A stretch of DNA of 20,000 nucleotides from an uncultured virus (IMG/VR IMGVR_UViG_3300021602_000281). Taxonomy: Duplodnaviria; Heunggongvirae; Uroviricota; Caudoviricetes. The DNA lies in the IMG/VR virus record IMGVR_UViG_3300021602_000281; one strand, given 5' to 3'. How positions within the stretch are numbered: position 1 is the stretch's first letter; every line of letters begins with the position of its first letter. The notes under the pieces are model-generated. The model was not told the origin of the DNA. It made no database searches and saw only the letters and a list, made by a program, of their open reading frames with translations. This document shows, in pieces, positions 1 through 20,000 of this stretch. The translations under genes were made by a program, and so were the position numbers.

Positions 1-93
1 TGCCAAGTGAATTGTAGTTACCGCAGTTGTTCCCGAACTGTTAACTAGTATATTTGCCGCTGTTGTTGTTAATGCTGTGTTTGTGATTGCCAT
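1..93 (-). CDS. 5' part of a putative virion structural protein (runs off window)
   Basis: ATG at 93 (minus), open to the window edge: MAITNTALTTTAANILVNSSGTTAVTTIHLA. Thr/Ala/Asn-rich like its neighbours and starts 12 nt after the upstream stop. Confidence 0.7.
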   Translation of the reverse strand, partial: MAITNTALTTTAANILVNSSGTTAVTTIHLA

Positions 94-105
94 TTTAAAT
101 TAGTC

Positions 106-702
106 CTATCCGAATACAATACTGTAAGCAACTGCCTTACTTTTTGTCACAAGCTCTTGAGCTGTGTATGTGCTATTAGTTATATACAAACCCGATCCAC
201 CGCCCGATGGCGTTTGTGCATACACTACATTATAACCTGCAACTGCTGTTGGTGCCACTGTGGTATTTTTTATAGCAACGTTATCATCAAATTTTACAGT
301 ATGCATGGTTGAACTGTATATACTATACGTACTCATATCTAAATTAGATACTGATAAACTACCGCTTGTGGCTATGTTAGCAAATGTGCTTCCGTCTGAA
401 CTTATCTGCCAGTTCGTGACGTTTTCATTCCACCGTAATGCAACGTTGGAACCTAATGATCCTCTATCAATTTGAATACCAGAAAAGCCGGGACTTGACA
501 CACCAGCATTTGTTTCGCCTTTATTCAATACAACAATATTATCTGTAATGTCTGTGTTTGTGTGACTAATACTCTGACTGTTACCACCAATTTGTAAGTT
601 ACCATCAATGAATAAGGTGCCAGTTGAGATTACTACATTTGCACCTGCAGTTTCTTTGTTGGTTATGGTATAATTACCTAATATTCTTTTTGTGGTTGCC
701 AT
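106..702 (-). CDS. Putative virion structural protein (Ser/Thr/Gly/Asn-rich, beta-rich)
   Basis: 198 aa ORF downstream of the capsid module, preceded by TAAATA (725-730) and AAGG. Composition is typical of virion/fibre-like proteins. Confidence 0.65.
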   Translation of the reverse strand: MATTKRILGNYTITNKETAGANVVISTGTLFIDGNLQIGGNSQSISHTNTDITDNIVVLNKGETNAGVSSPGFSGIQIDRGSLGSNVALRWNENVTNWQISSDGSTFANIATSGSLSVSNLDMSTYSIYSSTMHTVKFDDNVAIKNTTVAPTAVAGYNVVYAQTPSGGGSGLYITNSTYTAQELVTKSKAVAYSIVFG

Positions 703-724
703 CGTAAATAACCTTATTTTAGTA

Positions 725-730
725 TATTTA
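725..730 (-). promoter_or_regulatory. TAAATA late-promoter core
   Basis: Core of the T4 late promoter TATAAATA, just downstream of a terminator and upstream of 106..702. The same motif recurs before other structural genes. Confidence 0.6.
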
Positions 731-759
731 GCCCAAGTTAATAGATTGTTTTTTCAAAT

Positions 760-783
760 AAAAAGGGACCGAAGTCCCTTTTT
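760..783 (-). terminator. Rho-independent terminator with C(UUCG)G tetraloop
   Basis: Minus strand reads AAAAAGGGAC-TTCG-GTCCCTTTTT, directly after the stop of 802..1245. Confidence 0.9.
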
Positions 784-801
784 ACATAATGCTAACTTAA
801 A

Positions 802-1245
802 TTAATAAGCAGAAACGTTTGCAAAACCAGCACCAGCAACGGTTGGGGTTAATACATAACGATACTTGTTACCAGCAAAATCGTAAACAAATTTGTTAGT
901 AATACGACTTGCATTAAATGCTGCGTTGGCTGAGGTATATCCAGAAATGCTGCCTTGGCTAGCTGTTCGTAGACCACCTGTTGCATTAACTAGTGTTACT
1001 GTTGTAATGCTAGTACCTGCTGAAGCAGAATTTGCTACACGGAATTTACGTGATCCTTTTTGTGCAATAATATAACCGTGAGTCACTTGTGCATTTGCTG
1101 TAGTGTTGTACGATACATCAATTGTTTTTACACCAGTTGTTGTGATAGATTGACTTGGGCCACCTGTACCACCAGCTGCTCCAGGTATGTCTTGACTATG
1201 CAATGTGCCGTTTGTTTCTTTATAAGCGATTTTTAACTTTGCCAT
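802..1245 (-). CDS. Putative virion protein (possible head decoration/outer capsid protein)
   Basis: 147 aa, Ala/Gly/Thr-rich, strong SD (AAAGGAG), own TAAATA promoter and terminator, immediately after the major capsid gene. Confidence 0.6.
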   Translation of the reverse strand: MAKLKIAYKETNGTLHSQDIPGAAGGTGGPSQSITTTGVKTIDVSYNTTANAQVTHGYIIAQKGSRKFRVANSASAGTSITTVTLVNATGGLRTASQGSISGYTSANAAFNASRITNKFVYDFAGNKYRYVLTPTVAGAGFANVSAY

Positions 1246-1318
1246 TTTATTTTCTCCTTTAAATAGCGTTCTAGGCTACCCGAAGTGGCTATACTCCAAG
1301 AATTCTTATGAACATAAC

Positions 1319-1324
1319 TATTTA
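1319..1324 (-). promoter_or_regulatory. TAAATA late-promoter core (CATAAATA)
   Basis: Lies between the capsid terminator and the 147-aa gene. Confidence 0.6.
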
Positions 1325-1335
1325 TGGTACAGCCA

Positions 1336-1366
1336 ACAAAAAAGGCAACCGAAGTTGCCTTTTTGT
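1336..1366 (-). terminator. Rho-independent terminator after major capsid gene, C(UUCG)G loop
   Basis: Minus strand reads ACAAAAAGGCAAC-TTCG-GTTGCCTTTTTTGT, about 30 nt after the gp23 stop. Confidence 0.9.
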
Positions 1367-1398
1367 ACCTTCCCATCCCTGGGTTAGTTATTCCAATA

Positions 1399-2577
1399 TT
1401 ATTGGAATGATAGATTTGCTACAGCGATTTCGCCAACGTAGTCACCAGCGTTACCTAAAGATGATGCTGTGTTTGTTAACTCAACATATCCGTAACGTGT
1501 CATGAACGATACGACTGGTTCAAAAGTGCTTGGATCTAGAACAACACCAGAGCTCATCAAAGGAATATAAGGGCAATAGAACGCAGCTGCATCAGCTTCG
1601 CTAGAACCTTTATAACCAACTAGAACTGCTTGGCTGTCATTTGCATAACCGTCAACATAAATCTTCATTGCACCGTTCAATGTACCAACAAACTTAGTGT
1701 TTGTAGGAGCTTCAAAAGTACCTTCTGTTGTACGGGCAAATGCGCTTGTTGTAGCAGATTGTAATACTGTTAATGCAGCTGGGGAAACAACAGCCCAGTT
1801 ACCAGCACCACGACGTGTACGCTGAGCGATCAAGTTAGCTGTACGGTTGACTAGAACAGCTAAAGCAGCGTGTTCGTCACCAACGAATGTAGCAGTACCT
1901 GAAACGGCAGCTTGGTCGAATGTGAAGTCAGTTGCGGCAAGAGCACGTAGTGAACCAAGAATCTCTTGATCAATTTCTACAGTGATTTCTTGTGCTAAAG
2001 CAGCCATAATTTCAGCTTCAACATCTAAACCGTGCATGGATTGTGCATCCTGAGCGGCTTCAAATGTCCAACGAGCTGACAATTTGCGTGTCTTAGCTTC
2101 AACAACTTGTTTCAAGATTTGAACGTTGATACGGTTACCAGCAACACCTTCTAATGCGGATGTTGAAGTAGCTTGACCAGTAGATGAACTACCAGAGTAT
2201 GCAACAGCAATCTTAAATGGGCTCAATGCTTCATCACCAGCAGCAGTGGATGTTGCGTATGCGCTTGAATCAGTTTGGTTGTCAGCGTAACGTACACGTA
2301 GTGTATGGATCTGTGCAACTGGACCTGTCATTGGTTGTACACCAACGATTTCGTTAGCGATAACAGTTGGCATAACACGACGGATAACAGGTAGAATAAC
2401 ACGGTTAAGTGTTGCTACGTTACCAGCTTGTGTTGCACCGCCTGAAGCGTTTTCTGCTAACATCTTGCGAGTGTTTTCTAAAATCACACCCATTGTGGTT
2501 CTCTTCGAACCTTGTAGGCCTTCTAGCAGGGCATCTTTTGTTTCGCCCCAACGGCTTTCTAATAATGCTTGTGTCAT
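1399..2577 (-). CDS. gp23: Major capsid protein, T4 gp23-like
   Basis: Hallmark gp23 segments: LPVIRRVMPTVIANEIVGVQPMTGP, AKTRKLSARWTFEAAQD, VGYKGSSEADAAAFYCPYIPL, FMTRYG. Follows the protease and scaffold genes. Confidence 0.96.
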   Translation of the reverse strand: MTQALLESRWGETKDALLEGLQGSKRTTMGVILENTRKMLAENASGGATQAGNVATLNRVILPVIRRVMPTVIANEIVGVQPMTGPVAQIHTLRVRYADNQTDSSAYATSTAAGDEALSPFKIAVAYSGSSSTGQATSTSALEGVAGNRINVQILKQVVEAKTRKLSARWTFEAAQDAQSMHGLDVEAEIMAALAQEITVEIDQEILGSLRALAATDFTFDQAAVSGTATFVGDEHAALAVLVNRTANLIAQRTRRGAGNWAVVSPAALTVLQSATTSAFARTTEGTFEAPTNTKFVGTLNGAMKIYVDGYANDSQAVLVGYKGSSEADAAAFYCPYIPLMSSGVVLDPSTFEPVVSFMTRYGYVELTNTASSLGNAGDYVGEIAVANLSFQ

Positions 2578-2602
2578 GATATTTCCTTTTCCTATTTAGG
2601 GT

Positions 2603-3712
2603 TTATTTAAGCCCTGCTAAACGTTTCATTTCATAAACATTGTTATATGTCTCTGAAGTTTCAACGGCAGTTTTAGCAGTTTTATCGCCAGTTACTGCTG
2701 TACGACTCTCAGTTAAAACAGCAGCTTTTGGGGCTACTTCTTTAACAGCGGAATTGTTCAACACAGCTGGTAGATACTTCTCGTATGCAGACTGAAGACG
2801 ATCAGTCGTTACACTTTCAAGTAAGTCACGCATAATTGCTGACTTTTCTTTGTTCAAAGGTTTCAACATCTCGCCAAGTTTTTCTTTGCGTTCTGCTGTT
2901 TCTTTGATAATACGTATTTCTTTTTCTTTTGTCTCAACTAGAGCTTGCTTATTTTTAATTGCCGAAACTGCTTCCGACAACTTATTAGTTACTAAATCTA
3001 CTGTAGATTGTAACTTACGGATCTGCTTGTTCTCATTTAAGTGAGTACCGGCAAATTCGCTAGCATACGCTTCAAATAGACGACGTCCAAACATGTTCTC
3101 GCGAGCAATTTGAATGTCTTCTTTTAGTTGAGTCAACTCTGACTCTAATGAACTGGTTACAGCCTCTTTAACAGCGACAGCGGATTGAGCAATGAACTTG
3201 GTTTGAAGTTCAGCTAATTTAGCTTTACCTTCACGAACTAGACGAACTTTAGTTTCCACTACAGCACGTTTGTCTGACTCAAATTCCTTGATTTCTTCTG
3301 CCAAAGCACGAATTACAAACTTTTCTAATTTGCCAACGGCACTTTCGTATTGTTTGCGGTCCGAGCGTAGTTCTTTAATTTCTTCTGATAGTTTTGATAC
3401 CATGAAATTATTGAACTTGCTTGCGCTTTCGACCATGTGTGTTTTAAACTTAACGCGGTCTTCTGCTAATTGTTTTTTTTCATCTGCAAACTCTGAGAGT
3501 TCAGCAGTGAGAGACTCAGTTACCATTTTGTCCAGAGCTTCAACCATAACTTGTTTATCGTGTTGATAACGTTGACTAAATTCTTCACGCAGTTCTGCAC
3601 GTACTTCTTCTTTAGCTTCGGTAATACGTGTTTCCCAAGCTTCGGAAATCGCTGTGCGAGTTTCTTCGTTAATAATTCCGTTATCCAACAGTGGTTTGAT
3701 AGCATCTAACAT
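2603..3712 (-). CDS. gp22: Prohead core scaffolding protein, T4 gp22-like
   Basis: 369 aa, Glu/Lys-rich coiled-coil protein between the prohead protease and MCP. Called mainly on synteny. Confidence 0.8.
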   Translation of the reverse strand: MLDAIKPLLDNGIINEETRTAISEAWETRITEAKEEVRAELREEFSQRYQHDKQVMVEALDKMVTESLTAELSEFADEKKQLAEDRVKFKTHMVESASKFNNFMVSKLSEEIKELRSDRKQYESAVGKLEKFVIRALAEEIKEFESDKRAVVETKVRLVREGKAKLAELQTKFIAQSAVAVKEAVTSSLESELTQLKEDIQIARENMFGRRLFEAYASEFAGTHLNENKQIRKLQSTVDLVTNKLSEAVSAIKNKQALVETKEKEIRIIKETAERKEKLGEMLKPLNKEKSAIMRDLLESVTTDRLQSAYEKYLPAVLNNSAVKEVAPKAAVLTESRTAVTGDKTAKTAVETSETYNNVYEMKRLAGLK

Positions 3713-3724
3713 TGGATATTTCTC

Positions 3725-4363
3725 CTATAGTTTCAAATCTTTGATAAGGCGGGTTACTGCCTCTTTCAGGTACTTCTGTACTCGTTGATTACCACTGGCT
3801 TCACGTGCCATTTCGAACACCTGATTTCCCCCACGCATATTCATTAAGCTCTCATAGATTGCTTTTGGATAGGCATGCGGAGCACTAGGCTGTGCTACAA
3901 CGTCCACGGTAATGATTTCAAAACCACTAACGTGTCCACTACTTTCGTTTACTTCCCCAGATCCACGTGAACTAACTCCTAGCTTAACGCCAGAAGTAAG
4001 CATAGCTCTTACAAGCTCGCCCATTGGGGTAGGTAATACTTTTAGTTTTCCAAAACCAGCAGGGCCATCCATCCACATTTCTGTGATCATATGGCTTACG
4101 CGGTCTAGATTAATCTTTAAATCGTCTGGATGATCCACTTCGCCTAAGACGGAGTAGCCACCTTTGATTTGATCATTAATTGTACCAACGGCTTTTTCAA
4201 TTTCGTGAACGGGGTAAACTCGTTCGTTAGCGTTTTTAACGCCTCCTTCGATGAATACCCCTTTCATATAGAGATCTTTACCTTTCCCGTCGGCTGCATC
4301 CTCGCTTAATACTTGGATACCAGCCCGGTCAAAAGTTAAGTTCTCTTTTAGGTACAAAGCCAT
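3725..4363 (-). CDS. gp21: Prohead protease, T4 gp21-like
   Basis: Motifs GVFIEGGVKNANERVYP, GEVDHP, LGVSSRGSG and DVVAQPSAPHAY are characteristic of gp21. Confidence 0.95.
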   Translation of the reverse strand: MALYLKENLTFDRAGIQVLSEDAADGKGKDLYMKGVFIEGGVKNANERVYPVHEIEKAVGTINDQIKGGYSVLGEVDHPDDLKINLDRVSHMITEMWMDGPAGFGKLKVLPTPMGELVRAMLTSGVKLGVSSRGSGEVNESSGHVSGFEIITVDVVAQPSAPHAYPKAIYESLMNMRGGNQVFEMAREASGNQRVQKYLKEAVTRLIKDLKL

Positions 4364-4376
4364 TTGTAGTTCCTAA

Positions 4377-5441
4377 TTATTTCTTGCCAGTATTTTGTAC
4401 TTGCACGGATTTTTTAGATACTGGAACCGATCCGTCAGTTGTTTGGCCTTCTTTACCATGTTCAGTGCTATAATCACCTTCTTTGGTTTTGAAGCTAGAC
4501 TTACCAGCGTTGCCGCCAGGAACGTTTACATTACCAGACTTTAGCTGACCTGGCTTTGGTGAGCTAGGAGCTGATGTACCGTCTTGATTCTGTTCGCCGC
4601 CTCTTGGAGTAGCAGTCTTGCCACCAAAGTCAGCACCTGGGCCAGTAATAGACTTGTCATTTACACTTGTCTTTTTACCAGTTGCACCAACTGCGTCGCC
4701 TTCGGAAGCGCCTGTTAGATTCATATCTTGAATCTTGTCAACGTATTCACGCATTAATTCTGTTGTAGATTGTTTACGGCTTTCAAATGGTTTGCCGCTT
4801 GTGCCTGATCCTGATTTACCAGAACCACTTGCACCAGAACCACTTTTCTTGTCATCAGCCGCTTTTTTCATCGACTCTTTCTTGTTACCGTCTTTATCTA
4901 GGTCTAAGAAGTCTGGTTTCTTACCTTCAGCAAACTGTTCTTCGCCTTGATCCATACTTTGTTCGTCGCCGCCCATGTCGTCCATACCTGGCTCTTCAGC
5001 TGGCATTTCATCGCCCATGTCAGCACCCATATCGTCGCCGCCAGTGTCGCCCATGATCTCGTCAAACTTAGCTAATAGCTCGTCTAACTTAGCATCAATG
5101 TTCATGACTGTTTCATCATGATTTGGCTCTGCGCCCATGTCATCACCTTCGATACCATGATCACCGTCCATTGGCAAATCGCCACTAACTTCGTCGTCTG
5201 CATCAACATCGTCAATGCTAAATTCGTCTTCTTCTTCGTGTACAGATTCTTCTGCGCCGATCTCGTCAACCATTTGACCAACTTGGTCTCCGGCAACTTG
5301 TTCTTCTACAGATTCTTCGTCTTCTATGATTGACTCATAGATATCACGGCTTTTTTCAACTACGATGTCGTGAAATAATTCACGGGCTTTTTGGTCTTCA
5401 TCATTAATGATGTACTCAATTAATTTCTCAAACTTGTTCAT
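4377..5441 (-). CDS. Acidic low-complexity prohead core/internal head protein
   Basis: 354 aa, Asp/Glu-rich N-half and Gly/Ser/Lys-rich C-half. Lies between portal and protease, where T4 has core genes 67/68. SD AAGGAG. Confidence 0.6.
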   Translation of the reverse strand: MNKFEKLIEYIINDEDQKARELFHDIVVEKSRDIYESIIEDEESVEEQVAGDQVGQMVDEIGAEESVHEEEDEFSIDDVDADDEVSGDLPMDGDHGIEGDDMGAEPNHDETVMNIDAKLDELLAKFDEIMGDTGGDDMGADMGDEMPAEEPGMDDMGGDEQSMDQGEEQFAEGKKPDFLDLDKDGNKKESMKKAADDKKSGSGASGSGKSGSGTSGKPFESRKQSTTELMREYVDKIQDMNLTGASEGDAVGATGKKTSVNDKSITGPGADFGGKTATPRGGEQNQDGTSAPSSPKPGQLKSGNVNVPGGNAGKSSFKTKEGDYSTEHGKEGQTTDGSVPVSKKSVQVQNTGKK

Positions 5442-5471
5442 GTGAACTCCTTTTAAATGGCTTTGTAAAGT

Positions 5472-5495
5472 TATTTACAAAACTACGTATATTTA
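5472..5495 (-). promoter_or_regulatory. Two TAAATA late-promoter cores (5472-5477, 5490-5495)
   Basis: Tandem motif in the intergenic gap upstream of the core-protease-scaffold-capsid run. Confidence 0.55.
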
Positions 5496-5547
5496 GGGGT
5501 TAAATGGGTGTTTTTTGACGAATTTGGCGAAGATACGCCTAAACTTA

Positions 5548-5781
5548 TTATAAGCCTGGGGCGCCGCCAGCTTCTGGGGCTGGTGCATACTGTTTTGCAA
5601 CTGCTGCTAACTTCTGCTCGTGTTCCAACTTACGCACATCGTGGCTTTGTCTTAATTGATTTAAGTGAGCCAATGTTACTCTTGAGCCCGCACGGCTATC
5701 GCTTTTTTTGGTTATATTGTGATCTTGTTTCTCATCACGGTAGCCAGTTGGTGCTGGGTCAAATAGTTCTAAAATGTACAT
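5548..5781 (-). CDS. Small hypothetical head-module protein
   Basis: 77 aa, co-oriented between portal and core protein. TAAATA at 5790-5795 lies just upstream. Confidence 0.7.
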   Translation of the reverse strand: MYILELFDPAPTGYRDEKQDHNITKKSDSRAGSRVTLAHLNQLRQSHDVRKLEHEQKLAAVAKQYAPAPEAGGAPGL

Positions 5782-5805
5782 AGTATAGCTATTTAACCTT
5801 TTTAA

Positions 5806-7515
5806 TTAAATTGTAGGAACCGCGCCAACCGCGCCTGCTGCACCTTGATTACCCGGCCCTGTTGCACCTGGTGCCGATTCGGGACCGCCGGCTTCTGGAT
5901 TGCTGGCTTCTGGGCCAAGTCCTTCTAAGTCACTTTGTATTCCGCCGGGACTTACACCAACACTACGCAAGCCAGGAGCATCGGGAGTTGCAATTTCTGT
6001 ATCTCCACGTTCTTCTGCAAACATTACTTCGTTTTCACTAATCTCTTGCTCAGTCATACCTAAATAACGTTTCATTAAGTAGCGTTTGCTCAGATAAGGA
6101 AATTGCTCTAACTGTGTAAATGTTGCGATACGAGCAGAGTCAATGTCTGCCTGGCGATATTGTGCAAAGTTTTGTGGTTCGTTAAACGACAATTCAAATA
6201 GTGATCCGTCGATATTAAATCCACGCCACTTCATAAACAGCTTAAACTCAGTGTCTAACGGATCAGCAACCATTGCCTGTAAACGCTGGCAGTATTGATT
6301 AAAGCGCCATTCTTGTATAAGTGCTGTACCCACACGACCGTCTGTGTATGCTTGGCTACCATCATCTGCTGTAGTGGGCAAGTAACTACTTGGTATACGC
6401 AAACCGCGGAATAACTTGTTAGTAAAGAAACGTAAGTCTGTAATTTCACCTAGATTGGCACCGCCGGGCAATACATCTACACTACTACCACGATTGTCTG
6501 CTGTTACAGGGAAAAAGTAATCTTCGTTTGTGCTCAATGGATTATATGTAGCATCCATCATATTACCACCACCCCCACCACTTTGTGATGGAATACGACG
6601 CTGATGGATTTCGTTCTTAATACGCTCAACAAACGCCATAGCCATATGACTTGGCATGTTGCCCACGTCAATTTTAAAGATTCTACGCTCTGGAGCACGT
6701 TGCACACGATAGATAATAATGCTATCTTCCAGCAATTCTTTTTGCTTAAAGACCTTAAAAATGTTCTCTAATACACTATTGCCAAACGGCCAAAATACAT
6801 CAAGCCCTTCTGTTAAACTAACGTGTACAATGTGTTCTGCAGCAATTGCCGCTTCGTTTTTAGCATGGCTAAAACGTGAACCACCACCAAATGGTGTGCT
6901 TGGCTGTACATAAGATCCGCTCGGGCCGCCTGTCTGCGGGTGATTTGAATTTGTATCAGTTGTTGCTACTGCTGTCATTGTTAAATTTTCAAAATTAGGA
7001 TTTAGATCCTTAATTAAGTATTGCTCGGGCTTTTTGCCTTCACCTTCGTTGACAATAACTTTTGTTACTTTAGACATTTCTGTCCACATTAGTTTAAAGT
7101 TTTGCGGATCACGTATAAAAACTTGATCGCCGTACTTTAACGTATTACGCATAATTTTAAATATGCGTTTGTTTAATTCGTTTAATGCGACCCACTGTTG
7201 CAACTGTTCTTTAAGAATCTTTACTTCGTTGTCGCTTGGTTGTTCTTTAAATTTAAGTGTAAATGCTGTGTGATTTTCTTGATTCTTTTGTGTGCAGAAC
7301 TCTGCCAAGATATCAAGAGCCGCATTTACTTCACTATCCATATCCATTTGTTCATATTGATTATAACGTTCAACACGGTTTGGATGACCAATATACACTT
7401 CAGGCAATTGGCTTTGGTAATTACGCATTCCTGGATCGGGTGCGCGGCCGCCACCTAATGGACTAATATTACTAGGAAGGTTTGATGTTTTAAAATATTT
7501 TTTCCAGCCGGCCAT
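5806..7515 (-). CDS. gp20: Portal vertex protein, T4 gp20-like
   Basis: Motifs LLEDSIIIYRVQRAPERRIFKIDVGNMP, EDYFFP and LFRGLRIPSSYL are characteristic of gp20. TAAATA at 7536-7541. Confidence 0.95.
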   Translation of the reverse strand: MAGWKKYFKTSNLPSNISPLGGGRAPDPGMRNYQSQLPEVYIGHPNRVERYNQYEQMDMDSEVNAALDILAEFCTQKNQENHTAFTLKFKEQPSDNEVKILKEQLQQWVALNELNKRIFKIMRNTLKYGDQVFIRDPQNFKLMWTEMSKVTKVIVNEGEGKKPEQYLIKDLNPNFENLTMTAVATTDTNSNHPQTGGPSGSYVQPSTPFGGGSRFSHAKNEAAIAAEHIVHVSLTEGLDVFWPFGNSVLENIFKVFKQKELLEDSIIIYRVQRAPERRIFKIDVGNMPSHMAMAFVERIKNEIHQRRIPSQSGGGGGNMMDATYNPLSTNEDYFFPVTADNRGSSVDVLPGGANLGEITDLRFFTNKLFRGLRIPSSYLPTTADDGSQAYTDGRVGTALIQEWRFNQYCQRLQAMVADPLDTEFKLFMKWRGFNIDGSLFELSFNEPQNFAQYRQADIDSARIATFTQLEQFPYLSKRYLMKRYLGMTEQEISENEVMFAEERGDTEIATPDAPGLRSVGVSPGGIQSDLEGLGPEASNPEAGGPESAPGATGPGNQGAAGAVGAVPTI

Positions 7516-7548
7516 ATATGTTCTCTCTTATGCTATATTTACCGTAGG

Positions 7549-10170
7549 TTATGCAGCAGCTTGGAATATTTTTTCGGAAAAGTCTCTATTTTCCATCATT
7601 ACTGCAATTAACCGATCCATTTTAGAAATTAGTTCACCTACATCTAATTTAACCGGTACTGTGCGACCGTCTGGCAATGGTATAACTGCTTCGGGTCCTG
7701 CTTCACCTGCAATACTTGTTCCATCTGTAATACCACCTTTGGCCATTTTTTGTATATGTCCAGGATCGCCGGGTACTGTTTTAAATCCAAATTGTTTCAG
7801 CAGGCCGGCGGAATCGAGTGCATCAAAACTATTGCGATCTATATCTAATGCTTTACCAAGGGAATGGAAACTAGCATCTGGCGATGGGGTTGTTACACTA
7901 CCAAATGTTGGAGTATTAACAGTTGGCTTGGTTTTGCCTCCGCCGCCGGCTAACCATTCATTGTACAAAGCAGTTTGTTGTGCTTGTGTGCGGAAGCCGG
8001 ACTGAAGTTTTACCGGTTTGCCATATGCCGCAAGCATTTCTTCAAAACTACCCCTAGTACCAGGATCTAATGCGTCATAATTAGCCCTGTTACCAGTTAC
8101 TCCGCCAGAAAAAGACAATAATTTATCAATGCCTTCTCTTCTTTCAGATTCTTTCTTTTCCTTATAAGTGTCACTAGTTCCCCCAGCAAGCCCTAACCTA
8201 TCTGCTATATAGTCGCCGGCCTTGCCGCCGCCGTACATGCCACCGCTAACAAGCGCGGTTGTTGCTAAAAGGCCGGTGCCACCTGTTGTAACACCTAACC
8301 CAAGAGCAGCACCGGCGCCGGCAATGGTTCCAAGGGCTTGTCCTCCGTAATGCCATGCTTTTCTACCCCAAGAGGCCTCTTCTTTTGATTTTGGTCCTCC
8401 TGTTGATTCGTTTATATATTTCCTCAACTGCGTAGCAACATCTGCAATCATCTCAGAAAAAATTGTAACTGCTTTAGATACTTGACCTGCTTCTCCAAAT
8501 AATCGTATTAATTCTGTAGTTACTTTGTGTAACGCTGTTGCCATTTCTGCTGTTTGACCTATGGTCTTGCTTGTAATTTTATCTAGTTCTTGGTGATTTG
8601 TTCTAACAATGTTTGTTAGTGCAACAACTGCGGCAGCTTCAGCATCCATTGCTTTTCTGGTATTGTCCCAGGCTGCTGTTACTGCACTATTGAGATTTGT
8701 ACGGACACCTTCACTATCGAGTTGTTGTTTAATACCCTCTGTAATAGTTTTAGTTACTTCGTCACCAGCATATTGACCTAATTGTACTAGACCTGCTAAT
8801 AGTGTAGTTTGTGCTTCAATTGCCTTTTTAGATCCTTCAACTATCCCGCCAATGGCTTTAGTTCTAGCTTCGCCTTCAAGATTTTTTGTGGCTATGATTT
8901 GGTCAATTGCTTTGTTTTGTTCCACAAAGTATGCGGCTGTCATCTGACCACTCTGTGATATCACTTGTCCGTCTAGCGCAACTTTTTCTTTATATAAATC
9001 GGCAGATTGAGCACCGTATGTTTTGCGTACTATCAATTCCGCATTCATTGTATCTTGCATACGTGTGCCGCCATCTTTTGCGTCAAGTTGTCCTAATTCG
9101 CGAAGTTTTAATCTGTATGCAATATCTTTATTTGCTTCTTCTTGTTCTTTTTGTAATTGTTCAACTGTTTGCCCAGTTATCTCTGACAACGCTTTTAAAT
9201 TAGTTAAGTATGCTCCAGAATTTTTTATTAGATAATCTTGCTGTTGAGTTGCGCTTAATCCTACACTGGCCATTTGTTTACCAAACCCAACCAATGCGCC
9301 TGAAACTTTATCATACCCCCCGTATAGTATTACAAGTTTTTTATTATGATCTGTTGCAGATGCACTCATTTTCCCAATAAGAGTAGTGGATTGGTCAACT
9401 GTGCCGCCCATTTCTGTTAAACCAACTATGTTAGTCTTAACAAATTTTGCAAATTGATCTAACCACATACCAGAATTTTTTGCTTTATCTGCTAGTCCAC
9501 CAAGTTGTCCACCAAACGTTGCACCAACTGAACTTAACTGATTATAATTATCAACATATTTCTCTGCCATTTCAAGTTGCATTTTTGCAACTTGAACCGT
9601 TAAGTCAACACCAACACCAACAACTTTTGCTACACCTTCTGATGCTTTACCAAAACTAAATCCAAATACAGAAACACCGCTAACCATTTCAGCAAGACCA
9701 GACACAACAGACTTAATGGTAGTTCCCATTAAGTCTAAAGTTGGTATTGCGCTAGTGAACAGTTTGTCGCTAGACGCAAATGCGCTAACAACGCTCAAGG
9801 AGCCTGAGGCTAATTTATTAAGTCCATCCACTGACTTATTAAATCGTTCTTGTAATTTTTTAGTTGCTTCTTCTTCTAGGGCTGTTCGTTTTGCTAAAGC
9901 TTCAGACTGATCAGTTTCTTGTTTAATTTTTTTAGCCGTTAACGTGGCCATTGTTTTAGCGTCAGCTTGATCTATTCCGCGCTGTCTTAAGTCTTTTTCA
10001 ATTGATTTTATTAATGATTGATGTGCCCTTGCCTGCTCAAGAGCCTGCAATGTAGCCGACTTTACCGCTTTGTCTGTGGCTTTAGATAATTTATCCATAC
10101 CCCCAGCAACACCTGGTAATGTAATCCCCAGTCGGTCAAATGTTTCTGCTATCTTTGGGTCTATATCCAT
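7549..10170 (-). CDS. Tape-measure-like tail protein with C-terminal M15-type peptidase domain
   Basis: 873 aa, long Ala/Lys/Gln helical region and Gly-rich hydrophobic stretch. Contains SGFRTxxQQxxLY...SFHSLGKALDI...DPGH, then a GGITxGxSIAGEAGPEAVIPL tail motif common in tape-measure proteins. Confidence 0.75.
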   Translation of the reverse strand: MDIDPKIAETFDRLGITLPGVAGGMDKLSKATDKAVKSATLQALEQARAHQSLIKSIEKDLRQRGIDQADAKTMATLTAKKIKQETDQSEALAKRTALEEEATKKLQERFNKSVDGLNKLASGSLSVVSAFASSDKLFTSAIPTLDLMGTTIKSVVSGLAEMVSGVSVFGFSFGKASEGVAKVVGVGVDLTVQVAKMQLEMAEKYVDNYNQLSSVGATFGGQLGGLADKAKNSGMWLDQFAKFVKTNIVGLTEMGGTVDQSTTLIGKMSASATDHNKKLVILYGGYDKVSGALVGFGKQMASVGLSATQQQDYLIKNSGAYLTNLKALSEITGQTVEQLQKEQEEANKDIAYRLKLRELGQLDAKDGGTRMQDTMNAELIVRKTYGAQSADLYKEKVALDGQVISQSGQMTAAYFVEQNKAIDQIIATKNLEGEARTKAIGGIVEGSKKAIEAQTTLLAGLVQLGQYAGDEVTKTITEGIKQQLDSEGVRTNLNSAVTAAWDNTRKAMDAEAAAVVALTNIVRTNHQELDKITSKTIGQTAEMATALHKVTTELIRLFGEAGQVSKAVTIFSEMIADVATQLRKYINESTGGPKSKEEASWGRKAWHYGGQALGTIAGAGAALGLGVTTGGTGLLATTALVSGGMYGGGKAGDYIADRLGLAGGTSDTYKEKKESERREGIDKLLSFSGGVTGNRANYDALDPGTRGSFEEMLAAYGKPVKLQSGFRTQAQQTALYNEWLAGGGGKTKPTVNTPTFGSVTTPSPDASFHSLGKALDIDRNSFDALDSAGLLKQFGFKTVPGDPGHIQKMAKGGITDGTSIAGEAGPEAVIPLPDGRTVPVKLDVGELISKMDRLIAVMMENRDFSEKIFQAAA

Positions 10171-10200
10171 AATTTTTATATGCGCCGTTAATTTATACGA

Positions 10201-10218
10201 TAAGTATACATATATTTA
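10201..10218. promoter_or_regulatory. Overlapping divergent late-promoter cores
   Basis: TAAGTA on plus (10201-10206) points to the gp26-like gene. TAAATA on minus (10213-10218) points to the tape-measure gene. Confidence 0.45.
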
Positions 10219-10229
10219 TGGAGTTCAAA

Positions 10230-11081
10230 ATGAACAGTTTATCAACTAATCCGCTGGCAAAGCATTTTAGACAGCCAATTTTACATATTAAACTTCCAAG
10301 CCAAGGAAAATGGTGGACAGAAGGAAGCATTGAGTTACCAGTGACCGGGGAATTGCCAGTGTATGCAATGACTGCCAAAGATGAAATCACTATAAAAACA
10401 CCAGACGCATTATTAAACGGAACTAGTACCGTGGCTGTGATCCAAAGTTGCTGCCCAAACATTAAAAATGCGTGGAAGCTGCCAATGGTAGATTTAGATA
10501 AAATATTAATTGCTATACGAATTGCCAGTTACGGCTCTGAATTGGAATTCACTTGTGTATGCCCCCATTGTAACACCAAGAACGAACACGGACTTGATAT
10601 TTCCGTAATGAGCGATAAAATTGGACTTGGGTCATGGGATACTCCAGTATTAGTGGATAATTTAGAAATTACACTATCCCCGCAGTCATACGAAAGCTAC
10701 AATAAAAACAATATAACAGCATTTGACGAAGAAAGAATTATGAAGGTTGTACAGAATGTTGAATTATCTGACGAAGAAAAAGCAAAACAGTTTGATGTAT
10801 TATTTAGAAAACTAATTGAAACTGGTCTAGCACAAGTTAGTAAAAGTATCCAGCATATTAAAATACTTGATGAAGAACCAGTGATAGTCAACGATCCTGC
10901 ATTTATTAAAGATTTTTTAAATAACTGCGATCGATCTGTTTGGGAAAAAATTAAACTTGCCATTGACAATATTAAACAAGAATCAGACTACACTCAAATT
11001 GATATAATTTGCAGTAATCTTGAATGTGAAAAACCTTTTGTAACACCTTTTACGTTTGAACAAACAAATTTTTTCGCCTAA
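10230..11081 (+). CDS. T4 gp26-like baseplate hub / tail assembly chaperone
   Basis: N-terminal IKLPSQG...VYAMTAKDEI, DLDKILIAIRIASYG, CPHC zinc knuckle and C-terminal CxxxxC...NFFA resemble gp26-family proteins. ATG 10230 has GGAG SD (alternative ATG 10218). Confidence 0.75.
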   Translation: MNSLSTNPLAKHFRQPILHIKLPSQGKWWTEGSIELPVTGELPVYAMTAKDEITIKTPDALLNGTSTVAVIQSCCPNIKNAWKLPMVDLDKILIAIRIASYGSELEFTCVCPHCNTKNEHGLDISVMSDKIGLGSWDTPVLVDNLEITLSPQSYESYNKNNITAFDEERIMKVVQNVELSDEEKAKQFDVLFRKLIETGLAQVSKSIQHIKILDEEPVIVNDPAFIKDFLNNCDRSVWEKIKLAIDNIKQESDYTQIDIICSNLECEKPFVTPFTFEQTNFFA

Positions 11082-11086
11082 GGCTT

Positions 11087-11305
11087 TTGTCTTTAGAGTC
11101 CGAAGAAATTATCCAGCTGCTTGATAAGATGGATAAAGAGACAAAAGCCTTAAAACACGATATATTAACACTATGTTGGTTTATGCGTGGAAGTATATCG
11201 TATGACGATGCTATGATGCTGTCACCCGATGACCGTGATATAATTGGCAAAATTATTAAGAGCAATTTAGAAACTACAAAAGATTCTGGGTTACCTTTCT
11301 TTTAA
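11087..11305 (+). CDS. Small gp51-like baseplate/tail assembly protein, possibly a -1 frameshift extension of the upstream ORF
   Basis: Segment LCWFMRGSISYDDAMMLSPDDRDII follows the gp26-like gene. No clear SD, and the start would be TTG 11087 or ATG 11129. The frame is open from 11060 through the slippery site. Confidence 0.65.
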   Translation: MSLESEEIIQLLDKMDKETKALKHDILTLCWFMRGSISYDDAMMLSPDDRDIIGKIIKSNLETTKDSGLPFF

Positions 11306-11420
11306 GAAGTTTTGATATATCCATAACACCGGCCCATTAAAGCTAGTGTTTTTATTTTTACTATATGTATGCCAGCTGTAAACTTATAATAGTATACTAC
11401 TATATTGATATAACCTCACC

Positions 11421-11426
11421 TAAATA
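11421..11426 (+). promoter_or_regulatory. TAAATA late-promoter core
   Basis: About 40 nt upstream of the small membrane-protein ATG. Confidence 0.5.
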
Positions 11427-11467
11427 TTCTACTGTCAGAGATGATGGTATTTAAAAGGAGATTTATA

Positions 11468-11701
11468 ATGGATATTCTTAATACGATTAAGAAGTGGGCT
11501 AGTACATTAGCAGACACAGGAGTTAGTATCATCGCTCTTGCTATTGTGCTAGAAGTTCTATTTAAAGGAGTAGCAATTCCTTTCTTTCCAGCAGTATCAG
11601 TAACTGCAAACGTTACATCGATTGTAGCGTCAATTGGGTCACAAGGTCTTGTGGGCTTAGTGGCTATTTGGGTGCTTTATAGCATCTGGAAAAACAAATA
11701 A
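11468..11701 (+). CDS. Small membrane protein (77 aa, 2-3 hydrophobic segments)
   Basis: AAGGAG SD 7 nt before ATG 11468. Hydrophobic stretches GVSIIALAIVLEVLF and GLVGLVAIWVLYSIW, with a basic C-terminus. Confidence 0.8.
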   Translation: MDILNTIKKWASTLADTGVSIIALAIVLEVLFKGVAIPFFPAVSVTANVTSIVASIGSQGLVGLVAIWVLYSIWKNK

Positions 11702-11721
11702 TCAATCTGTTGATCTAAAAT

Positions 11722-11770
11722 AAGAGGAATATCCCATTCGTAGTATATCTGCGAGTGTTATATTCTTCTT
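11722..11770 (+). terminator. Long imperfect hairpin 3' of the membrane-protein gene (terminator/stabiliser candidate)
   Basis: AAGAGGAATAT-CC-CATTCGTAG-TATAT-CTGCGAGTG-TT-ATATTCTTCTT. It has three G-U pairs on the plus strand and is followed by a T-rich tract. Confidence 0.5.
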
Positions 11771-11849
11771 TCTATTTCGAGACTTACTACGTAAGTCTAT
11801 TGATATCGCTATCGCTCATCAATTTATTTTTTTAATTGTTTTTGTTTTT

Positions 11850-12260
11850 AGATAGTATCATCCAGATTAATTGGTCACACTTTGCCCGCACTGGGCAAAG
11901 ATAAGATCTGTAGCATCATCCGAGTAGCACAGTCACTTAGCGTTACAACATTACAGAGGCGGTTGTCCGGTACCTCGAGTTGTGTCTTTATACAACGGCG
12001 GTCCACAATATATACGCTAACATACTTGTGAACGTGTAGCATCACTGCTACGTCTTTTTAGCCTTTAATTTTTTTCAAACAATCAAACCGCGGCGATTAG
12101 CGATCTTCGTCCTGTTAAGGATAGTGATTGAGTGCTCTTTTACAGCGAAGAGTCTTCCGTCCCTGTGATCCGAGATCCAGTTGTCGTGGGCATCCGTGCT
12201 TAGCCGATGCTAGCCTATACTGTATTTGCGTTCTGAGCCGGACTTTGTGTCGGAAGTGAT
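11850..12260 (-). ncRNA. Candidate large structured non-coding RNA (family not recognised)
   Basis: No ORF of 60 aa or more. About ten adjacent stems, with G-U pairs and a GUGA tetraloop that favour the minus strand, and a 7-bp loop-distal complementarity. Boundaries are approximate. Confidence 0.6.
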
Positions 12261-12262
12261 TG

Positions 12263-12691
12263 TTACAACTTGTTTATGATATGGGAGCCATGGACACGAA
12301 CAGAAATCTGTCCGTTATAATAATCTGTAGTTTCTAATACTTTACGTTCAAATTGTTCTCTTGCTTCAATGTAACTACACTCTGCCTTACTTTTACAGTA
12401 ATACAATATTTCACGTGTAAACTTGTCAATACCCAATTTTTCTACGTCACTGTTTAATTCTAAATTTGAGCCATAATATGATTGCCAATCCGAATCAACT
12501 TTGCTTCGGATTTTCTTTTTCTTTTTGTTACCATTTTTTAACTTTACTACCTTGTACGACGTTTTACTAAACTTTGCTAATTTTTTTCCAACATATTTCC
12601 TACCAGATACAGTATTTGTAATCAAATATACAAAACCTATACAGTCTTCGGGTAGAGTTTCTACTAAGATATTTTCGTGTAGCCATGTCAT
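12263..12691 (-). CDS. GIY-YIG family endonuclease
   Basis: GFVYLITN...KYVGKK motif, YYGS segment, FTREIL, conserved Glu (YIEAREQ) and YYN. 142 aa, nuclease domain only, with a very basic insertion. Confidence 0.85.
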   Translation of the reverse strand: MTWLHENILVETLPEDCIGFVYLITNTVSGRKYVGKKLAKFSKTSYKVVKLKNGNKKKKKIRSKVDSDWQSYYGSNLELNSDVEKLGIDKFTREILYYCKSKAECSYIEAREQFERKVLETTDYYNGQISVRVHGSHIINKL

Positions 12692-12710
12692 GCATAGTAG
12701 TTATCTCTAT

Positions 12711-13721
12711 TTACCAGGTGGTGGCGTATTCTTGATTTACAACGGTTGTATTACATTTTGTTTTACATTCTTGCCATCTAAAAGTTTTAAGTTCGGTTTC
12801 CCAAAACGGGTCACCGAGTACTTCTTCTAAATTGCGAGTCTGTAAACTAAACCTTTCTGCTAGTTCCTGCCATTCATTGTTGTGACTGTATCTATTTGCA
12901 ACCCAACAACACGGAAATAATCTACCACGTGCATCAATATACAACCCTTTGTTACCAATTTCGCACAACGGTATAATTTCTTTATTGTCTTTTACTTTGT
13001 TATATAATATAGCATTAGCAACATTAAACCTAACGGTTTTTGCTATTCTGGACAAATTCTTTGTAATTCTTTCAAATCTATGTGTACTGCTCACAAATTT
13101 AGTACTTGGCTGTAAAGGATCATCAACTCCGTATATTGGATACACACTCCCAAACTTGGTAGACTTGGTAATTTGAAAAACATCCATGCCTAAATTAAAT
13201 GCTTGTTGTTCCATGGCAGCTAAATGATCTTCGTTAAACTTAAACGCAATAGCAGCCCATGTCATGCGACATGTTGAATATTTGCGTACACTTTCAATAC
13301 CATTAATTATGCTATCGTAGTCGCTGTTCACACGATATAAATTATTGCTTTGGTTATTAAATCCATCAACACTAAAATGTATGCTATCTACGCTGGTTAA
13401 TGTCTGCGCCAGCTCTTTCCACCAGGATACTTTTTTATGGGATCCGTTTGTAATAATAACAATCTCAACTGGCTTGATACTTTTGATGTATTGTATCACA
13501 GCAATTAAGTCGTGTGCATATATAGGATCACCATCGTCACCACAGAATGTAATTTTCTCTACGTTGGCTTTGATAAATTCTGGCGTAAAGTTGCGTTGAA
13601 AAAATTCTAAGTCTAACTCAGTGTTTATCAGGCTGTCTGGCACTTCTTGTCTAGCACACCTAGGACAACGTAGCGTACACTTACTGCTAATTTCAATATG
13701 AAAGTGCCACGTGGCTAACAT
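12711..13721 (-). CDS. Radical SAM protein with C-terminal SPASM/twitch-like domain
   Basis: CTLRCPRC [4Fe-4S] motif, CGDDGDP, ITNGS, FSVDG, and C-terminal C...YIDARGRLFPCC...CKTKC. Confidence 0.9.
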   Translation of the reverse strand: MLATWHFHIEISSKCTLRCPRCARQEVPDSLINTELDLEFFQRNFTPEFIKANVEKITFCGDDGDPIYAHDLIAVIQYIKSIKPVEIVIITNGSHKKVSWWKELAQTLTSVDSIHFSVDGFNNQSNNLYRVNSDYDSIINGIESVRKYSTCRMTWAAIAFKFNEDHLAAMEQQAFNLGMDVFQITKSTKFGSVYPIYGVDDPLQPSTKFVSSTHRFERITKNLSRIAKTVRFNVANAILYNKVKDNKEIIPLCEIGNKGLYIDARGRLFPCCWVANRYSHNNEWQELAERFSLQTRNLEEVLGDPFWETELKTFRWQECKTKCNTTVVNQEYATTW

Positions 13722-14569
13722 AATTGCACCTCACGTTGCCATTGGTTTGTAAAGCTATTATTGGTACCGGAACATGTTGCACGACACACAGGATGCGGAT
13801 TGGTGTTCCATGTTGCAGATACTTGTTCCATTGTGACAAATTCTGTTTGGGTACTGCCCAACCAACAGCAAGGGCTGACACGGCCTTGTGCATCTATATA
13901 AGTACTTTGCTCTTGTACTGCAATACATTGTATTGGACCCGCTTCCTGCTTGGGATCTTGCCACCCAATGGGAAACTCTAGTCCGTTAATATACGGACGT
14001 TTACTAACCTTGGCACGGAACCAAGTAAAGCCCAAGGAATGTGCAAATTCTGCACATTGGTCAACTTGATGTTGGTTGTGTGCATACACTAGCATATCCC
14101 AGTGAGCATGGCCACCTGCATCAATGAATGCTGTTACATTTTCAATTAATTTACCCCAATTGCTATTTTTACGATATATGTGATTGGTATCCGCTAGTCC
14201 ATCTATGCTGAATACAACATAGTCTCTAGGTTGATTGAGTAGTTTGCCAAGTTGGGTCCACCATTGTTTAGTTTGTAAACTCCCATTGGTATTCATACCC
14301 AATGTAATGGCGGGATTGACACTTCTAAAGTAGTTGTATATATCCACAGTATGTGCGCCAGCAGCCGGATCACCATAATTACCGCACATAAACATTTTAT
14401 CCAACTGTTGAATAAATTCTACATTAAACTTATCTTTAATCTGCTCAACAGTTAAATGATGTTTAAGTGCTTTATTGAAAGCTGGATCGGTTTCACGGGC
14501 ACACAAAGGACATGCCAATTGACAAACATCCGTTGGTTCCACATGCAGTACCTTAGGTGATATCAACAT
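13715..14569 (-). CDS. Radical SAM protein with C-terminal SPASM/twitch-like domain
   Basis: CQLACPLC motif, CGNYGDP, NTNGS, FSIDG, and YIDAQGRVSPCC...CRATC. Start taken as ATG 14569, overlapping the gp46 end (ORF track gives 14593). Confidence 0.9.
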   Translation of the reverse strand: MLISPKVLHVEPTDVCQLACPLCARETDPAFNKALKHHLTVEQIKDKFNVEFIQQLDKMFMCGNYGDPAAGAHTVDIYNYFRSVNPAITLGMNTNGSLQTKQWWTQLGKLLNQPRDYVVFSIDGLADTNHIYRKNSNWGKLIENVTAFIDAGGHAHWDMLVYAHNQHQVDQCAEFAHSLGFTWFRAKVSKRPYINGLEFPIGWQDPKQEAGPIQCIAVQEQSTYIDAQGRVSPCCWLGSTQTEFVTMEQVSATWNTNPHPVCRATCSGTNNSFTNQWQREVQLC

Positions 14570-16322
14570 CGGTACTATAACTAGTGTAGCCATTTTCTTT
14601 TACAACATGCAAGGTATTGTTCACGCGACCGATTAATTCATCCTTGTGCGATACTAGCCAAATTGATTTGTTGGACTCCCGCGACATCTTCTTAAGGATA
14701 GCCAACGAACTTTCAACACCTGAGCTATCGAGGCCTGAGTCGATTAACTCATCGATGAACAATAAGTTAATGGGTTGATATAGACTTTCCCACACATCAC
14801 GGAAACTCCAACTTAGCGATAGGATCAATCTATTTCGTTCACCTCTGCTTAAATTGTCAAAGTCTAAATCTCTGCCTAGCTCAGTGATACTTACCGTCAA
14901 GTCGTTATTAAACTTAATAGTATGTGGCAAACCAATGCGGTCTAAGTATTGTCCAAGTCGTGCATTTAGATAGCTTAGGTTTTGATCGATAATACGTTTA
15001 CGTATAAATGAATCTTTGTTTGTTAACAGTTTAAGCAAGAACTCTTGATGCTCTTTAACATTTGTAAGGTCGTTGATAGTGTCGTATGTGATCTCCTCGA
15101 CACCTTGCTCTTGCATTTCAACAATCTGTTCGGCATATGGATCTTGTTCTGCTATCTTAGATGCCAACTGTTCTACCAAGTTATCAACGCTTGCTTGATG
15201 GTGAATGGCATCGGATTCTTTTGTATAAAACGTTTCGGGCTTGGCCCCTAATTTACCAAGCGATGTAGTGGCATTTATTAATTCTGCAACCAACTCTGAA
15301 TGTGCGTTGGCAGCAGATCTAGCAGTTTCTAATTCTGTCTTCTTGCTATCTAGTACTTGTTCGTGTTTGGTGTCGTGGAACGATTGGCCACATGTGTGAC
15401 ACTGATGATTTTCTAGCGTGGTAATTTCAGCAACTAACTTTGAAACAGTTTTTTCTTCTCGTTGCAAATCCATTTTTGCTCGGCTGGTCGCGCTAGAAAG
15501 ATCGTTTAAATCTTTACGCAATTGTTCCCACACAGCAAGCTCTTTGTGCAATTGTATTTCTTTGATGATATCAATTTTTTGCAATTCCGCTGTTGCATTT
15601 TCAATCTTTGTTATCTCTTCGGCATGCTTAGTAGTCCACAGAGTTTGTCTGCGTTTTAAGGCGTCAATTTGCTCTTGAATACGCACATTTGCGTCGGTAA
15701 CTGCCTTAATACGGAACTCTTCTTGCGTTATAGAGTCTCGGGTTACCTTTGTCTGTTCTTTAAGTTTATCGGCTTTTTCGCTTAGTAATGTGATACCAAG
15801 CAATTGCTCAATGATAGTACGTTGATCATTTGCCCGTAATGCCAGGAATGGTTCTGTATAGGTGTTTAGTGCCACAATGTGCTTGAACATATCGTGACTC
15901 ATGCCCAACATACGTTCTATGTCACCTTGTGTTTCTCTGCTGTCACCTTGTGCATCATCGGTAATTTCTTTTTCTTGATCGCCTACCCAAAACTTCATTA
16001 TGTTGGGTTTACGTCCACGTTCAATACGATAGCTTTGCCCGTCTTTTTCAAAATCAATAGTAACCATCATACCTTTAGTATTGGTTTTATTAATTAAGTT
16101 ATCTTTTTTAATGTTAGTTAGAGCATTGCCGTATAACGCATAGCTTAATGCGTTAATGATAGTAGTTTTACCTGTGCCGTTACGGGCACCAGAATCGTCC
16201 CCACCTAGATCTAAGTTTTCACCTAGCACAAGGGTTAAGTCCTGCCGGTCAAAGTTAACTGCTTGGGTAGTATTACCCACACTCATAAAGTTACGAACGG
16301 TTAAGTCTTTTATTTTAAACAT
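14553..16322 (-). CDS. gp46: Recombination endonuclease ATPase subunit, gp46 (Rad50/SbcC-like)
   Basis: Walker A GARNGTGKTT, coiled coil with CHTC zinc hook, signature LSRGE, Walker B/D-loop LLFIDELIDSGLD, and H-loop VSH. Confidence 0.95.
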   Translation of the reverse strand: MFKIKDLTVRNFMSVGNTTQAVNFDRQDLTLVLGENLDLGGDDSGARNGTGKTTIINALSYALYGNALTNIKKDNLINKTNTKGMMVTIDFEKDGQSYRIERGRKPNIMKFWVGDQEKEITDDAQGDSRETQGDIERMLGMSHDMFKHIVALNTYTEPFLALRANDQRTIIEQLLGITLLSEKADKLKEQTKVTRDSITQEEFRIKAVTDANVRIQEQIDALKRRQTLWTTKHAEEITKIENATAELQKIDIIKEIQLHKELAVWEQLRKDLNDLSSATSRAKMDLQREEKTVSKLVAEITTLENHQCHTCGQSFHDTKHEQVLDSKKTELETARSAANAHSELVAELINATTSLGKLGAKPETFYTKESDAIHHQASVDNLVEQLASKIAEQDPYAEQIVEMQEQGVEEITYDTINDLTNVKEHQEFLLKLLTNKDSFIRKRIIDQNLSYLNARLGQYLDRIGLPHTIKFNNDLTVSITELGRDLDFDNLSRGERNRLILSLSWSFRDVWESLYQPINLLFIDELIDSGLDSSGVESSLAILKKMSRESNKSIWLVSHKDELIGRVNNTLHVVKENGYTSYSTDVDIT

Positions 16323-16331
16323 AGATTTTTA

Positions 16332-17348
16332 TTATAGATTCCTGTATATGTCTAACAACAAGTTTGGGTTATATTGATTACTATCAATAGTGCTCAGTTG
16401 ACTAAACACAATTTGATCCACGCTCTTAAAATCTATGTTACCTTGTATTTCATAATCTGTTAGCTCTGTCGTCTTGGCAGGTATTAGTGTTATCTCTCGA
16501 AGTTTGTAAGTATCAATAAACGTTTCTTTGACAAAAGTAGCTTCTTCGTAGCTGATATCAATGTCCAAGTTTACTCTAACATGCATATTGGGTTTAAGCA
16601 TAACTTCTGTGTGCTTTAATACATCGCTAAGTTGGAATACACGATACATTGGTTGATCGGGCCAAGAATGATATACAGGTTCTTTATCCCATTCTAAAAT
16701 AGTAAGTCCGCGATCGTCGTCCCCTGCGTCTGCATAGTTATGTGGGAAACAATTGCCGATGTATGTTACATTGCGTTGTGTTTGACGTTTATGAAAGTGG
16801 CCTGTAAACACATGCTCAAATCCTTGCATGTCATTGCCCGTGATCTCTCCATGGTCCGGCATAGCAACCATGGCATTCATTAAATACCCGGGCAATTCAA
16901 AGTGCCCAAACATATACTTACCTTTTAGCTTTTTTAACTTTTTGTGGTCGTCCCCAACCAACCAAGGAGCAATAACCACATCGCCGAAAGTAGTCCAATC
17001 GTTACAAATATGGATATTAGATAAGTGCTTTGCCCACTCCACACTTTGTACATCACGCTTGTCGCGATAATACAAATCGTGGTTACCCGGAATGAAGTAT
17101 GTTTGATCAAAGTTTTCATTTAAATGCTCCAATGCCCGCAGGCTGTATCCCAATGTAAGGATGTTAATGCTTGCTCTATTATTATGCCAGTCGCCGAGAA
17201 AGAGAGCAGTCTCGCATCCTTCTTCTCGGGCTTTTGTAGTTGCCCATTTAACGAAGTTCAAACAATCTTCATTGTGCAATGTGCTATTTGATTTCAACCC
17301 AAAATGTATATCTGTAAAGACCGCAGCCTTCTTAAAGAGATTTGTCAT
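16332..17348 (-). CDS. gp47: Recombination endonuclease nuclease subunit, gp47 (Mre11/SbcD-like)
   Basis: Metallophosphoesterase motifs DIHFG, LGDW, GNHD, GH and GHFH, adjacent to gp46. Confidence 0.95.
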   Translation of the reverse strand: MTNLFKKAAVFTDIHFGLKSNSTLHNEDCLNFVKWATTKAREEGCETALFLGDWHNNRASINILTLGYSLRALEHLNENFDQTYFIPGNHDLYYRDKRDVQSVEWAKHLSNIHICNDWTTFGDVVIAPWLVGDDHKKLKKLKGKYMFGHFELPGYLMNAMVAMPDHGEITGNDMQGFEHVFTGHFHKRQTQRNVTYIGNCFPHNYADAGDDDRGLTILEWDKEPVYHSWPDQPMYRVFQLSDVLKHTEVMLKPNMHVRVNLDIDISYEEATFVKETFIDTYKLREITLIPAKTTELTDYEIQGNIDFKSVDQIVFSQLSTIDSNQYNPNLLLDIYRNL

Positions 17349-17354
17349 CTATAT

Positions 17355-17383
17355 AGTATAAACTAAGCAAGTGATAAAATCAA
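17355..17383 (-). promoter_or_regulatory. Sigma70-like promoter for gp47-gp46
   Basis: TTGATT-N17-TATACT on minus, with the -10 element ending 6 nt before the gp47 ATG. Confidence 0.55.
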
Positions 17384-17390
17384 ATTTTAT

Positions 17391-18266
17391 TTACTCATAA
17401 CCACCATCACTGCTGGTTGATATTTTTTGTCCTTGTCGTGTGTAACTTGGCGTTAGGTTATTCATTTCTAAAATATCATCTCTTAGATTTTGATTACGCT
17501 TTTCAATATTAAGAACACGAGTAAAGCTATTAGTGATAGCCGCAGTATAATACGCAAAAGGATTTTGTGATTTTGATTCATCGAATTGCAACCCAATTTG
17601 ACTTAACTGTAGCAAGGCTTGGCTACGCATCTCATCGTTGTAAGTGTATCCGCGCCAATTGGAACGAGTAGCATATCGTTCGCATAGCTTAATAAACATG
17701 TGAGCCAGCTTATTAGTCATTTTTCCGTGCTCTCTAGAAAAAGAGCCAGTTTCTAAATCGCCCTTCCAGTGACTTTTGCCCACTATAACAGGAACGTTAT
17801 TGTCATCGACTCTATAATGATAAAATGGTGGAAAATTACATTTGACATACTTGGTACTACCAGAAATATCAACATCTGCATCATCGTCATATTCACTGTG
17901 CGGTGCACCTTCTTCTTCAAGAAGTTTTACTGCGGCTTTTCGGGATTTAACATCGTCAACAGGAATATGGTCCCATGTCATGATTCGGAAAACAACATCT
18001 GATGCGCTTACATCTTTAAGTTTTACTTCAAATTCATCTAATTTGCGTTTAACGCCATCAACAGCCGCAGCTTCGTGCGCCAGCTTTGCTAGTCGTTCTG
18101 CACGAACTTTTCGGCCTTCTAACAAGTTCTTTTTGTTAATTTTCCCCGCGTCCAACAGTATCATATCATAGTCTGCATCTGCGGGGTTTGGGTAACAACA
18201 ATATGTTGTTTTACTTTTGTGAATTTCTTTTAATATATCTTTGTTGTTTAAATAATTATGGCGCAC
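17391..18266 (-). CDS. gp55: Late-transcription sigma factor, T4 gp55-like
   Basis: HNYLNNKDIL N-terminus and NWRGYTYNDEM...FDESKSQNPFAYYT...F.R.LNIEKR core. gp55-gp47-gp46 synteny. GTG at 18266 has AAGGA SD (ORF track gives 18290). Confidence 0.88.
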   Translation of the reverse strand: MRHNYLNNKDILKEIHKSKTTYCCYPNPADADYDMILLDAGKINKKNLLEGRKVRAERLAKLAHEAAAVDGVKRKLDEFEVKLKDVSASDVVFRIMTWDHIPVDDVKSRKAAVKLLEEEGAPHSEYDDDADVDISGSTKYVKCNFPPFYHYRVDDNNVPVIVGKSHWKGDLETGSFSREHGKMTNKLAHMFIKLCERYATRSNWRGYTYNDEMRSQALLQLSQIGLQFDESKSQNPFAYYTAAITNSFTRVLNIEKRNQNLRDDILEMNNLTPSYTRQGQKISTSSDGGYE

Positions 18267-18290
18267 CTGATAGTCCTTTAAAGTTAGCAC

Positions 18291-18320
18291 ATACTAACAT
18301 ATTTAATTCCGCAAGGTCAA
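18291..18320 (-). promoter_or_regulatory. Sigma70-like promoter upstream of gp55
   Basis: TTGACC-N18-TAGTAT with a TGn extension. A TAAATA also lies in the spacer (18300-18305). Confidence 0.5.
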
Positions 18321-18358
18321 CCTTTTTAAAAAACATTATCTATGCCTATTATTCATCT

Positions 18359-18366
18359 TATAAATA
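18359..18366 (+). promoter_or_regulatory. T4-type late promoter TATAAATA (exact)
   Basis: Exact T4 consensus, 20 nt upstream of ATG 18387. Confidence 0.75.
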
Positions 18367-18386
18367 CTGTATAACCAGGAACGCTT

Positions 18387-19388
18387 ATGCCAGTCTTATC
18401 AAGCACAGATGTACAAACTACTACCCTAGGGGGAACTGTTACTAGATCGTTAATTAACGGTCTTACAGGGCAAGCAGGCAGTACCCGCATGAATTTTGGC
18501 ATGATGCATCATAATTCAATAGGCAATCCTGGATTACTACCAGGATCCGTTAATTTTCCGGCAGCAGAAACAGATTGGCGGGTACGTGTTAGTTTAGCAC
18601 CAAATAGTGATTATTTCACACAAGGTGGATCCAGTGCATTACTATCGCCATTGGACCGTAGTTACGAAAAAGGTCCCAACAACATTGGTAATACTCTTGC
18701 TAATGCAGCAAGTAAATTATTTAAAGGAGCGCCAGCCGCCGCAGGTTCCCCTAAACTCACAGTGATATTTCCGTATACACCAACTATTACTATTACGCAT
18801 ACGGCCAAATACGAGCCACAAAGGTTAACCCACAATAATTATACACAATATTTTTATGATAGTTCCGACGTAGGAGCAATAACTGTTACTGCTAATTTTA
18901 CAGTACAAAATGTTAGAGAAGGACAATATTTGCTGGCAACAATACACTTTTTTAGAACTATTACTAAAATGTTTTTTGGTCTAGATGCTAAAGCCGGAAA
19001 TCCACCACCAATTGTGTATCTAAATGGTTACGGACAATACTATCTACCCAACATACCCTGTGTGGCAACTAGTTTTTCCCATACAATGCCAAACGATGTA
19101 GACTATCTAGATATTCCAGAGCCCGGAATTACCGAAGGAGCAGGGGGATACAGCCCAACGACTAATAGTTATAGATCAAACAGTACACGTATGCCAACTA
19201 ATAGCCAACTAGCCATAACTTTACAACCCGTATATAGTCGATTAGCACAGAGCCAAGGGTTTAGTTTAGAATCGTTTTCACAAGGTGCATTAATTAATCG
19301 AGTAGGCGCCGCAGGTGCCGCGTGGAGCGGTGGCGCAAGCGCAGGTGTTGGCACAATTAATAACAGTAAAAATGGTGGGTTTATTTAA
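18387..19388 (+). CDS. Putative baseplate / tail-tube initiator protein
   Basis: 333 aa under a late promoter. The FPYTPTITI...Y...THNNY and PPPIVYLNGYG segments resemble tube-initiator type proteins, and it is directly upstream of the gp53-like gene. Confidence 0.55.
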   Translation: MPVLSSTDVQTTTLGGTVTRSLINGLTGQAGSTRMNFGMMHHNSIGNPGLLPGSVNFPAAETDWRVRVSLAPNSDYFTQGGSSALLSPLDRSYEKGPNNIGNTLANAASKLFKGAPAAAGSPKLTVIFPYTPTITITHTAKYEPQRLTHNNYTQYFYDSSDVGAITVTANFTVQNVREGQYLLATIHFFRTITKMFFGLDAKAGNPPPIVYLNGYGQYYLPNIPCVATSFSHTMPNDVDYLDIPEPGITEGAGGYSPTTNSYRSNSTRMPTNSQLAITLQPVYSRLAQSQGFSLESFSQGALINRVGAAGAAWSGGASAGVGTINNSKNGGFI

Positions 19389-19687
19389 TGGCAACTTATT
19401 CTCGTTCTAGTCCCTATAGTAATACCCAAACGTGGGGACCTTTTCTTGATGTGTGGAAAAGCGTTATTATTCCGCCTCACGCAACTGACGCAATATATCA
19501 AATCGATCAGCCGTACAATCTAAGACCAGATATATTGGCGTATGACATGTATAAAGATGTTGGCCTTTGGTGGGTGTTTGCTGTAAGAAACCCAGACGTG
19601 CTATTAGACCCGTTGTTGGATTTTACGACAAATAAAATTATATATGTGCCAACACAAAAAGTTGTACAACAAGCGATTGGATTGTAA
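19388..19687 (+). CDS. Baseplate wedge protein, gp53-like (LysM-like)
   Basis: RPDILAYDMYKDVGLWWVFAVRNP...IYVP is typical of gp53/LysM-like wedge subunits. TAATG overlap with the upstream gene. Confidence 0.75.
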   Translation: MATYSRSSPYSNTQTWGPFLDVWKSVIIPPHATDAIYQIDQPYNLRPDILAYDMYKDVGLWWVFAVRNPDVLLDPLLDFTTNKIIYVPTQKVVQQAIGL

Positions 19688-19690
19688 TTA

Positions 19691-20000
19691 ATGGCCGCCA
19701 CATACTACGATGAGTCGCCTCCGCCAAGTGGAACATTTGTAATGCCGCCGGGAGGCAGATTAGCAACAGAGGCAGAATCTTTTAATTCTACGACCCAACT
19801 AACTCAAGGAGGAGAGCAATTAACAACAGCCGCTGGCGCAACGTTAATGTATACCAACACCAATGTGCCGGTTTGGGTAGTACTACCACCTACAACTGCT
19901 GGGACTATTAACACTGGAGTTAATACCAATGGAACAAGTAGTGGAACTAAAAACTTATTATCTGCAATAACACCAATTGGAAGTGGCACTACTATTAGAG
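19691..20000 (+). CDS. 5' part of a further baseplate-region protein (runs off window)
   Basis: ATG at 19691, 3 nt after the previous stop, open to the window end (MAATYYDESPPPSGTFVMPPGG...). Not listed in the ORF track. Confidence 0.65.
   Translation, partial: MAATYYDESPPPSGTFVMPPGGRLATEAESFNSTTQLTQGGEQLTTAAGATLMYTNTNVPVWVVLPPTTAGTINTGVNTNGTSSGTKNLLSAITPIGSGTTIR

Follow-up and report, generated by a model that had tools for sequence, protein, structure and literature searches.

OMEGA systems, formerly the HEARO motif, consist of IscB or TnpB together with an omega RNA. The GOLLD, ROOL and OLE RNAs are 580-800 nt long, and we know of no report of twin identical words in any of them. According to PMC12286853, these three RNAs form homo-oligomers. 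In phage T4, segB is a GIY-YIG homing endonuclease gene inside a tRNA gene cluster, and SegB homologues are enriched near tRNAs and can bias inheritance towards the adjoining segment or cause it to be amplified, as stated in PMC2330249 and PMC13096335. Polynucleobacter-1 (Rfam RF01718) is a motif of orphan function that is scored 'cis-reg? y, switch ?' in Weinberg 2010 (PMC2864571), the only source in the literature searched in which the name was found.

Here, we analyzed a stretch of 20,000 nucleotides (the window) from an uncultured virus of the Caudoviricetes (IMG/VR record IMGVR_UViG_3300021602_000281). A first-pass annotation, made from the letters alone, had pointed to a gene-free gap behind a GIY-YIG nuclease gene and had proposed that a large, pseudoknotted, structured phage RNA is encoded there on the minus strand. 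Conservation and covariation in relatives bore this proposal out. We put the probability that our account of the identity and extent of the RNA and of its independence from the nuclease is correct, taken together, at about 0.6.

A conserved RNA between two converging genes

The gap is real, with the GIY-YIG ORF and an 86-aa ORF converging on it (Table 1). It contains only three short ORFs of 43 to 56 aa, the longest of which (11875-12045, minus strand) is uninterrupted in just 2 of the 36 distinct homologues, indicating that no ORF is conserved. Per-bin identity to 49 relatives is 0.57 to 0.88 across positions 11857-12215 and drops on either flank, and the whole block, including its 3' extension, is common to 48 viral contigs. 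The minus strand from 12215 to 11857 is a conserved, non-coding, pseudoknotted RNA, and the gap holds one autonomous non-coding minus-strand RNA, which runs ~360 nt to the end of box B and would measure ~435 nt if two conserved 3' hairpins are part of it. In keeping with the first-pass annotation, which had recognized neither a tRNA or tmRNA nor an intron or RNase P RNA, the RNA is neither a tRNA nor a tmRNA, ARAGORN finding no genes in the window, and it matches no Rfam model of a group I or group II intron or of RNase P RNA at E values of up to 10 in the region 11650-12350. In the same region and at the same threshold, ribozyme and riboswitch models gave no match, and the matches besides RF01718 were at chance level; permuted or very divergent members of any of these Rfam classes would escape such a search. 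A DNA search of an annotated phage collection likewise returned no match.

The 5' domain is a full-length member of RF01718. The cmscan match scored 104.7 bits (E 4.1e-22; gathering cut-off, 37 bits) and covered model positions 1-141 of 141 without truncation. A strong match to a described Rfam family had been named in advance as a result that would remove the novelty of the RNA; it does so for the 5' 139 nt, and the 3' part is uncatalogued. At the joining sequences CACAGGGAYGGAA, CACUAUCC and GGACG, no column varies among the 36 distinct sequences of our alignment A1, a result that is circular for the first two, since the loci were gathered with a pattern containing both words. Of 14 further loci tested, 13 proved to be family members, as did locus L051, the only true member among three matches in a genome-contig collection; the loci returned by a looser metagenome pattern were mostly spurious. 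Searches for paralogues of the RNA gave one RF01718 match in each of five viral records and, with nhmmer, no further match in four contigs. The ~220 nt of the 3' domain (12076-11857, minus strand) are in no Rfam model and are as well conserved as the 5' domain in the 48 viral contigs.

Contigs from four freshwater RNA libraries, belonging to four studies, extend from the 5' domain into the 3' domain, although such contigs carry neither strand nor end information and may contain DNA. One RNA-library contig crosses the junction between the nuclease gene and the RNA, again telling neither strand nor ends. Uncovered stretches and the small-share runs X5-X8 were excluded from this evidence. A search for a sigma-70-type promoter and an intrinsic terminator of the RNA's own found neither. 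Only ~10-25 nt separate the stop codon of the upstream gene from the first helix of the RNA in many relatives, and processing from an operon transcript is therefore possible. Co-transcription with the nuclease, which the first-pass annotation had inferred, may occur.

Table 1. Positions of the RNA, its structural elements and the neighboring genes in the window
Feature	Position	Strand	Remarks
Conserved core of the non-coding RNA	11857-12215	minus	~360 nt, first Rfam model position to end of box B
5' domain	12077-12215	minus	139 nt, full-length RF01718 (Polynucleobacter-1) member
Helix P1	12210-12190	minus	5/5 pairs changed on both sides
Helix P2	12180-12163	minus	3/7 pairs changed on both sides
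Helix P3	12152-12135	minus	5/5 pairs changed on both sides
Helix P4	12130-12080	minus	4/6 pairs changed on both sides
Helix P5	12121-12110	minus	Invariant
Helix P6	12105-12086	minus	4/6 pairs changed on both sides
Hairpin H5 (GTAGCA-GTGA-TGCTAC)	12036-12051	minus	6/6 pairs changed on both sides; 67-77% of cells paired, because MAFFT aligns this variable hairpin poorly
Hairpin H6	12001-12033	minus	9/11 stem pairs changed on both sides
PK1, 5' strand (H6 loop TTAGCGT)	12020-12014	minus	Partner ACGCTAA, 11943-11937
PK1, 3' strand (ACGCTAA)	11937-11943	minus	7/7 pairs changed on both sides; 96.8% of cells paired
PK2, 5' strand (GTTGT)	11992-11996	minus	Partner is H8 loop ACAAC, 11966-11962; 3/5 pairs changed on both sides; 97% of cells paired
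Helix H7 (ACAAC 11983-11979 / GTTGT 11949-11945)	11945-11983	minus	Encloses H8; 4/5 pairs changed on both sides; 80% paired
Hairpin H8 (GAGGT...GCCTC)	11976-11956	minus	3 pairs changed on both sides; 100% paired
Box A (GGATGAT), module A	11915-11921	minus	GTGA at 11936-11933; CTC immediately 5' of box
Hairpin H9 (CTTTGCCC-AGTGC-GGGCAAAG)	11880-11900	minus	Between the boxes; 3 pairs changed on both sides; 83% paired
Box B (GGATGAT), module B	11857-11863	minus	GTGTGAC at 11880-11874; TCT immediately 5' of box
Hairpins T1 (11823-11799, loop TGAGCGATAGCGATA) and T2 (11797-11781)	11781-11823	minus	Conserved
GIY-YIG nuclease gene	12263-12691	minus	142 aa; upstream neighbor, catalytic domain only
86-aa ORF	11441-11701	plus	Convergent, closes the gap; homologues in 5/49 viral loci
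Terminator-like site of the 86-aa ORF	11735-11757	plus	

Paired architecture and twin boxes

A structure of 84 pairs was scored on alignment A1, which comprises the 36 distinct sequences aligned with MAFFT. Its pairs were formed in 86.2% of cells, compared with 73.4% in shuffled alignments (0 of 500 shuffles as high) and 39-43% when the partners were slid. Compensatory changes on both sides occurred in 60 of the 84 pairs, and 411 cells carried such changes against 143 in the shuffles; because the aligned sequences are related, the shuffle controls overstate the significance. The stability of the single-sequence fold was unremarkable relative to shuffles (z = -0.23); the support for the structure comes from comparison and not from thermodynamics.

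The alignment supported seven of the nine stems that had been proposed from the sequence; the other two were wrong and are replaced by pseudoknot pairings. The supported stems are GCATC/GATGC (P1, 99% of cells paired), CTGGATC/GATC-CAG (P2), CTCTT/AAGAG (P3), CAATCA/TGATTG (P4, 97% paired), GTAGCA/TGCTAC (H5), GTTCACAA.../...TTGTGGAC (H6) and CTTTGCCC/GGGCAAAG (H9). The TCC/GGA pairing of P5 does not vary and is thus uninformative either way. In the stem at 11976-11956, the outer GAGG/CCTC held up (100% paired) but the inner CGG/CCG did not. The local hairpin GTTGT/ACAAC (11996-11979) and this inner CGG/CCG were together paired in 75.5% of cells compared with 75.3% after shuffling, and 234 of 500 shuffles did at least as well. 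Covariation instead backs the pairing of the first GTTGT with the loop of H8 (PK2) and of the first ACAAC with a more distal GTTGT (H7). The PK1 helix was also chosen by RNAalifold. Besides two hairpins and two interlocked pseudoknots, the 3' domain contains a pair of paralogous modules, one on either side of hairpin H9.

Beyond the core, four of the five pairs in the T1 stem are changed on both sides (64% of cells paired in A1). The T1 loop motif TGAGCGAnAGCGAAA is present both in the viral clade and in a distant clade of RF01718 loci of bacterial or island type. T1 and T2 may represent either the RNA's 3' end or convergent terminators that are shared. The stretch TGATGAGCGATAGCGA (11821-11806) can be read as hammerhead-like, a reading that was rejected: its letters are in part those of the covarying T1 stem, the relatives lack the CUGAUGA word, and no Rfam match was found. 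In the distant clade, relatives have a hairpin at the place equivalent to H9, and a covariance model of the 3' domain gave E values of 0.04 to 0.31 in four of nine loci, several of the loci being truncated, and no match at E values of up to 1 in L051. That the 3' domains of the two clades are homologous is suggested by their architecture and by these marginal covariance-model scores.

Both modules share one layout, in which GTGA or GTGTGA, which is conserved, is followed by a spacer, then by three pyrimidines and the box, and the two boxes lie 47-58 nt apart. Box A and box B were identical in 44 of 45 distinct sequences, despite eight variants of the word; the mean of 10,000 shuffles was 6.6 and the maximum was 19. 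The identity between copies is sharply bounded, being complete (45/45) at box positions 1 to 6 and 44/45 at position 7, compared with 0/45, 0/45 and 8/45 at the three preceding bases and 4/45 just after the box. When the box columns were left out of tree building, the word changed at least 11 times on the resulting tree, with both boxes alike each time except in locus L027; recombination moving both boxes jointly would inflate the figure of 11, and the safe minimum is seven coordinated changes, taken from the eight variants. At position 1, this tree requires at least seven switches between G and A, in both boxes together. Four relatives in the distant clade also carry twin words, with other sequences (AGCGAAA, AACGAAA and GACAAAA). 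In a fifth, L051, inspected by eye, the copies share the 7-mer GCGAATG with a shift of one base in register, and they differ at the first aligned position of the box. These observations indicate that selection keeps the two 7-nt words the same as each other even as their sequence changes.

A hairpin closing around box A did not beat shuffles (41 of 45 sequences, against 82% of shuffles), and one around box B likewise did no better than its shuffles. The order of GTGA or GTGTGA and then GGATGAT resembles, by eye, a box C/D kink-turn (GUGA opposite GAUGA). The box variants AGATAAT, GGAAAAT and AGCGAAA lack the GAUGA word, which would speak against a strict C box. A translational bypass cassette, of the type in T4 gene 60 where matched take-off and landing sites surround a hairpin, was rejected since there is no conserved frame and the spacing of the boxes carries no frame constraint. 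A reverse-transcriptase template with repeated ends was rejected as well, as no frame is conserved and no reverse transcriptase was found among the 20 window ORFs scanned.

Possible partners of the boxes and of the RNA

We searched for a partner of the boxes both within and around the RNA. Inside the RNA, the best column for a box complement was present in 13 of 36 sequences, with G-U pairs allowed, and corresponds to a U-rich stretch; no partner was found there, nor within +/-1.6 kb of each locus. Mutual information between the boxes and all other columns returned only box-to-box and lineage-wide signals, and comparison of close relatives with different box words revealed no other consistent difference. 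The box word is not enriched genome-wide in four contigs, in which 22, 16, 25 and 54 occurrences were counted against 43, 20, 11 and 40 expected. The tRNA/tmRNA arrays of two phage contigs held no box partner, and a search of the window and four partial phage genomes for orthologous box-complement sites found the RNA locus itself only. The sole other copy in the window, ATCATCC on the gp21 protease mRNA (4128-4134), was rejected since it does not track the box word in four relatives.

Our best guess is that the RNA acts in trans, as a scaffold on which two identical recognition words are displayed. A rigid scaffold would be formed by the 5' domain together with the pseudoknot core, and by presenting the twin boxes this scaffold would allow the RNA to engage two copies or sites of one sequence-specific partner. 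We tentatively propose that the boxes make 7-bp pairings with a nucleic acid encoded outside the locus, and we rank this above a co-evolving dimeric protein. A more specific version, in which the RNA is a bivalent guide and the twin boxes are programmable address words that pair as two identical 7-nt seeds, is unlikely on present evidence. Such a guide would engage two copies or both strands of an outside target, for instance a site in the DNA or RNA of phage or host that is repeated or palindromic. In that case, Polynucleobacter-1 would represent a new class of phage- and island-borne RNA-guided recognition module with lineage-specific retargeting.

Alternatively, the twin boxes may be operators at which a sequence-specific RNA-binding protein, acting as a dimer or in two copies, binds and co-evolves with them, as the paralogy of the two modules would fit; lambda N, with boxB at nutL and nutR, is a precedent for protein-bound RNA boxes. 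Candidates include DUF6641 in the island clade or some phage protein. In the distant clade, a divergent DUF6641 gene adjoins the RNA in all four of the nine loci that have enough upstream flank. The proteins are 39-94% identical among these four loci, and a single box word is common to the pair of loci whose proteins are 94% identical. However, tblastn at E values of up to 1 found no DUF6641 in the window or in four T4-like contigs, whose genomes are 23-65% complete, and a base-paired partner would follow the repeated flips of position 1 more easily than a protein. We regard a protein partner as possible, if somewhat improbable.

It is quite improbable that the RNA forms an RNA-only homo-oligomer of the GOLLD, ROOL and OLE kind, with the boxes as contacts between protomers. 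Its size, its ornate and pseudoknotted fold, its occurrence in phages and its many unpaired bases that never vary would fit such a kind, and those three RNAs do assemble in this way according to PMC12286853. However, base-paired contacts would require complementary or palindromic words, whereas the boxes are identical and non-palindromic and have no complement in the RNA, and no Rfam similarity to GOLLD, ROOL or OLE was detected at E values of up to 10.

A cis-acting element, either a 5' leader or riboswitch or a 3'-UTR stabilizer and terminator block for the upstream operon, would agree with the 'cis-reg? y' listing in Weinberg 2010 (PMC2864571) and with the position of the RNA in the viral clade, at the 3' end of a transcription unit just behind the upstream stop. 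Nevertheless, we consider it very unlikely. No 5' leader position, which belongs to the authors' annotation and lies outside the Rfam model, was found here, as there is no same-strand gene downstream and the next genes converge. The upstream gene varies (GIY-YIG, PD-(D/E)XK and others), and in the distant clade it is divergent, so that the RNA there must have its own promoter. Furthermore, ~360 nt with two pseudoknots far exceeds what a terminator needs.

The protein encoded by the adjacent nuclease gene matches Pfam PF19835 (SegE_GIY-YIG; E 2e-31, residues 3-129) as well as phrog_447 and homing-endonuclease phrogs, and a PDB sequence search with it gave nothing below E 0.25. Homologues with 65-88% identity lie immediately upstream of the RNA in 44 of 49 viral loci and are absent in the other five. 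In three loci (L028, L030 and L037) a 171-aa ORF takes the place of the gene, and its copy in L028, the sole one scanned against Pfam, is a PD-(D/E)XK endonuclease (PF24608, E 1.9e-25). In giant T4-like freshwater phages the RNA lies at the end of the leftward gp47-gp46 block, whatever the gene just upstream, and the distant copies reside on small integrase-bearing elements, beside the divergent DUF6641 gene. The GIY-YIG gene is a neighbor of the RNA and no partner of it, linked by neighborhood only, and is a free-standing gene of homing-endonuclease type in a slot where other nucleases alternate. That the RNA is a cofactor or guide of this nuclease, in an OMEGA-type RNA-protein machine, is the least probable reading: the frequent adjacency, the resemblance of two identical 7-nt words to guides and a catalytic model that leaves no room in 142 aa for the DNA-binding domain of classical Seg/I-Tev enzymes favor it, but the gene is missing or replaced in the viral loci just described, and tblastn found no GIY-YIG gene in the nine distant-clade loci with confirmed RF01718 membership, where the flanks are in several cases short and where the four loci with enough upstream flank have DUF6641 instead.

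Comparison with described systems

As in OMEGA systems, a nuclease gene here adjoins a large structured RNA bearing short variable words. However, the obligate co-occurrence of nuclease and RNA fails at this locus, the nuclease family differs, and the variable words, each of 7 nt, lie inside the RNA as two copies of one sequence, in contrast to the single terminal guide of OMEGA. The locus shares with T4 segB a small free-standing GIY-YIG gene in a T4-like myovirus that adjoins conserved structured-RNA genes. It differs in that the neighbor is a large orphan RNA instead of tRNAs and in that the 142-aa protein matches a SegE-type catalytic domain. A nuclease gene adjoining a structured RNA need not form one machine with it. 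Like GOLLD, ROOL and OLE (PMC12286853), the RNA is a large, heavily structured orphan, often phage- or prophage-borne in the case of such RNAs, that was found by comparative genomics; unlike them, it measures ~360-435 nt, and it shows no sequence or structure match to any of the three.

With Polynucleobacter-1 (PMC2864571), the RNA shares the same helices, the same invariant joining bases and the same freshwater habitat, and the seed sequences given in that paper's supplement belong to the distant clade that was also found here. The motif was scored as probably cis-regulatory in 2010 (PMC2864571), whereas the gene arrangement here does not fit such a role. The Rfam model ends after P4, whereas at this locus, as in all relatives whose flank is long enough, conservation of the RNA continues for at least 220 nt, which hold the two pseudoknots and the twin boxes. 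The 141-nt motif on record since 2010 is only the first third of an RNA of 360 nt or more, which contains a double pseudoknot and occurs in giant T4-like freshwater phages and on small mobile islands. Its twin-box signal is unusual and sharply bounded, and it raises the testable questions of what the boxes bind and why they occur twice.

Extent, structure and possible expression of the RNA

The stretch from the stop of the nuclease gene (12263) to that of a convergently oriented 86-aa ORF (11701) has, in line with the ORF-free gap of the first-pass annotation, no ORFs other than short ones of 43 to 56 aa; the longest of these is uninterrupted in 2 out of 36 distinct relatives. When the whole 20 kb was scanned with cmscan at Rfam's own thresholds, the single match was RF01718, Polynucleobacter-1, on the minus strand (12215-12077). 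It scored 104.7 bits, where the cut-off is 37, with E = 4.1e-22, and spanned the 141-position model in full. A permissive Rfam scan of 11650-12350 added chance-level matches only (E 0.14 to 5.1), and ARAGORN returned no match, in agreement with the first-pass annotation, which did not recognise the RNA as a tRNA or tmRNA. A strong match to a described Rfam family, named there as removing novelty, does so for the 5' third of the RNA, which is already known; the 3' domain lies outside the model. Polynucleobacter-1 was first described by Weinberg et al. 2010 (PMC2864571); the available excerpts of that paper list 16 sequences, of Burkholderiales and of freshwater or estuarine origin, and score the motif "RNA? 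y, cis-reg? y, switch ?". In the literature searched, the name occurred in that paper alone, and neither the 3' domain with its pseudoknots, nor the twin boxes, nor the occurrence in phages was found described.

When IMG/VR was searched for exact matches to a pattern of the invariant core, 48 loci were obtained, which together with the window gave 36 distinct sequences (alignment A1). Conservation in these sequences indicates an RNA much longer than the RF01718 model. Past 12077, the 20-nt bins kept an identity of 0.47 to 0.88 to the window as far as approximately 11857, with the minimum at 11917-11898, the site of a length-variable linker before hairpin H9, and it fell off on either side of the conserved stretch. 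Invariant columns were as numerous in the 3' part as in the Rfam part, and RNAalifold, unaided, predicted a long-range helix from a hairpin loop to a downstream strand.

Across 84 base pairs on A1, 86.2% of cells were paired. Column shuffles gave 73.4%, and not one of 500 reached the observed value; the share was 39 to 43% when partners were slid by 1 to 3 columns. Because the sequences are related, the shuffle control is generous and the slid-partner control is the fairer one. Changes on both sides were seen at 60 of the 84 pairs (411 cells versus 143 in the control). All seven pairs of pseudoknot PK1 covaried (96.8% of cells paired), and the paired share reached 97% in pseudoknot PK2 and 100% in hairpin H8. 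Hairpins H5, H6, H9 and T1 scored lower (64 to 83%) because MAFFT misaligns length-variable hairpins. Seven of the nine stems proposed from the sequence by eye bore compensatory changes and two were unsupported, one stem being invariant. The single-sequence fold was no more stable than its shuffles (z = -0.23).

Words of the stretch were present in eight freshwater or lake RNA libraries, and assembled contigs of the best four of the eight (four studies) spanned 11903-12311. Four contigs crossed the domain boundary at 12077 (11957-12158, 11957-12139, 11991-12115 and 11903-12116), and one (12129-12311) crossed the nuclease stop. These contigs, which carry no strand, end or level and come from a type of library that can contain DNA, weakly suggest that the RNA is expressed. 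Neither a sigma-70-like promoter nor an intrinsic terminator fitting the RNA was found. The stop codon upstream of the RNA lies, in many relatives, about 10 to 25 nt from helix P1, so that in the first clade, comprising the T4-like viral loci and the window, the RNA may be cut from an operon transcript. In a second, distant clade the upstream gene is divergent, which implies that the RNA has its own promoter.

Features of the RNA and of its genomic surroundings (window positions unless a locus is named)
Feature	Position	Strand	Remark
5' domain P1-P6		minus	as in Rfam; then A-rich linker
Hairpin H5	12051-12036	minus	
Hairpin H6	12033-12001	minus	
PK1	12020-12014 with 11943-11937	minus	H6 loop TTAGCGT with ACGCTAA
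PK2	11996-11992 with 11966-11962	minus	GTTGT with H8 loop ACAAC
Helix H7	11983-11979 with 11949-11945	minus	around H8
Hairpin H8	11976-11956	minus	
Box A	11921-11915	minus	in module A
Hairpin H9	11900-11880	minus	
Box B	11863-11857	minus	in module B
Hairpin T1	11823-11799	minus	3' of box B
Gp23 major capsid	1399-2577		Pfam
Prohead protease	3725-4363		Pfam
Gp20 portal	5806-7515		Pfam
T4 baseplate protein (T4_baseplate, gp26-like ORF)	10218-11081		Pfam
SegE-type GIY-YIG nuclease, 142 aa	12263-12691	minus	Pfam, E 2e-31
Two radical-SAM genes	12711-14593	minus	Pfam; between gp46 and nuclease
SbcCD-like gp46/gp47 pair	14553-17348		Pfam
DUF6641 / phrog_31551 gene	L051 2335-2769	minus	divergent, adjoining RNA
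DUF6641 / phrog_31551 gene	L080 271-714	minus	divergent, adjoining RNA
DUF6641 / phrog_31551 gene	L112 317-754	minus	divergent, adjoining RNA
DUF6641 / phrog_31551 gene	L129 91-528	minus	divergent, adjoining RNA

Twin boxes and their possible partner

Boxes A and B, two 7-nt words 47 to 58 nt apart, were identical to each other in 35 of 36 viral sequences. With metagenome members added, this held for 44 of the 45 distinct 3' domains, the sole mismatch being one base in locus L027. Eight variants occurred (GGATGAT, GGATGAA, GGATAAT, AGATAAT, AGATGAA, AGATGAT, GGAAAAT and GCATAAT); random dealing of the B boxes gave a mean of 6.6 matches and a maximum of 19 in 10,000 trials. The identity is sharply bounded: positions 1 to 6 agreed in 45/45 domains and position 7 in 44/45, the three bases 5' of the boxes (CTC versus TCT) in 0/45, 0/45 and 8/45, and the base just 3' in 4/45. 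On a quick maximum-likelihood tree that omitted the box columns and had 18 unresolved forks, the word changed at least 11 times in box A and 12 times in box B (at least seven times at position 1 alone), counts that recombination moving both boxes together could inflate. Apart from L027, the changes were parallel in both boxes, and even given recombination the eight matched variants require at least seven coordinated double changes. The analysis as a whole shows that the RNA is autonomous, conserved and pseudoknotted and that selection keeps its two words the same.

A looser metagenome scan, most of whose listed matches were spurious, together with a scan of genome contigs, yielded the distant clade, with at least nine members (L051, L080, L092, L112, L117, L121, L129, L143 and L152). 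All nine had full-length RF01718 matches (93.5 to 101 bits), and by sequence comparison the Rfam seed sequences, as far as they were available, fell in this clade. About 115 nt past the Rfam part came, in order, the H8/PK2 motif, a module whose end is CTC and a 7-mer, then a hairpin, and then a second module that ends in TCT and repeats the 7-mer. The box words were AGCGAAA (L112, L129), AACGAAA (L080) and GACAAAA (L117); in L051, read by eye, the shared 7-mer GCGAATG is shifted out of register by one base, and the two copies disagree at the first aligned box position. A covariance model of the first clade's 3' subdomain matched four distant loci from end to end, in the collinear position, with marginal E-values (0.042, 0.1, 0.13 and 0.31). 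L051 was not matched up to E = 1, and several distant loci were truncated; the 3' domains of the two clades are therefore likely, though not proven, to be homologous. Hairpin T1 lies at the same place in both clades; its stem covaries, and its 15-nt loop, TGAGCGAnAGCGAAA, is conserved and readable as a 2-bp GC stem plus GAUA tetraloop flanked by UGA and GAAA.

In the mechanism that we propose, the RNA scaffold would offer one partner two identical putative recognition words and so bind it twice. Base pairing of the boxes with an external nucleic acid is the favored reading (about 35%), since the box word often undergoes single-base flips. No partner for the word was found in the RNA itself, within 1.6 kb on either side of the loci, at any orthologous position in four partial phage genomes plus the window, or in two tRNA/tmRNA arrays. 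Ranked next, and rather improbable, is binding by a co-evolving dimeric protein. The DUF6641 gene, upstream of the RNA on the opposite strand in 4/4 distant loci with enough flank, encodes a candidate protein partner. The DUF6641 protein is lysine-rich and approximately 145 aa long. L051 also has an integrase domain downstream of the RNA. Two further, improbable rivals would make the RNA a cis element or an oligomeric cage.

Phage setting and the neighboring nuclease

Its gene content identifies the window as a fragment of a T4-like phage. The nearest virus record has 84% of sampled words in common with it, and related records measure 87 to 231 kb at an estimated completeness of 23 to 65%, which makes these giant phages. 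Two of these carry tRNA arrays, of 33 genes (G004, L179 9335-18915) and 21 genes (G006, L190 654-7054), and G006 encodes a tmRNA as well (tag ANDEVYALAA). The RNA was found once in each record examined: five viral records had one RF01718 match apiece, and nhmmer gave no additional copy in four contigs. Relatives carry either radical-SAM gene or neither between gp46 and the nuclease, indicating a variable cassette. An 873-aa protein (7549-10170, minus) has a weak VanY-type peptidase match at residues 710 to 782 (E = 0.0017, below cut-off) and is possibly a tail or baseplate lysin. A TTTTTTC run (11069-11075, plus) lies just 5' of the stop of the gp26-like ORF, which is directly followed by a 72-aa ORF (11087-11305).

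GIY-YIG homologues (tblastn, 65 to 88% identity) were present in 44 of 49 viral loci, or 31 of 36 distinct sequences, ending 55 to 108 nt upstream of the core pattern; the next gene upstream was radical SAM 1, radical SAM 2 or gp46 directly. This adjacency would suit a role of the RNA as a nuclease cofactor, an improbable rival reading. Three loci (L028, L030 and L037) hold in the nuclease's slot a 171-aa ORF that ends 7 to 11 nt ahead of the RNA; the L028 copy (1606-2121, minus) is a phage PD-(D/E)XK endonuclease (Pfam PF24608, E = 1.9e-25) and also matches phrog_244, labelled RusA-like resolvase. L011 has an unrelated 151-aa ORF in the slot, in L026 an inserted 340-aa ORF separates the nuclease from the RNA, and tblastn detected no GIY-YIG gene in the distant clade, several loci of which are short of flanking sequence. 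The exchange of GIY-YIG for PD-(D/E)XK suggests that selfish nucleases replace one another next to the RNA gene, and on gene order the nuclease is a neighbor of the RNA.

Small nucleases alternating in a slot beside a conserved RNA gene is the behavior of free-standing homing endonucleases. As described in the excerpts available, T4 segB, which is also of the GIY-YIG type, sits in a tRNA cluster (PMC2330249), and SegB homologues are enriched near tRNAs and able to amplify the adjacent segment (PMC13096335). Like segB, the GIY-YIG gene here adjoins a conserved RNA gene, whereas the neighbors of segB are tRNAs.

Follow-up and report, generated by a model that had tools for sequence, protein, structure and literature searches.

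On the minus strand of the window, a 20,000-nucleotide stretch from an uncultured Caudoviricetes virus (IMG/VR record IMGVR_UViG_3300021602_000281), a hairpin loop reads UUAGCGU (12020..12014) and a segment 70 nt away reads ACGCUAA (11943..11937), giving a perfect 7-bp Watson–Crick match that is referred to here as PK2. Does this match reflect a maintained fold and, if so, to what kind of RNA does it belong? The first-pass annotation of the window had described the loop, its partner, the spacing of about 70 nt and the coordinates, all of which proved correct on re-reading of the minus strand. The hairpin presenting the 5' strand (Hb) has an 8-bp stem, GUUCACAA/UUGUGGAC, extendable by GUAU/AUAU, after which the loop is G-UUAGCG-U. 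Five perfect complementary 7-mer pairs are present in the 376-nt RNA; dinucleotide shuffling gives 3.7 +/- 2.4 (500 shuffles, of which 170 reach five), and among 2000 shuffles the Hb loop acquires a complement of 7 nt in 648. PK2 in a single sequence is thus at chance level, and its significance can come only from covariation in homologues.

Extent and occurrence of the RNA

The 5' domain of the RNA is matched by the Rfam family RF01718, Polynucleobacter-1 RNA, with 104.7 bits (gathering score 37) over model positions 1–141 of 141. This model ends at 12077, so that PK2, the 3' core, the twin units and the terminal hairpins lie outside it. The 217 nt past the Rfam match are present in 43 of 52 viral loci (E <= 6e-9) and the conservation profile extends to about 11858, delimiting a predicted conserved RNA of ~365 nt (12222–11858, minus strand) that probably continues as far as a terminal hairpin at 11780, for a total of ~440 nt. 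The 3' core with PK2 has no Rfam match and is also found behind a different, Rfam-unmatched 5' domain (class B). Polynucleobacter-1 is, from these comparisons, only an exchangeable 5' domain, the first third of the RNA. An Rfam scan of 11400–12700 with E up to 10 returned RF01718 only, besides weak chance matches; models for ribozymes, group I/II introns, RNase P, tmRNA and tRNA were not matched in the region, and 20 class-B loci gave no ribozyme or intron family at E <= 0.01. ARAGORN reported zero genes and no tRNA in the 20-kb window.

The protein search that led to the RNA matched 588 viral stretches, and of the 70 best loci whose downstream sequence was long enough, 62 carry the RNA, or just its 3' core, within 1.5 kb downstream and in the same orientation, indicating that the RNA is common in uncultured freshwater T4-like phages. 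A blastn search of 11700–12270 against isolate phages gave no match. Pattern scanning was less specific: one of 11 matches in genome contigs was a true relative (L193), and 34 of 80 metagenome matches were chance ones without an nhmmer match. Contigs from RNA libraries (four runs) cover parts of 11874–12311 at 95–100% identity, with ends, strand and level not readable; they are a weak sign of expression, and such contigs cannot prove transcription, nor does lack of cover carry any information. The predicted RNA, an orphan in function, is carried by many of these phages and was for the most part undescribed before.

Table 1. Features of the RNA locus, ordered 5' to 3' on the minus strand.
Feature	Position	Strand	Description
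c0	12263..12691	-	142-aa single-domain GIY-YIG gene; ends 47 nt upstream of the RNA
5' domain	12077..12215	-	RF01718 Polynucleobacter-1 RNA; Rfam match
Ha	12036..12051	-	6-bp hairpin GUAGCA/UGCUAC with GNRA-type loop GUGA
Hb	12001..12033	-	hairpin; loop holds PK2 5' strand
PK2 5' strand	12014..12020	-	UUAGCGU, in Hb loop
Hc 5' strand	11992..11996	-	GUUGU, pairs with 11962–11966
He 5' strand	11979..11983	-	ACAAC, pairs with 11945–11949
Hd	11956..11976	-	hairpin GAGGU...GCCUC; near-invariant loop ACCGGACAACC
Hc 3' strand	11962..11966	-	ACAAC, inside Hd loop; makes second pseudoknot
He 3' strand	11945..11949	-	GUUGU
PK2 3' strand	11937..11943	-	ACGCUAA, one base 3' of He
X1	11915..11921	-	GGAUGAU, in repeat unit 1 (about 11936–11913)
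Hg	11880..11900	-	hairpin CUUUGCCC-AGUGC-GGGCAAAG between the units; RNAalifold pairs with compensatory changes
X2	11857..11863	-	GGAUGAU, in repeat unit 2 (about 11883–11855)
Hairpin UUGAU/AUCAA	11800..11822	-	conserved loop GAGCGAnAGCGA(A/U)
Terminal hairpin	11780..11798	-	AGACUUAC-GUA-GUAAGUCU; probable 3' boundary

Conservation of PK2

Compensatory change between the two segments, which the first-pass annotation had named as the test of its proposal, is seen in both classes. In class A (alignment A3, an unfitted MAFFT alignment of 43 sequences, 38 distinct) 97.3% of PK2 cells are paired and six of the seven pairs show double changes, and double-change cells number 34, where shuffles give 8.1 +/- 2.2 (none of 500 reaches 34); helices slid out of register pair in 21–50% of cells. 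Class B (alignment A5, 22 sequences), whose loop sequence is unrelated to that of class A, has a 9-bp helix, AUUUAUCAU/AUGAUAAAU and variants, with 97.4% of cells paired, double changes at four of nine pairs and slid controls at 28–55%. Because the sequences are related, the shuffle controls overstate significance; the slid controls and the existence of two classes unrelated in sequence speak against a phylogenetic artefact. The helix is kept across more than 20 sequence versions, including, as read by eye, CUCUAAU/AUUAGAG, CUCUAAA/UUUAGAG, UCUGAUA/UAUCAGA, AUCUAUC/GAUAGAU, CUACUUA/UAAGUAG, UCACUUC/GAAGUGA and CACUUUG/CAAAGUG.

An earlier comparison of the longest complementary run in own and cross pairs, with G-U allowed and wide segments, was uninformative (own mean 8.0, cross mean 7.5) and was replaced by the column-wise pairing counts. 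Of 60 sources, a covariance model of the class A core (R1) recovered 47. None of the distant variants was recovered and, of the L003 group, L014 alone (18.8 bits); the model also probably misplaced the 3' strand in the insert carriers L009, L031 and L063. Alignment A4 was kept out of the counts and distant groups were read by eye.

The strands of PK2 covary, their pairing is kept and is specific to the register (slid controls <= 55%), and the helix crosses a supported one, since its 5' strand sits in the loop of Hb, all 12 pairs of which show double changes. On this comparative evidence PK2 is a real pseudoknot helix, which evolution has maintained in a structured RNA. A terminator scan of the minus strand found no terminator-like site, with a G+C-rich hairpin and a U run behind it, at 12001–12033 or 11937–11943, its sole minus-strand entry being 12106–12085, inside the 5' domain. 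What survives of the original reading as tertiary RNA pairing is therefore a long-range pseudoknot helix that is neither a terminator nor, given the covariation, a chance match.

The G-U pairs common on the minus strand, such as an invariant U-G in Hd, indicate that this is the folding strand. That the match is chance complementarity or a DNA-level feature (ssDNA hairpins, an origin or a protein site) is hardly credible. The single-sequence match is at chance level, as noted; G-T pairs are tolerated in ssDNA, making an ssDNA fold formally possible; and some loci carry, at the equivalent of 11800–11822, mini-hairpins of the GCGAAGC type, which are stable in DNA. However, covariation in two sequence-unrelated classes, the strand-specific G-U pairs, GNRA and UUCG-type loops, the strong Rfam RNA family match of the 5' domain and the presence of the region in RNA-library contigs all speak for an RNA.

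Core architecture

Around PK2 the homologues define further helices. Ha shows double changes at all six pairs on A3, with variants such as GUGCAA-GCGA-UUGCAC and GCAGG-GAAA-CCUGC; its paired share is low (70.6% of cells) because MAFFT shifts subgroups. Hb is paired in 78% of cells on the same unfitted alignment. Hc (97.9% paired, with versions such as GUCAU/AUGAC and GUCAG/CUGAC) and He (96.8%) each have double changes at three of five pairs, and Hd, which includes invariant columns, is paired in 100% of cells, with double changes at two of five pairs.

The two strands of PK2 had been described as enclosing two hairpins. GUUGU and ACAAC are each present twice, so that the window does allow two local hairpins, but these pair in 80.4% and 72.1% of cells in the homologues, leave as many as 24 of 38 cells unpaired near their centres, and are less supported than the crossing helices Hc and He. 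The core is accordingly modelled as a double pseudoknot, in which PK2 crosses Hb, and Hc crosses Hd and He. Near-invariant unpaired bases (CCGCC, AUAAAGAC and GGUACCGG..ACCGCC) complete it. We consider the structure as proposed very probably correct. It defines a core missing from Rfam and offers for testing a secondary structure in which two helices cross others.

In group I introns (P3/P7) and RNase P (P4/P6) a loop or strand likewise pairs with a distant segment, locks a multi-helix core and covaries. The present core resembles both in having a distant pairing that locks several helices and is kept by covariation. It differs from group I introns in that the helix order misfits and equivalents of P4-P6 and P8 are lacking, and no Rfam intron or RNase P model was matched.

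Alternative partner and regulatory reading

A second CGCUAA (12102..12097, minus strand) lies in the last hairpin of the Polynucleobacter-1 match, and a switchable fold using it as an alternative partner of the Hb loop had been suggested. The homologues contradict this: the alternative helix is paired in 72.4% of cells on alignment A1, 27 of 38 sequences leave its central pair open, and four other positions are broken in 7 to 15 sequences. Moreover, class B keeps PK2 without the Polynucleobacter-1 domain, which has no match in 19 of 20 loci.

It is accordingly highly improbable that the RNA is a cis-regulatory 5'-UTR element or riboswitch, one version of which has PK2 alternating with 12097–12102. 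Both CGCUAA copies in the window are able to pair with the Hb loop, and the table of Weinberg et al. 2010 (PMC2864571) marks Polynucleobacter-1 as cis-regulatory 'y' and switch '?'. Against a 5'-UTR location, there is no same-strand gene downstream of the RNA in the window, where the next genes are convergent, and at other loci that do have one a hairpin and TATAAATA intervene; the switch version also fails on the unconserved pairing and on the absence of its 5' domain from class B. We consider the regulatory reading largely refuted. The 5'-UTR location implied by the class given to Polynucleobacter-1 in 2010 is not what is found here, where the RNA lies at the 3' end of an operon, and the 'cis-regulatory' label is corrected accordingly.

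The window matches the full Polynucleobacter-1 model and shares its freshwater setting, and the seed alignment in the supplement of Weinberg et al. 2010 (PMC2864571) includes sequences like the distant variants L115 and L120. The table, supplement alignment and drawing legend of that paper (PMC2864571) hold no descriptive text on the motif, and its name was not found in the literature searched outside Weinberg et al. 2010 (PMC2864571). The sole catalogued part of the RNA is an orphan motif named in 2010, now seen as a minor, replaceable part of a larger multi-pseudoknot RNA.

The 3' arm

Downstream of the core are two repeat units carrying the 7-nt motifs X1 and X2. X1 equals X2 in 89 of the 90 loci that match the unit anchors, through nine variants in that set, and distant groups add further variants; the mutual-information pairs 11921/11863, 11917/11859 and 11915/11857 are 98–100% identical. 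A search for a cis complement of X1/X2 from -1100 to +350 nt found none. The only peak, RUUGUUU in the 5' domain (20 of 78 regions), was rejected, being G-U-rich and unchanged as X varies. The variable spacers of units 1 and 2 are only weakly complementary: the mean is 2.98 for own and 2.72 for cross pairs, and a run of 4 or more occurs in 15 of 48 own pairs and in 14% of the cross pairs.

Hg, between the units, varies as CUUAGCCC/GGGCUAAG and CUUCUCCC/GGGAGAAG, and class B has UUCACCG/CGGUGAA instead. In the hairpin at 11800–11822 the stem changes in compensated ways (GCUUC/GAAGC, GCUGU/ACAGC, GUGUA/UACAC and others, by eye) below a conserved loop. Equivalents of the terminal hairpin elsewhere are followed by the stop codon of a convergent gene or by TATAAATA, presumably a T4 late promoter, before a same-strand gene.

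Catalytic and ligand-binding RNAs typically have a core of this kind, a double pseudoknot whose unpaired nucleotides are near-invariant. The RNA also begins 10–50 nt past a stop codon with no conserved promoter seen, as would suit a ribozyme that trims the operon transcript at its 3' end by cleaving or processing itself; the first-pass annotation had named ribozymes as one possibility. We nevertheless judge this very unlikely, given that the Rfam scans described above matched no ribozyme or intron and that no conserved cleavage-site signature was found. Hammerhead-like letters, UGAUGAG..CGAA, at 11800–22 lie within the simple covarying stem and have no Rfam match.

The GIY-YIG neighbour

The upstream gene c0 encodes a member of PF19835, SegE_GIY-YIG (E 2e-31, residues 3–129), and of PHROG 447; most of its relatives have 141–148 residues. 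Residues G19, Y22, Y33, G35, R93, E109 and N126 do not vary across 68 unique proteins, and we take these GIY, YIG, Arg, Glu and Asn positions to be the catalytic residues. A sequence search against solved structures returned nothing significant (best E 0.25). At 142 residues, c0 is without the C-terminal DNA-binding domain that follows the nuclease domain in the Seg and I-TevI enzymes described in PMC3664794.

Of 53 loci selected by the RNA, 47 have c0 immediately upstream of it, and the pair forms a conservation island (73–77% amino-acid identity against 38–44% for neighbours) around which the flanks vary. In about 10 loci an ORF of 240–330 residues lies between them, and the distant RNA variants L086, L115, L120, L125 and L193 have no c0 upstream. 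Relatives of c0 occur once each in 437 isolate phage records (430 with >= 80% coverage): the gene is single-copy and near-universal in Kyanoviridae-like phages. In four complete c0-bearing phage genomes RF01718 and R1 matched nowhere and other genes directly follow c0; the protein family therefore works without the RNA. No description of a c0-like GIY-YIG gene paired with such an RNA was found in the literature searched.

The RNA comes with a clear genetic neighbour that is testable as a partner. We hold it unlikely that the RNA is a functional partner of c0 (guide, activator, inhibitor or substrate) with X1 and X2 as recognition or cleavage sites of the nuclease. The adjacency, from the RNA side and in 62 of 70 loci from the protein side, the joint conservation and a protein with no room for a DNA-binding domain would agree with such a partnership, as would the precedent of single-domain Ssn nucleases, which recognise hairpin repeats beside their own gene (PMC11893778). 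It is opposed by the c0 relatives in 437 isolate records, with no match to the RNA in the four genomes examined, by the RNAs without c0, by the intervening ORF and by the report that SsnA does not bind RNA (PMC11893778).

Somewhat less unlikely is that the RNA is an independent conserved gene, beside which c0 has settled as a fixed or still homing endonuclease, the adjacency reflecting synteny or co-conversion. Homing endonucleases are sporadic and decaying, however, whereas c0 is strongly conserved, single-copy and near-universal. The occurrence of each element without the other and the variable flanks around the conserved pair favour independence, and T4 SegB, a homing endonuclease of the GIY-YIG type encoded within the tRNA cluster, offers a parallel (PMC2330249). 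For the RNA itself, this reading is compatible with the explanation preferred below.

Comparison with known systems and proposed role

Large, conserved orphan RNAs with intricate folds are uncommon, and new biochemistry has come from them repeatedly. GOLLD and ROOL are such RNAs, several hundred nucleotides long, with multiple pseudoknots and orphan function, in phages, prophages and environmental sequences. The present RNA is similar to them in size, in its multiple pseudoknots and in its location in phage DNA, but it matched neither model (only RF01718), has no tRNA gene beside it in the 20-kb window, is linked to a GIY-YIG gene and carries twin identical motifs. As with T4 SegB (PMC2330249), a Seg-type GIY-YIG gene adjoins a structured-RNA gene in a T4-like phage; unlike SegB, c0 consists of the nuclease domain only and is single-copy and widespread rather than sporadic. 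Ssn is likewise a small GIY-YIG-only protein with a gene flanked by a conserved folded nucleic-acid motif (PMC11893778). Ssn targets ssDNA hairpin repeats that have many genomic copies, and it binds no RNA (PMC11893778), in contrast to one large pseudoknotted RNA per genome here; c0 matches PF19835, and SsnA is a member of a different subfamily, cd10448 (PMC11893778).

The explanation that we prefer, towards which the balance tips only slightly, is that of a noncoding RNA combining the pseudoknot core with a twin-site scaffold; we think that it is neither a terminator nor a 5'-UTR switch, nor a hairpin of DNA. PK2 would stack on He and close the core into a rigid hub, fixing the 5' domain relative to a 3' arm that shows X1 and X2 as single-stranded 7-nt motifs. 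The product would most likely be a stable noncoding RNA derived from the 3' end of the operon whose last gene is the GIY-YIG gene, and the folded scaffold would offer its twin sites to a two-site partner, for example a protein dimer or one target present in two copies. The twin-site part is put forward only tentatively. Two sites kept identical through at least nine variants are an unusual signal, exposed here, and point to a specific partner with two sites. X1 and X2 may also have stayed identical for other reasons, such as nuclease recognition or concerted evolution.

A bolder and decidedly doubtful extension, less probable than either reading of the c0 linkage, is that the core and X1/X2 are the working end of a new class of phage ribonucleoprotein, with a genome-specific 7-nt code for a two-site partner, possibly a c0 dimer. 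If this were true, the RNA would programme, tether or restrain a nuclease unable to find targets alone, and the Polynucleobacter-1 and class-B 5' domains would be interchangeable sensor or adaptor modules on one core.

Core of the RNA

A large phage RNA, the main part of which is absent from Rfam, has two crossing helices in its core. One is the 7-bp helix PK2, in which the loop of hairpin Hb pairs with a distant strand. All of the coordinates in the first-pass annotation proved to be correct when checked on the window sequence. Taken alone, a 7-nt match in a single sequence means little: the 376-nt RNA contains 5 perfect 7-mer complementary pairs (3.7 ± 2.4 in shuffles), the Hb loop meets a 7-nt partner by chance in 648 of 2000 shuffles and the region's minimum-free-energy fold is unremarkable (z = -1.07).

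Homologues were sought with a pattern that combines two invariant 5'-domain blocks. This matched 52 viral contig stretches, 80 metagenome stretches (46 true relatives and 34 chance matches according to nhmmer) and 11 stretches in contigs of bacterial genomes, only one of them (L193) a true relative. The 217 nt lying 3' of the Rfam match are kept in 43 of the 52 viral loci (E <= 6e-9) and the conservation profile is high as far as ~11858; the conserved RNA is therefore ~365 nt long and the Rfam family covers only its first 140 nt. Deduplication of 94 loci left 59 distinct full-length sequences.

Compensatory changes between the two PK2 segments were found among these homologues, and the covariation of PK2 and of Hb supports the structural reading of the first-pass annotation, namely long-range tertiary pairing within a structured RNA. 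For class A (RNAs with the Polynucleobacter-1 5' domain, RF01718), a plain MAFFT alignment of 43 sequences (38 distinct rows), unfitted to any structure, gave standard PK2 pairs in 97.3% of cells and changes on both sides in 6 of 7 pairs. Double-change cells numbered 34, compared with 8.1 ± 2.2 in column shuffles (reached in 0 of 500), and sliding the partner by 1-3 columns left only 21-50% pairing. Versions of the helix include UUAGUGU/ACACUAA, CUAGUAU/AUACUAG, CUAGCAU/AUGCUAG, UUAGCAG/CUGCUAG, AUAGCGU/ACGCUGU, ACAAUAU/AUAUUGU and ACAAUAG/UUAUUGU. By eye, a divergent subgroup has CUCUAAU/AUUAGAG, altered on both sides to CUCUAAA/UUUAGAG in one member, as well as UCUGAUA/UAUCAGA, and distant variants carry AUCUAUC/GAUAGAU, CUACUUA/UAAGUAG, UCACUUC/GAAGUGA and CACUUUG/CAAAGUG in the same topological place. 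The first pair is mismatched in several sequences (it is standard in 29 of the 35 distinct rows that could be scored) and the L093 helix has an internal U-U.

A second class of the RNA (class B), which came to light through a protein-side search with relatives of the neighbouring GIY-YIG gene, has an AU-rich PK2 loop and partner (AUUUAUCAU/AUGAUAAAU) unrelated in sequence to those of class A. These form a 9-bp helix with 97.4% of cells paired (22 sequences), double changes in 4 pairs and 28-55% pairing in slid controls. Since PK2 is kept with unrelated sequence, the pairing is real and old. The class-B loci (L200, L203, L208 and 19 more; ~190 nt past the GIY-YIG stop codon) share the pseudoknotted 3' core with class A, but in them it follows a different, conserved 5' domain without an Rfam match (for example ...GGCGUCAAAGGCAAUUGCUAACUUAAGGCAAC...); the Polynucleobacter-1 domain was detected in 1 of 20 class-B loci even at E <= 0.01.

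Hb shows double changes at all 12 pairs, and because this hairpin around the PK2 loop covaries, PK2 is a true pseudoknot. The first-pass annotation had placed two hairpins between the PK2 strands. GUUGU and ACAAC each occur twice in the window, so two such local hairpins can indeed be drawn, with 80.4% and 72.1% of cells paired in homologues and up to 24 of 38 central cells unpaired; the homologues favour the crossed arrangement of helices Hc (97.9%) and He (96.8%). Together, Hb with PK2 and Hc with Hd and He thus make the core a double pseudoknot. The end of PK2 lies one base from He, on which it probably stacks. The unpaired stretches CCGCC, AUAAAGAC and GGUACCGG..ACCGCC are nearly invariant. 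G-U pairs form on the minus strand, one of them (in Hd) invariant, and these identify the strand that folds.

The suggestion of a switchable fold, in which the Hb loop would pair alternatively with a second CGCUAA, did not survive comparison. This pairing is found in only 72.4% of cells, 27 of 38 sequences lack its central pair and 7 to 15 break it at other positions; moreover, class B retains PK2 without the Polynucleobacter-1 domain that holds the second CGCUAA. On the strength of the non-conserved pairing and of class B, we reject this switch.

Features of the RNA and neighbouring genes in the window
Feature	Position	Strand	Remarks
gp26-like gene	10218-11081	plus	baseplate hub or chaperone
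ORF	11087-11305	plus	72 aa
Final hairpin	11798-11780	minus	after GAGCGAnAGCGAA-loop hairpin
Hairpin with conserved loop GAGCGAnAGCGAA	11822-11800	minus	covarying stem; present in most loci
X2	11863-11857	minus	GGAUGAU, unit 2
Hg	11900-11880	minus	covarying hairpin separating the two units
X1	11921-11915	minus	GGAUGAU, unit 1
PK2 3' strand	11943-11937	minus	ACGCUAA
He	11983-11979 with 11949-11945	minus	ACAAC with GUUGU
Hd	11976-11956	minus	100% paired; between Hc and He strands, loop supplies 3' strand of Hc
Hc	11996-11992 with 11966-11962	minus	GUUGU with ACAAC
PK2 5' strand	12020-12014	minus	UUAGCGU, in Hb loop
Hb	12033-12001	minus	stem GUUCACAA/UUGUGGAC
Second CGCUAA	12102-12097	minus	in last hairpin of Rfam match
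Polynucleobacter-1	12077-12215	minus	104.7 bits, threshold 37
GIY-YIG gene	12263-12691	minus	142 aa; Pfam PF19835, E 2e-31
Radical-SAM genes	12711-13721, 13715-14593	minus	adjacent; between SbcC-like and GIY-YIG genes

Twin motifs and the 3' arm

Two repeat units, AAGUG(UG)AC - spacer - (A)CUC/UCU - X, follow the core on its 3' side, with their 7-nt motifs X1 and X2 spaced 58 nt apart. In the 90 loci matching the unit anchors, X takes at least 9 forms (AGAUAAU, GGAUAAU, GGAUGAA, GGAUGAU, AGAUGAA, GCAUAAU, AGAUGAU, AGAUGAG and GGAUGAG), and X1 equals X2 in 89 of them, a count from tight anchors that is biased toward identity because the best-matching pair per locus was kept. The two are also equal, by eye, in distant groups (AGCGAAA, GACAAAA, GCGAAUG, AGACGAA and GGAAAAU). 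Their covariation is parallel, not complementary, and no complement of X was found in cis. The twin motifs suggest a partner with two equal sites, to which, as our best guess, a stable folded RNA would display them. The unit spacers (11932-11922 and 11874-11864) are sometimes complementary, as in UGUUCA/UGAACA and CUGGU/ACCAG; the mean longest run shows a small excess, 2.98 in own versus 2.72 in mismatched pairs.

Inside the hairpin with the GAGCGAnAGCGAA loop, GA and GAA flank an inner mini-stem, GC-GNRA-GC. The final hairpin is followed in some loci by the stop codon of a convergent gene and in others by TATAAATA, which we take to be the T4 late-promoter consensus, and a same-strand gene; this arrangement implies that the RNA ends a transcription unit and is not a 5' UTR. 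Parts of the stretch are contained in 6 metatranscriptome runs, and contigs from 4 of the runs (4 studies) match the ORF and portions of 11874-12311 with 95-100% identity, some representing variant strains. These contigs, in which ends, strand and level are not readable and DNA carry-over is possible, give a weak hint of transcription.

Genomic setting and the neighbouring gene

The window comes from the genome of a T4-like phage and contains genes for the gp23 major capsid protein, the gp20 portal, a prohead protease, a late sigma factor and an SbcCD-like nuclease. The PK2 site lies on the minus strand of a gene-free 560-nt stretch (12262-11702) flanked by the GIY-YIG gene on one side and convergent plus-strand genes on the other. 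No other Rfam family reached threshold and no tRNA or tmRNA was found (ARAGORN) anywhere in the window.

Weinberg et al. (2010; PMC2864571) list Polynucleobacter-1 as RNA 'y', cis-regulatory 'y' and switch '?', with Burkholderiales and fresh water or estuary as sources; the 16-sequence seed in their supplement ends at the end of the Rfam model. Within the literature searched, the name appeared only there, and a search on GIY-YIG with noncoding or RNA-guided systems returned no description of this RNA-gene pair. A near precedent for the adjacency is T4 SegB, a GIY-YIG gene in a tRNA cluster (PMC2330249). Another is the Ssn single-domain GIY-YIG nucleases, which recognize hairpin repeats beside their own genes, though their substrate is ssDNA and they are reported not to bind RNA (PMC11893778).

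In 47 of the 53 loci selected through the RNA, the RNA is preceded on its own strand by a homologous ~142-aa ORF that ends 0-55 nt before it, beyond which the genes vary; 4 more have an adjacent ORF of 151-171 aa outside this cluster. From the protein side, GIY-YIG relatives are encoded in 588 viral stretches. In 70 of the best 80 loci the sequence extends at least 420 nt downstream of the gene; the RNA follows within 1.5 kb on the same strand in 62 of these 70 (27 adjacent and full length, 21 adjacent with a match to the 3' core only, which are class B, and 14 offset) and 8 have no RNA within that distance. The protein (c0) retains the GIY-YIG motif residues and is 73-77% identical between loci, compared with 38-44% for neighbours in the same locus pairs. 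Within one freshwater lineage, the gene and the RNA are thus tightly linked.

Relatives 36-49% identical to c0 occur as one copy each in 437 isolate phage genomes, mostly cyanomyoviruses, with some Methylophilales, Sinorhizobium and other phages. In the 4 complete genomes inspected, other genes lie directly 3' of the relative and neither RF01718 nor the core model matched anywhere; the most distant RNA variants, in turn, are without such a gene upstream. As c0 is found without the RNA and the RNA without c0, neither needs the other in general, and we consider it improbable that they are direct functional partners. This single-domain family is widespread in Kyanoviridae-like phages, with one copy per genome; its members are often labelled 'NAD synthetase', a label that PHROG 447 also has and that looks like a propagated mis-annotation.

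The slot of the radical-SAM genes is variable among related loci. In ~10 offset loci (including L198, L204, L224, L237, L246, L251 and L259), the GIY-YIG gene and the RNA are separated by an inserted ORF of 240-330 aa on the same strand; several of these ORFs start with a GCS.TAG...GASN pattern, suggestive of SGNH/GDSL hydrolases. The distant full-length variant L193:3951-4400 lies in a Syntrophobacter sp. MAG contig from a genome with no GIY-YIG gene. A DUF6641 gene lies upstream on the opposite strand and a 188-aa tyrosine-integrase fragment ~600 nt downstream, and these surroundings may represent an integrated element or attachment-site context.
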